From assembly GCA_013239625.1 (NCBI GenBank), contig MU053758.1:2108001-2172000 (forward strand): DNA of 64,000 nucleotides, read 5' to 3'. Under the pieces are notes generated by a model. It was not told the origin of the DNA. It did no database searches and was given only the letters and a program-made list of their open reading frames with translations. The DNA comes from Lama guanicoe (taxonomy: Eukaryota). This document shows, in pieces, positions 1 through 64,000 of this stretch. A program made the translations under genes and the position numbers. Each line of letters starts with the position of its first letter. Position 1 is the stretch's first letter.

Positions 1-343
1 GTCACCTCCTCGTACTGGCTGTCCCCCACCACCAGAGCTAAATCAAACCAGTCCCTGTGGTCCAGTTTCACTTTCTTCACAGCACTTATCAGAACCTAAA
101 ATGTTTGTGTTGAGGTGGGGTGTGTCACCTCTCTCTCAACTAGAACAAGCCCCTTGAGGGCAGGGACCCTGTCTTGCTCACCGCTTCCCCACAGCATCTT
201 AACCGGGGGTGGGTGCTCTGTTCTCTTGACCCAGCAGCCAACACTGAGCCAGATTCTGACAGGAGAGAGACGGGAGAAGGTTCTGATGGTCAGCTGCATT
301 GGTTGGGCCAGGCCCTGGAGATGCAGGTGAGACAGTCACTAAC

Positions 344-495
344 CCTTCCCCGGTGAGGGCACAGCAGCCCTGTATATGCCATGGGTGGTCTTTGATGGCA
401 CTAAGAGTGAGGAATTGGGAGATCTCCACGGTGGTCATAGAGTCCTTCATGTCCTGCTTGTTGGCAAAGATCAGGACGGAAGCATCTCGAAGAGC
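344..495 (-). CDS. ARL5C: ARL5C exon 5 ([15 protein letters not shown]...[12 protein letters not shown]); final exon probably off-window
   Basis: NKQD G4 and CAL G5 motifs; CAG acceptor and GTTAGT donor. Confidence 0.93.
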
Positions 496-1032
496 CTGTG
501 GACAGAGGAGACCAGCCCCGGTCAGCCTGCTGGGACCTAGCCTCCCTTCCCCCTGCCCCTTGAGTCCTTCCTGGTTCTCCCGATTTCCCAGCAAGAGAGG
601 CCCATGCCCTGGTGCGGCAGGGATGGAGGCCCTGCCCAACAGTAGCAACCACATCAAATGACACTGACAGGTCATAGAATGCCTCCCAGCCAGCACATAG
701 AATCTTTACAACTGTCCCAGGAGGTAGAAATTTGATGATTCTCCCCAATTTATACTTGGGAAAATTGTGAATTAGAGAGGCAAAGTAACTTGTCTGGGGT
801 CCCACAATGAATGAGAGGTGGGATCAGGACTGAAATCAGCAACTCTGGCTTCTGTAATCAGTTGTGCTGAGGGCATTATTGCCCTTCCACTGGAATAATC
901 TAGCCTTACTCAGCCTGCTGGGATAGAGGCTCCCCAAGACTGGGGCATCAGGAATGATGCTCAGAGAGGCTAAGTGAGAAGACTGAGGTCACACAGCGAA
1001 TGACTGAGTCCTCTCCCAATTGCAAGGCTTAC

Positions 1033-1116
1033 CTCATGGGCCAGCATCTTATACAGCTCTTCCCGAGTGGTCAGCAGCCGATCCCGGTCTGTGCTGTCAA
1101 TCACAAGGATGATGAA
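1033..1116 (-). CDS. ARL5C: ARL5C exon 4 ([28 protein letters not shown])
   Basis: ARL5-type sequence, 84 nt, phase 0/0, CAG/GTAAG. Confidence 0.95.
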
Positions 1117-1374
1117 CTGGCCAGCAAAGGGGAATTGTGAGTGGTGGATTTCTCTTCAAAGAATGTGTCTCCTGCCCATTGTGCTCCCTCCCTGGCCTCT
1201 GCATCACTCTGATATGAGCCCCACAGAAAACAAACTGTCCAGTCTCAAGACTTCACTGCCCTCATCCCATTTTAATTCCCTTTTCTATCCAGACACAGGG
1301 TGTGCACAGCACAAGCTCAGATTGTGTGCCAGAGGCTATGCCAAGTACTGGGCAACCATGACTCCATCCAGGCC

Positions 1375-1520
1375 TCACCACAACCCTGTGGAACTGGAAT
1401 GCTTATTATCCCCATTTACAAACTAAGAGACTAAGGGTCAGAGGAGTGACATATCTTGCCCTCGGCCACACAGCCTAGGAGTGGCAGTGTTGGAGTATGA
1501 AATCAGCTCTCCCTCCAGGA
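1375..1520 (-). mobile_element. MIR SINE fragment
   Basis: ttattatccccatttaca...cttgccctcggccacacagc, reverse-complement MIR core; approximate. Confidence 0.55.
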
Positions 1521-1800
1521 ATGAAACCACCAGATTCTGTTGCTGCCAGAGAGAGAAAGACAAAGGGCCTACCCTAGCCAATGCATCAAACAGAAGGCTG
1601 TCAGGAAGTATTCAAAAATGTTAACAGGCATTGAGCTGTATTCAATGCGTATGCACCAGCTATTGTTTTATTATTTAATTTTCATAACAACTCAGAGAGG
1701 TCATTATTATGGTCTCCATCTCACAATAGGAGAACCAAGGCTCAGAGAAGTCAAGTGACTAATTATCACACAGCTCCTCCAGCCCAAGCACCCTCCTTAC

Positions 1801-1948
1801 CTCAGTGTTGGAGTAGTATGTGTTCCAGGTGGAACGCAGAGCCTCCTGTCCCCCTATGTCCCACATGAGGAAGTGGGTCTTTTGCAGAACAATCTCTTCC
1901 ACGTTGCTACCAATGGTGGGACATGTATGGACCACCTCATTCGTCAGG
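1801..1948 (-). CDS. ARL5C: ARL5C exon 3 ([18 protein letters not shown]...[21 protein letters not shown])
   Basis: Switch I PTIG and G3 WDIGGQ motifs; AG/GT boundaries. Confidence 0.95.
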
Positions 1949-2145
1949 CTGGGAAGGAAGAAGAGGGTATGAGCGCTCAGCCCAGTCCACACTCAGCTCT
2001 GGCCCCACCTTAAAGTCAGGCTGAATCTAACTCAGAACAACTCAGCCCCGCTTGACCCAGCCTTTGCTGGGCATGAGGGACTGCAGACAGGAGTGAGACC
2101 AAACCTTACCTGGCTTGGACCCCAGAGAGGAGAGATTTATTAGAG

Positions 2146-2294
2146 CAGTCACCCCAAACTTTAATATGCAGTTGAATCACCTGGGCATCTTGCTAAAATG
2201 CAGATTCTGATCCAGTGGGCCCCATTTTGTATTTCTAACAAACTTCCAGATAATGCCATCGCTGCTGCTCTGTGGACCACATTTTGAGTAGCAA
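2146..2294. mobile_element. MER5-like hAT DNA transposon remnant
   Basis: gaatcacctggg...aaaatgcagattct...tttctaacaa...ggaccacattttgagtagca matches recalled MER5A consensus. Confidence 0.7.
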
Positions 2295-3092
2295 GGGATC
2301 AGAAAAATGAGACAGACACAATGAGGGCCATCAGAGAGGGGCTTTTTTGAAAGTGACTTACAAAAGCACACGTTTTTATATGTGGGGAATGCCTCTGGAA
2401 AATCTGGGAACTAAAACTGGGAGTTAAGGATGAGAGGGAAACTTACTTTTCACTATATATGCCTGTATTGTTTGAATTTCTCTTTCCTTCTAATTAAAAA
2501 AATTTACATATATTACTTTTTAGGGGAAAATTTTCCCGAGTAAATACTCTGGAGGCTCCAAAATGGGTGAGATGCCATTCCAGGGAATGAATATCAGGAA
2601 ATGCTCCGATGGATAATTACCCAGCACATGTGCTAGACTCTGCTAGCCTAGGAGCTACAGAGCCCAGCCAGATCCAAACACAGTTCTTCCTTTTGGGTCT
2701 GGAGAAGGGAGAGAAAATTAAGACCCAAGGATTGGGTGCAAGAGTTAGAAAGGAGAGACCTGCCGCTAGGGGGAGCGAGGAGCAGGGAGACCACCGGGCA
2801 CGTTCCGACAGCGACAAGCCCGCAACCGGATTTGGCAGGGCCGGGGGTGGGGGGTGGAGGTAGATGGCGGGGAGCAGTGGGATTGCTCATACCGAGCAGG
2901 ATTCGAATGCCAGACCGATAAGCCACTGAATTGAGGGACCACTATACCAGGAAGGTCACACCAGCACTCCCCCAGTCATTCCTGCTACAGGGGAAACCAG
3001 GAACCCAAGGAAGGACTCCGGTGATTGGTCCAAGTGCCTGTCAGTCTAGTTGGAAAGGCCCAGCCCCCTCTCCCCATCCGAGAGTCACTTAC

Positions 3093-3153
3093 AACTGGTA
3101 GAGAATAGTGGTCTTTCCTGCATTGTCTAGTCCCACGATGATAACCTTGCGCT
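3093..3153 (-). CDS. ARL5C: ARL5C exon 2 ([21 protein letters not shown]; P-loop)
   Basis: GLDNAGKT G1 motif; CAG acceptor and GTAAGT donor; phases fit neighbours. Confidence 0.95.
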
Positions 3154-3479
3154 CTGGAGGTATCCGGGAGAAGGACAGAGTCAGGACTAAATCCCATGCC
3201 CAAGGGACTGTGTGCCCCACCAGGCCTCCCAGGAAGGAGACAAGTGTTCCCAGCAGGCTGGGGGACCTCTACCCACCGTACTACTTCTGCTCCCCGGCCC
3301 CCTTCCCCCGCAGAAAAGCCAACAGGACAGGTTTCTTTCCCGTCGGGCCCTGGACACCTGCGCCATTCTCGGACAGTGGAAATGAGAGCTGAGCCCCACT
3401 TTCCTCGCTCCACATTTCCAGAAAAGCGATTGTGCGAAAGGTCGAGGGGCTCAGAACTTGCCAAGAGAAGGGGTCTGGG

Positions 3480-3990
3480 GAGAGCCGAGCGTGAAGTCAC
3501 AATAGCAGGAAACAGGAGGCGGCTTTTAGCCAAAGGAAGAAGGCTGTCCCAGCCCCGCGCCCCAGGGCGCACCGAAGCCTGCGATCCGCGAGGAGTAGGC
3601 GGAGAGGGGGCAGGGAAAACTGCGGAGCAGGCGGGGAACCACCATGCAGGACTCTCCGAGCCCAAGGTCTCCCAGCGCATCCGCCCAGGAGTCTCCAGAT
3701 CGGGGACCCTCAGGTGGGAGCCGGATCAAAATGGTGGCTTTGATGCCCTGTGCGCCCCTTACCCTGTTTCCCGAATATGCCCATCAATTTGGCGATCAGT
3801 TGTCCCATAACGCGTCAGGAGTCAGACAGGGTCGGGACTCCACCGCCTTCGGGGGCCGGGTTAAGCCGGGGTGCTTGGAGCCCCGCCCCCCGGGGAGGGC
3901 CGGGCGAGCTTTGCCTAGGAGGTAACGGAAGCCCCACAAGTCCCCAGAGGGGCGTGGGAATCCCCTAGGACGCTGGCCCCTCGAGCGCTG
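3480..3990 (-). promoter_or_regulatory. CpG-rich promoter/first-exon region of ARL5C
   Basis: High CpG density around exon 1; boundaries approximate. Confidence 0.6.
3763..3808 (-). CDS. ARL5C: ARL5C coding exon 1 (MGQLIAKLMGIFGKQ)
   Basis: ATG at 3808-3806, Gly2 myristoylation-type ARF N-terminus, phase-1 GTAAG donor, CpG-rich context. Confidence 0.93.
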
Positions 3991-6849
3991 TGGGCATCAC
4001 CGTGACAACAAGCTACTTGTCCAGAGCACTGGAGGTGCAAGAAAAATGGGGTCCAGATTTTACATCCTTCCCTGTGCCCCGAGAAAACTCCATCGTTCTC
4101 TGGATGGACTAGTCTCCATTGCAAATCAAGGAGACCTAGCACAGGGGCCCACAACTGGATGCCAGCTCTCCATTCTCCAAGTGCCATTTCTGGGGCACTA
4201 GACAAGCAAAACCCTAGGCCACCCACTTTCTGTACTAGCTGTGGGAAGCAGGCAGGGCCCACTGATCCTCTCTGAGCTGGGAAGACAATCCAACCCTCAA
4301 CAGATCTCTAGCTGTTTCACCACTGTGGGTCTTGTAGGCCTACTCAGAGTGAGCTTCCCTAAGGGCAGGGTGTCCCCTCCTTTTCCAGGCCCTTTGGTGA
4401 TAGGCAACTTCTAGGAGCAAACGAGCTCTGCTTCTGTGATTCACTGACAAATCAACTGCCTGGGCACAGCTTTCTGATTCCCAGGGAGGGGACATCTGAA
4501 GACAAAGATGGAGCAAAAAGAGAGCTCTCTCAGCTAGAGACCTTACAAAGGAGTCCAGGATGCTAAGACCTAGCAGAGGAGAACCTGGGCCAAGAGACAG
4601 CCAGGCTGAAGGAGAGAAAGGAAGGGGAAGCCGCTTGTTTTTTGTGAATTTCCTTCTTTGCTTAAACTGGGAAAAACCAGAAGACAAAAAGAGAAGTAGG
4701 GAAGGCAACCAACCTCAGGCTGAGGGGGCGGTTAAGAGAGACCAGCCACCATGCAGGAGACTCGGCTCCTTCCATCCCAGTGCCACTGCCCTCCTACAGC
4801 CCATCGGTGCTCCCCTCCACCAAGGGAACGACCTTGTATCTCCTCTCTCTGCTTCTGCCACCTTTTTACCCAGGGCAACCTTCTCACAGCCCTATTAACT
4901 TTCCTAAAGCACAGCTCAGAGTCTGTTACTCTACAGCTCATAAAACTTCAATGGTTCCCTATTGCCCACTGGATTCAGATCAGTCTCCTCACCTGACATT
5001 GAAGAGCTTCCATGAACAGCCCTCACCTGCCTTTGCAGGTTGTCCCACAGGCTCTGCATTCACTGGTCCCTGCCCACACGTGCTCAGCTCTTTCCAACTA
5101 TGCTTTTGCTTCTGCGTGTTCTCCACCCAAATATCTTTCAACTTCTCAGAAAGGTGGGTTCCTGAGTCCTTGAAAATGTGTCTGCCATAGAAGTCACCTG
5201 CTTCCCAAACTCTGGCATGGATCTCCAGCCAAATGGGGCTTCTCTCTATGCTGAGATTGTAAGTGGCATGTCTGCTTTGGCCAATCAACTGTGAGTCCTA
5301 GAGGGCCGGGTCATGTCATGTTGACCTGTGTGCTCCCTCTGCTCCCTGCCTGGCCCAGGGCCTGGCACCCTGTGGGTACTACTGGATTGAAGGGCCATAT
5401 GTTAAATTACAGCCCGAGAAATGGTGTTCGGAGTGTTAAAAAAAAAAAAGGAGTATGAGCAGGAGGTGAAGAGGACTGAGGAAGGCTGGGAAGTTTGTGG
5501 AGAGAAGAGGGAAGAGTTCACTAAACACAGAATCTTCATCCCACCCAGGATGGTGCCCAGAGTTCGAAGGAAGGAGAATTGACTATCAGAGCCCATCTGT
5601 GCTGATTCCATTTCAGCCCCAGGCATAAAAGGGCCGGGGATGTGCCTGGGTGGGGTAGGGTAGGGGTGCAGAAAGGTGTGAGGGAAACAGCCATGTTTTA
5701 AACATTTTTACCATCTGTTTCCTGGGCGGGGAGTTGGGGAAGAAACCTCTCAGTGCATCCTGCCCCCACTACCACCAGAAATTGCAGAATTGAAAGTGAC
5801 ATCCTAGCTAGCTGGAGCACATTTGGTAAACAGACAAGAGCTCCTGTGAGGCCCACAGCCTGGATCTTAGTTGGGGGCACTCATTCATTTACTCATCCAC
5901 TTGATGAATGGGAGCCAGGAATTAGGAAACATGCTAAGTAGATAAAACAGACCCTGTCTGGGTCTTCTGGAGCTTGCTATCTATTTAGGGAGACAAATAC
6001 ACTTACCAAAAATCAAAAAACAAAACAACAACAACAAAAAAGAACCCCTGAGAGACAGAAGGTGGGAAGGCCTGATTTAGAAGGAAGCCAAGGCACACTT
6101 CTCTGAAGATATGATTATTGAAGCTAAGACAAGACTTTTCTTGAGGGCACTTTAATGGAACAGCCCCTCCCTCCCAGGCCCTGGTAGCCTCAACTCAGCT
6201 CCCTTTTTTTTAGGATGGTGAAAACCTTCAGCCTCTCCAACCTCACCTCACACTGGGGCAGAACCTACTGCAAAGACAGAAGCAGCTGGTCAGGGAGGGA
6301 GAGTAGGGAACTGAACAGGAGGGGTCCCCAGTGCCTCAGTTCCTAGTCCCTGAGGCGGCTGTGGTAGCAGCACCAGCCTCTCTGAGCCTAGTCCCAGCCG
6401 ACTTCGTGGTTATTGAGATCCTCACATGTTGACAACCACCAACGTGCTTACCGTGTGTTGGTTGAGGGCTTGTGGTTACCGAGAGATGAGAATCTCTCTC
6501 TCTCTTCATTTCTCAGTATCTTCAAGTCACCTAGAAATGCCCCTGCCTGCAAGTTCTGGGCAAAAGTAAGTTCAGGCAGAAGGCATATGGAGAGATGACA
6601 GAAACATACTCAGACACCGGCTTCCTCCTCCTCCGCATCCCTCTCCTTGCAGAAGCTGGGGCATCCCACGGCAGGAGAATTAGCACAAGACTTGGGGGGT
6701 CACGGACACCGCAGAACTTGAAATCCAAAGATCTCAGTTTGAGTCTTTGCTCAATGGCTGCGTAACTGTGGACAAGTTGCTTAACCTCACTGAGCTTTAT
6801 CTGTAAACTGAAGCTAGTAATCCCTGCCTTTGATTCAAAATATCAGGCT

Positions 6850-7660
6850 CCACTGCAGATGGAGTTCTCTGCAGAGCCCCAGACCAAGCACTCAGCTGTT
6901 TTCTGCTCTTCTCCTCTTGGATGTCTTCCCACAGGGACCTTAAACCCACCTTGTCCAAAGCTAAATATCATTTCTGCTTCTAACCTATTTTTTTCACCTG
7001 CTTCCTCTATGTCTGGGAAGACCATCACCCACGGTCATCCCAGGCGCCTCCTTTTCTCTCACTGGCCGCCTCTAATCGTTTTCCGAGAGTTCTCAATCCT
7101 AACTGCTAGATGTTTCCATCGCCTCCTTCCCCATTCCACGGCGAACCCTCCTCATTTCTCACCTAGAGGATTGCAACTGTTTCCCCCCTCCAGTCTACGC
7201 TCCAAACCACAGCAAGGGCAATCTCGCATCGCTGCTCACCATCCTTCAATTTCTGCACACCAGCTCCAGGACAGAGTCCAAACTCCTTAACATGACTCAA
7301 GGCCCACTGTGACCTGCTCCTGCTGGCCCCTCTCTTACCACTACCTTGAGAACATACTTTGCTAGTAAAGTGCCAAGAATGGGTCATGCATGTCACCTGA
7401 TTCCTTTTGCCTTGAACACTTCCCCTCCTTTGCTCAGGTTAACTCTTAACCAGTCTTCTAGACTCCACTCCTCCAGGAAACCTCTCCCGACCTCCCCAGG
7501 TTAAGGCAGTGATCCCCTCTTTCAGGTTCTCCCAGGACCCAGTGCTTCCTGCATCAGAGAGCTTGCTGTGTGGTCCTGAATTGTCTGTGGCTCCCACTTA
7601 GACTTGTGCCTGGTACATAGTAGGTCCTCAATAAATGTTTGTTCAATGAATAAACATGGG
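6850..7660. mobile_element. LINE2 3' fragments
   Basis: L2-like pyrimidine-rich sequence ending gtgcctggtacatagtaggtcctcaataaatgtttgttcaatgaat; approximate. Confidence 0.5.
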
Positions 7661-10033
7661 AAGGAAGGATTGATTCCACCAAAAGGCAGTGAGAAGAGCA
7701 CTATGATGTGAGGCAGACTGGGCTCCAGTCCCAGCGGTGCCAGCTTTGCCATCACCTCCTTGTGGACTGTGGGTGGACCAGCCACTTGGCCTGTGGGCCT
7801 GCCCAGTTCCTCTCCTTGTGTTTGCTAACACCTCATCTGGAGGGTCTGGATGTCTGTGGCCCTTGACCCACACACACGCAAACACATGCTTTGGGCAGGA
7901 GCATGTGGGACTGGACAGGAGCTCTAGTCCTCCAGGTCCACCACCCCAAAAACAAGAATCAGGAGAGTGGAGAAATGGTTTGTGGGTGCAGTGTGATGCA
8001 GGCTACAGATGACAGCAGTAACAACCATCAGAAGTCCACATCCTGCCAGCTGGTGACGGCAGTAACTGGCATTGTCACCTGCTGATTTTCTTCCTTGCTC
8101 TTGATTGTTAGGTCTCTCAGGCTGGGGCTGCGGGAATTTCAGATTCTCGACCCCGCACCACGGAGACCTCCTCCCCTCCCACAAGGCTGGTCAGCAGGGG
8201 CTGGGGGGATAGCTGTGGGGCATCACTGGAGGGAGCAGCTCAGCGCCTCCCTCTCCTGAGGTGTTGGGGAGCAGCTGAGGCCACAGGAACAGAAACACAA
8301 GCACGTGCCTCGAAGACAGCGTGTCAGCGGGTCTAGATCTCACCCTACTTCCCCTCCTCAGCTTCCCATTTTCCCGCCTCTACTGATGCGGAGGTGGACC
8401 GGACGAGGGGCTTGGGGCTGAGTGGAGAGCTCAGACAGGCCATGAAGCTCCTGTCAGGCTTGAACATAATGCATCAGAGAGCCGCAAAACCAAGCACCAT
8501 TCTCCTGCTGAGTGAACAATTCAGGCCACAGCTTATTCCTGTGCCCAATCCCTCGCTCTCCCTCCCTGCCGGTGGGCAGCTCCCACACGTCTAGATGGCA
8601 ACTGTACGGTGGGAACAAAGAAGCAGGCTCAGGAGGCGGCCACAAAGGACAGGACGGCGGTTTTATATGTGGCAAAATACTTCTCCTAGGGGAGTACAGA
8701 GGAACAGACGGACAGATGGGGGCATGACACCAGACAGGGAGGGGGAAAGGTTGGGCAGTGGTGTCTTCTAACCAGTAAGTGGAAGCTGCACCCCACTCCC
8801 GGGTGGGACAACATTGGCACAGGAGGTGGCGAGACAGGCATGAAGTGCCCATCCCTGAGGCAGGCAGCCGGGCAGGGCCCCGTCCTCGTTGGCACAGTCG
8901 GCTCTCTCTGACCCAGCAGGGTGCTGGGGAGGGGGGCAGGGCTGCTGAGCTATGGGGATCCTAGGCAGAGGGACACTCAGGGCAGAGGAGGTATCAAGGC
9001 CTCTCCTGGGGGGAGTGGACATGGGTGAAGGACAGGATCACAAGAGGCAAATACAGAGCAGCAGCAGCAGCAGCCAAGCCCCCCAGGGGAGATCCGAGGT
9101 CCCAAGGCAACCCCTGGGGTGGTGATTACTTCTGGGGCACCAACCCACAGGGCCTCTCCCCTGGGGCCTCAGAGTGAGAGTGAAGGAGCAGTTTTTTGGT
9201 TTCAAAATGAGACAGACCAGAGTATTCCATGGGCTCCACACCCAGGTGACATGGGGATTCAGGGGGGCTCAGATGCAGAGGACCCCCCCTCTTCTGATGG
9301 CAGCAGGCAAGGGATGTTGTAGGCAAAGCTCATTCCTGGGGTAGGCAGAGGCTGAGGCATGGAGGTGGTGGGGCAGGTAGCAGCATCGGGTTACCCCCTC
9401 CTCAGGGTTCTAGGTTCTGGGCGGGCAGAGGGCACTACTGATGCCTGCCAGTTTCCACTCAGACCACTCCCCAAGACAAGCTCCCCACGGGGCTTCCATG
9501 CTGTAGCTTTCACTCCCAGACAATGCTGCCAGAAACCTGGGGGGAGGGGTGGGCATGATGAGGGACCCTGGATCTAGGGTTTGGGGAAGAGAGCCATCAT
9601 GGGAAAGAGTCTGTAGTCTCCCTCTCCAGGAAAAGCCCCCACCTACCCTTCCCAAATACTCTAGGTTGGAAAAAGAAAGGGCCATCCCATTCAGGACCCT
9701 CATTTAGAGCCCGGAGTAGAAGGAGTTAAGGAAGTGCACCTTTTCTCTGGGTGAGGGGAGAGAGCCCCCTGAGGTGGGGAAGGGGACACTGGAGAAAGGT
9801 GGGCATCCCCTTGTCCATCCACAGCAAGTAGGTAAAAACCTACAGCTGGGGCTTAAGGGACTCCCAGGAGCCGGGTGGGATGTTACCACTTAAGAAACCC
9901 CAAACATTGAGCAAAGGCATCTGAGAGGAGACAGCGCCCCCTGGAGGCAGGATACATCCCCACTGGTGAGCCCCTTCGTCCCTCCCATCCCCTGGGCCCA
10001 GAGCCCTTCCTCCCTCGGTATGGGCCCTGCCTC

Positions 10034-10498
10034 TCAGCGGATGTATACACCCCGCCCCCAGCCCTCCAGCTCATTCTTGTTGCGCCCGAGAACTGGACCC
10101 CCGCCCTCCGCGCAGTAGCGGGCCTTATTCCGGCCGCGGTTCCGGTTGTCGGTCAGCTCCTCTTCATAGTCTTCTTCTTCATCCTCCCAGGATCCCTGTC
10201 GGGCTGGTGGAGTGCTGCCCCCTGCAGGGTCTCCAAGCCCTGGCCCCTCGGAGGGGTCAGTCTCCATGTCCACACACGAGTCTCCCAGCTCCGTGTAGGC
10301 AGAGTTTCGGTTGCCAGAGGTGTCGGCATCAAACGTGTCTTGGCGGGGCAGTGCCCGCAGGGTGCCCGCCCGGCCTGGCGGGTGGCTGCTGGAGTAAAGG
10401 CCTGGGGGCTGGCCCAGCTCTCCCGGGTACTCGTGCACGCTGGCATGCTCCCCGGTGGCCCGTTCCAGTGACTGGTCCCCGGAAGCAAGGTAGGGTCC
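10034..10498 (-). CDS. CACNB1: CACNB1 terminal exon 14 (beta1b C-terminus GPYLASGDQ...GWGRGVYIR*)
   Basis: Matches CaV beta1b C-terminus; CAG acceptor at 10499-10501; TGA at 10034-10036. Confidence 0.96.
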
Positions 10499-12177
10499 CT
10501 GGTTAGCAGACAGACGGCACACACCATGCAGATCAGGCAGGGGTGAGAGAAACACAACAAAGCAACGCAGGTTAGTGACGGCACCAAGACACCCAGCCTG
10601 GCTTAAGGAGGAGGGTGCTGGCCCCAGGGGATGGGCAGCCAGCAAATGGCTCTAGAGCCCAGCCAGAGGACAGAACTCAAGGCATTTGCTTCTCTATTAG
10701 GATAGGGGGAACCGGGAACCCAACCTTCTTAAGGTGTGAGGAGGCGCGAACTCTCCTGGTAACCATGGTAGAGAACCCATGGACGATTAGTCATAGCTTC
10801 AAGACACGTCATTAACGCTGTCTTGGGGAAAATCATCATTAACAGCTCATTAGTATAGCCACTTGTTAGTGGTTGATTGAGTTAGTCATTGCCCCAGTTT
10901 CCCAAATATATGAAGGGGGGATTTCAACTCCAGCTCATTAACCCCAGCTCCTTCAGCCCAACCAGACTCTAATCACAGGCTTCGGGAAACCCACACTTCC
11001 TCCCACCCATTCCCTAGTCAGGTGACTCTCTCCAAGGTTGATGGGATTCCTCGCTTGCCCCCAACAAAGACTCAATGCTTCAGAGGGGGAAGGCTGATGG
11101 GTCTCTATCCCCCACCAGCAATGATGAGATGGCCCAATGTCCTCAGCACCAAATGCCACATGAAGGTGATCTGATGGTCACAGCCATCATGGATGCTCCT
11201 GGGTGGGGCGCAAAGAGGCCTGGGTTCTAGTCCCATCCCCTGCCACTTCAAGTTGTGTGACCTTGAGCAACTGACTCCCCTCTCAATGACCCAGTTTCTC
11301 TGTGGCAGTGTGATGGGGATTAGCCTAGAGCAGCAGTTTCCAAACTATTCCCCAGAGATCTGGGGAGGGTGGACAGGGCACAGAAGTCTTCAGGGGTCGC
11401 CATGGAGGGGAAGTGGAGGCCAAGCAGCTAGCTCCCTCCTAGCAGAGCAAGGATGGCTTATCTAATAATACTGAGCTTCCACATAAGATTCAGTGAACAA
11501 ATGGCCTCTGGTGCTGAAAACACATTTAAAAAGCAATGGTCTAGAATGATTTCATGGGTTTCTTCTGGCTCTAATCTAGAACCCAATACTTAATGGTCTG
11601 ATCTCAGAGACAGGCCGTGTGGCTCCCATGGGAGGAGGTCTAGGCAGGGTGAGGCACTCACCAGAGGGCCTTTCCTGGAATCTGTTTAGAGTGGAAGGTT
11701 CTGCATCAACTCATAGAAAATGTTTCATTTTGGGGCCCGTCTGAGAAACCTCGAGGGATTAGGGCTCTGCAAGAGGGGGCAGTCTCTCTGGTTTTAATGG
11801 CCCTGCTCTGTGGGATTTCCTGAGTCTGAGGGCCCTTGCTCTGATGGGTCTAAAATGCTATGACCTCTATTGGGTCTAAAATGGGTGTGCACTCCAGCAA
11901 ATGAATATATAGGTCTTCCTGTTTTCTTTCTAGTCACTTGTCTTATGAGGCCCCTAATTAGGCCTCATATCCAAAGTCCCTGAAGCAGCAGATGAAGTCC
12001 TATGGGACCAGGCCCAGGAAGGCACCACCAGCCAGCCCCAATCCCATCAAAAACCACAGACACCAGAAGCTGCCACTCACCACATTTTTTACAAAATAAA
12101 ACTTCCGTTCCTTCCCCATGTTCCCTGCACTCCAGTTCCTTCCAAGCCCTGGGCGGGAGGGGAGATGGGTGGGGCAC

Positions 12178-12282
12178 CTACATTGTGTGCTCCTGCTGCT
12201 GGGGCACTGCCCTGGCCCTCTGCGAGGCCTCCAGCCCGCCCCAGAAGCTCAGATTTCTCCTGAGTGAGGTGAGCACCTGTAC
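12178..12282 (-). CDS. CACNB1: CACNB1 exon 13 read-through extension (beta1a/c C-terminus [22 protein letters not shown]...EHTM*)
   Basis: Open frame past the donor to TAG; matches known beta1a tail. Confidence 0.9.
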
Positions 12283-12468
12283 CTGGAGGTTGGAGACAGG
12301 GGCAGGGCTGGCAGCCAGGGCTGCAGTAGCCATGGTGCGGTTCAGCAGCGGATTGGGTGGAGTGCTGCTGGGCGGGTGTGTGGCCTTCCAATAGGCTTCC
12401 AAGTACTCGGCCAAGTGCTCGCAGGCATCCTCCAATTGGTTCTCATCCAGGATGATGTCAAACATTTC
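12283..12468 (-). CDS. CACNB1: CACNB1 exon 13 ([31 protein letters not shown]...SNLQ)
   Basis: End of GK domain; internal GTACAG donor at 12282. Confidence 0.96.
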
Positions 12469-12724
12469 CTGTGGAGGCGGGGTTAAGGGTGGGGCTGGGA
12501 TGAGCTGGGCGTGACCAAGGGGTGAGGGTGTGGCCTGGGGGCAGTGGGTGGAGTCGAGGGGTTGAAGGACAAAGTTAAAAAGAAACCTCTGTATGTCCAG
12601 GAAGAGGAGGGTTCCCAGATATCTAATTTGACAGAACTCCAACTCCTTCATTCTACATATAAGGCAACCAAGGTGTGGAGGGGTGCTTAACTCCCCAAAG
12701 AGAAGTGGTGCTTCTGGGGCTAGT

Positions 12725-12826
12725 TCTTTTTCTTTTTTTCCCCTTAATGGAGGCACGGGGGATTGAACCCTGGACCTCATGCAAGCCAAGCACGTGCTCT
12801 ATCACTGAGCTATACCCCCAACCCCC
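12725..12826 (-). mobile_element. tRNA-derived SINE (Vic-1-like, camelid)
   Basis: Reverse complement of gggtatagctcagtgatagagcacgtgcttggcttgcatgaggtccagggttcaatcccc with A-rich tail. Confidence 0.8.
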
Positions 12827-12988
12827 TACTTCCGGGGCTTGAACGCAGTCTGTGACTGCCTGTCTCACACTCTTTTCTGCACCTAAGGACGGGGCCCAAG
12901 TGTTCCTGGTCACCCTCTCATGAAGGCCAGAGGAAACCAGGAGAACCCAAATGCCCCCCTTCCCCTTCCTCTGGGTCTAAGCACTCAC

Positions 12989-13084
12989 GGGGGGACACTG
13001 CGCCAGCTTCTCCGAGGCTGCAATTTGGACATTGAGGTGTTTGGACTGAGACTTCCCTCGAGACTTGATGAGCCTCTGAAGTAC
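12989..13084 (-). CDS. CACNB1: CACNB1 exon 12 ([32 protein letters not shown])
   Basis: GK domain; CAG/GTGAGT. Confidence 0.96.
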
Positions 13085-13559
13085 CTGGTTTGTAGGGGGA
13101 GAGAAGGAGCTAGAGGGACCTCACAATGCACCAAGCCAGAGAGGCAGATGCTGGTTGGAGCCAGAGTGGACAGGCAGTATCAGGGAGGGGGATGTGCCAT
13201 GACTCTCAGCCCGGCCGCCGCTTCAGAAATGACCTCACCAGCACTGTGTCCATCCTACACGATGCTCAGGCTCTCTCCTGGGTCTCAGGCCAGCCTCTTC
13301 TGGAAAGTTCTAGCAGTGGATGTATGCAGGGCAGTGATTCTCCTTCTCAGCTCCTCTAACCTTCTTTATAGGCTTCATTCTCAGGGCCAACTTCCCCTCC
13401 ACGTTAACGGCAGCAACCATTCTTTATAGGGACACTCTCTATGTGCTGGCGCTATTCTGTGCTTTTTACATGATCAATTCATTTCATCCTGATGATCATC
13501 CCATTATGCAGCCACTATTATTATTCTTACCTCAACCATAACAATAATGATAATGATAG

Positions 13560-14350
13560 CTAAATATAAAGCCACAGTCTAATCTAAGTGATCAAAGTTA
13601 ACAACATCAATGACACAACAATCTGACACCCCGTGCTTCCCAATGCAATGCACTCGCAAGGACAGACCACGTCGATGATGTTCCTACCAGACAAGCAAAA
13701 CCTAAATCTAGTCACTGGGAAACATCAAAGCCACACTGAGGAACAATCTGCAAAATAAGTGATCTGTACTCTTCAAAAATGTCTGTGTCATGAAAATCCA
13801 AGAAAAGCTGAGGAACAAATTCAGCTTAAAGAATACTAATGAGATACAACTAAAGGACGTGTGATCCTGGACTGAAGGGAAAATTGCTATAAGGGGCATT
13901 ATTGGGACAACTGATGAAACTGAAGATGGACTGTATTTTAGATAAGATTTCTTGAATTTGACAAAACTGTACTGTGGTTATGTAAGTTAATGTCCTTGTT
14001 CTAAAGAAATACATTTGGGAATATTTAGGGATAAAGACAGGCAATATCTACAACTTATTCTCCAATGGTTCAGGTATACATACATAAACACACATATACA
14101 CATAATATCTGCATACATAAAGGTGGAGTTAGTGTGGCAAAATGTTCAAAATTAGTGAGTCTGAAAAAAATTAAATTGTACACTGGAAATGGCTGAATTG
14201 AATGGTATGTGATTTTTTTTCAATAAAGCTATTAAAAAACAGTGGTGAATCTGAGTGAAGGGTGTTCAGAGAGTGAGAGTCCTCTGTGCTACTCTTGTAC
14301 CTCCTCTGTAAATTTGAAATTATTTCAAAATAAACATCTTTGAAAAACAG
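13560..14350 (+). mobile_element. Old L1 (L1MC-like) 3' fragments
   Basis: AT-rich L1 3'UTR-like motifs (actgtactgtggttatgtaa, caataaagctattaaaaaa, tttgaaattatttcaaaataaa); approximate. Confidence 0.6.
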
Positions 14351-14369
14351 AACAGCTATAGAGCTTAGT

Positions 14370-14560
14370 AGGTGCCAGGCACTCTGCATGGGTAGTCTGT
14401 TTACTTAATCTTCACACCCACCATATGAGGATCCCTGTTTTGCAAATGAGGAAACTGAGGCACAGAGAAGTCAGGTGACTCGCCAGAGGAGCACAGAGCC
14501 GGTAAGTGGCAGCACTGGGACATACACTCAGGCATCTGGCTCCAGAGTCCCCACCCTTAA
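14370..14560 (-). mobile_element. MIR SINE
   Basis: tgaggaaactgaggcacagagaagtcaggtgactcgcc MIR core. Confidence 0.65.
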
Positions 14561-15555
14561 CCTCAGTTAGGGCTCAGGGTAGGAAACGAAAGTGTGTGTT
14601 ACTTTCTAGCTCAGAAGTGTTTTTGCATCCATTATCTCATTTGATCCTTTCAGCGTCCACAGGAAGTACTTAAAACCCATCACCCACTTTATGTCCATTA
14701 GAAACTTGGGACTCAGAAAGGTTCAGTCACTGGGTGCTCCACTCAGCCAGGGCTAGCCTGCAACAGTCACCGCCCTGGTTGCCTTCAGGAATCAGACAGA
14801 ACTCTAGGCTTTTTACATCAATCCTCCAATTCTCTCAATAATAACATAAGAGAGGGACCATAATCCCCATTTTGTAGGTAAAGAAATTGAGGTTCAAAGG
14901 CGAAATAATCTCCCCCCGAAGATCTCAAGCTCAATAAAATACAACAACCAAAAAAACCAACAAAATTTAATCAATCAATTAAAAACAAGCCAATCAGGGC
15001 TAGGATTTGAACCCCAGGCTGTCTTCTAACTTCAAATCCTTCACCTAAACTCACCCTCCATGTTTCTCAAACCCCTGATAATGTCTAGGAGGGCAAACTA
15101 ATGGAGACGCAATATGACAAAGGACAACGGCCTTCTTACCAATTTCATCTTTATCAAGGCCTAAATGAGGGCAGTGCAGCAAAAAGACAGGAAGGACCTC
15201 TCAACTGCTAACGAGCTTGGTGACACTGGGACAAAAAGCACAAAATTCTTTCTGTTTTCTGGACTAAGGATGGGAGGTCAACCAAAGTAGAGACAGGGGA
15301 CAGGCCTGCATGACCCTAATAATAATATTTATAATAGTTAATACATGATGAGATACATTATATGAGACCCTTTGCTAAGTGCTAAGGATTCACATTAGGT
15401 TGAAGCTTCACCATATCTATACAATGGAGTTTGACAGGGGAATCAAGGCGGCAGGAGATTAAGTTACACAATTAGTAAGCAGTACCTGGGGTTTAAACTC
15501 AGGCAGCCCAACCAGAGCACTCCTGTCCCCATCAGGATAAGACTCTTGCACTCAC

Positions 15556-15707
15556 CTTAGGAGAGGTGATCTTGATGTAAACAATGATGGGGGCTAGTGA
15601 GGTCTTGGAGAGCTGGGCTGGGTGGTTGATGGTGTCGGCATCCAGGGCAACCAACTGAAGGGTCCGGGCTAGCTCAAAGATTCGCTCGATCTCGCTCTGA
15701 ACCTCAG
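15556..15707 (-). CDS. CACNB1: CACNB1 exon 11 ([29 protein letters not shown]...ITSPK)
   Basis: GK domain; CAG/GTGAGT. Confidence 0.96.
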
Positions 15708-15842
15708 CTGGGGGAGTGGAGTCATGGGGAAGGGAAACGTAAGGGGGGCTTCCCAGGAGGCAGTTGGCAAATATAACACTTCTGGAGATGCCCCTGTCCC
15801 TCACACATCTGGCCCCAGCACAGAGGTCGGGGGGTGGGGTTA

Positions 15843-16019
<177 letters not shown>

Positions 16020-16150
16020 CTACTCCCCAGGCTCTAGCCTGCCTCTTATCCCTCAGTCCAAGAGTTCCAGGATTGTCATTCAAGCCATTCTGCCCATCCC
16101 TGGCAGCAGAGGACCACGGTGGGGGTGGAGAGCCAGCTCCCAGGATCTTA

Positions 16151-16240
<90 letters not shown>

Positions 16241-16666
16241 TCAGGTGTTTAAAGCCCCTCAGGAAGGGTGGACTACTGGGTATTTGTCCCCTGATCTTCT
16301 ATTTTCTTCTTAAACCCCTGATAGGAATGGGTCCCTGTTGGGAAGAGGGGGCAGTCCTCCTGAGTCCGAGAGGCCTCCCCTGGGGTCTCTGGTTCCTAAA
16401 GTCCTTTTCCTAAAGTCCTAGGTGGTATCTCTGGGAGGACTTTTCTGGGGAAGACGTGGGGTAGAGAGGACTAGAGCCTTCTGAGTGGGTCTCCCTGTGG
16501 GTTGGGCCCCTCTGAGGCGGGTGTTCTCTGAAGGTCTGTGGCCCTCTGGGGAGGAAACCCTGGGAGGGCCCTGCTACGGAATCTCTCTGGGGTCTAAAGA
16601 CCTTTCTATGGAGTCTCTCTGGGGGTCTGGGCCCCTCTGGGTCCACTCCCCTCTAGGGGCTCCTAC

Positions 16667-16747
16667 CTCATAGCCCTTGAGCGACGGTCCCACCAGGATG
16701 ATGGGCCTCATGGAAGGTACCACGTCATAGGGGGGCACATGTTCTGT
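16667..16747 (-). CDS. CACNB1: CACNB1 exon 8 ([27 protein letters not shown])
   Basis: BID/start of GK domain; CAG/GTAGGA. Confidence 0.96.
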
Positions 16748-17010
16748 CTGGGGGGGAAGCAGGAAGGGGAAACCCCAGAGTGGAGATGGCATTAGCCCCT
16801 CTTCCCCCACCTCCAGGCTCCCTCATGCATCCTTTCCACCCCTGGTCCCAAAGCCCGGATGTGGGGATTGGAGTGGGGATGGGGAGGTATGGCGAAGGAG
16901 AACCAGGAGGGGTGGGGGACATAGGGGGCAGATATGGGAATGGGTGTTAGAAGGTCCCCTAGCTCATCCCAGGGGGTGGGGAGGGGGACACAGAAAGCTG
17001 TGATACTCAC

Positions 17011-17030
17011 CGATTTCTGCTTCTGTTTGG
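17011..17030 (-). CDS. CACNB1: CACNB1 20-nt exon 7B (AKQKQKS; beta1b/c)
   Basis: cccag/CCAAACAGAAGCAGAAATCG/gtgagt; phase 1 to 0. Confidence 0.93.
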
Positions 17031-17839
17031 CTGGGTCCAGAATGCCAAGAGGGGGGAGGGGAGGAGAAAGGGGAGGGTACCCAGGCAGGGGCAGAGGGCA
17101 AGGGAGGAGCCAGGACAAGAGAGGGAGGAAGAGCGGGCAGACGAGGAGAGATAACAAGGCATGCGTGTTAGTGACAGACAGAGCCAGAGAGAAGGGACGG
17201 GACCCCATGCCAAGGGGGAGCCAGAGATGTCCCTGGCTCAGGGCTGGGAGCGGGACTGACAGTGAGTCAGGGAACTTGGAAAAATTCAGATATCCTCTAC
17301 CCCCTTTCTGGGTCTTGGAAAAGAGCTGGGAAGAGTGACAGCCCCTGATTTGGTGCCCATCTCATGGCCCCAGTGCAGACCAACCAGCCCATTTTAAAGG
17401 TTCCCTTAACTGTCCTGCTCTGCAGCCAGGAGACCCCCAGGTGCCCACCCTAGCCCCACGGAGTCCAAAAAGGGCAAAGACGGGTCACCATTCTACTTTC
17501 CACTTCACATGTGGGGCAAACATGGACTATCCCACTGGTAGTAAGGGGAAAGGTCAGGTTTCATTTCCACCAGATTCTGCTTTCAGTTGGGGGTAGGGCA
17601 GCCTTCCAAGAAAAGCGGCGCTTCGACTGCAGAACCATCCCTTCTGGGGGAGTGGGTTAGGGTGTGGCGACAGATGTGCCCGACCTTGGTGCCACTCGAC
17701 CCTCCCCTCCTCCTCAGCAGGAAGGCCTGATATGCACAGAATCAGGCTGGTACCACATCTCAATCCATCCCAGCCCTCATCCCCCTGCCAAACAGCTGGG
17801 CCCTGACCTCCCCTCTTGCAAGAACCCAGCAAGAATTAC

Positions 17840-17994
17840 CTTCTTGAAGAAGGGGATGCGTTTGCCGTGGGGTGGCGGGGTGGTGACACTGCTAACACTA
17901 GTCTTGGCGGAGCCGCTCTGCTCACCAAGCTCTGCTTCCTCATCCTCTAACTCTAGGGGGTCTAGTTCAAAGGCTAAGTTAGTCATTTCATTAC
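17840..17994 (-). CDS. CACNB1: CACNB1 exon 7A (skeletal-muscle beta1a HOOK: GNEMTNLAFELDPLELE...KRIPFFKK)
   Basis: 155 nt, same phases as 7B; CAG/GTAATT. Confidence 0.93.
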
Positions 17995-18398
17995 CTGGAC
18001 CGGAGAGTCAGGATTGAGGGAGGAAGGAGGCGAGGTGGGGAGGAGTGAGATGGACATGGAGACACAAGTACAGAACGCAGGGATGGGATGGGGAAAAAAG
18101 AAAGAAGAAGAGGTGAATGGAACAGGGCTGGGAGAAATGAATGGGGGGGAGGGGTGGGGGAGTCAGGCAGAGAGATGGAGCTACCAAAGAGATGGGAGAG
18201 GAGAGACATGAGAGAATGGGAGCTGACAGGCCCAGCTTGTGGCGTGTCCTACTCTTCAGGGAGGGGGTACCACTGGATGTGTTTGGAGGACTCAGGATTG
18301 GGGTACCCCTTATCGTGGGGAAAGCAAGGGTCAGGCAGTGGGAAGACCATCCCACCCAGGAGCTCCACCCCACCCCCTGGGGTGGTGGCAGCTCTTAC

Positions 18399-18475
18399 CA
18401 CTGGCAGGGGGTGTGGGGCGGCGGGTGCCAGTCACCACATCTCCCAGACTGGAGCTGGAGTTGTCACCTGATTTG
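18399..18475 (-). CDS. CACNB1: CACNB1 exon 6 (KSGDNSSSSLGDVVTGTRRPTPPAS)
   Basis: HOOK region; CAG/GTAAGA. Confidence 0.95.
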
Positions 18476-18706
18476 CTGTGTGGGCAGAGAGAGAAGCAAA
18501 TGGAGCCATGAGCAAGGAGGTGGGCGTGAGGGTGGGGGATCGTGTTCTCTCCCAGGCTGCCCACCCCCTGCTCCCAGATTCTCCATCCCCACCAGTGATG
18601 CCACAGGCGACTCTGTGTCCTCAGGGGTATGGGTCAACCCTTGGGGCCTAGTCCTGGCTGGATGGCCTCTCCTGGGGGTGGGAGTGCCCCGCCCCCAGCC
18701 AGACAC

Positions 18707-18843
18707 CTGGAGCTGAGGCGGTTCTGGCGCAGCTTCTGTTCCTGCAGCAGGCGCAGGCTGTCCAGTTTGACGGGGCTGGGGATGAAGCCAACCTCACAGC
18801 CCTCCTTCACCAACCGCCCGATCCACCAGTCATTATTGTATTT
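18707..18843 (-). CDS. CACNB1: CACNB1 exon 5 ([24 protein letters not shown]...RLSS)
   Basis: SH3 WW motif; CAG/GTGTCT. Confidence 0.96.
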
Positions 18844-19400
18844 CTGCAAACAGCAACAGCAGTTGCGGATGGGAGAGACCAAGAGGGAGATTAGCAGTAC
18901 AAGCCAGCAGCCAGCTCCAGGGGACACCACCCCAGGACTTGTCTACCCTGTTCAGACAGTGGCACCCTCAAAGAGCCCGGCCCTGGCTCCTGCCTCTGAG
19001 TACAGCCCCCAATTCTCAGGACTCTCTGGGACCAGCATCCTCTTATGCCCCGTCCCCAAGCACATCCCTGTTCTGAGAGACCTTCCTCCCACCACGTGCC
19101 AGCTCTACCCTGGAAAGGCAGGGAGAGGAGTAAATGCTGATACCTCCATGTGCCTGGCACACGGCCGCTCCACTGACAGGCTTCATCACCAACCTTCCCA
19201 ACAACTTGTGACCTAGGCGTTACCATCCCATTTTACCAATGAGAAATTCAAAGCTCAGAAAGGTACAAAGATTTGTCACACAGCAGATTTAGCCCAGCTC
19301 TGCTTGGCTCAGAAGTCTTTTCCACTAGGGTTCCGGTTGCCCCTCTCGTGGCACCCACTACCCTGCCCGCCCCTCCAGATGCCAAGTGGTATCTCCCCAC

Positions 19401-19523
19401 CTCTTTGATGTGCAGGAAGTCCTTGGGCTCGAAGGTGATGGCCACTCCCTGCACAGGCACCTCATCCCCTGGAGATGGGTTGTAGCCAACATTTGTCCTC
19501 ACAGCAAATGCCACTGGCTTGGT
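19401..19523 (-). CDS. CACNB1: CACNB1 exon 4 ([14 protein letters not shown]...DFLHIKE)
   Basis: Start of SH3 domain; TAG/GTGGGG. Confidence 0.96.
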
Positions 19524-19849
19524 CTAGGGGAGGTGCCCGGGGAAGATGAAAACCAGAAGGTTAAACCATATTGTGATGTACAACTTCCTGACTTGGGTGG
19601 TGATTAGGGAGAGGTTTGTTTTGTAAATTGTTCATTAAAACATATACTCAATAGTTCATGCAGCTTTTCATGTATATATTAAATTTTACAATTAAAAAAA
19701 AAGAAAGCAAAAAATAGAATTCAGTCCTCCACCCTTAGGATGGAGAGGGCCATCAGGAAATGATAAGTGTTGGTCGTGGGGGAGCCCAGAATGACACCGA
19801 GAAGGAATAATAATAATATTAATAAGCAACAGTAACACTACTGATAGCA

Positions 19850-20050
19850 GCTACTGTTCAGCGTGCCAGGTACCGTTACATGTTTTACATGCATTATTTC
19901 ATTTATTCATCACAAAAACCCTATGAAGTTAAGTACAATCACTATCTTCATTTTGATGAATGAGGAGACTAAAGTTCAGGAAGGTTAAGTGACTTGCCTA
20001 AGATCACATAGCTAACAAGAGTTAGTCCAGAAAGTCTGACTCCAGAAATA
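19850..20050 (-). mobile_element. MIR SINE
   Basis: tgaggagactaaagttcaggaaggttaagtgacttgcctaagatcacatagcta MIR core. Confidence 0.65.
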
Positions 20051-20299
20051 AGTGGAAATTTTTAGCACTTCTCAAGCTCCTATTATATATAGAAACTGTA
20101 TTACACACTCACTATACTTTATAAGGAGCAGGTATCATAGCCTACATTTTACAGGTGAAAGATAGAGGCACGTTGAAGCCCAGTGGGACACCGGCTAGGA
20201 AGTGGCCGGGCCACGACTTGACCCTGGGTCTGCCCAGGCTGCCTCCAAGGCAAGGGGTGAGGGAAATAATGCCAGTGCCACCCTGTACATCTGTCTCAC

Positions 20300-20419
20300 C
20301 TTGGCTTTCTCGAGCTGGGCTAATGCCTGGCGCTCTGCCTCCTTCCTTAAGGCTTCCCGGTCCTCCTCCAGAGACACGTCGGAGTCTGATGGACGGCTGG
20401 TGTAGGACTCTGCTGAGCC
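20300..20419 (-). CDS. CACNB1: CACNB1 exon 3 ([40 protein letters not shown])
   Basis: Conserved CaV-beta N-terminal helix; CAG/GTGAGA. Confidence 0.96.
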
Positions 20420-21870
20420 CTGGAAACAGACAGGGCCAGCTCAGGGCCAATGGTGCCTCTCCAGCTCCTGGACCTCGGAAGTCCCCCATCACGGACGCGC
20501 CAAGCCCTGGTCAGCCTGGCACAATACCACAAGGGCTAGGAGACGGTGGTATTAGATGGGAAGAGCCAGACAGCGAGGTCTGCAGGCCCCAGGGAAGAGT
20601 GTGGCCCTAGGGAGGGTAAAGCAAGCAAGCAGCAAGCAGGGGGTTGTGGCAGGTCCAAGGACAGCTGCCTGGGGCCCAGGGAGGGGTGGGAACCTGATAG
20701 GGGCACAGCGCAGGGGAGGAGTGCCAAGGGACGAGTCTCCAATCCCTGCTCCTCCTTCACTACCCTGCCCCCAGCGCCGGCTGAGACAGACTCAGTAGAG
20801 GCCCAGTGAGTCCTTCCAGGGACAGTAGCCACCAGCTTAGGCCTGAGCTCTCTGCACTGTTGGCAATGGGCAGACTGCTCGTATGATAGGGCCACACAAA
20901 ATTTTGCTATCTTCTGCTCAAGGGTGAGGGAAGACAGGCTTTTACCTCCCACGCCAGAAGCAGGGAAGCCCCAACCCTCAGGCTCTCCTAAGATACGACA
21001 AAGAACCCACGATCCCTGGGGTGATGCAGGCAGGAGAGGCAAGTTCAGAGAAGAACACGGGCAAGCCTTTCCCCAGTACTGGGGCTGCCAGCTGCCAGGG
21101 TTAAGGCGGGTTCAGAAGTCTCGGTGTGCCAGGAAGCTGCTCTCGATCACACTGACTATCCCCGAACACAAGGAACTCCCTCAGCAATGCAAGCACATGT
21201 GTAAGACACACACAGCCTGTCCAGACCCAAGGCATGAATGAACATGCTTATTCATGGATGTGCCTGGATGTACAGCTTCAAGTACGTTTAGCAAGGTATG
21301 TTCTGCGGTGTGTCCTGGTGTGCATGACTGAACGCACACAGGTACACGTGAGTGTATACAGCGGGGTGCCCTCGGTGTCTGTGTCCCTGAGAGCACGTGA
21401 GGGCAGGAGTCAGGAGGTGTGGATTTGTGTGACTGTGCAGGTGTGGTGTTATTAACAAAGGGCAGGAGGTGACATGAAGAAAGAGTAGGACTTCAGAGAT
21501 GGGGGGGGTCTTTCCTGAGGATGTGAAAGGGTCACTTGGCCAGGAATGCCCACTAGCTTGGTATGGAGGGGATCTGGGAAAGAGAGCAGATGGAGCCCCA
21601 CCTCTCCAGAGTGCCCTGGTCATCAGCTGGTGCAGGTGCCCACCCCTTTCCCAGCCAAATCATGAAAATGGGAGACTTATGAGGAGAGAGGATGGGGGTG
21701 GGGTGGGGTCACTAGCAAAAGCTGGAAAAAAGACACAAAGAGTGAAAACCAGTTAATTGACCATTCTCTACCTCTCCTGACAGGAACACGCAGAGTCAGG
21801 AAGACAGACACTGGGAGGAGCAGAAAAACAGACCCAGAGATGGAGCGGAAGAGAGGCACTTACTGACCAC

Positions 21871-21871
<1 letters not shown>

Positions 21872-21907
<36 letters not shown>
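21872..21907. repeat. (CA)n microsatellite
   Basis: Direct inspection. Confidence 0.95.
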
Positions 21908-21909
<2 letters not shown>

Positions 21910-22032
21910 CAGAAATGGCGGGAGACAAGGAAACAGTGAGGAGGCAAGGAGGCAGGCTGGAGTGAAGGGCCCCCACCTGCTTTCCTGAGGGGCTGCTCCC
22001 ACCCCCTCACCCCCGCCCCATCCCCAGCTCAC

Positions 22033-22062
22033 CACTACGAGGGTCCGGTTGGGCGCCTCCAT
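22033..22062 (-). CDS. CACNB1: CACNB1 alternative first coding exon in intron 2 (MEAPNRTLVV)
   Basis: gggATGG Kozak, 30 nt, phase-0 GTGAGC donor compatible with exon 3; resembles recalled rodent short N-terminus MEVPSRTLVV. Confidence 0.75.
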
Positions 22063-23411
22063 CCCAGCGCCCTCAGTGCCTGGCCCTGCTGGCCTAGGGG
22101 GTGGCCCAAATTGCCCGTTCCCCCAGGGGCTCAGGTTACAAGCAGAGTTGCTACATGTGCAAACTGCTAGGGTATATTTAGCTCAGAGATGTGGCAAGGT
22201 CTGCCCCCCCACTCCCTGCCACCAACTGGGGGTCATAGCTGGGAACTGAGAGGAGGAAGGATTGGAGGCCGGGGTCTGCTCCCCTGGACTGGCAAATATG
22301 GAAAGAACAAAGACCTTTTCTGTGAAGAGGGGCTCCACTGAGCACAGTGTCATTCTTCCTAATCCCCAGCCCTGGCCCTACAACACCAGGGATGAGGGAA
22401 AGATCAAAGAAAGGACTTCCCATCTTTTTGTATACTTATGAGGTACTGGGATGAAGGGCCTCTTCCCTGACTCTCTCAAGTCAGGCCTGGGCTCACATGT
22501 GCCAAGTGTTGTGCAGACAGAAGAATCATAAACAAGGGCCTCACTCCAATCTGTAGTGGGTCTGCCCGGCATCACCCTCTCCTTCTTGGCCCTGGGGGCT
22601 GACCTCCCTACTATCCTCTGCCCTCATACACTTGCCCATTTTTTCTTCAGTGGATTCCTTTCCTCATCTGATCCTAAGCCCCTCTCGCCTTTTTTGGATA
22701 CCAGGCTTTGTTGAGATGCTCTGTAGTCATAGCAACCACATGGCTCTCTCACTTCTCCCTGAGCCTGAGATGGCCTGGGGTTGAGTTAGAACAGAATGGT
22801 ATCTTCCTGAGAACTGAAGATCCCAGAAAACTACTTAGTTACCCACTTCGGTCAGGGGTGCTGGGCTAAAGTCCTCTCTAAAGTCAACTTCCTCCTGTCT
22901 CTCCTCCACTTCCCTCAACAATCTTTCTCTCTGCATATTAAGGAATACTCACATCTGGATGTGGAGGGCATTTCCCTGATCCATCCCTAATCAGGACTCC
23001 AGGGCCCCAGACGTCCTGGCTCCTCATTTCTTAGGACCTGCCTCTACCCCATGCTGTCACAGATTCTGGGGGAGGACATGGAAGGAGACAGCCGGCAGGG
23101 GGAGTGGGTGACAGCCTGAAGCAAGCTAGAAGGAGGCAGGCCAGGCTGTCCCTGAATGAGATGACGCAGGCAGCCAGGCAGCAGGGGCTGGTGGCTGGTG
23201 CTGGGGGAGGGGCTGGGCGGGGGCTGAGGGAGTGGGTGCAGCTGACAGTAGATGCAGAGGAGGTCATGGGGTGTAAGGGTGATGGGGTGGTTCCAGGCAA
23301 GTGACAAATGACAGGGGAGAGGGCACCTGGAGAAAGCCTCAGACCCAGCTCACCATTCCTGGTCTCCACCAGCCAGCCACTTCCCTCCTCTCAGCCCAGC
23401 CTCCCCATTAC

Positions 23412-23498
23412 CTGGCGGACAAAGCTGTTGGATGTTGTATCCGAGGATGTGCTCCCATCTGACCTTTTGAACCGCCCTTTCCTCTTGCTGTATTTGCC
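23412..23498 (-). CDS. CACNB1: CACNB1 exon 2 ([29 protein letters not shown])
   Basis: TAG/GTAATG; matches beta1 N-terminus. Confidence 0.96.
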
Positions 23499-25419
23499 CT
23501 AAAGAAGCCAGGAAGGGACAAGAGTAGAATCAGAAAAGCCCGTTCCCAACCCTCATCCCATAGGCCCAGAACTACAGCCAAGCCTTAGAAATATTCCCTG
23601 ATCTGAACAGCCCGCCCCTCCATCTTCTTCCTGAGATGGTACAGCCCGAGAGGGAGGGAGGGCCCAGACCACAGCCATGGGGTGGGAGACAGTGCAAGAG
23701 AGCCCTAGGAAGCACACACAGAAACCCCCAAAACCAAGCCAGAGAGGTTGGGATGGGGGAGGTGCTGAGAAGCTGGAGGCTCATTAGGCAGCAAAGCTAA
23801 TTAAGATGCTGGGCAGGCTGCAGCAGCCTCAGGGGGAAGGGAGAGGCTGCCTGCAGTGCTTGGGGGTGCAGAGAGAGCCCGGGAAAGTCCCCCTCCCTCC
23901 CCACCTCAGCTAGAGCAGAGAGGGGCTGAGTGTGCCTGTGGCCCCCAGAGAGAAGAGGAATCGCCAACCCAGGCCCAGCTTGGCTTCCCCGAGCCCAACT
24001 CTTGCCCTGTTTTCGCAGAGTAGGGAGGGGAGTTGCAGCTCTCAGCTCTTGAAGACCTAAAACTAGATTCCCAGGGAGGGGGGAGGGGGCATGGAACTGC
24101 ATTGGGAAAGTAAACATCTAAACCCAACCCTGACTCATGAGGGGCAGATTTAGCCCCCCACCTATCCTGGCAGGACTTTTTCTCAGCCCCCTCCTCACCA
24201 TCACAGTGATCACACCTCTCCCCAAGGAGGCAAGAGGGATCAAGCCCTCTAGCCCCCAGCTGCCACTGCCCAAATCCTGTCCCCATCCTGTCCCCATAGT
24301 ATCCACCAGGCTGCATCCATCTAAATGCCCCCTGACATGAGCCAGGACACAGCCCCTGCAGGTCTTCGGGGAAGCCTGGCTCAGTCCCACTGGCTGGGCT
24401 CCTGGCTTGGGTGGAGTGACACGGCCTGACCTCTCAAGCAGCCACACATTCAGGTATTTCCAGGCCTCCTATAAAGGGGGCTGCTTCTTTGCCCTCTCCA
24501 ACTCACATATACACGTTGGCCCCCAGCCAGTCTGGGGAGGGGGAATGATTGAGGGTTCAGGCCCTCCAAGCCCCTGCCCCCAGCCTCCATCCTAGAGTTT
24601 CTTTGCCAAAGAAGCCAGATAAGCTATGGCCAGACTAGAGGTTCCTTGGGCCTGAGTACAAGGAGGAGGATGGGTAGGTGGGAGAGAAGGGCACCTGGGA
24701 ACCCTTTGAGAATCCTCCCTCCTATCACCTTCTCTCAAACTAGACATATAGACATATATCAACCTCTAGGATTGAGGATCCCTCAGTGAGCCCCAGACTC
24801 TCTGTCACATCACCACCACCATCCCAGGCTGGGAAAAGGGAGTGGCACCCAGAGGGACAAGGAACAGCTGAAAGGAAGGCCCCAGTCAGCTGCCTCACAG
24901 GCTCCAAGGGGCCTGGGGTGGGGAAGGGAGGTATTTTTAGGTCTGATCTGACTCCCCCCACGTGCCCATCAAGCACATTATCATGGTGGTTACAGTTGCT
25001 CCAGACAGGCCACAGTAAGAAAAGAGTTAATTCTATCCTAGCCTTGGGGTGTTGCCACATTATAAAAGGACATGTCTCAGAGAAATTCCCTGGCAAGACC
25101 ACCCCAGACCCTGCTGGTCACTCCATGGGCACCCACCACACTCAAGAATACTCCTTCCTGGGGGTAACCCAGGGGCACAGGAAAAGTGTGAGTGGGGGAG
25201 GGATGACACAGCCCCCACCCCCCAGGTAACACAGCTTCTTCCCCTCCGGACAGTGAGTTGGCATTGACCCAACTTTCCAAACTTCGGAGGCGGTTTCCAG
25301 GCCTGGGGGGATGGGGTGGGGAAGAGAGAACGAACGTGGGTGTTGGGGGAGGGGAGCTGGTCCAATATAGGGGTGGCGCTTAAGTGGCTAGGAAGGTGGC
25401 CTGGCCCGGAGATGGCCCC

Positions 25420-26600
25420 TTCCCCAACCCTGACGGCCAGTGTCTGCGGCTCTGAAGGCCTGCTGGCACCACCCTCTGACCATCGCCTCGGCCATCTCCC
25501 AGTGCCACCCCCGCCCCACCCACACCCGCCGGCGCCCCTGAGCGTGCTCTGCGTCGCCCCCTTTGCCTGAGCTTGCTCTCTATCCTACCTCAACCCCCAG
25601 TACCCCTTGCCAGCACCCACACTCTCAACCCACTGGAGCCGGTACCCGAACAGCAGGGACCCTAATGCGAGGGAGACGAGGAGGCGAGGGTGACAGGCGG
25701 CCCGACCGCCCCCTCCCCGCTCGGCAAAACCGCAGCACAACTCCTAGCCAAGCGCCCATCAATCATTCACTGGCAGAGATGGGGGGCGCGCAGCCTTTCT
25801 GCTTCTGCGCCGGGCAGATAACCCCGGCCCCCCTCAATCGGACCCTACAAGATCCCCCTCGATCCGATCCCACAAAGTCCGCGGAAGCGGCCCCGTTCCC
25901 TCGAGCCCGGCCACCATGCCTCACCTGTGGGCTGGGGTCGAAGACCTCCATGGGGATCTCCTGAGAGGATGGGTAAGGGCCCCGGGACATGCTGGTCTTC
26001 TGGACCATGGAGAGGAGCTTCCCCTCCGGCCGCTGGCCCGGCCCAGCCGGGCACCCTCAACGCATGAGAGAGGCCGTCGGAACGGAGAGCAGCGCAGCGC
26101 GGCCAGCACCGGGTCCAGCCACCTGGCCCGGCCTTCGGTTGCCCTCTTCCTGCCTTCCCTCCCTCCTCCCGCTCTCCCCTCTGCTGCCGCCGCCTCCTCC
26201 GCCCCTGAAAGCTCAGCATCTCCCCCCGCCCCCTCCAGGCCCCGCCCCTCGCAGCCCCTTCGCCAGTTCCGCACAGACAATGGGAGGGCGGCGGGAGGAC
26301 GCACACCCCTCCCGGCGAGAGCTGGCCTCAGACTGGCCTAGTGTGAGGATGGCCCACTTTGGGGGTATTAGAAACTGGCCAAGGCCCTGAGAGCGAGGGG
26401 TCGGGGGTGCGGTTTACCAGTGGATGCCAAACACCGATGGAGCTGAAGCGCAGATTAGCATGGCTGGTACCGCCCCCCTCTTCCGTCCCAAACCGCTCTT
26501 CTTAGCCGGTCTTCCCATTCCACCCCAGCGTGGGCCACCGGAACTTCCCGGCCCTGGTGATCCTGGAACCCGGCTTTAACTCCTTTCTCCCTATTGTGAG
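25420..26600 (-). promoter_or_regulatory. CACNB1 CpG island promoter with GC boxes
   Basis: Very high CpG/GC content, ccgccc motifs near 26200-26300. Confidence 0.75.
25925..26008 (-). CDS. CACNB1: CACNB1 coding exon 1 ([28 protein letters not shown])
   Basis: Start codon in CpG island; GTGAGG donor. Confidence 0.96.
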
Positions 26601-28149
26601 CCCAGGCTGCCTTGAACCAACAGAAAGGCTCCTCCCTCGCTGGCAGCGTATTGCCCTTGCTAATACCCGCCAGACCCCAGACCCTTCCAAAAGGCCAGGA
26701 GTGGGCCCGGTTGAGATCTGTGCTCCTCGGAAGAGAGAGGGAAAAGGAGGAAGAAATGTGGAGCCGAGGCAGGGGAGACTGGCTAAAATCATATCTAAAG
26801 AACTTTGACCTGCATTGCTCCCCCTTTATCCTGTTGTGGGGACAGATATCCAAGACCTTGACCCTACCATGATCTGTGGAGAGAAAAAGAGCAGGGGATT
26901 CGGCAAGAGACCTTAGTGCCAGTTTAGCTCAGGATCTTTCCGGTGGTGTGCCCCTGGACAAATCAGTACAACTCTCCTGTAAAATGGGATTGTTGGTACT
27001 GTGGTGTCTTTGTTACCTGGGATTATTGGGAAGATGAAATGATAGATAGCTAGGGTGTTTGGAGATGCTGTAAGGTGCTGTACAGCGGTCAGTCAGGATG
27101 GGAGGACCGGTTACCTCTTTACTCTACCCCTTCCCCTGCTCCACAAAGAGAAGAGATGAGTAGAATGGAGAAAATTTGGCCAGGTTCTGTGACCCTAAAA
27201 TAAGCCAACCTTCTGCGTTCTGCTGGAGGGGATACACTCCTCACCCTGGGTTCTGCAACAAGTGATGCCCAGCCTAAGCCATTTCTCTGATCACATCACT
27301 TTGAGAATGAAGATGAAGCTCATTAGTATTGTTCCATGAACAGACCCAACCTGAGGAGGACTCTCATCTTCCACTTGGGCATAAGAGAGCCTGGTTTGAC
27401 AGAGAATGCATGGGTTCTGTAGTCAGAAAGACCTGGGTTTTCCATTTCTGCTACTTCACTCAGCTGTAAAACGACAATGATACTAATTGCGTTGTGAGCA
27501 AGTGGCATAAATTTTGCTTCCTTTCCTTTTTTTTTTTTTTTTCCTTCTCAGCTCTATTTAGCAGCCAGGAAAGTCAGATGATAGATACGGGGTTATCAGC
27601 TGGAGCGAAGCAAAGATTTGGAGTCACAACTCAAGATCTAGGTTTCTTGGACCCCAGAATATTCTCCTTGGGTTTTTGTATTGGGTACTCCAGAGCAGGA
27701 GGAATGAATTATGACAGGTCCTCTCATTCGATTTTTTTTTTCAGACTTCCACAACTATTCATTCACTATTTCTCTAAGTGCTTTCTATGTGTAAAGCTCC
27801 ATGGCCACTGTAGTACAGCATAAGTAAAAACAAAAACAAAAACTAGTTCCTGCCACCAAGGAGCTTGTCTTAATACCATCCTTTGCAAGTTGCAAAGGTT
27901 AACTCGTGATGTTTCACAACTTGACTTCGGATATATTAGAATTAGGGACACTATACAGAAGAGGAAACTGAGGCATAAATAGATTAAGGACCACAGTGGC
28001 TCAAAAACAAACGTGTTTCGTGAGCTAGTCTGCGCTCCAGGAGCTCCCAATTTCTGGGAGAGTGAATAAAAGACTGCTTTTGTCCGATATCTGCCCTGAT
28101 TATTCTCTCTTTCTTTATTATTACTTTTTTTTCCCGCTAATAAATCCAG

Positions 28150-28535
28150 CGAATCCAGAAAGCCTGCGAAGAGTAGGCCACTCTAGCAAAACTCCTTCAT
28201 CCCGCCTGCGCAAACAAGTGGACTTCCGGCTTCCACTACCCACGTGATCAGGCATCCTTGCTGCGCATGCCTAATAGGAAGTCGGACTATACCACTTTCC
28301 CCTACCGAAGGGGTATATTTTCTTTGTTTTTAAGTTTAAAACCCATTCCTGATATTTATCTTCCATTATCCTGGGTCTTTACAGAAGATATAAGTAAGTT
28401 TAGGGTCTCAGAAGATGAAAGGACCGGAAAGGAATACGGGCGAAAGCGGAGCGGAGGATGGGCTCTCCCCTTCACAGATAATGGGAGGAGACTGGCGAGA
28501 GCGAATTCTTTCCTTTCGGCGCTGCGGCCGCAGCC
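28150..28535 (+). promoter_or_regulatory. RPL19 promoter and 5'TOP
   Basis: ETS acttccgg 28222-28229, E-box CACGTG 28241-28246, NRF1-like tgcgcatgc, oligopyrimidine ctttcctttc 28508-28517 before the ATG. Confidence 0.8.
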
Positions 28536-28540
28536 ATGAG
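28536..28540 (+). CDS. RPL19: RPL19 coding exon 1 (ATGAG)
   Basis: gcagccATGAG/gtaagg after the TOP tract. Confidence 0.93.
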
Positions 28541-29353
28541 GTAAGGCCGCTGGCGTCTCCGATATTGTTTGATTCCCGTTGTTGGGGGACTGTGCGGCTC
28601 AAAACTGCGGCCCGGGGTGGGAGAGGTGAGGTGGAGATGACCCTGAAGCGACTGGCCCCGGAGCTAGCGGTCGGCCGGAGCACACTAGTACCTGGCTTCA
28701 GAGTGTGGGGGTGGGGGTGGGGGAGCGTCTCGGGAAATGTACGCCGGGGGAGGATAGGATCCCTGGACCCACACGTATCCTGGACTTCTCACGCGGGCAG
28801 AGGAAAGGCGGCGGCGGGGACTGGGCGGTGGTCCCCTTACTTGCTGGGCTGATTTATGGATCCGAGCCTATCTCTGCTTCCATGAGAAGGAGGACAGGCC
28901 TTACGTAGGCCCCAGGCTTCCTACTGCCTAGAGTGTGGTGATCTCTAGCACTTTGAAGCCTTCTGCCCCATAGACCTATTATAAGAAAATATTTAAGGCT
29001 AGTTTACTACTGTGATAAGACGAGGAAAACGAAACAAATAGCTAGACTAGCAAATCAGGTCCACCGGCCACTTTTTTTCTTCACTTTTTTTTTAAATTAT
29101 TTGGGATTCTTTAAACACTTTTTTGAACTGAATACCAGAAAGTGCGTAAGCCTCCTCTTATTCCAGTTTTATCCGTTAGTCCCATTTTCCAGAGTTAAGA
29201 CTTGGTTTAGACTTTGTCTTCATCCCTGGGTGGGCAGTTGCCCCTACAGGAAGGCATAGCCACAGCTTTAACAAAGATCTTCATAAAGGAAAAGTTCTTA
29301 ATCTAGCGGTAGGTTGTGGGCGGCAGAAAGGTGGGGGGTGTGTTTGACCCTAG

Positions 29354-29746
<393 letters not shown>

Positions 29747-30316
29747 TAATAGTTATTACTAGAGTGGATGTTTTGTTTTACAGCTGTGTGAAGGATTTAT
29801 GAAAAGGTAGTTCAGGGACTTGGGAGTTGAAATGGCCAAAGAAATGATGAAGTGGGAAGACCTGGGGCCTCAGGCTTTAGTAAATTCCTGTTGGCATATA
29901 ATTATTCAGATGTCAGTCCTGCAGATAGCATTGATATGCCCACGTTACTTCCGTATAATACTGTTACAGGGGGAAAAAGTATTCAGTGACATTTGTTAAA
30001 GATGGTAAGGCAGACTTCATTCAGGATCACTGTAATAATTAATGGGGACCAGTACAATGGGATTTTTACAGTTGGGAAGGGAGATTGGGCTCAAATCCGA
30101 ATAGAGCCTGGGCAAGTGGGAATTTATAGTCAAGGAGAGTGGTATAGGAGAGTTAGTGGATAAAGAGAGAATGTGCTGTGAAACACCACTTTCTGCCATT
30201 TTTGAAAACAGAATATGAGCACTGTCTCTCTGGCCTGTCCTATTTGAACTCAACTGTGACTGGTGTTCTTGGGGCTAAGCCCCAGCTAACTGACCAGGTG
30301 CATTATGTTTTCCCAG

Positions 30317-30439
30317 GTCAGCAGATCCGGAAGCTGATCAAAGATGGGTTGATCATCCGAAAGCCTGTGACTGTCCATTCCCGGGCTCGATGCCGGAAAA
30401 ACACCTTAGCCCGCCGGAAGGGCAGGCATATGGGCATAG
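30317..30439 (+). CDS. RPL19: RPL19 exon 3 ([24 protein letters not shown]...HMGI)
   Basis: Matches eL19; CAG/GTAAGT. Confidence 0.97.
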
Positions 30440-31045
30440 GTAAGTGTGTTCTTCCCCTTTCTCTAAGACTTAGAGTAGGTGCTTATGTCTAGACTGAGAT
30501 ACATTCAGGATCCTTCTGTCTCGTCTTGAGCCCTTTTCGTTTCAAGTATTTCATGGTACTTGGTGTGTTTTCTCTCTGTGGCAATCAGAAAATTGGCACT
30601 AGTGTTGGAGTTGAAGGCATTGGTACGTTTATTGAGCACCTACGCTCTGTCAAGGATTCTAGTGTGGATACTTGGGAAATGTTCAGTAAATCCTTCAACC
30701 ACTTTCTAGGGTTAGAGTGATCTAGGGAGATGAAGGTCACACAACCTTTAAAAACCCCTTCCAGCTTACTCCTTCCAGAGCTTACTGCTCTGGTTCATGC
30801 CCTGTCATCTGCATTCTGCGTGAAGTGAACGGGGAGTAATTGCCTTGTTTGTGCTTCCTTAAAAATGAGGAAATGAAAGAAATTAAATACTTGGGATCAT
30901 CATCTAGAAAACGGAGATAATGCTACTTAAAATGAAGTACAACACTTGGCATATGACCCAGTGAATTATAAAGTGAGAAATTGGTAGCTATTGTTGTGAC
31001 CAACCACCTGGCTCTAGTAACCCAGACGCACTACAGTGGGCCTGA

Positions 31046-31183
<138 letters not shown>

Positions 31184-31362
31184 TAAGTACCTTGGGCCCA
31201 CCAAGACCTGTTGCTGCTTTGCACAAACTGTCTCATTGGCCTTGGGGAGGGAGGAAAGTAGTCCCTGCAGCAAGGGGAAGGGGGAAAGGAACCCTACGTG
31301 CTTAGGGACCTTGTATAGAGGAACAGATTCCAGGGGCCAACCTCTGTTGATCCCACAGCTGA

Positions 31363-31503
<141 letters not shown>

Positions 31504-31766
31504 TAAGTTTCTTCAGGAATTGGCCTCTGTCACGGGCAGGTTCTTTGACCTTTATTATGAAGGTTCTCCTGAGACACTGAAAAAGTGCTAGTGTCTAATC
31601 TTGACTTACGTGCAGTCTCTCCACAGTACAGCTGTTAGAGGTATATGCTCCTTTGTCCTGTACACATCTGCACACCACCTACCATCTATGTCTGGGTGGT
31701 GTAGGGACTGGCAGTAAATTAAAGCAGGAGCTGTTGGTGTCCCTAGCAGCTTTCCGAGCTGACTAG

Positions 31767-31961
<195 letters not shown>

Positions 31962-32019
31962 ACTTCTCCTCCTCTTGTCTGTACATAGTGGCCTTGGCAA
32001 TTACATGGATCACTCATTC

Positions 32020-32025
32020 AATAAA
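32020..32025 (+). terminator. RPL19 polyadenylation signal AATAAA
   Basis: AATAAA about 60 nt after the stop, followed by GT/T-rich sequence. Confidence 0.85.
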
Positions 32026-32206
32026 ACAAGTCTTTATCTGTTTCCAAAGTTGTTGGCTGCTTGGTGGATCTTCATTATTTACAGGGCAAGAACTGAGGAC
32101 TGGGTTACAGGCTCATGCCCCTCCATCCAAGCAAGGGGTGTGGGGTCTATTTTGAGGGAAGGGAAAGAGTGGCTTCTATCCAAGCCTCAGATATTGTGCT
32201 TCAAAA

Positions 32207-32320
32207 CTGCCCTTTGCAGCAGGGTATGACTGGCGCCTTGGATGCTGCCCTTTACAGCAGGGCATGAGTGGCACCTTGGACACTGCCCTTTACAGCAGGG
32301 TATGAGTGGCACCTTGGATG
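32207..32320. repeat. 38-bp minisatellite, 3 copies
   Basis: ctgcccttt[ag]cagcaggg[ct]atga[cg]tggc[ag]ccttgga.. at 32207, 32245 and 32283. Confidence 0.92.
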
Positions 32321-34653
32321 TGGTCTCAAATGTTGGTTCGGAACTGGTAGTCGTGACTTGAATTCTCACATAGTTTAAAAAAAAACAAAATAATATGCTT
32401 ACACTTCTCAACTGCCCTTAGATCCAAGGTTGAAATCTACTGCCTTGGAACTCCAGGGCAGTGGGAAATTGAACCACCGCCAGTCCAGAGGCTGTGATGT
32501 CTGGACTGCCAACTACCTAAGCTGTCTGATTTAGACAGCCTTACTGAGATACAACAAGCTGTCTTTCTGAGCATTCCAGTTTCTGTTTCTAGTCTTTTTT
32601 TCTTCCCTATCCTAGCAAAGCTTCTGTTTGTTTTTGTTGGTTAAAGCTATCACAAATGGTCTAAAGCTTTTTCCTTTAGCTTTCTCAGAAATGGGAGTAA
32701 AGGCACATAATGTACACACTTGTCACAGCCATTTTGAGTTGCTTAATTTATACTCCCTTTTACAAATGAGGTTTTATTTCGCCACTTACCTGGTAGTAAT
32801 AACTGCCAATACATTTTTCAGTAAACTGTTCTGTGAGCCAAGTAGTGTGAAGCAGTTTACATTGACTTTCATTGATTCTCTAGTGTCACCACATTGTAAA
32901 GTCGGGTATCAGCTTCTCCATTTTGCAGATGAGAAAAAGTGTTGGGAGTCACCTGTTCTGCCTGAGCCAAGTGCATTGTTGGGGGTGGCGGGTAAGTAAA
33001 ATACTACTTTATGGACATTGACCGTGGAGGCTGAGGAAGAAGTCTGGCATGCTCCCCAGGCCTCGAGCTTTGGAGGACTGAGCAGGAGATCCCCTTCGGT
33101 GATCAGGAGACAGGACCAGTCGGGGTGAGAATGGCTAGAAGAGCAAGTGGGTGGCAGTTTGGGGGACAGGTGTCCAGGGCGAAGGGGTCAATCAGCCAGT
33201 GCCAATACAGGAGTGCCAGCTCAGGTGAGAGGTCGGGTTGGGGAGGAAAGTTGCACAGCAAGAACTGATGTGCCCGTCCTGGTTACCTCCCTGCCCTCCA
33301 CACTTCTCAAGAGGAATTCTTGTTTGCGGGCAGTAAAACAGGAAGGCCAGTAGGGAACCTTCAGGGCGTGTGCCGGGCTGATGTTCCCACTTACACTTGT
33401 GTGAGAAAGGCAGGGCTAAAGTGGCCTTGGGGGCAGTGGACTTCTCCCTAGCTCTGTCTGCAATGCCCTCGTCCAGTCTGGACAGGGTGGGGAGGTGGGT
33501 AGCCCAAATCAGGGAAGTCCAGACAGAAATACCCAGACAATCTCCAGCATATCAGTGAGCCTGGGCTAAGAAAACTGATTTCAGGCTCCCTGTTGCCACT
33601 GTAGCCACCTGTGCATAATATATCCTTTGAGAATGAGAATATATTCTCATCCTTTGCCATTCCACATGGGGGCGCCGTGGCCTAGAAGAGGAAGGGCCTT
33701 GGCCAGGCTTGGAACATGAGACACCTCCTTCCCAGGCCCAGACCAGAGGAGGAAGGGCACTGAAGGCTGCCCACCTCCACCCCATCCAGGCAGTAGAGGG
33801 ATGACCAGAAGGAGAGTAAGATACTCAAGCAAGAGACCCTCACTGGGATTCCTGAGCCTACAGCACATAAAACAGATTCCATGGTGGACCAGGAGATGGC
33901 GCTGTTCCCTCACAGGTAACTGAAGGTGAAGGAAACTGCCTCACTTTTAGGGGGTATTGGAGGGAGGCTGGAGTGGCAGGGAAGTATCAGGTTGTAGGAA
34001 CCTATTTCTTGGGAAGCCTTAGGTTCAGTCACCTCTTTTTGAAGCTCATCCCCGGCCCCAAGTTACCTCTTTCCGTCAGGGTCCTCTAACCCCTTCCCAG
34101 GGCAGTGCCTGGGAGCAGCCCCTTACAACTGCTAGGTCTCTTCCAGGTCCTGGAGCCTGGTGAATTTCTAATGAAAAGATATGTCCATTCTCTCAAGAAC
34201 ATGCAACTGGTCCCATCATATAATTTTGCATACCTTTTAAAGGGGTTCATGGCCCCCAGGTAAAGGCTCCCCAGGCAAGTCCAACACCATTTCTGGAGGA
34301 GGAAACTGAGGTCCAGAGGGGCCGGTGACTCCCTAGAAGCCCAGTGTTGCACGAACACTGGCACCCGCCTTCGATTCCTTCAGACTTGGGAGGATGAGAC
34401 TCAGAGTGGGCTGCAATGGAGGTACAAACCACAGCTGCTGCTGCAGGGCCATGAGCTGGAGAAGGGGTGCAGAGTCCTGGGCCCCCTTCCTGGTGCACTC
34501 TCTGAGGCTGAGACAGGGGCCACCTAGGCCGGCTTCCCGAAAGCACAGGGAGGGCTGAGGCTGGAAGTACACACTGCCTTCCTTGCACTCGTCCGGCAGA
34601 TGCCCCCAGCCTGTCTCAAGCACAGAGGAGAGGGCAGTAAGAATGGTGAAGAT

Positions 34654-34813
34654 GGGGAGGGTATAGCTCAGTGGTAGAGCACAGGCTTAGCATGTATGAG
34701 GTCCTGGGTTCAATCCCCAGCACCCCCATTAAAAAAAATTAAACTTTAAAAAATAATAATAAATAAATAAACCTAACCCCCACCCCAAAGAAAAAAACCT
34801 AAAAGAACAAAAA
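34654..34813 (+). mobile_element. tRNA-derived SINE (Vic-1-like) with target-site duplication
   Basis: A box/B box (tagctcagtgg, gggttcaatcc), aaataaacctaa tail, TSD aagaatggtg at 34639-34648 and 34814-34823. Confidence 0.88.
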
Positions 34814-36884
34814 AAGAATGGTGGGCAGTAAAGAAGGCTGAAGAAGTCAAAGGGAATGGTGCTAGCAAGATGAGTGGAGTTTCACAGAGGGTCTCACTTC
34901 CCCCACAGTGAGTGTGTCTCCCCCAAGACCTCCTACATCTGGTATCCATCTCTCTGTCCTTTTAGGCCTCTAGTCTCTGGTCCCCAGACTCCCCCTCTTT
35001 TGCCATCTCCTGTAAGCCTAGATAACCTTAATCCCCACACCATACATGCCGGGTTAAGCTCAGGCTGAGGTGGGGGAATAGAGGGCACGTGCGGGTCAGG
35101 CAACAGAGCCAAATGGTGGGTTAGCACCTCCAGCAGGTTGCTGGGCATCCTCTGCCCCTGGCCAACAGTGTTGCTGCTCCTGCCACCCCCAGAGTGGACA
35201 CGGATGAGGGCAGAGGCTACAGGGGGAGCACCAGCTGTTCCCAGCCCCCAGGCTGTGAGCATGCTGTCAGTGGTTCAGCCACCCGAAAAAGCTGCTGTGC
35301 TCAGCAGTGCGGCAAATGGGCTGGGAAGGAGGTGGGGGTCCAGGCCAGCTGCCGGCTGGGGCAGACACAAGTGAGTGTGCAGAAGGTTTGGCTGAAAAGC
35401 TCTCACTCTCTCCAATGGGGTGGGATCTAAGCCCCAGGAGCCCCTGGCCCAGCACCTCAAGGTGTCTCTGTTTCCATCTTCCTGGTTTAAGGCACTGAGG
35501 GACCCAGGATCAGGTGGGGGGAAGAGCTGAACTGGGAGGCAAGAGATATAATTTCTGAAACCAACTTGACTACTAACTTACTGGATGACCTTGGGCAAGT
35601 TTCTAGTCTACTCTGGGCTTCAGTTTCTCCTCGTATAAAAAGGGCAAGTTTGGGCTGGATAATCTGAATGATCATGGGCAAGCCACCTAATATCTCTGTG
35701 CCTCAGTTTCTTATCTGTGAAAAGTGGCTGCCACCAGTTTCCTCACTGGGTAGTTAGAGGATAAAATAAAATCAAGGTCCTGGCATGATCCTGGGGTCAC
35801 AGTGGGTGCCTATTTGTGTGAGTTTCCCTCTCTTGAAGCCTTTGGACAGGGTTTGTGACCCTTTATCCACTCCCACCATCAGGGGTCCTAGGAAGGGGGA
35901 TCACCTTCCTCCTGCCTCCCCCCCACAAGCTCTAGGGTCTTCCCTAGATGACGGGGCCCAAAGATAGCTCAGCGGGGGACCCAGGGTCTGGTCCCATCTG
36001 GCCTACCTTGATTTGGGGGTTGGGGGCTGGAAGGCAAAACCGGGTGGATGCCCTTCCGAAGCAGCAGGCCCCCACTCCCTCTGGATTCTGGCAGCACCGT
36101 GCTGCCCTAGCACCCCCGCAGCCCGCCTCTCTCTCCCTCAGCTCTCCTCTCTGCCTATAAATAGCACAGGACGTGCTCGCGGTGGGGATGACGCGGCTGG
36201 GCGGGCGGAGGGGAAAGAGACAGCTCTGCCGGAGCAGGTGGGCGGCGGGCACTGCTGCGGGAGGGGCGCCACCGCCGGCCCCTTGTGCCAGGCTCCTGAT
36301 GACGGGTGTGACTGAGTCACCTGAGGCCCAGGGTCCGCAGCTGTCTTTGCCGCCAGCCTATCTGTCTCGGGCTTAAGGGGCTGCGGGGAAGAGGCTGATC
36401 TCGGGTGGGTATTGAGCCCCCCAGATCCCGGGCACGGCTGGTCTCAGAGGGCACCTCTGGGTGGGTAGCAACGGTCCAGACGGGGAGATGTGTGTCCGCC
36501 CCCTGCCCAACGCAGGTGAGCATCCAACCAGAAAGTGACCGCAGCCCCACTCTCTCTCCCTTCCGCACCCCCCAAGTCTCCTCCCCCTCTTCCTCAGGGC
36601 CTTTACACGTCATTCTCCCCGCTGGCTCTCCCCAGCCCCTTCTCTCAAACCCAGATCCAGCCTGGATCAGGCTGCTTGGGTGGTAGGGAGTGAGGCGGCA
36701 TGCGGGGAGAAGGAGGTTTCGTTGTTACCGCTGGCCCCAGCCCCAGCATCCCTCCTCTCAGAGATGAGCACACTCTCCCACCTTATGGGAGCACCTCCAG
36801 CCCTGCCGACTCCCTGCCCCTTCCCTTCCTCTAGCCCAAACAGATACATAGATACACAGAGCAGGCAGGTTGGGACAAGAAACA

Positions 36885-36890
36885 TTTAAT
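36885..36890 (-). terminator. Probable STAC2 polyadenylation signal ATTAAA
   Basis: ATTAAA on - strand about 1.5 kb after the stop, followed by GU-rich tgtgtatctatgtatctgttt. Confidence 0.55.
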
Positions 36891-38369
36891 TAGGGGCCTG
36901 GGGGCTCAGCAATGCCCCAGCAGACCCATCATGCAGCCTCATGTACAGTGGGCACTGGGCCCGCCCCTGGGATATTGCTGGGGGAGGGGCCTCATGGCAG
37001 CAAACAGGGCAGTGTGGCTTAAGCCCCCCTCTGCGAGGGAGAAGTAGGGCAGGGGGCAGTGGGTGGGAGGACGTACCCCTCCCACTGCATGGGAGGGTAT
37101 GACTGTGCCCAGGATGGGGGTGGCATTGGCTGGCATGATCAAGGGCACAAGAGGAGGCTCTGAGCTTGGGGAGAGAGAGGTTGGTACCAGAGAAAAGCAA
37201 CCTGCAAGGGAGGGGTCCTCTTTGTGTGTCCCCATCCCCCGAAGGTGCCTACCCTCTTCCTTTCCTGGTGGCCAAACAGAATTCTTTATCTGTCTCCCAC
37301 TCTCTCTTCCTCCCAGGGATCTGTGTCCTGGGAGAGGGAGCAGATACAGCTAGAAAAGGGACCCCTGAAAGAGCAGCCCTGTCCCCTGCAAAGGCTGAAG
37401 GGAGGGGTGAGGGAGGGCCATTGCGAGGTCAGCCCTGAGGGTGGCACTCCTGGGGTGGGCAGGGGCCCCCTCAACTCCGACAGAAACTGAGTAGTACGGC
37501 CTTCCCAGGTGGTCAGTCCCGCCACTGGGGGCTTTTAGTGTCCTGACAGTGACATGGGGGTTGTTCTGACCGGGCATGGGCCAGTTTTTCATTCTCAGTT
37601 GGGTTTCTGTGTTCAGGCTGCTCTTGGGTGTCCTTTTCCAGCTAACAACAGTAGGGTGAGGCTGCTCTGTGGTGACTCTCCTCCTTGAGGGGGCAGTCTC
37701 TGTGCCATACCCTTGCCAGACCTCAGCCCTCCCCTCCTCTGTCCACCTAGGTTTCAAGTAATGGGAGAGAGAACTGCAGAACTTTCCTGAGAAGTGATGG
37801 AGTGACAGAGGTGGTGAGGCCAGGAGGTGGACTCAGGATGTCCCGAATTTCCTCCCCACTGAGGGTGGAGGGCTAAGGGACCCGGGAAGCACCTTCCCGA
37901 GGTCCCACTTCCAAAGGGGCAGCTGCAAGGTCACACACAGAGAGACCCGAGCAGAGGCTCTGTGAGGAGAGGGGAGCCATCAGGCATGCAGAGTGGTGAG
38001 GGTGTGGCGTGGGAAGGCGCTGGAAGAGGCAGCAGAGAAGTTCCCTGGGAACTTCTTCTCAGGGCTGAATTCAGCATGGCAACTGGACTGGCAGTCCCTG
38101 GGCTCTGGGTGGAGCTACTAGAAACTTCGCATTCCCTCCCACTTTTTCTTCCTCTCTGCCCCCAAATCTCAGAGCAGCAACCTCCTCAGGGCACCCTAGG
38201 GCCCAAGAAATAAAACATTCCTCAGTGCAGAAGGCTCCCAAGCCATGGTGAGTGGCCCTGAGGAGAGAAGGAGGGAGGAAGAGTGTGGGCAGATGCCTGC
38301 TCCCCTCCTGGGGCCAGAAGCGAGGACCGGGCACAGGCAGGGGTGGCATCTGGGTTTTCGTGGCTCCTC

Positions 38370-38474
38370 TCAGATCTCGGTCAGGGCGTCGGCTGGCACC
38401 AGGCCCCGTTTCTTGCCACTGCTGACGCGGATGAAGCCGTCAGCATCCTTGGTCCTGCCCACGCCCACACAGAT
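38370..38474 (-). CDS. STAC2: STAC2 exon 11 ([34 protein letters not shown])
   Basis: End of second SH3 domain; TGA at 38370-38372. Confidence 0.95.
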
Positions 38475-39043
38475 CTGAGCCAGAGAGACACAGCTGAAGC
38501 CTGGCACTGCCTGCATCCCTGGCCCTGAGTCCTGCTGATGTCTCCCAGGGGGCCTATCCCAGGGGATAATGTGGGACCAGCATCAGATGTGGCTGAAACT
38601 GGGCTGATGGGAGCAGAACTCACGAGGGTACAAGGGGCAGCAGCCTGACCAGGCCATCAGCAGACACCAAGCAGCACTTTGGGGCTGACCTTTGAGAGCA
38701 GCTGGTCTATTGTACAGCGAGACTCCCATTTCATCCAGGAGGTAACAGGGAGAAAAGGACTTGCCCAAGGTTAACAGCTCAAAGGCAGAGCCAGCATTCA
38801 GACCCGAGCCTTTAGCTCCTCCCCCAACTGTCTCTAACATAACTCCGCCCCCTGCCAGTGGTGGCCACCAGCCCCAATTCCCAGCAGGAGATGACAGGAG
38901 GGCCCTGCAGTCCCACTGCTTCTAACCTGCCTTCCCTCCTGCTACCAGTCTGCAAGTATCCTTCTACAGCGCGCTTGCCCACACCCCTACCCACCTCTCT
39001 CCCACGCACCCCACTCCAGCCGCTGCAGGGCCCAGGCCCTCAC

Positions 39044-39181
39044 CTGGTTCTCCTTGAGGCTCATGTAGCCTTGTTCCTTGTTCCCGGAGAAGGGTTGGCA
39101 GCAGCGCCAAACGTTCTCTCCCGGCCTCACCCGCTGCACAAAATTGGCTGGGAAGAAGCCAACCCGGTCACCAATCTTGCC
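39044..39181 (-). CDS. STAC2: STAC2 exon 10 ([22 protein letters not shown]...LKENQ)
   Basis: SH3-1 end and SH3-2 start; CAG/GTGAGG. Confidence 0.95.
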
Positions 39182-39539
39182 CTGGGGATGAGGCCGGCAA
39201 TGAGCACCCGTGACACCCCAACCCCCACTGCTTTCTCTAGACCCAATGCCCTGGGAGCCAATGCCATCATCCTCCTGATCGTGGGCTCTGTCTTTCCGAG
39301 CCGCTAGTCCGGTGGCTTCTGGGCTGGGCAGGGCACAAGGTGGGCAGAGGGACAAGCCTGGCGGGGAGGGGCAAAGAGAGAGCAAGGCCTGAGGGGTGGG
39401 CCTAGGCCTGGCTAGGGCCAGTGGAGAAAGGAGAGGAGGTCTTTGGGGTCGGAGAGAAGGTGGGGCAGTGCCCTATGTGGGTGGGGGCTAGTGAGGTGCC
39501 TGCCACTCCCCACCCTTCGCTCCCACCCTGCCAAGTCAC

Positions 39540-39591
39540 CTTCCACCAGTCCTCGTTCGAGTCATCCACCAGCATGATCCGATCTCCAGGC
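39540..39591 (-). CDS. STAC2: STAC2 exon 9 (PGDRIMLVDDSNEDWWK)
   Basis: SH3 WW motif; CAG/GTGACT. Confidence 0.95.
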
Positions 39592-39977
39592 CTGGGAGGA
39601 GAGAGCTGGGGTAGCATATGGGGCAGGAGGGAGCTGCCCGCTCTGTATCCCAGTAGTCCTAGGCCCCCCCACCCCCTGCATGCCCCCCTCGGCTGGGGGA
39701 GGATCCTTGATGCCCTCGGAGGACCCTATGTGACCACAGGTGTGGCAGACACTCTCCAGGACAGAGGCTGGGCAGGGGACAGGAGACATGACATCAGTAC
39801 TAATCCCTCTTGGACTCTGACACTTCTGTCTCCTCTTTGGGCTCAGGAGCCTCAAGCATGCCAGGAAAAGGTTCATGAAGGTCCCCTTCACACTCATGTT
39901 CCAAGGTCTGGGAGCACAGAGCCTTGAGGTTGGAGCCAGGCAGCTGCCGGGTGGGGCTGGGCCACAGGAGGACTTAC

Positions 39978-40075
39978 TGCAAAGCCAGATCATTGTTCTC
40001 CTGGGGCAGAAACTTGTAGAGCGCGACGTAGGAGTACATGGGCCCCACATCCTTCCGTAGCGGGGGCCTGGGGGG
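39978..40075 (-). CDS. STAC2: STAC2 exon 8 ([32 protein letters not shown])
   Basis: SH3-1 start; CAG/GTAAGT. Confidence 0.93.
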
Positions 40076-40548
40076 CTGTGGGAAAGCTCTGGATCATTGA
40101 TGGGAGGGTGACACCTTTCTCACTCTCCCGCTGTCCCCTTGCCCTGACCTTGCCTACCCTGGGGGCTGGGAGGTGGGACACAGTGCTCTTGGGTCAATGA
40201 GAGCAAGAGGTCAGACTCTCCTATCTGCTGTGCTCACACGGCCCTGAAGGGACCGGGCAACGGACAGAGAAGGGTGATCCTCCTCTGCCCGCCACACCCT
40301 GGCACTGCCCACCCTTGGGGAAATCAGAGCTGTTGAAATAGACACTGGGTCAGTGGTGGCAGGAGTAATGCTCCTGCCTCCCTTGCCTACTCTCCCTGGC
40401 ACTGCCCATCCCTGTAGGCTGAGGGTAAATGAAGGAGCGGTGATACTCCTGCTCACCACACTCTCACCCACCTAGGGATCAGTGACAGGAAGAAGCGACA
40501 TCCCTTTCCCACCTGGCCTGTCAATGCTCGGTGCCAACATTGCCTCAC

Positions 40549-40610
40549 CTGCTGTCCAGGGCTCTTCTCCTCTGGTCCTGACCCTTCGCTCTCAGCCGGG
40601 GCTGTGAATA
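40549..40610 (-). CDS. STAC2: STAC2 exon 7 (VFTAPAESEGSGPEEKSPGQQ)
   Basis: Linker; CAG/GTGAGG; phases consistent. Confidence 0.9.
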
Positions 40611-40702
40611 CTGGAGATGGCAGGGTGGGGCCGGGGTGTGAGGCAGCGGGTAGCGGCCCGTGCTGTGTTCCATTCCTGCCCCTGGTCCCCAACCCCACTC
40701 AC

Positions 40703-40775
40703 CGCTGTCACCAGGGCACTCCTCTGAACTGCGGATGCTGCCTTCCCCATCCTCGGTCAGCTCATCCCGCTCGCT
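40703..40775 (-). CDS. STAC2: STAC2 exon 6 (SERDELTEDGEGSIRSSEECPGDS)
   Basis: Linker; CAG/GTGAGT. Confidence 0.9.
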
Positions 40776-40865
40776 CTGGGGACACAGAGAAGGGAGGGCT
40801 CAGACCCTTGACCCCCACCCTCAGAGACCCCTGCCCCCAAGGCTCCCCTTTGATGCCCAACATAC

Positions 40866-40978
40866 CAGGCTCTGTGTGGGGGACTCAGAGGTGCTGCTGA
40901 AGCTGGAGCGGTTCATCAGGGCCAAGGAGGTGCCATAGCGCAGGGTCTCATAGACAGGGTCCACCTTCCCGCTGGCCC
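40866..40978 (-). CDS. STAC2: STAC2 exon 5 ([25 protein letters not shown]...; U-motif)
   Basis: Conserved STAC KVDPVYE motif; CAG/GTATGT. Confidence 0.95.
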
Positions 40979-41806
40979 CTGCCAAATAGCCATGGTCAAG
41001 GCTGGACACCCAGCTGTCAGCCTGGCTCTGCCCTGAAGCCCTGTATCTCAGCCTTGGCTGCCCCGCTGGCTCCCCACCTCAGCCTAGCTGACCTCCGCCT
41101 CTCCCCTCACCTGCCCCTCCCAGGTCTTCTCATCACAGTGAGCGCTCCCTGTCCTCCCACGATGCACAAGCAGAAACCAGGAGCATCCTGGAACCCCCGC
41201 CCTCCTCACTGCCCATATTCACTCCATCACCTCATCCTACCTCCAAAACATGTCTAGAGTCTGCCCATTTCTCTCTATGTCCACTGCTACCAGCCTGGTC
41301 CAAGCTACTAAACTCTTTCTCGGCAATTGGCTTCCCAACTGGTCACCCTGCTTCCACTGCAGCCCTTCTAATCCATGCAGTAGCCAGAATGCTCTTGTCA
41401 AAATGCAAAAATTGACTTCAAAGTCAAAAAACACTCCTAGAATGGACCCCGAGCTCCTGTACCCATGGTCCCCTTTCACCCCTTCACTTTCACTGCCTCG
41501 ACTCCAGCCTTGTTTTCCTTTTTTTGACCCTCTGCCCCCTCCTCTCTGGCCTGCCTTCTGCCCACAGTGGTCTTCTCCAGATCCTCAGACTAATTCCCCA
41601 TCTTTCAAGTCTCTTGGATGCCTTCAATGGCTCTGTGGATTAGGCTGGTGCCTGCTTTATCCTCTCTTTATTTCCTTTCCTTCTGTTTCAGGCATTCATC
41701 GAACAATGATTCACTGATGATTTGTGTGATTATCTATTTCATGTCTAGTTCCCTTACTAGAACATGACCAGTGTCCCTGGCACTTAGTAGCTGCTCAGTA
41801 AAGTGT

Positions 41807-41882
41807 TGGATGGATGAATGGATGAATGGATGGATGGATAGATGGATGGATAGATGGATGGATGGATGAATGAATGAATGAA
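41807..41882. repeat. (GGAT/GAAT)n tetranucleotide repeat at the end of an L2 remnant
   Basis: Direct inspection. Confidence 0.9.
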
Positions 41883-42031
41883 CTCTACATACAGTACAGG
41901 AGCATCCAAAAAAGGGAAGTGGTAGCAATGCCAAGGGCGGGCAGTGCCAGCGTGACTCAGGTGCCCTTCTGTGGAGTACATGGGTCTCTCATCACATCGC
42001 AGTGGGATCAGAGGCAACGGTGGACACTCAC

Positions 42032-42122
42032 CCGTGGGTGAGGACTCTTTGCTTGTGGCACAGGCTGGTGGCGGATTATGCACCAGGAGAGGGGAGCTGA
42101 AGTTGCGGCGGAAGGAGGAGGA
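42032..42122 (-). CDS. STAC2: STAC2 exon 4 (SSSFRRNFSSPLLVHNPPPACATSKESSPT)
   Basis: FRRNFSSPLL motif; CAG/GTGAGT. Confidence 0.93.
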
Positions 42123-42301
42123 CTGTGGTAAGAGGGGCAGAGAGATGGCATGGGAGGTCACAGCACACTCTCTGAAAGCCTGGCCTTCCCGAAGCCCAAA
42201 TACCACCCCGCCTGCAGAACCAGCCTTCAGGGAGCACTCATTCTCCCACATGCCAGTGCTGGGAACACTCAGCCAGCCATCTCCGCATGATCCCCACTCA
42301 C

Positions 42302-42399
42302 CGTCTTGCCTGGGCATTGCTGGTGGGAGATCTCCTCGGAGCACCAGAGGTGGACGCTGGCTTTGCAAGTCTTACACCGCAAGCCCTGCTTGGAGTTTC
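42302..42399 (-). CDS. STAC2: STAC2 exon 3 ([33 protein letters not shown]1 domain)
   Basis: C1 Cys/His ligands; CAG/GTGAGT. Confidence 0.95.
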
Positions 42400-42762
42400 C
42401 TGGGAAGAATTTGTGTTCGGCAAGAGGGTTTGGTCAAGAGAGGCTACATCCAATGTCCAGGAGCAAAGAAGGCAGGTTGGGGTGCAGAGAAGCAAGGAGT
42501 TGAGCATCTTCATGCCAGCTGGGGGCCTGGCCTGATCCCCCACACGGTCAGAGTGGGAACTGGCCCTAAAGTCTGAGTTGTTAGTAAACACAGCAACACT
42601 GGGCCCCCACCCACCCCCAAGGGTGCTTGTGTGTCCACCCAGGGGGAGCGGCACAGTCAGGATTGGGGGCCCTGAAGTGTAAGAGCCCAATTTATCAGGC
42701 AGTTTTCCAGTCCACTCCCCATCCCCACTCTGGCCCCTCCCATTAGCACCCCAGGCACCTAC

Positions 42763-43175
42763 CCACAATGAGCTGGTGGCACAGCTCACAGGGGCTGGCT
42801 CGCTTGAAGACGTGTTCTTGGAAGCTGTGCAGCCTCACTGGTTTGAGTGGTGCCAGGGGGCGGGGGATGGGGCAGGGGGACGGGGCTGGGGTGGATAGGC
42901 CCCTCTCCGTGGAGGCCAGAGGTGGAGAGGGAGGGGGCAGTGGGGTCGGGGGCGTCAGGAGCACCTCGGTGGGACACTTGAGCTCAGAGCCCGAGCGAAG
43001 GAAGAAGACTCTCTGTGGGGGCCAGAGGTGGAGAGGGAGGGGGCAGTGGGGTCGGGGGCGTCAGGAGCACCTCGGTGGGACACTTGAGCTCAGAGCCCGA
43101 GCGAAGGAAGAAGTTCTCCACACTCTTACTTCGGAGGATGGTCTTGAGAGAAAGCGAGCGCTTGAACCGCTGGAG
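42763..43175 (-). CDS. STAC2: STAC2 exon 2 ([11 protein letters not shown]...[22 protein letters not shown]), interrupted by a 106-bp duplication
   Basis: Canonical acceptor at 43176-43177, donor at 42761-42762; 413 nt as assembled, 307 nt without the duplicate; canonical frame reaches TGA at 42984-42986. Confidence 0.85.
42903..43113. repeat. 106-bp tandem duplication inside STAC2 exon 2
   Basis: 42914-43007 identical to 43020-43113; 42903-42914 versus 43009-43020 differ at 2 nt. Confidence 0.97.
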
Positions 43176-46100
43176 CTGAGAGGGGAAGAGGGGCTGTGGG
43201 CGGAAGCCTTGAGGGGGCTAGCTCCCTGAGATCTGTCCTTGGCCAGGGGCAGCCTGAAGGCTGAGAACCAGAGATGAAGCACTAAGAGAGAGGCTGCTGA
43301 GTTCCAGAAGGTAGATCACCATCCCAGATGCCCATAGAAGCCAGACAGGAAATCTCTTGGAGCAAAGGAGGTCTCGCCGGTCAGGCACCGAATTAGGAGT
43401 GGTGGGGACTGTGGCAAACTGGATGGCCAGTGAGCCGCTGCTCTAGCCAATTGGGGCTAGTCCATGGGGGCAGCCCAGCATTGCGCAGCTTCCCAATTTT
43501 TAAAAAGAAACCTAGACTTTTATGTAAAATTGGATAAAAACAAATTCAAGAGGTTTTATTTCCCTTTTTCTTTGCAGAAATGGTAGTATACTATTTCTCC
43601 TGCGCCATGCTTTTCTCATTTCACAGTAAATCTTGGAAACCATTCCATACCAATACATAAAGTGTTTCATCATTCTTTTTTATGGCTGTACAGGAACTTC
43701 ATTGAATAGGTATACTATTTACTTGAGTTAAAAAAATAATACTTTGGGGACCAAGCAAAACACAACAGGTCCCCAGTTCTTGAACAGGGAGTGGGGGACT
43801 GGTCGCCTTGGACCCTCACCTTCAGGGCTGAAGGGCTGCAACCCCCCAGCACCGCCACGGCCCCGCCCCAGCTCAGGCTCCAGCACACTCAGTCTGTTTC
43901 GGGGTCAGAGCTCTTTGCTCCCACCTTGCCCATCCCCACCTGTTCTCCGTGCAGCTGCCAGGGAGGTGATCCCTGACCCTGCAAAAACCCTTTCGTGGCT
44001 CCTCAGGACCCAGCCAAGGGCCTTGTCCCAGCCATGAAACTGCAATTTGCCCACACCTGTCCTTCTGTCCCATGCCTTCCACCTTAGCCCAGATGTGAGG
44101 ATTTGAACTCCTCTGTGTTGTACATCTCTGAGCTTATGTCCTCTTCTCTGGCCTTAGGCAATTAATTCTCGCTTTTTTCTTCAGGGTTTCCAGTGACTCT
44201 TTCTCCTCTGGGAAGCTATCTCTTCTGCAGGAATTCCATTTGGTGGGACCACTCCCTCCTCAGGGGCCGCTGCACAGTAAGTGACTTCCATTATAGCTCC
44301 AACCAGATTTATGTGGTCGCTTACTTCCCACTCCTCCAGGAGTCTGTGAGCCCCTAGAGGGCAGAGAAAGTTGCTTCAAATCCCCATAGTGGGCCTCAAC
44401 ACCTCGTAGGTGCTCAGTTAGTGTTTATTGGATAGATGAGAGTGGCTGGAGTCCTACATGGAGCCCATGTTCTGGAGCGCAGGGTAGATTCTGCAGTGAG
44501 GCCAGAGTTCTTTCTACCGCTCACCCAAACACACCCTTTTTCTGCCCAGAGTGAGCTCTGCACCTGCAGACCTTGTAGACCCATGTAGACCCTAGCCCCC
44601 CTCCCCTCCTGCTGAGAGCCCTTACCCTGCCTGCTCCTTTCTACCAGTGATAGAAGAAGGGGGCCAGAGGCCTGGCTCTGGGCAGCGAGACTTGGCTAGT
44701 GTTCCTGGCTGGCACTCTGGGCAGCCTGTGTTCCATGGCTGCCAGCTTGGCAATCACGACAAAAGAATGGGAGTGGTGGCCCCTCTAGGCCTGGGGAGGT
44801 CAGCAGGCCACACAACAGAGGAGGAAGCAGATAGGGAAATGTTTGGGCACAAGGCAGGCCCTGGTGTGCTCGCTGAAAGGCCAGAGCCCTGGGGTGCCTG
44901 GCAAGCTGAGTTGCCCAGCTCCTTCCAAATCCAGCTTCCTGGACAGCACTTTGGGCTTCTTTGTGTCTCTGAGAAGCAGGGCCCCAGGCCCCAGGTGCCT
45001 GGGCCTTGGGGCAGAGGTGGTGGCCCAGAGGGACAATTCAATAGAGCACAAATGTGTTCTATGGACCAAAGGTGGTTCTAGGGGCTCTGGCTGGCCCAGA
45101 GAGATGAGTGAACCACCCACTGCTTTGCCCAGAGGCCATGGGAAAGAGGGCTCTGGGAGGATGTACTAGGGGTCGGGCAAAACGAAACCTGCTGCCTGAA
45201 GGCAAGTCACTTCATGTTGTCTCTCTGAGCCTCAGCTTCCCCACATCCAGGAGGAGGGAGTCAGGACTAGATGCTGTCTAAGCAATGCGGGCTCAAGTCC
45301 CCCAAGCAGAAACCTGAACTGGATATGAGGTGCTGTCGCTGTCAGAGTCCTGGAACTGAGCTAGCACATCGTACATAGCATCTCATTAATCCTGGAATGC
45401 CTCTCTGAGGTGGTGACAATTATTGTCCCACTTTTCAGATGAGGAACTGAGGCTCATTAGGGGTTAAGTCACTCGCTCATCATGAGGCCTCAGGTGGTAA
45501 GTAGCAGAGTCAGGACTTGAACCAGTGGCTTTGGCTGTAGAGCCCAGGTGACCAGAAGCAGGCCGGTGCTCTAGAAGGCCCTGCCTTGTCCCTCACCTCT
45601 GCCCCTCATTTGTGCCATAGGCTTGTCCATCAAGTCAGTCATGAAACTTAGGGTTAGAAGGGAGTTGAAAGACTGGCTACCAAGAGCAGTCCCCACTCTG
45701 CACTGCCCTGGCCATGTCCCCTCTGAATTGCTGACTCTGTTGGTCACCTCTTGGGACAGGAAGCACACCCTTTCTTGGGACAGTCATTCCATCTTTGGGC
45801 AGCTGCAATCGCTGGAAAGTGCTTCCCTATATAGACCTGAAACCTGCCTCCCTGCCGATCGGCCCTGGTTCCTCCCTTGGCTCCAGAAAGGACTACTCCC
45901 TCTTACACACATCAGTCCTTCAAATATTTGAAGACATCAATCATGTTCCCCTCTCCCGAGGCCATTATTTCCAAAGTAATCCTCACAGGATGAGGTTTCA
46001 AGCCTCCGTACTCTCCAGTCTGTGCTCTTTCCTGGTCGCCTCTCTGGCCTTAGTGCCAAGAGCCACCTCTGCAGAGTCTAGAGGCCTCTGGAACAGAATG

Positions 46101-48449
46101 TTCCCCAGCACCAGGGCAGCCTTGGCTCCCTGGTTCAGTTGTAGTCCCCAGATCCCAGGAGAGTGGAGAAGCGGGAAGGAATGCCATCTGGGGTGGTTGT
46201 CAGATGTCAAGGGCTGTGGCTGGAGGGAGGATGAGGACACCTCTGCCAAATGGCTTAATGCCTGCCCACTCCAGAGACATCTGACTTGGCTACCCAAAAC
46301 TCATTTTGGCTCAGCCTAGCCAGATATTCCTACTCCTGGGACTCCTAGTTCCCAGAAAAGACCTTTCCCCACCTCCTCACCAGCTATCTTTTTGGTGCCC
46401 CCACTGCCCCAAGACCCAATCCCTGGCATGCTGGCCCCTGGATCCCATTCCCTCCCAAAGCGCCAGGAGCCTTGTCTGGCTTGGAGCCTGGACCACCAAG
46501 CCTATTATTCTAAATCCCTTCCTGGAGGCAGAGCTTGCTTCCTCCCCATCTCTCCATACCCTGGACAGTCCCTTCCTTCCTCAATACCCCACAGCATCTC
46601 CTCACTTCCCGCCAGCTCATGAGAGAGCATGAGGCAGCTGGTGGCAGGTGGTGGCAGATGTGACACAAGCTGACTCAGATAGTAGAGCTGGCACGACAGA
46701 GTCTTCCCAAGAATGGCACCAGAGGGAGTGATGGCAGGCCCTATGTAGCAAGATGAGATGGGGACCCAGAGAGGGTGATGCTGACACTAAGAGGGGCACT
46801 GAGTAGCTTGGGTGCAGGAGAGATATTCAACTTTTGGGTGGGCAGGAGGCTGGACTTGGGCTGGCAAGAAATGCCCAGGGGACCCCAAACACACTGGTGA
46901 ATAAGTCTGAAATGTTCGCTTCACTGCCTAATGGGCACCAGCAACCAGCCTCAAGCTGAGCTGGGTGGGCAGCAACCAGCCCTTTCCCTGCCTTCTCCTC
47001 CACCACAACAGTCTGAAGACAGAAGCTTCTTTGGGACAAGTTTAGGTAGGGGGTTGGGAGGAGACTGGCAAGTGGGTCTGAATTCCCTCTCTGCCCACCT
47101 CTGCCCTCCTGAGGACTTTCCCCCGAGACTGCAGTCCAGCCTGTGTTATTACTGAGTCTTTCATAAGGGTGAGGTACGGGTGAGGTACAGGTGAGGGGGC
47201 AGGGCTCCAACTGGCCTGGCAGAGAGGGACCAGGTCAGGTATACACTCTGCTTCTTTCCCTGCTCCTCCAATCTCCGTGGCTCAGACCCAGAGGTGATGG
47301 CATGAGATGGTCCTTGGGCTGGGAGGAGGGAGATACAGTCCTGCCAGGCCCTGACCGCCCCCTCCCCACACAGCAAGCCTGCAGCCTGCTGCCTGCTGAG
47401 GCAGCACTACCCAGCACTCCTGCCTGCTTTCGGAGAGCTCTTAGGGAGGGGGCCGAGTGACCAAGCCGTACTGTGGGAAGTAGGGCAGGACCTTGGAGCC
47501 CCCCAGTCACCTGAGAAGCAAACAGAGGGGTTTTATATGTCTGTCCAAGGTGACTAGAAGACAACTAGAAAAGGTCAGGGGCATTGGAACTCGGGGTGGG
47601 GCTCAGTTCCTGGGATCCTCTGCTTGAAAGAAGCTGTCACAAATATTCCAAGTAATATCCTCCTACCCTGGCACTTCATGCCTTTCCCAGTAGACTTGGT
47701 TCTCTGAGAGGGAGTTAACTCTGTGGTCTGAGAGCCTGAGGTCTTATTCCTTAGAAGGGAGCAGAAGGTCAAGTGTGAATCTGAAGACTTGGACATAGAA
47801 ATCCAACGGGTCCCTCTGGCTTAGGGAGGGGAAGCCTACCTAGGATGCCTCAGCCAGACTCCATCCACTCTGGCCCTACTCATCTTCCTTTGGTCACTCC
47901 TCTGATGACCTTGACCTCGAATTAACCTCATATCCTAAGGGGTGGTCAAGACAGAATTAGGAGGAAGTTGGGCATTGGAAAGAGCTATAGATGAGCTAGT
48001 GATACCAGGGGGGATCCAAAGACCCCACCCACTTGTGGTCCTGGCTGCGCCTCTTCTCATCTGGAAACAAGAGCCTGGTGGGAACAATTTCCCAGGGTGG
48101 AAAGGAGAGAGTAGTCTTGGCCTGAAGCCTGGGGTTGGTGGGGGGAGGGAGAGCACTGTCCCTGCTCTCTCATCCTCAGGCAGGCTCAGGTTGCTTCCCG
48201 CAGAACTTCTGCTGGTCAGCACCTAGAACTTGGGGAGGGAGCAGATTGATTAGAGGTGGTGGGGTGTTGAATATGAGCGGTGTTCTCACCCGCCCCACCC
48301 CCTTCAGCGCCAGAAGTCTGGGCTCTGCCTGAGTTCTTCGGGAAATAATTTATTCATTGTGACTCCCGCAGGAGTAACAATCATACATAATTAGGGTTAA
48401 TTATGACATTTATTAATTACGATGACTTCTCGTTTTGCTTCTACCTGCT

Positions 48450-49900
48450 CCCCCACAACCCGAGCCCCCATCCCGCTGGCGGGGTGGGGGTTGGGGCTGC
48501 CTTTCCGTTAGGGAGCCGCAACAGCATTCCCCGGTCCCCGCCTGGGGTGGCCGGCGCTGCCGCAGCCTCCAGCGCGAACTCGGAAGCTGCGCACCCCCCG
48601 GGCCACGGCCTCACGTCCCTGAGCCTAACCTGGTTGAGAGGAGGAGAATATAGGACTGCGATGGTTCAGAGAGAGATGTCTAGAGAGACTCAGAGATAAA
48701 TACACAGAGACGCCGAGAGAACCCGGGAGAGACGCACACAGATATACCAAGACAGAGACAAACAGGTTGTAGAGACATTTTCAGAGAGACACAGGCAGAG
48801 ACTGAGCTACAGACTGGAGGACACGGATGGGGTGCGCCTCGCATGCACACATGGGTGCGTACATCGGCCCACACCCGCTACACACCGCTACACACTCACT
48901 CCGCCTTCGCTGCACCGACTCCCTCCAACAAAGCCGAGTTACAACCTCCCCAGAGGGTCGCGGCGGCGCGTCCGCTCATCACGCGCGCAAGGGCGTGTTG
49001 TGCTTGTGTGATGTGGGCTCCTTGTGGCCCCTCGTCAAGAACCCATTGCCACCGGGTCGCCGCATGGAGCCTTAGGGACCACACGGGGCCCCCCCTACAG
49101 TGACACCAGAGCACCGGAGGCCACAGTGTCGTGACCGTGTCGGGAGGAGGGCGCCCCAGCTGGGGGCTCACTGAGTAGGGGTCTAGGCCTCGCGCCTCCC
49201 AAGTTACCTTGGTTTCCTGGAGGGCAGAGACGGTCCCCGGGGAGGTGTAGGTGGCCGTGTCATCCGGTTCGTTCTCCTTCTCGCTCATTTCGGTCATGGT
49301 TAGGGGAGAAGGGAAGAGAGGATGCCGAGACCCGACGGCAGCCCAGCTGGAGGCAGGCTGAGGCTGGCAGGCGTCTCTCTGGGAACCTTAAACCCTTCTC
49401 TAGAGACTGCCCCCAGTGAACCCCAGGAGAAAACCCCCAGGCAAAGCAACCCCCCACTCCCGAGTGAGGGCAGAGAAAGTTCCCGGGTTGGCAGGTAATA
49501 GGAGGTAATTACACGGAACCGCGGGAACAGGAGGACCCCAGGAGTGAGGACCCACGGTCTGCAGAGGATGCTGCTCAGAGCGAGGGGAGGAGGGAAGTGG
49601 GGACTCCAGGATGAGCCGAGGGAGGGAGCGACAGAGCTGTCCGTGTCCGGCCGGCTCCGCTGTCCTCTTCGCCCTCCCCCCCATCCTCCTCCCCCTCCCC
49701 GCACCGGCCCCAGCCCAGCACCCGGCGGCCCCTCCGCCCAGTCCTCGCCTCCCAACTTTGATTTAGGAGGTCGCCTTGTCCCTCCCCCTTCCCTTCGCGG
49801 TTCCCCCTCGCCGCTATGCAAATCAGCTTCTCAGCTATTGGCTGCCGCGGTGGCCAGGAGGGCAAGCTGGGCGGAGCCTGGAGGGGCTCGACAAGATGGG
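48450..49900 (-). promoter_or_regulatory. STAC2 CpG island/promoter
   Basis: High CpG density; CCAAT on - strand (attgg 49837-49841) and ATGCAAAT octamer at 49816-49823. Confidence 0.7.
49208..49297 (-). CDS. STAC2: STAC2 coding exon 1 ([30 protein letters not shown])
   Basis: accATGA start, GTAACT donor, CpG island. Confidence 0.95.
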
Positions 49901-51490
49901 GAGGGGTTTGGAGGGTAAAGAAGTGGAGGGGGCATTTTTACCCTGAAAAACCCGGAATTAGGGTGGGTTCCGTGACAAGGTTGAAAGACGGCTCGGGAGA
50001 TCGTATTAGAGTCTGGATGGGGTTTCAGGGAATAGAAATAGGTTGGCTCTCCAAAAGGATAGCCGAGAGTGAGATGAAGGTAGGACTTCCTGATAGCGAA
50101 GCCGAAAAAGGATGGCGACCCTTCTGCCCCATTAACTGGATGCCTCTCTGCCCTGGAGACACTGTCTCCAAATATACACGTGCTTGGACTATGAGGTAGG
50201 GGTTCCCTCAGCAGAGAATGGACAACTTAACATCATGTATCAAAGGCTAGGCCTGTCCTGGAAAGCAAGACAACTATACTGCTTTCCAGTCTTGTTGTCC
50301 GGACTTCAGCATAGAATAGGTCTCAGTCCCCACACTTAAGGTCCCCAAACCTCTCCAAGACACGCCCCCCTCCTAAACAGCCTACCACAAATGGAGTTAG
50401 ATGGGGGTGGGGTGGGGTGGATAAGGAGTGGTGAGAGGAAGAAAGTACTTACTCTCCAAATCGTCCCCTGCCACTTGGTCTAAATCTACCTCTTCTAATG
50501 CATGTCGCTTTACCTGCCATTTTCCCAAGTTGTCCTCCCTCAACTCCTGCCGCTTCTAGCCCTGACAAAAAGGTCTAGCTTCATCCCTTGGCCTATTCAA
50601 GAAAATGGAGGTAGGTTGGAGGTTGAGAGCATCTTTCCCTGCCTGGGTGTGGGTGGAGAGGCTTCTTGATCTAAGCCTCCCTCTTCATCTGTTTTGGGTG
50701 ATGAGATGGGGGTTGGGTAGTGCCCAAGGGGGTCTTGCCTTTATGCCAGCCCCCGAGGAGAGGCTGACCCCTGTGTCTCCCCTCCCTGCCCACCCATGCA
50801 CTTGGCGGTTCATGCAATCTCTCTCCTCCTGAGGATGAGCTCACCATTAGAGCACTGCTCAGGTTACTGTGTCCAGGAATAGAGATTTATTTGCCAGTGG
50901 CAGAAGTAGGACAAGGGCAGCTGTGAGGGTTTGTGGTTGTGGGGGCTTGGTCCCTTCCCCCTCCAGACCCACCCACTGCAGCTGCAGACTCTCCAGAGTG
51001 CTAGCTTTCCTGAAATGAGGACTAATGCCAACTAGCTAGTGCTAGCTAGTTGGCATTAGCCCTCAAACCAGTCTCCCCAAAGGCCGGTTCATTACCAGCC
51101 TGCTCCTAATCCCCTCTGAGGGCCACCCTCCTCCCTCTTGCCCAGCCCAGGTCAGCCCAACAACCCCTCCCTAGGCAACTCAGGAATGTTTGGAGCACCC
51201 TGAGATGGGGTCATCAGGCTCCTGTCTCTCCTGGGCTGGAGCGAACAGGGGCTTCTTCTGTGTTTACAGACCTCCTAAGGGGAGGTACCCCTGTTTCCCT
51301 CCAAAGAGCAGGTTCTTTAGGGGCCAGTGCCTGTATAGTCACTAATTCACTGGACGTTGGGTAGGTAACTTTTGAAGCCTTGATTTCTTCATCACCAAAA
51401 TTAACGAGATAGTGTAGTACACCACTTAGCCCCTTGGAAAGTTCATTTTCTTCTTTCCTTTCTTCTGGGAGATTTGTCCCTTCCAAGATC

Positions 51491-51655
51491 TTTTTCTTTT
51501 CTTTTTTGTGGGGGGATGGGACAGGGAGGAGGTAATTAGGTTTACTTATTTAGTTGTTTATATATTCTTTTAATGGAGGTACTAGGGATTGAACCCAGGG
51601 CCTCATTCATGCTAAGCTTGCAGTCTACCACTGAGACTGCATATAACCTCTCCCT
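51491..51655 (-). mobile_element. tRNA-derived SINE (Vic-1-like)
   Basis: Reverse complement of tRNA-like head (gggattgaacccaggg...ctaccactgag) with aattaggtttacttattt tail. Confidence 0.8.
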
Positions 51656-54600
51656 CCACCAAGACCATTTTCTGAGGCAGAGGGAAGAAACAGCTTCCTT
51701 CCCTTACTTTCTTCAGCTGTTTGGAGCCTGTTATTTCATGCAGGAACTGACTCAGAAGGAGCCTCTGACTAGACATGGGAAAGAATTCCCAGGGGGAATC
51801 AGTGGTACTGGGGACCAAGGAAAGCCAGGGAAGTCGGTGGGCCCTGGGGTCTTGGGCATTAGAAGCCTGAGATGGGGCAGGGCTGGGTCCCATGACCTCT
51901 GGCTGTCCTTTCTGGCCTGCAGCCTTCGTGTTTCAGACCTGTCTTTCATGAACTAAGTCTGAGTCATTGTCTCAATGCCGACAACTCCCACTGCAGTGGT
52001 TCAGGGATGGAGCAGGAGCAACTGGGCAAGCTTCCCTTGGAGGAGGACAAACACTAACCCATCTTAGATTTGGAGGGCAGAAATGAGGCGTGGGCAGAGC
52101 AAGGGTCGAGGTGCTGCAGGAGGATGAGTGGCAGTCACTCTCAGAAGGGCTCCCAGACTGGAAGTCGTAATAGAGCTACGAGGGGGCCTCTTACTAGGAC
52201 AGTTGAGTGAGTGAGTGTGGGCAGGGCTCTCAGGAACCTGGGGATAGAGGGATGGACCAGATGACTCCAAATCTGCCTATGGTACAATGCCCAGCACATT
52301 AAGAGAGCTTGGTCCTCATTCCTGGTTTGCCCTTTTTCCTTGTTCTGTGACCTTGGGCAGAGAGCTGTCCATCTCTGGAGGGTCTTTGGTCTTCTATTCA
52401 GATTGGCAGAATTGGACTATATTAGTTTGAAACGGAAGTTGGATTAAATGCGGGCAATAATTGTATATCTCTTAGTGTTCTCTCGAGGATTGAATGAGTC
52501 GATATATATATAAAGAGCTGGACATATTAAGGACATGATGAATAGTTATTACTATTTAATTTTTTAAAATTTAAGGACTCTTAATCTTAGTCTTGGAGAT
52601 GAGTTTCAGGGAGTTCATGAAATCCTTGAAGATATATAAAATTTTGGAGAATAAGCATTTTCTAGGGGAAAATTCACAGCATTCACCTGCTCCTCAGAGA
52701 ATCTAAGATCCCCAAAAGATTAAAAACCACTGGTCTGAATAACCCCAGGGCCCCTCCACTCCAAAGGGTTGATTCTCTGATGTGAGGGATTGCTTCCTCC
52801 CTAAGGACTGACCTATTTTCTCCCATAAGCACCTTCACTTCAAGCCCCTCCCTGCTGTGGCCTCTGCCCCTATGCGTTGCCAAGAACAGCCCAAGCCAAA
52901 CACATGAGTAGCTGGCCTTTTCTTCCAGCTTTAGAACTGGGGCTCCTAGGGCAGAGGAGTTTGTTATGGTTGAGGCTAAGTCTGGGTTCTCATTTCCCAG
53001 CTGGGGAGAGAGAGAGGGCCCAGGCTCAGCTGAGCCGGGGATGCAGAGAACACAGTGAGAGGCCTGGCCTGGCCTGGTCTCCCCTACCTCCCCTTGCCAG
53101 CCCACCCAGGCCCCAGAGGTAGATACCACTCCAGTGAGCTAAGGCCCATGGCAGGCATCAGTAATTATGATTTTATGGAAATATAGAAGGCTCTTACGCA
53201 AGTGCCTGACACACTTCCCGGCTGTGGCATCTGGGACAGCCAGGTCCCCAGGGGCTGGAGGAGGGCCCCTCCACCCCCTGCTGCTACCAACCTCAGGACA
53301 CTGGCATAGAGCCGCCCTCCCACTCCCTGTGGCATTGTCCCTAACACGTCCTGGGTGAGCTGTTCCCTCTCTCTGTGCCCTAGGCTCCCTGGAGGGGAAC
53401 AACATGGGCTCCAGTGTCTACAACCCCTCCCCCCACCCCCACCCCCACCAAGCCAAGGCCGCCCAGAAGACCTGTTCTCATGGGTGGGGGCTACTGGTGT
53501 TGGGGATGTTTCCCTCTCCTCCATGAGGAAAGCTCCTCTTTCCAAGAAGCTGTTCTCTTCTATTCTGTTTCTTTTCTCCTTGAGGCCGTAGACAGGGCTG
53601 ACAGCAGCCTGTGTATGTGTGTGTAGGGGGGTAGGTCATAGGCCCTGGCTGCCCCTCCCCAGGCTCTATGCCCGTTTGCCCACTCTCACTTCCTATATCT
53701 CAAATAGCATCCGAAGCCACTGCTATCTTTCTCTAGTCCATTCCCTGTACCCACCCACAAAGAGTCTGTTACCAAGGTAACAGAAATGGCATTACTTTGG
53801 GGTGAGCAAGGAAGTGGAGCCCAGTGGATGGCGCAGGGCTGTTAGGGGTTAGAATTTTGGAAATATGAGCACTGAGAGCCCCCAGATTCTTAAAAGTGGA
53901 TATTTCCATGCAGAGGGACCCTGGGCACAGACTAGGGTGCAGGGTGCTGCTTAGAGCTGGCGGAAAAGAGGGAGGATGAAGTCTGGAAGCAACTGGATCT
54001 GGGTGTTCTGGAGAAGGTGAATCTGGCTTACTCAATGGCAGAAGCAGGAGGGTAGTGATGCCAAGGAGATGTTACGGCAAGGAGAGTGGAATGCCTTTAA
54101 CTCCTCCCTTGGGGTTCAGCTTGTTAACTCCTCCTGGGGAGAGGTTTTCTGGCTGGGAGAGTCTTGACCCAGTTGAAGCAGCAGCTGGGGAACCTGGGGG
54201 CAGCCTGGGCCCACAGCGCCCCCTGCAGACTACACAGAGAGCAGCACTGGATGTCTTCCTGTTGGGGTGGGGGGTGTAGTCCGGGCCTTGGAGGGTCTAC
54301 ATTTGAGATGTCTAAACTGTGAGGTCCTACTAAATGTCTAGAGAGGTTCTGGGCACCAGGGGTGCCTGATTCCTGCGTTTGAGGCCCTCCTGTAAATCCT
54401 GACCCAGAGAGGGTCTCTCTGAGCAGACTTGGGTGTAGGGAACAGTGGGGACAGAGGAGTGCTACAAACTGAGTGACACAGGCCATCTAGAGGCCTGGAA
54501 GGCAGAGAGGCCAGAGTATCCCAGGCAGAGGGAACAGCCTGGGCCAAGGCTCAGAAGTGTGAAACAGAACAGCCTGGTCTGGCAGCTGCAGGTAAGCAAG

Positions 54601-54816
54601 GGAGAGAAGGAGTGGTGAGAGGGAAAGGCAGAAATAAGTGGACAAACGGCCTTGGATACTGGGCCAGGAAGATGGGTTTTCCTGCACAAAGGAGCTTCTC
54701 AGACGCACTCACTGGGGCCCAGGTAAGTAATCCAGGTGAACCATGGAGGTATGGGGGGTGGGGTGGGGGTGCGGATAGGCAAAATGTTTCACTCAGAACC
54801 TGAACGGAACTTAAAG

Positions 54817-54947
54817 GGGGGAGGGTATAGCTCAAGTGGTAGAGTGTATGCTTAGCATACACAAGGTCCTGGGTTCAATCTCCAGTACCTCCTCTAAAAA
54901 TAAATAAATAAGTAAACCTAACTGCCCCCAACCAAGGAAAAAAAAAA
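54817..54947 (+). mobile_element. tRNA-derived SINE (Vic-1-like)
   Basis: gggagggtatagctcaagtggtagag...gggttcaatctccagtacctcc...aaataaataagtaaacctaa; flanked by gaactt[ag]aag. Confidence 0.85.
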
Positions 54948-56149
54948 GAACTTGAAGAGAATTTAAAGACATGGCTCTATATTAAATGTGCAAGACTTGC
55001 TTTTGACTCCAAGAATTTTCATGTTAGTTTTCCTACAAAAAATGATTTTAAGCACTAACCATTGTATGCCACAGATGCCCTGGAAGATGCACCCTGGTTC
55101 CCCAGGAGTTTCCACAGCACAGCTTGAGAATGGCTCTGAGAGTGATGGGGGGGCCGTGGGCTTCTCCACGGAGGAGTGGTACAGTCATTCCTGTGTCTTA
55201 GGGAGATCCTTCTGGCTTTCAAGGGTGGCAAAATAGAAACAGAGAGCTAGAAAGGTGGGGTCTTAGGGTCCTCTGGCCAAAGGCTTCACTGTGAGGATGG
55301 CCTAGAAGCAGTACTGTGTCTTGGTCTGGATGATTGGCAGGGGTGCAGGGCACTGAGGCTCCAGCCCACTCTCACTAGCTGATAACCTTGGACACATTGC
55401 ACACCTGTTTCCTGGACTGTAATGGGGGAACTTCTCCCTCGTAGGGTGGTGGTAACGTGCAGTGGGACCTGGAGGATGGCACAGCCTTAAATCCTCAGGG
55501 CAAGCTGCTTCCCTTGCCTACAATGCCTTTCTCTCCCTCCTGCAGCTTTCACCACGTGCTGCTCATCCCAAGGGAACGCCCAAGTCAGAGCCACACCCAA
55601 GGAGACAAAAATCCTGTTTCCTGCCCCTTCTGCTGTCTTCAGTCCCTCCACCCTCATCTAGCAAAACCCCAGCAGCCCAGCCACTGTCAATCATATTACT
55701 CATCCTCAGGGCTCACAGCCCAGGAGAGGAACAGAAAGTATTTTATCCCCTTTTTGCAGCTGGAGAGCCTGAAAGCTCAGGAAGGCCAGAGGTCACTGCC
55801 TTCATTGGAATTCAGGTTCTGGGTTCTGATACTTCTTTGAGAGCTTCTTTTTTTTTTTTTAGCCCTTTTATTTTAGACCTATAAGTAAGGATGCCAAGAC
55901 CAACAATCACCAGCTGCCCAAATACCAAAAAATCATGCTTCCAAAATCTCTTAATGTCAAGTTTGCATGAGGAGCAATCAAGCTGCCCTACGTGGTGTGC
56001 CACTCATGACAGAAGCCCATGAGGAACACTTCCCCATCAGCCCTTCTTTCTTTGGGGAACAGGTAGTAGACCTCATTCTCCAGCTCTCCAGGTTGGAATG
56101 TTGCCTGGATATTCATTTTAGTTCCAGTCACATTTATCAGGCAGAATAT

Positions 56150-56290
56150 AGGGGCATGATACAGTCATTAGGAGGAAGGCCTGAGTTCAAACACTTAGCT
56201 GTGTGACCTTGAGATAGCTTCTTAACCTCCCTGAGCCTCAGTTTCCTCATCTGTATAATGGGGCATGATAATAGAATAATAGAAAAAAAT
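56150..56290 (+). mobile_element. MIR SINE
   Basis: ctgtgtgaccttgag...cttaacctccctgagcctcagtttcctcatctgtataatgggg MIR core. Confidence 0.7.
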
Positions 56291-58770
56291 AACATTTACC
56301 TTAGAAGGTGGACTGAAAAGCACTCTGAAGTCATACTGGGCACGAAAGAACTCTTTATTAAGTAAGCAGACCCTCTACTCTTACAGGTGTTATAGACATA
56401 AATCTATACTTTTAAGTGTTAAATAAATAAACCTGTATGATATACAAGGCTCTGGGGATACATAGAGAAAAAGATACCTTCATTTACTAAGGCCTCAGTA
56501 TCTCATTCAGTTTTCACTGTAGCCCTATTGAGTAGAGGCTCTCATTATCCCCCTTTTATAGTTGCACCGTGAAACTCAGAAAGGTTAAGTTACTTACCCA
56601 AAGCCACACAGCTGTGCCGGCACTAAGAGTCTATCTCGAGAAACATACTTTTAACCCCAACATTAACATACCTCTTGGTCCCTACCCTCAAGGGGCTTCT
56701 ACTTTGATGGGAAATCAGACATTAGACAAAGTACACAAAGAGTCAACTGCCCATCGGATAACTGCTATGAAGGAATTTGGTGAAGGGCAGATACAGGACA
56801 TAAGGAACATAAATGCGAGCTGGCTGAGCTGGAGGGAGGGTTTTAAGGAAGCAGTAAGTTTGAAGTGTGAACAGAGTACCTTTCCAAGGTGAGACATATT
56901 GGTGGTGGAGAGGGACTCTCAGGAATAAAGGACTGAGGGGTTTAGAGCCCAATCCTTTAGGCCAGTGTTCTGTTGAACTCTAGGGGGCGCTGTTTAACAT
57001 GATGCCCTGTGGAGCTGTGCGCCCAGGGGCCTCAGAGACAGCTTGCTGGGAAAAGGCACCACCCTCCTGGGGTAGGGGCATTTGTGTACACAGACACACA
57101 GACCACACAGGGATTGCCGTATGGTGGTGTCTGCTCCGTGTGTGTATGTGTCTGAAAAATCGTGTTCTCATTCTTTTTAAAAATCATTTCAGTGCCCAAA
57201 CTTTTGACCGCTAGTGTGGGGGTAGCAGGGGTGCCTGAGCCCTGGAGAGGGCAGGATTCCATCCACCTAGGTACCCTGCCCTAGGTCCCACACACTAGTA
57301 TGAAGGAGGGAGAGAGAACATGGTCCATAGTAGGTACACAATAGCATTTTGCTGAATGAATGCATGAGGAACCCTTCGCTCAGCCCCTCTTTCTCTGAAG
57401 CAGCAGTAGACCTCACTCTCCAGCTCTCCAGATTACAGAGTTGCCTGGCATAGAAAACAAAACAACATACTGCATTTTGATTAGGGGAGAAGGACACTGG
57501 GTTGTTATTTCTCAATGATTTTCACAGTTAAATAGTTATTTCCTTGGCTTAGGGAAACGCAAAGAGTTTTATTAGGATCAAGTTATGCCATGGCCTAGAA
57601 AATGATAGAGATTTTTGGGTAAGAAAAAGTCCATTAAAAAAAAAAAAAAACCTGCCCGAAAGAATAATTCCTGAAATTGTCTGTGTGTGGGGAAGTTTCT
57701 GGGACAGTCAGATCTGTACCCCCAGAATTAAGCTGTGGTGGGAACACCAGGGTCCTTGGTGGTGTCCCTCCCTACCCCAAGGGGAGCTCCTGAAGATTAA
57801 GCCCTGGGATACGATGAACTCCACAGAATTTTCTTGGATCCTCACTGCCAAACTGAGTGGGAGGGAGGCCTTGCTCCCATTTTCCAGATGAGGAAAGTGG
57901 GTTCAGAAATGTACCCCTGCCTCATGGAGGCCCTGGACTACCCAGAGCCTGAAACTCCTCTGAGAGTGGGGGGCCTGGACCAGGTTTCCTATGGTCTCTC
58001 TCTGGGCCTAAGGATGGGCTTTTCAGATCCTGTGCTGTGCTGGCCCAGGAGGCAAAGTGAAAGAGAAAGAGTGGGGTCATGGGAACTGGGAGGAGCCAGG
58101 CCCTATTTGCCTCAAGCCCCACTTTTTTCTGTAGAGAGAGCTGTGGAAAACCAGGAACTGGCCTAGTAACATCTCTTTGAAGACAGAGGCTCAGAGACTC
58201 TGAAATGGGTGGAAGGAGGCAGTAGCAGGTAGAGTAGGGTGGAGGTGGCACTCAGAGGGCAACGGGGAGGATACAGACAGCTTTAGATGGAGGGGACTGG
58301 GTTATAGAGCTGGAGTCCCACTCCCTTGACCGGCTCCTGGTGGTGTTCTTGAAGGGGGCCCACACCAGCCTCTACCTTTTCTACCTCCACTCTCCATAAC
58401 AATCCTCCCCCAAACACCGCCCTCCCCAACCTCCCCTGCCAGCTCATCCCCTCTGCCCGACCTGCCCCTGCTCCCCGCAGGCTGGGGCCAACCCAGACCC
58501 CGCCTACTTCCCTTCTCCTGACCTTCCTGGGATTGTGCTTTGTTCAACCTTGGAGGGTCCTATGGGGGGGTCTCTTGGCCTTGAATCCAACTTTGGGCAG
58601 TGGGTGGGCTCTTGAAGCCTTGGGGATCTTATTTTGGGGAACTTGGGGACTCAGGCTTCTTTGGCCCTCACTCGCAGGAATGTTCCTATCCCCTTTTTCT
58701 CCTTTTGTCTGGCTTCATGGGAGAAGAACGTATGTACGGGACTAAGGGCCAGGTATCTGGACGTGCCCTG

Positions 58771-58772
<2 letters not shown>

Positions 58773-58805
<33 letters not shown>

Positions 58806-58810
58806 TGTGT
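58773..58810. repeat. (GT)n microsatellite
   Basis: Direct inspection. Confidence 0.95.
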
Positions 58811-59689
58811 TTAGGACATACTCTGGTTTTCCCTCTTCCCCCAGGGAGGCCCCCCAGAATCACAAAGCCTGGATAGGTAGGGTCACATGAGGCCAGGCCA
58901 CATCTTTAGAGCACAGTTTGGTATCTGTTTATACCAAACACAATAGTTGGGGTGGGGTGTGCAGGGAGCTGGGGCTGACTGTGTACAGTGACAACAGGGG
59001 CTGAGCCTGGCGGAGGAAGCCATCCCCCAGGCAGGCTGTATTTGTCCATAAACACAGTCCACTCCAGGCCCCAGGGCAGAGGAGGGGGCCATGAAAGCAG
59101 CCCAGCTAGAGTTCCTCTCCTTCCACCTCCCTGGGAGGCGGCACTCCCAGGCACACACACCCTTGTCCTCACAGGCACTCTCCCCCACTCTCCGAGTTGT
59201 TTCCACAGCAAGATGGACTATGTTCTGTAAACTCCAATCCCCTAGCCAGGTAGCCCCCAGTGACAGGACAGATGTCTGGCCATCACTGCACCTGTGTGTA
59301 TGTGGCGGGGAGGGTTAGAGGGGAGGGGAGAGGCCAGGGGGAGCAAAGCCCCTTTGTAGGTCCATGTGATGCAGCTTGTCCTGTCCCCTGGAGTGGTCAG
59401 GCTCCTGCCATGCAGTCATGTGAGGGGTCCAGCCTGTGGTCTCTGGGACTTTACATTGCTCATGGTTCTGGGGCCCATCATTTAGTCTGAAGGTGCCCCC
59501 TCATTGTTCCTGGGCCTGTTGGGTAATGGAGGGGGACGTGGATGTCCATCCCTGTGACTTTGTTTTGCTGCACCACCATGTCCCCTTAGAGTTAATGATT
59601 GGTGGGAGCCCTGGGGACATCCGATCTTGATTCCCCCCAAATTGGGCCGCCTGATAGGTCCTGAGTTTCCTAGAGCCCTGGCTGCTCAG

Positions 59690-59747
59690 CCAATAAGAGG
59701 CCGAGGGCTTTCCCCCACCCTTTTGTGGGTATATTTTTGTGTATAAA
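59690..59747 (+). promoter_or_regulatory. CCAAT + TATA core promoter of the CP2/LSF-family gene
   Basis: CCAAT 59690-59694 and TATAAA 59742-59747, about 95 nt before the ATG at 59839. Confidence 0.6.
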
Positions 59748-59838
59748 CCCTGCAGCCCCAGGTGGATGCAGTGGGTCCAGCCCAACCCAGTGCTGAGCTC
59801 TCTGCATGCGAAGCAGCTGGTCCTGCTCCCTTTCCAAG

Positions 59839-59921
59839 ATGCTGTTTTGGCACAACCAACAAGAGCACCTGTGGCCCAGCCCTGGGGAACTGTACCCGGG
59901 GCCGCCAAGCAGCTTGCTCAG
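59839..59921 (+). CDS. TFCP2L1-like (CP2/LSF family) gene, coding exon 1 (MLFWHNQQEHLWPSPGELYPGPPSSLL)
   Basis: aagATGc start; MLFWH..EH N-terminus like TFCP2L1; phase-2 AG/GTAAGG donor. Confidence 0.85.
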
Positions 59922-60413
59922 GTAAGGGTCAGATCCCCTTCCCCCAGCCCCCGAGAAAGCCCCTCATCTGAGTTGTGATGGACATGGTAGGCTCATCTGT
60001 TTCAAGCCAAGGGTTATGGGCTTCCTGCTCCTGGGTTCCTTTAAGGGGTGATCAAATGTACTTGGGGTTTAGTGGGTCCTGGGACATCTCAAAACACCCC
60101 GACCATCCACCCACTCAGGACACTTGGGTCAGGCAATTACTGGGTGTCAGGCAAGACCTGAAGTTGCAAAACAAGTAATTGATGGCAGATATTTGCAAGT
60201 GTCTACTAGTACCTGGGATTTGCACCTTTTAAGGAAGAGCTCCTGGAGGCCAGAGGAGCTAGATGTGGACCCACCTCTTAGGCCCCTGCGGTGCCTGCAG
60301 TGGCAAACTGTGGACTCCCTGGTAGAGGGAGGATCTGGCAGAAAGAGTCAAAGCTTCTCAGGGGATGGGGTGGACAGGGCAGAAAGCCAGCAGTGCCCTC
60401 CTTTCCCTGGCAG

Positions 60414-60565
60414 GGAGCCCTTGCCCTTGCCCTACCTGAAGCAGGAAGAGCTGCCCAGCATCCCCAGCGCAGAACCACCCTGCCCTGCGTTCCAGTATGT
60501 GCTCTGTGCAGCCACCTCGCCGGCTGTGAAGCAGCAGGAGGAGACCTTAACCTATTTGAACCAGG
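60414..60565 (+). CDS. TFCP2L1-like exon 2 ([14 protein letters not shown]...[25 protein letters not shown])
   Basis: CP2 domain signature; 152 nt; CAG/GTATGC. Confidence 0.93.
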
Positions 60566-60702
60566 GTATGCTGGACCTGGGGAAAAGAAGGGGCTAGTGG
60601 GGCAGCAAGTTCGGGAGGCTGGGCCCAGGGTGGGCTAGGGGTGACAAGCACTACCTCTGCTTCTCAGAATGGGGCTCCACACATCCCCTTAATCTCTCCC
60701 AG

Positions 60703-60767
60703 GCCAGTCCTATGAGGTACGAATGCTCTGCAACACCAAGCTGGGCTATGCCACCCGGCTGCTAAAG
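60703..60767 (+). CDS. TFCP2L1-like exon 3 (GQSYEVRMLCNTKLGYATRLLK)
   Basis: GQSYE motif; CAG/GTAGGT; frame preserved. Confidence 0.9.
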
Positions 60768-61522
60768 GTAGGTGCATCCCCTCCCAGAACCGGCAAAGGC
60801 TGGGTATGATTGTCCATCTGGGCAGGAAGCCAGGGTCATCACTGTGGTGTCACTGTCAAGCAGAATCCTCTCAAGTGCACCTTTTAATTTGATCTTCACA
60901 ACAGCTCAGTGGTGGGCAGGAATTGTTGAGGAAACAGGCACAGAGGGGTTGAGTATTTTCTCAAGAACACAGAGTCAGTAAGTAGCAGAACCAGAAATAC
61001 ATGTACATAGCATTATTCACATGCATGATTCCTTCTCTCTCTCTCTGTCTCAAAAAAAGTGTTTAGCTCTCATTCTTGGCCAGAAATTGTTCTATGAGCT
61101 AGAGATTCAGGGGCAAAGAGACAGATGTGGTTTCCTTCCTCAGGGGGCTTGCATTTTACTGAGTGAGACAAACATGTAATTATACAAATTATATGCAATT
61201 GCAAATTGATTTACAAATCACAAACTGATAAGTACTGCGAAGAGAACCAGGTAGAGTGACTAGAATGGGAAGGGATTAACTTCTCCATTTTACAGATGAT
61301 GAAACTGAGGCTGTTTCTCTGGGTTAATTCCTCAGTTTCAAGCTTGTGAGTGGCAGGTGGGCATCTGGACACAGATCCAGTGATTCTAAGTCTTTATACC
61401 CCTGGGGGTGGGAAGAAAGGTGGGGGACAGGGCAGAATGGTTGGCCCTGGGGCAGGTGGGACCTGGTTCCCAAATGTCCAGGTGCCCTCTGACCTGTGAG
61501 CCGCGCCCTCCTGCGCCCGCAG

Positions 61523-61628
61523 AGTGTGGTGCGTGTGGTGTTCCACGACCGGCGCCTGCAGTACACGGAACAGCAGCAGCTGGATGGGTGGAGGTGGAGC
61601 CGGCCCGGGGACCGCATCCTGGACATAG
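61523..61628 (+). CDS. TFCP2L1-like exon 4 ([35 protein letters not shown])
   Basis: CP2 DNA-binding domain; CAG/GTGAAC. Confidence 0.95.
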
Positions 61629-61736
61629 GTGAACGGGGAGGGACTGGGGACCCTTTAGGGCTACTTTCTGTCTTAGAAGCCCTTGTGGATGAGGAGGGCT
61701 GAGACTCGCTCCCTGCCTGCCACCCTGTGCCTGCAG

Positions 61737-61843
61737 ATGTGCCACTGTCTGTAGGAGTGATGGAACCCCAAGTGCTGCCCTCACAACTCAACACGGTGGA
61801 GTTTTACTGGGACCCGACCAAGAGGACCTCCCTCTTCCTGCAG
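61737..61843 (+). CDS. TFCP2L1-like exon 5 ([36 protein letters not shown])
   Basis: CP2 DNA-binding domain; CAG/GTGAGC. Confidence 0.95.
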
Positions 61844-61969
61844 GTGAGCTTGAAGCTGGGACAGGGAGGAGGCTGGAGGTCAGATGGGGGTGGCAGCATT
61901 CTGGTGTACTAGAAAAGTAAGGTGAGTTTGGGTAGGGGTGAGGGGACAATAAGAATGAATTACTTCCAG

Positions 61970-63000
61970 AAAGCACCTTGAGGAAAAAAGATGGATAAAT
62001 GTTTATCAAATCTTACCATAGGGAAGGACTTATTAAACATTAAAGTAATGGAAGAAACCTTAAAATGGAGGACAGAATTTAGCTTCATAAAAAGTAACAG
62101 CCTGCAATACATAGGCAAAATGAAAAGGAGAATCAAATGGGAAAAATAGTTGCCACATTTGACATATAATATGATATTCAAAATATATAAAAAGTTCTCA
62201 TATATCAGTAAGAAAAGATAGATGAACACTCAGGACAAAAATGGGCAAAGGATAGGAGCAATTTATAAAGAAGGATATAAATTGCCAATAAATGTAGACA
62301 GTTCAAACTAATAAACTCCAAATGCTAATTAAAATTACATATTTTTTTTTTTGACTGGCAAAGACTTTTCAAAAACCACTATTGGTAAGGTTTGGAGAAA
62401 GAGACACCCTCATATCCTGAGAACACAAATTGGTGCACCCATTCTGTGGGTACGTGGCACTTCGGCAAATCTTACCGAATGTAATGTTCATACTCATTTA
62501 CCCAGTAGTTCCACTTCAAGAAATCTATCCTATAGCTGTGTCTAATAAGTACACAAGGATATATTTACCAGCTATTCAAGCATCATTTCAAGCTATTCAG
62601 CATCATTTTGCATATTAAAAGATTTTTTAAAAATCCAAATGTCCATCAGAAGAGGACTGACTTTGAAATAAGTTTTAGTGCGGGTTTACAATGGAAACTG
62701 GGTAGCCATTAAAATGATGTCTCTGAGAAATATTTCATGACCAGAGAAACAGCTTTCTTATAAGGCAGAATACAAACCTGTATTTAACATTTGATTTCTA
62801 TTTTGTACAAATAAAAGTGTGTGTATACACAAATTTTTTTCTTCTTGCCCAGAGAAAAGGTAGAAATAATACTTGAATGTTAACAGTACTATCTCTGAGA
62901 GGTGGAGTGATGGGAGATGCCTGTATTCTTCTTTATGCTTGTTCAATGTTCTCCGTATTTTCTGTGTTGAAAATATTTCCTTCTTATAATCAAACAATAT
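61970..63000 (+). mobile_element. Old L1 (L1M) 3' fragment in intron 5 of the CP2-like gene
   Basis: AT-rich, L1 ORF2-end/3'UTR-like motifs (aaaaatgggcaaagga, ccaaatgtccatca, gtagccattaaaa); approximate. Confidence 0.65.
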
Positions 63001-63250
63001 TGTCAAAAGTCTCCTGTAAGTCCCTTTTTTGAGTGCCCACCATCGTCTAAGCATCAGGACTAGGAGCCGAACAGATGTGGCACCATTTCAGTTTCACCAC
63101 TTCCTAGCACAGACCTTGCCCAGGTCACATAATCTCTGTGAGCCTTGGTTTCTCTCCCTTGAAGTTTGGACCTTTAGCTGTTCCTCTTATGATTGTGGTG
63201 GTGGGGTGGGGTATAGTGGGCGTGCCAGTCAGCAAGGCTTCTTGGAACAG

Positions 63251-63428
63251 ACTGCTAGATATTAGCAAATGAAATACAGGACACTCAGTTAAATTTGAAT
63301 TTTAGATAAAGGATTTTTTAGTGTATCTTCCATGTGATACTTGGGACATACTTAGACTAAAAAATTATTTGTTGCTTATCAGAAATTTAGATTTAACTGG
63401 GCATCCTGCATTTTAACTGGCAACCCTA
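63251..63428. mobile_element. MER53-like palindromic MITE
   Basis: ttagcaaatgaaatacaggacactcagttaaatttgaatt...aaatttagatttaactgggcatcctgcattttaactggcaaccct; internal inverted symmetry. Confidence 0.75.
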
Positions 63429-63827
63429 TCCTAGAATGGGCTGTATTGGCTCAGGTGTGAACAGGGAGAGCTTTCCCAGCAGAGGGCGCTAGGGAAAGCC
63501 ATGAAGGTGTATTGGGGGCCATGATTAGGCTGGCTGGGTGGTTCAGTGGGTTCACTGATGGGACAGAGAGAACAGCCGTGCAGAAAGGCTTGACTTGGCT
63601 CTTTAAGGTGCTTGAACTTTGCTTCTCATCCCGTAACCTTGGGGAGCACTGGAGGATTTTGAATAAGGGAAAGAACCCAATAAAATTACACTTTAAGAAT
63701 AGACACTGGTTGAGGAATGGAAAGTTGCCGCGATTAGCGGCTGACAGGTGATAGGCAGGTAACCAGTTTCAGGTGAAATCCCTTGCATGTGGATGGGACC
63801 TGGAGTCATCCTACTTTTCCATCTCAG

Positions 63828-63980
63828 GTTCACTGCATCAGCACTGAGTTCACTCCTCGGAAAAAAGGTGGAGAGAAAGGTGTCCCCTTCCGCCTCCAGA
63901 TCGACACTTTCAAGCCCAGTGACAAGGAACTTCCGCCCGAGCACCTGCATTCGGCTGGCTGCCTCATCAAGGTGTTTAAG
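63828..63980 (+). CDS. TFCP2L1-like exon 6 ([29 protein letters not shown]...[13 protein letters not shown]); gene continues off-window
   Basis: CP2 DNA-binding domain; 153 nt; CAG/GTACAG. Confidence 0.95.
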
Positions 63981-64000
63981 GTACAGGCCGTACGAGAGGC

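Follow-up and report, generated by a model that had tools for sequence, protein, structure and literature searches.

Based on the analysis of a 64,000-nucleotide stretch of the Lama guanicoe genome (hereafter the window), we propose that positions 59839-63980 hold the 5' half of an intact, compact gene for a fourth LSF/CP2-subfamily (Grainyhead/CP2) transcription factor, apart from TFCP2, UBP1 and TFCP2L1 and with orthologues across the tetrapods, a reading to which we assign a probability of about 75%. We use the name X4 for this proposed gene, which lies on the + strand. Judging from its sequence, through which the protein is known here, X4 appears to be a real and ancient fourth paralog, misnamed in annotation and uncharacterised. 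What is new about it is its recognition and study, the gene model itself being already public under the misleading name TFCP2L1: the predicted “TFCP2L1 isoform X1” of Vicugna pacos (NCBI; P0012) equals one X4 isoform at every residue, and annotation pipelines name X4 “transcription factor CP2-like protein 1” or, in some cases, “upstream-binding protein 1-like”. An earlier reading of this DNA, made from the sequence only, had spoken of a largely uncharacterised paralog; this stands insofar as our literature searches found no description of a fourth LSF-type paralog, and has to be amended insofar as the gene is already publicly annotated. X4 seems never to have been described, and it was probably overlooked because humans and the main laboratory mammals apparently have no orthologue.

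The LSF/CP2 subfamily is handled as three genes (TFCP2, TFCP2L1 and UBP1) in the available parts of PMC6213935 and of the human family table in PMC6585022, and the redundancy among the three is a recognised obstacle to the reading of knock-outs (PMC6213935, same part). A fourth, faster-evolving member in most tetrapods would mean that results from mouse and human need not transfer to pig, cattle, dog, chicken or axolotl, and that RNA-seq or proteomic matches to “TFCP2L1” in these animals may be X4. With X4 included, the family would offer a clean four-way case of genes duplicated early in vertebrates and then lost in particular lineages.

Structure of the X4 gene

The features of X4 and of its upstream region are the following (window coordinates, except for the last line).

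59690-59694, + strand: CCAAT motif, putative promoter element (motif match; sole CCAAT in 59601-59845)
59742-59747, + strand: TATAAA motif, putative TATA box (motif match; sole TATAAA in 59601-59845)
59806-59838, + strand: upstream in-frame ATG with 11 codons, start of NCBI isoform X1, 33 nt before 59839
59839-59921, + strand: coding exon 1, 83 nt, conserved MLFWH start, donor gtaagg
60414-60565, + strand: coding exon 2, 152 nt, beginning of the CP2 DNA-binding domain, containing LTYLNQ, donor gtatgc (Pfam CP2 E 7.2e-5)
60703-60767, + strand: coding exon 3, 65 nt, donor gtaggt
61523-61628, + strand: coding exon 4, 106 nt, core of the DNA-binding domain, containing PGDRILDI, donor gtgaac (Pfam CP2 E 1.3e-4)
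61737-61843, + strand: coding exon 5, 107 nt, DNA-binding domain, donor gtgagc
63828-63980, + strand: coding exon 6, 153 nt, DNA-binding domain with the L10 DNA-contact loop RKKGGEKG, donor gtacag (Pfam CP2 E 2.6e-12)
G000:C1600:2172203-2175743, past the window end in the same assembly: exons 7-15

The sequence-only reading had described six exons with GT/AG borders that splice into one open frame of 222 codons, and this description is borne out: AG is found at all the acceptors of exons 1-6, the spliced 666 nt contain no stop, all the peptide stretches quoted at the time are found in the frame, and the 222 residues equal residues 12-233 of P0012 at 100% identity. The six-exon frame is far beyond chance. 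When single exons are compared with Pfam, exon 6 reaches 47 bits against the CP2 profile (cut-off 25), exons 2 and 4 fall slightly below the cut-off (22.6 and 21.8 bits) and exons 1, 3 and 5 give no match. Exon 3 carries a 3-residue deletion in a variable loop, common to both camelid sequences compared, and the camelid loop after LG is shorter than in TFCP2. The exons for the KGADRK motif and the SAM domain had been expected further downstream, and the downstream exons are indeed present and intact past the window end. The complete X4 has 15 coding exons and 14 GT-AG introns, encodes 477 aa in about 7.9 kb, and is open in all its exons in its own assembly; the last 12 residues of this canonical form are as in Camelus ferus P0011, and the C-terminal exon is intact. 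In NCBI isoform X1 (P0012) a splice donor is read through, and a 14-exon model starting at 59806, with all introns GT-AG, translates exactly into its 489 aa.

Regarding the start codon, the ATG at 59806 stands in a weak context (T at -3, C at +4) and the ATG at 59839 has A at -3; the MLFWH N-terminus encoded from the latter, which was the start originally chosen, is the one conserved in the family (in the X4 clade and in TFCP2L1). The TATAAA motif lies 59 nt 5' of the first ATG and 92 nt 5' of the second, the CCAAT motif lies 52 nt 5' of TATAAA, and the CpG observed/expected ratio is 0.11 across 58801-59900. As far as motif matches can suggest it, CCAAT and TATAAA are possible elements of a CpG-poor X4 promoter.

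An origin as a processed retrocopy, already discounted on first inspection, is ruled out by the 14 GT-AG introns, which lie at positions common with the paralogs: the X4 junctions fall at most 3 residues from alignment breaks in 13 of 14 cases for the TFCP2L1 locus, 11 of 14 for the TFCP2 locus and 10 of 14 for the UBP1 locus.

Relationship to TFCP2L1, TFCP2 and UBP1

The same genome contains four LSF/CP2 loci, namely X4 and separate loci for TFCP2L1 (contig C12516, with exons 76-100% identical per matched piece to Camelus bactrianus TFCP2L1), TFCP2 (C8676, with exons 70-100% identical to sheep TFCP2) and UBP1 (C1007, whose best match is a protein named UBP1). The pipeline name “transcription factor CP2-like protein 1” would suit X4 being TFCP2L1 itself, moved to a new chromosomal site in this lineage, but the probability of this is practically negligible: the protein stitched from C12516 groups 100/100 with camel TFCP2L1, in the clade of mouse CRTR-1 and Pan TFCP2L1, the overall identity of X4 to the camel protein is no more than 51%, and the platypus carries both genes (P0118 and P0132). 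The separate locus and the tree, which places X4 outside the TFCP2L1 clade, refute a TFCP2L1 identity for X4, in agreement with the initial claim of a candidate fourth gene other than TFCP2L1. A CLASP_N profile search of this genome, uninformative as to a CLASP1 neighbour of TFCP2L1, gave a single match, located elsewhere.

In the careful maximum-likelihood (ML) tree (53 rows), X4 forms its own 100/100 clade of 20 rows (1 axolotl, 2 squamates, 3 crocodile/turtles, 3 birds and 11 mammals, the latter including monotremes, marsupials and placentals), which makes the gene, as had been supposed, an ancient one, at least as old as the tetrapods. TFCP2L1 is the sister of X4 at 98/91 (the TFCP2L1 clade including sharks at 86/87), and UBP1 groups with TFCP2. 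The deep placement of X4 is nevertheless unstable, its sister being teleost sequences in FastTree, UBP1 (at 84) in a quick tree and TFCP2L1 in the careful one. In AU tests, whose groups were named after the tree was seen, X4 and tetrapod TFCP2L1 as one clade were rejected (p 0.0135) and UBP1 as the sister of X4 was not (p 0.091). X4 has a long stem branch (0.48) and a rate of evolution several times that of its paralogs, which invites long-branch artefacts and fits relaxed constraint too. Some fish proteins were considered as X4 and rejected: the teleost P0154 and P0157, sister of X4 in FastTree, go into TFCP2L1 with better sampling, and P0266 of tarpon, named “UBP1-like”, belongs to the UBP1 group.

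No X4 was found outside tetrapods among the proteins retrieved, sharks and ray-finned fishes included, and no catarrhine, rodent or lagomorph orthologue was found among the best protein matches. The sequence-only reading had supposed that the gene was retained in this lineage and lost or degraded in others; the possible loss stands, as the exception, and the retention turns out to be the tetrapod rule. Some primates do seem to show decay of X4: 13 residues that are invariant in the DNA-binding domain are missing from the Saimiri model, and the Saguinus model has a long branch (FastTree). As a sign of transcription in other species, three X4 proteins from read assemblies (P0027, P0006 and P0295, of 312, 311 and 481 aa) lie on contigs too short for introns (988, 1362 and 1926 nt, respectively); the 90% cluster of P0295 includes a skink protein. 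The search for X4 orthologue DNA in metagenomes found 43 loci, six of which were classed and none of these assigned to X4 (five best match a classical paralog and one is a short near-tie among references), and the other 37, unclassed, show 35-70% best-segment identity.

Compared with the known members of the subfamily, X4 shares with TFCP2L1 (CRTR-1 / LBP-9) the three-domain layout, the 13 of 14 intron positions and the MLFWH N-terminus, and its identity to the camel protein is 75% across the DNA-binding domain and 36% across the C-terminal one (51% overall, as given above). It differs from TFCP2L1 in an extra 7-residue N-terminal segment, in an evolution about 3 times faster (alpaca-to-turtle path, ML tree) and in its distribution, since TFCP2L1 reaches sharks whereas X4 was found in tetrapods only. 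With TFCP2 (LSF / CP2c) the overall identity is 55%; this gene is nearly invariant in amniotes (93% between sheep and chicken), whereas X4 of alpaca and eagle is 66% identical. UBP1 (LBP-1a), at its separate locus on C1007, resembles X4 in its surroundings, with an FBXL2-type gene tail-to-tail beside it and a STAC-family gene linked to it; X4 is 53% identical to a fish UBP1.

Genomic neighbourhood and origin

X4 lies between STAC2 (head-to-head) and an FBXL2-like gene (tail-to-tail), in line with the STAC2/FBXL20 neighbourhood originally suggested: STAC2 adjoins, and the gene on the other side is presumably FBXL20. The STAC-specific Pfam domain matches this genome only at window 40704-40979 (-) and on C1007, where the match is 1.83 Mb from UBP1, and the best solved match of the SH3 exon of the window gene is STAC2. 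The minus strand carries the FBXL2-like exon 10.4 kb past X4 (6o60_C, E 1e-45), and the sole other match of this exon in the genome, at C1007:230085-230309 (+), is separated by about 6 kb from the last of the UBP1 exons found; the F-box-like Pfam profile was uninformative, with 0 of the 59 matches listed on C1600 or C1007. The CACNB N-terminal domain has four matches in the genome, including window 20294-20419 (-) and one on C8676, 1.66 Mb from TFCP2. A paralogous block is therefore found, as for an ohnolog: the X4/FBXL2-like pair mirrors UBP1/FBXL2-type, STAC genes are linked to both, and CACNB is linked to X4 and TFCP2. The FBXL2-like/STAC mirror of X4 and UBP1 points to an ancient block duplication.

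We would give even odds to the more specific proposal of a genuine 2R ohnolog: X4 would then be the fourth LSF/CP2 gene so far missing from the 17q12-type paralogon, maintained by selection in every tetrapod class, with a remodelled contact loop and target sites of its own, and lost independently in catarrhines and Glires. A 2R origin would require that the gene disappeared from sharks, from ray-finned fishes and perhaps from lobe-finned ones, unless these were simply not sampled. Rather unlikely, in our judgement, is that X4 is real but younger, a tetrapod-stem duplicate of TFCP2L1 or UBP1 pushed out of its parent clade by fast evolution. The tetrapod-only distribution, the long stem together with the lower alpaca-turtle identity in the DNA-binding domain (78% for X4 vs 96% for TFCP2L1), the deep placement shifting between trees and the non-rejection of UBP1 as sister would all agree with a younger duplicate; however, the AU test speaks against descent from within tetrapod TFCP2L1, a late single-gene copy would need to have landed in the mirrored FBXL2/STAC position, and a late block copy would imply that FBXL20 and STAC2 are tetrapod-only too, whereas neither gene is known to be restricted to tetrapods. 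If the 2R-ohnolog reading is true, X4 adds an unrecognised partner or competitor to the TFCP2/UBP1/TFCP2L1 redundancy in non-rodent animals, and the independent loss in catarrhines and Glires would explain how a transcription factor of livestock, pets, birds and amphibians went unstudied.

Domains, DNA-contact residues and predicted function

The P0012 protein contains a CP2 domain (PF04516, residues 64-251, E 3.7e-51, 174 bits vs a cut-off of 25), a SAM-like domain (PF18016 SAM_3, residues 322-380, E 1.2e-17), found also in the axolotl and platypus X4 orthologues, and a C-terminal dimerisation domain (PF25416 GRHL1_C, residues 388-476, E 4.6e-12). The solved DNA-binding domain of TFCP2 (8y7v) matches X4 residues 64-276 with E 4.7e-104, and therefore the fold and the DNA-binding surface are almost certainly as in TFCP2; the GRHL DNA-binding-domain structures 5mr7 and 5mpf match with E 1e-21 to 1e-23. 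GRHL1-3 share with X4 this fold family and the recognition arginine (GRHL1 Arg427; PMC5829564, in the part available), and X4 is set apart from them by its SAM-like domain, a feature of the LSF as opposed to the GRH branch (PMC2873413, likewise in part).

According to the available part of the report on the GRHL1-DNA structure (PMC5829564), the DNA contacts of GRHL1 include Arg427 (recognition), Lys428, Lys386, Gly387 and Lys389, and on this map X4 keeps the equivalents of all five. The L10 loop is altered: where all 120 classical-paralog sequences showing the motif have His, 157 of 159 X4 sequences have Lys or Asn, the replacement being clade-wide, by Asn or, in placentals, by Lys; placentals additionally have Leu for Gln in the recognition helix. 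Both changes distinguish X4 from TFCP2L1. By homology, X4 would bind DNA sequence-specifically through its immunoglobulin-like CP2 domain, in which the L10 loop and the recognition helix with its conserved GADRK would be used, while the SAM-like and C-terminal domains would allow it to work as a homo- or hetero-oligomer; the loss of the L10 His and the placental Gln to Leu change probably alter its affinity or site preference. The altered L10 residue would also provide a direct, testable handle on DNA reading by the CP2 fold. A putative LSF DNA-binding mutant, Q234L/K236E, matched neither the sequence numbering nor any paper and was dropped.

Conservation among orthologues bears on whether the locus might be a decaying or functionless unprocessed copy with a frame still open, here or generally, which we regard as very improbable. 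The faster evolution of X4 relative to its paralogs, the primate models (the 13 residues missing in Saimiri, the long Saguinus branch) and the donor read through in isoform X1 could be taken as signs of such decay, but the reading frame stays open through all 15 exons, the introns are GT-AG, the canonical C-terminus is intact, intron-free assembled X4 contigs occur in other species, and 26 orthologues, from axolotl to mammals, have many invariant columns in common, including the DNA-contact motifs. Identity also peaks in the domains: alpaca and axolotl agree at 73% across the DNA-binding domain, 66% across SAM and 48% across the C-terminal part. An AlphaFold2 model of P0011 (26 sequences), at a mean pLDDT of 51.6 too weak for a fold search, has a secondary structure that agrees with the three domains.

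Structure of the X4 gene and its protein

The sequence-only reading had proposed six exons splicing into one open frame of 222 codons for the gene here called X4 (a candidate fourth member of the LSF/CP2 subfamily, beside TFCP2, UBP1 and TFCP2L1), and this structure was recovered in full, with all exons flanked by AG and GT and a joined length of 666 nt containing zero stop codons.

Features of X4 (window coordinates unless a contig is named)
59690, 5' of X4: CCAAT, putative promoter element (motif match only)
59742, 5' of X4: TATAAA, putative TATA box (motif match only)
59839-59921, + strand: coding exon 1 (AG before, GT after)
60414-60565, + strand: coding exon 2 (AG/GT flanks)
60703-60767, + strand: coding exon 3 (AG/GT flanks)
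61523-61628, + strand: coding exon 4 (AG/GT flanks)
61737-61843, + strand: coding exon 5 (AG/GT flanks)
63828-63980, + strand: coding exon 6 (AG/GT flanks)
G000:C1600:2175110-2175150, on the window's own contig (L009:8110-8150 in the locus cut round X4): exon-14 read-through segment, end of P0012 isoform X1

The encoded 222 residues match residues 12-233 of an alpaca protein (P0012) at 100% identity; its database name is 'transcription factor CP2-like protein 1 isoform X1 [Vicugna pacos]', and X4 thus already figures in public annotation with a name that misleads. The genome searched was the window's own assembly (2.05 Gb, 55,231 contigs), in which the window is C1600:2108001-2172000. Searching it depth-first for DNA that translates exactly into P0012 gave a 14-exon model, with GT-AG sites throughout, at C1600:2167806-2175150, which reproduces this protein without a single difference (489 aa plus stop). 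The start of P0012 is an in-frame ATG located 33 nt 5' of the start originally proposed, and its end is a read-through of the exon-14 donor. In the canonical form this donor is spliced to exon 15 (C1600:2175706-2175743), giving 477 aa from the conserved MLFWH methionine, the last 12 of which are the same as in the Camelus ferus orthologue (P0011). The X4 gene is therefore complete, about 7.9 kb long, with exons 7-15 just beyond the window end.

The short read-through that replaces the conserved last exon in P0012 is also seen in a minke whale isoform; the isoform X1 end may be genuine or may be an artefact of the gene model. Additionally, at the end of exon 3 (window 60750-60767), the alpaca and Camelus ferus proteins both lack three residues that are present in every other X4 of a 26-sequence alignment. 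This gap falls where the DNA-binding domain has a variable loop (...LG.AT / RLLK) and is an in-frame deletion common to the two camelids compared.

When exons were taken singly, the Pfam CP2 domain matched exon 6 above the cut-off (47 bits, E 2.6e-12), scored just under it for exons 2 and 4 and gave no match for exons 1, 3 and 5. The P0012 protein contains CP2 (residues 64-251, E 3.7e-51), SAM_3 (residues 322-380, E 1.2e-17) and GRHL1_C (residues 388-476, E 4.6e-12) domains, and the solved DNA-binding domain of TFCP2 (8y7v) matches X4 with an E of 4.7e-104. The DNA 5' of the gene is CpG-poor (observed/expected 0.11).

Relation of X4 to the other LSF-type genes

A six-frame search of the same genome with the cat X4 orthologue returned 29 matches, exon by exon, spread over four contigs (C1600, C12516, C1007 and C8676). 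Per matched piece, C12516 is 76-100% identical to Camelus bactrianus TFCP2L1 (P0341) and C8676 is 70-100% identical to sheep TFCP2 (P0428), while the best match of C1007 is a cichlid protein named UBP1. The assembly has a separate TFCP2L1-type locus, and the identification of X4 as TFCP2L1 itself is rejected.

Sequences for the phylogeny were gathered from an exon-6 search (best 120 of 1163 matches), from 50%-identity representatives (best 150 of 1646 matches) and from searches with the Saimiri X4 orthologue and with turtle TFCP2L1, thirty representatives being named via a cluster look-up. The X4 clade was fully supported both in a FastTree analysis of 121 rows, with teleost sequences as sister, and in a quick tree of 69 rows, with UBP1 as sister (at 84). 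For the careful tree (53 rows), 20 long-branched, partial or redundant rows were left out, a second Pelobates UBP1 isoform was swapped in and three own-genome paralogs, stitched from tblastn pieces with X at gaps, were added; the outgroups were a tunicate, a brachiopod, a gastropod and one unnamed read-assembly sequence. Here X4 forms a 100/100 clade with a stem length of 0.48 and 20 rows (one axolotl, two squamates, one crocodile, two turtles, three birds, two monotremes, one marsupial and eight placentals). Its sister (98/91) is the TFCP2L1 clade (86/87), which extends from sharks through mouse CRTR-1 and Pan and includes the C12516 row, and UBP1, TFCP2 and hagfish are grouped together (91/84). 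AU tests, on groups defined after the tree was seen, rejected a clade of X4 with tetrapod TFCP2L1 (p 0.0135) and did not reject one of X4 with UBP1 (p 0.091). X4 is thus a lineage of its own whose origin goes back at least to the tetrapods, with a sister group that differs between trees.

The view that this is a fourth, distinct CP2/LSF-family gene and not TFCP2L1, put forward in the sequence-only reading, is thus borne out by the separate loci and by a clade of its own outside TFCP2L1: X4 is a real, intact, ancient and distinct gene. It is also unstudied, as far as we found. Searches of a full-text collection with few subscription journals yielded no description of a fourth LSF-type gene; three LSF-type genes are named in the pertinent part of a review (PMC6213935) and in a table of human families (PMC6585022), and a 2010 family phylogeny, in the excerpts available, leaves the vertebrate paralogs untreated (PMC2873413).

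A tarpon 'UBP1-like' protein, considered as a fish X4, was rejected on its placement in the UBP1 group. Within the X4 clade of the careful tree, alpaca and Echinops (a tenrec) form a pair with 98/87 support, which sits in one group with the minke whale, against the species tree; this pairing may be an effect of the isoforms compared.

The genes surrounding X4 bear on its mode of origin.

Neighbours of X4 on C1600 (window coordinates unless the contig is named)
20294-20419, - strand: CACNB-type exon (voltage-gated calcium-channel beta subunit, N-terminal domain)
29354-31503, + strand: intron-containing RPL19 gene (Ribosomal_L19e N- and C-terminal Pfam domains, four ORF pieces)
38373-38582 and 39405-39725, - strand: STAC-family SH3 exons
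40824-41078 and 41787-42371, - strand: STAC2_u1 matches (Pfam)
42272-42433, - strand: STAC-family C1 exon
C1600:2186138-2186500, - strand: FBXL2-like ORF (solved FBXL2 residues 315-392, E 1e-45)

The STAC-family gene lies 5' of X4 on the minus strand (located exons within window 38373-42433); among solved structures, its SH3 exon matches STAC2 (6b26/6b28) best and STAC and STAC3 less well, and STAC2 and X4 are head-to-head. The FBXL2-like ORF is found 10.4 kb 3' of the last X4 exon. The resulting order (CACNB, RPL19, STAC2, X4, FBXL2-like) agrees with the presumed arrangement on human 17q12, CACNB1-RPL19-STAC2-FBXL20.

Just one further strong match to the FBXL2-like exon occurs in the genome; it is at C1007:230085-230309 (+), roughly 6 kb from the last exon located for UBP1, which is on the minus strand. 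Based on these strands and positions, both FBXL2-type genes are therefore arranged tail-to-tail with a gene of the CP2 family. Matches to the STAC-specific Pfam domain occur only on C1600 and on C1007 (1.83 Mb from UBP1), and of the four CACNB N-terminal-domain matches in the genome, which include the one in the window, another is on C8676, 1.66 Mb away from TFCP2. Additionally, X4 junctions fall within three residues of paralog-locus alignment breaks in 13 of 14 cases for TFCP2L1, 11 of 14 for TFCP2 and 10 of 14 for UBP1. The mirrored neighbours and common intron positions indicate duplication of a chromosomal block, rather than single-gene or mRNA copying. The simplest reading is that the block duplication reflects the early vertebrate genome duplications.

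Elsewhere in the genome, a single contig carries six F-box-like matches at intervals of about 12-34 kb (G000:C1236:1403846-1487238, minus strand); five of the six have identical scores, which hints at a tandem F-box gene array of recent origin.

Distribution, constraint and probable transcripts

Named X4 matches were found in placentals (carnivores, bats, cetartiodactyls, perissodactyls, pangolin, moles, afrotherians, lemurs, two New World monkeys, tree shrew and colugos) and in marsupials, monotremes, birds, turtles, crocodile, squamates and axolotl. Among the best 120 protein matches of the Saimiri X4 query there is no catarrhine, rodent or lagomorph X4 (an absence from the protein database only); these three groups do appear in the turtle-TFCP2L1 search, for TFCP2L1 and TFCP2. 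The best Saimiri match beyond its own cluster, among the matches listed, is a whale protein (81% identity). Both New World monkey models look damaged: the Saimiri one (P0100) lacks 13 invariant DNA-binding-domain residues and has an aberrant C-terminus, and the Saguinus one (P0131) has a long branch (0.7), which hints at decay, or the beginning of loss, of X4 in anthropoid primates.

Identity between X4 orthologues peaks within the domains: alpaca shares 87% of the DNA-binding domain, 79% of the SAM domain and 53% of the C-terminal part with platypus, and 73%, 66% and 48%, respectively, with axolotl. Many columns are invariant across 26 orthologues. In the DNA-binding domain, alpaca-turtle identity is 78% for X4, versus 96% between camel and turtle TFCP2L1, and X4 evolves faster than its relatives.

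Three read-assembly proteins from other species are encoded on short contigs: P0027 (312 aa on 988 nt, 92% identical to the window's 222 aa), P0006 (311 aa on 1362 nt) and P0295 (481 aa on 1926 nt, with a skink protein in its 90% cluster). These contigs are too short for introns, and their sources must therefore be spliced RNA, in species other than L. guanicoe, or, less likely, a retrocopy.

DNA-contact residues and proposed action

In the relevant part of the GRHL1-DNA structure report (PMC5829564), two recognition-helix arginines (Arg427 and Arg430) and Gly387 contact the bases, with Lys386, Lys389, Lys428 and others making backbone or clamp contacts. Alignment to these GRHL1 residues indicates that the counterparts of Arg427 and Lys428 are retained in the GADRK helix of X4 and that Lys stands in place of Arg430, as in all LSF-type proteins; the R-K...G-E-K-G loop is kept as well. 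Judged from its sequence, X4 would be a sequence-specific DNA-binding factor, oligomerising via its SAM-like and C-terminal domains, possibly also with paralogs as partners.

For the residue counts, sequences were classed by their best BLAST match to four references, five low-margin X4 assignments were left out, and the classical sets comprised only turtle-TFCP2L1-search matches and six named representatives. The L10-loop residue is His in all 120 motif-showing classical paralogs (79 TFCP2L1, 40 TFCP2, one UBP1), versus Lys in 108, Asn in 49, His in one and Gly in one of the 159 motif-showing X4 sequences (the motif is missing in 9 of 168). Between the two helix contacts, Gln occupies 116 of 117 classical paralogs, and 141 motif-showing X4 sequences have Leu (95), Gln (45) or His (1). 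These two changes, the replacement of the L10-loop His and that of the helix residue, mark the X4 clade, and its site preference or affinity is probably altered. The alignment of 26 sequences from named species suggests that Leu between the helix contacts is the placental state.
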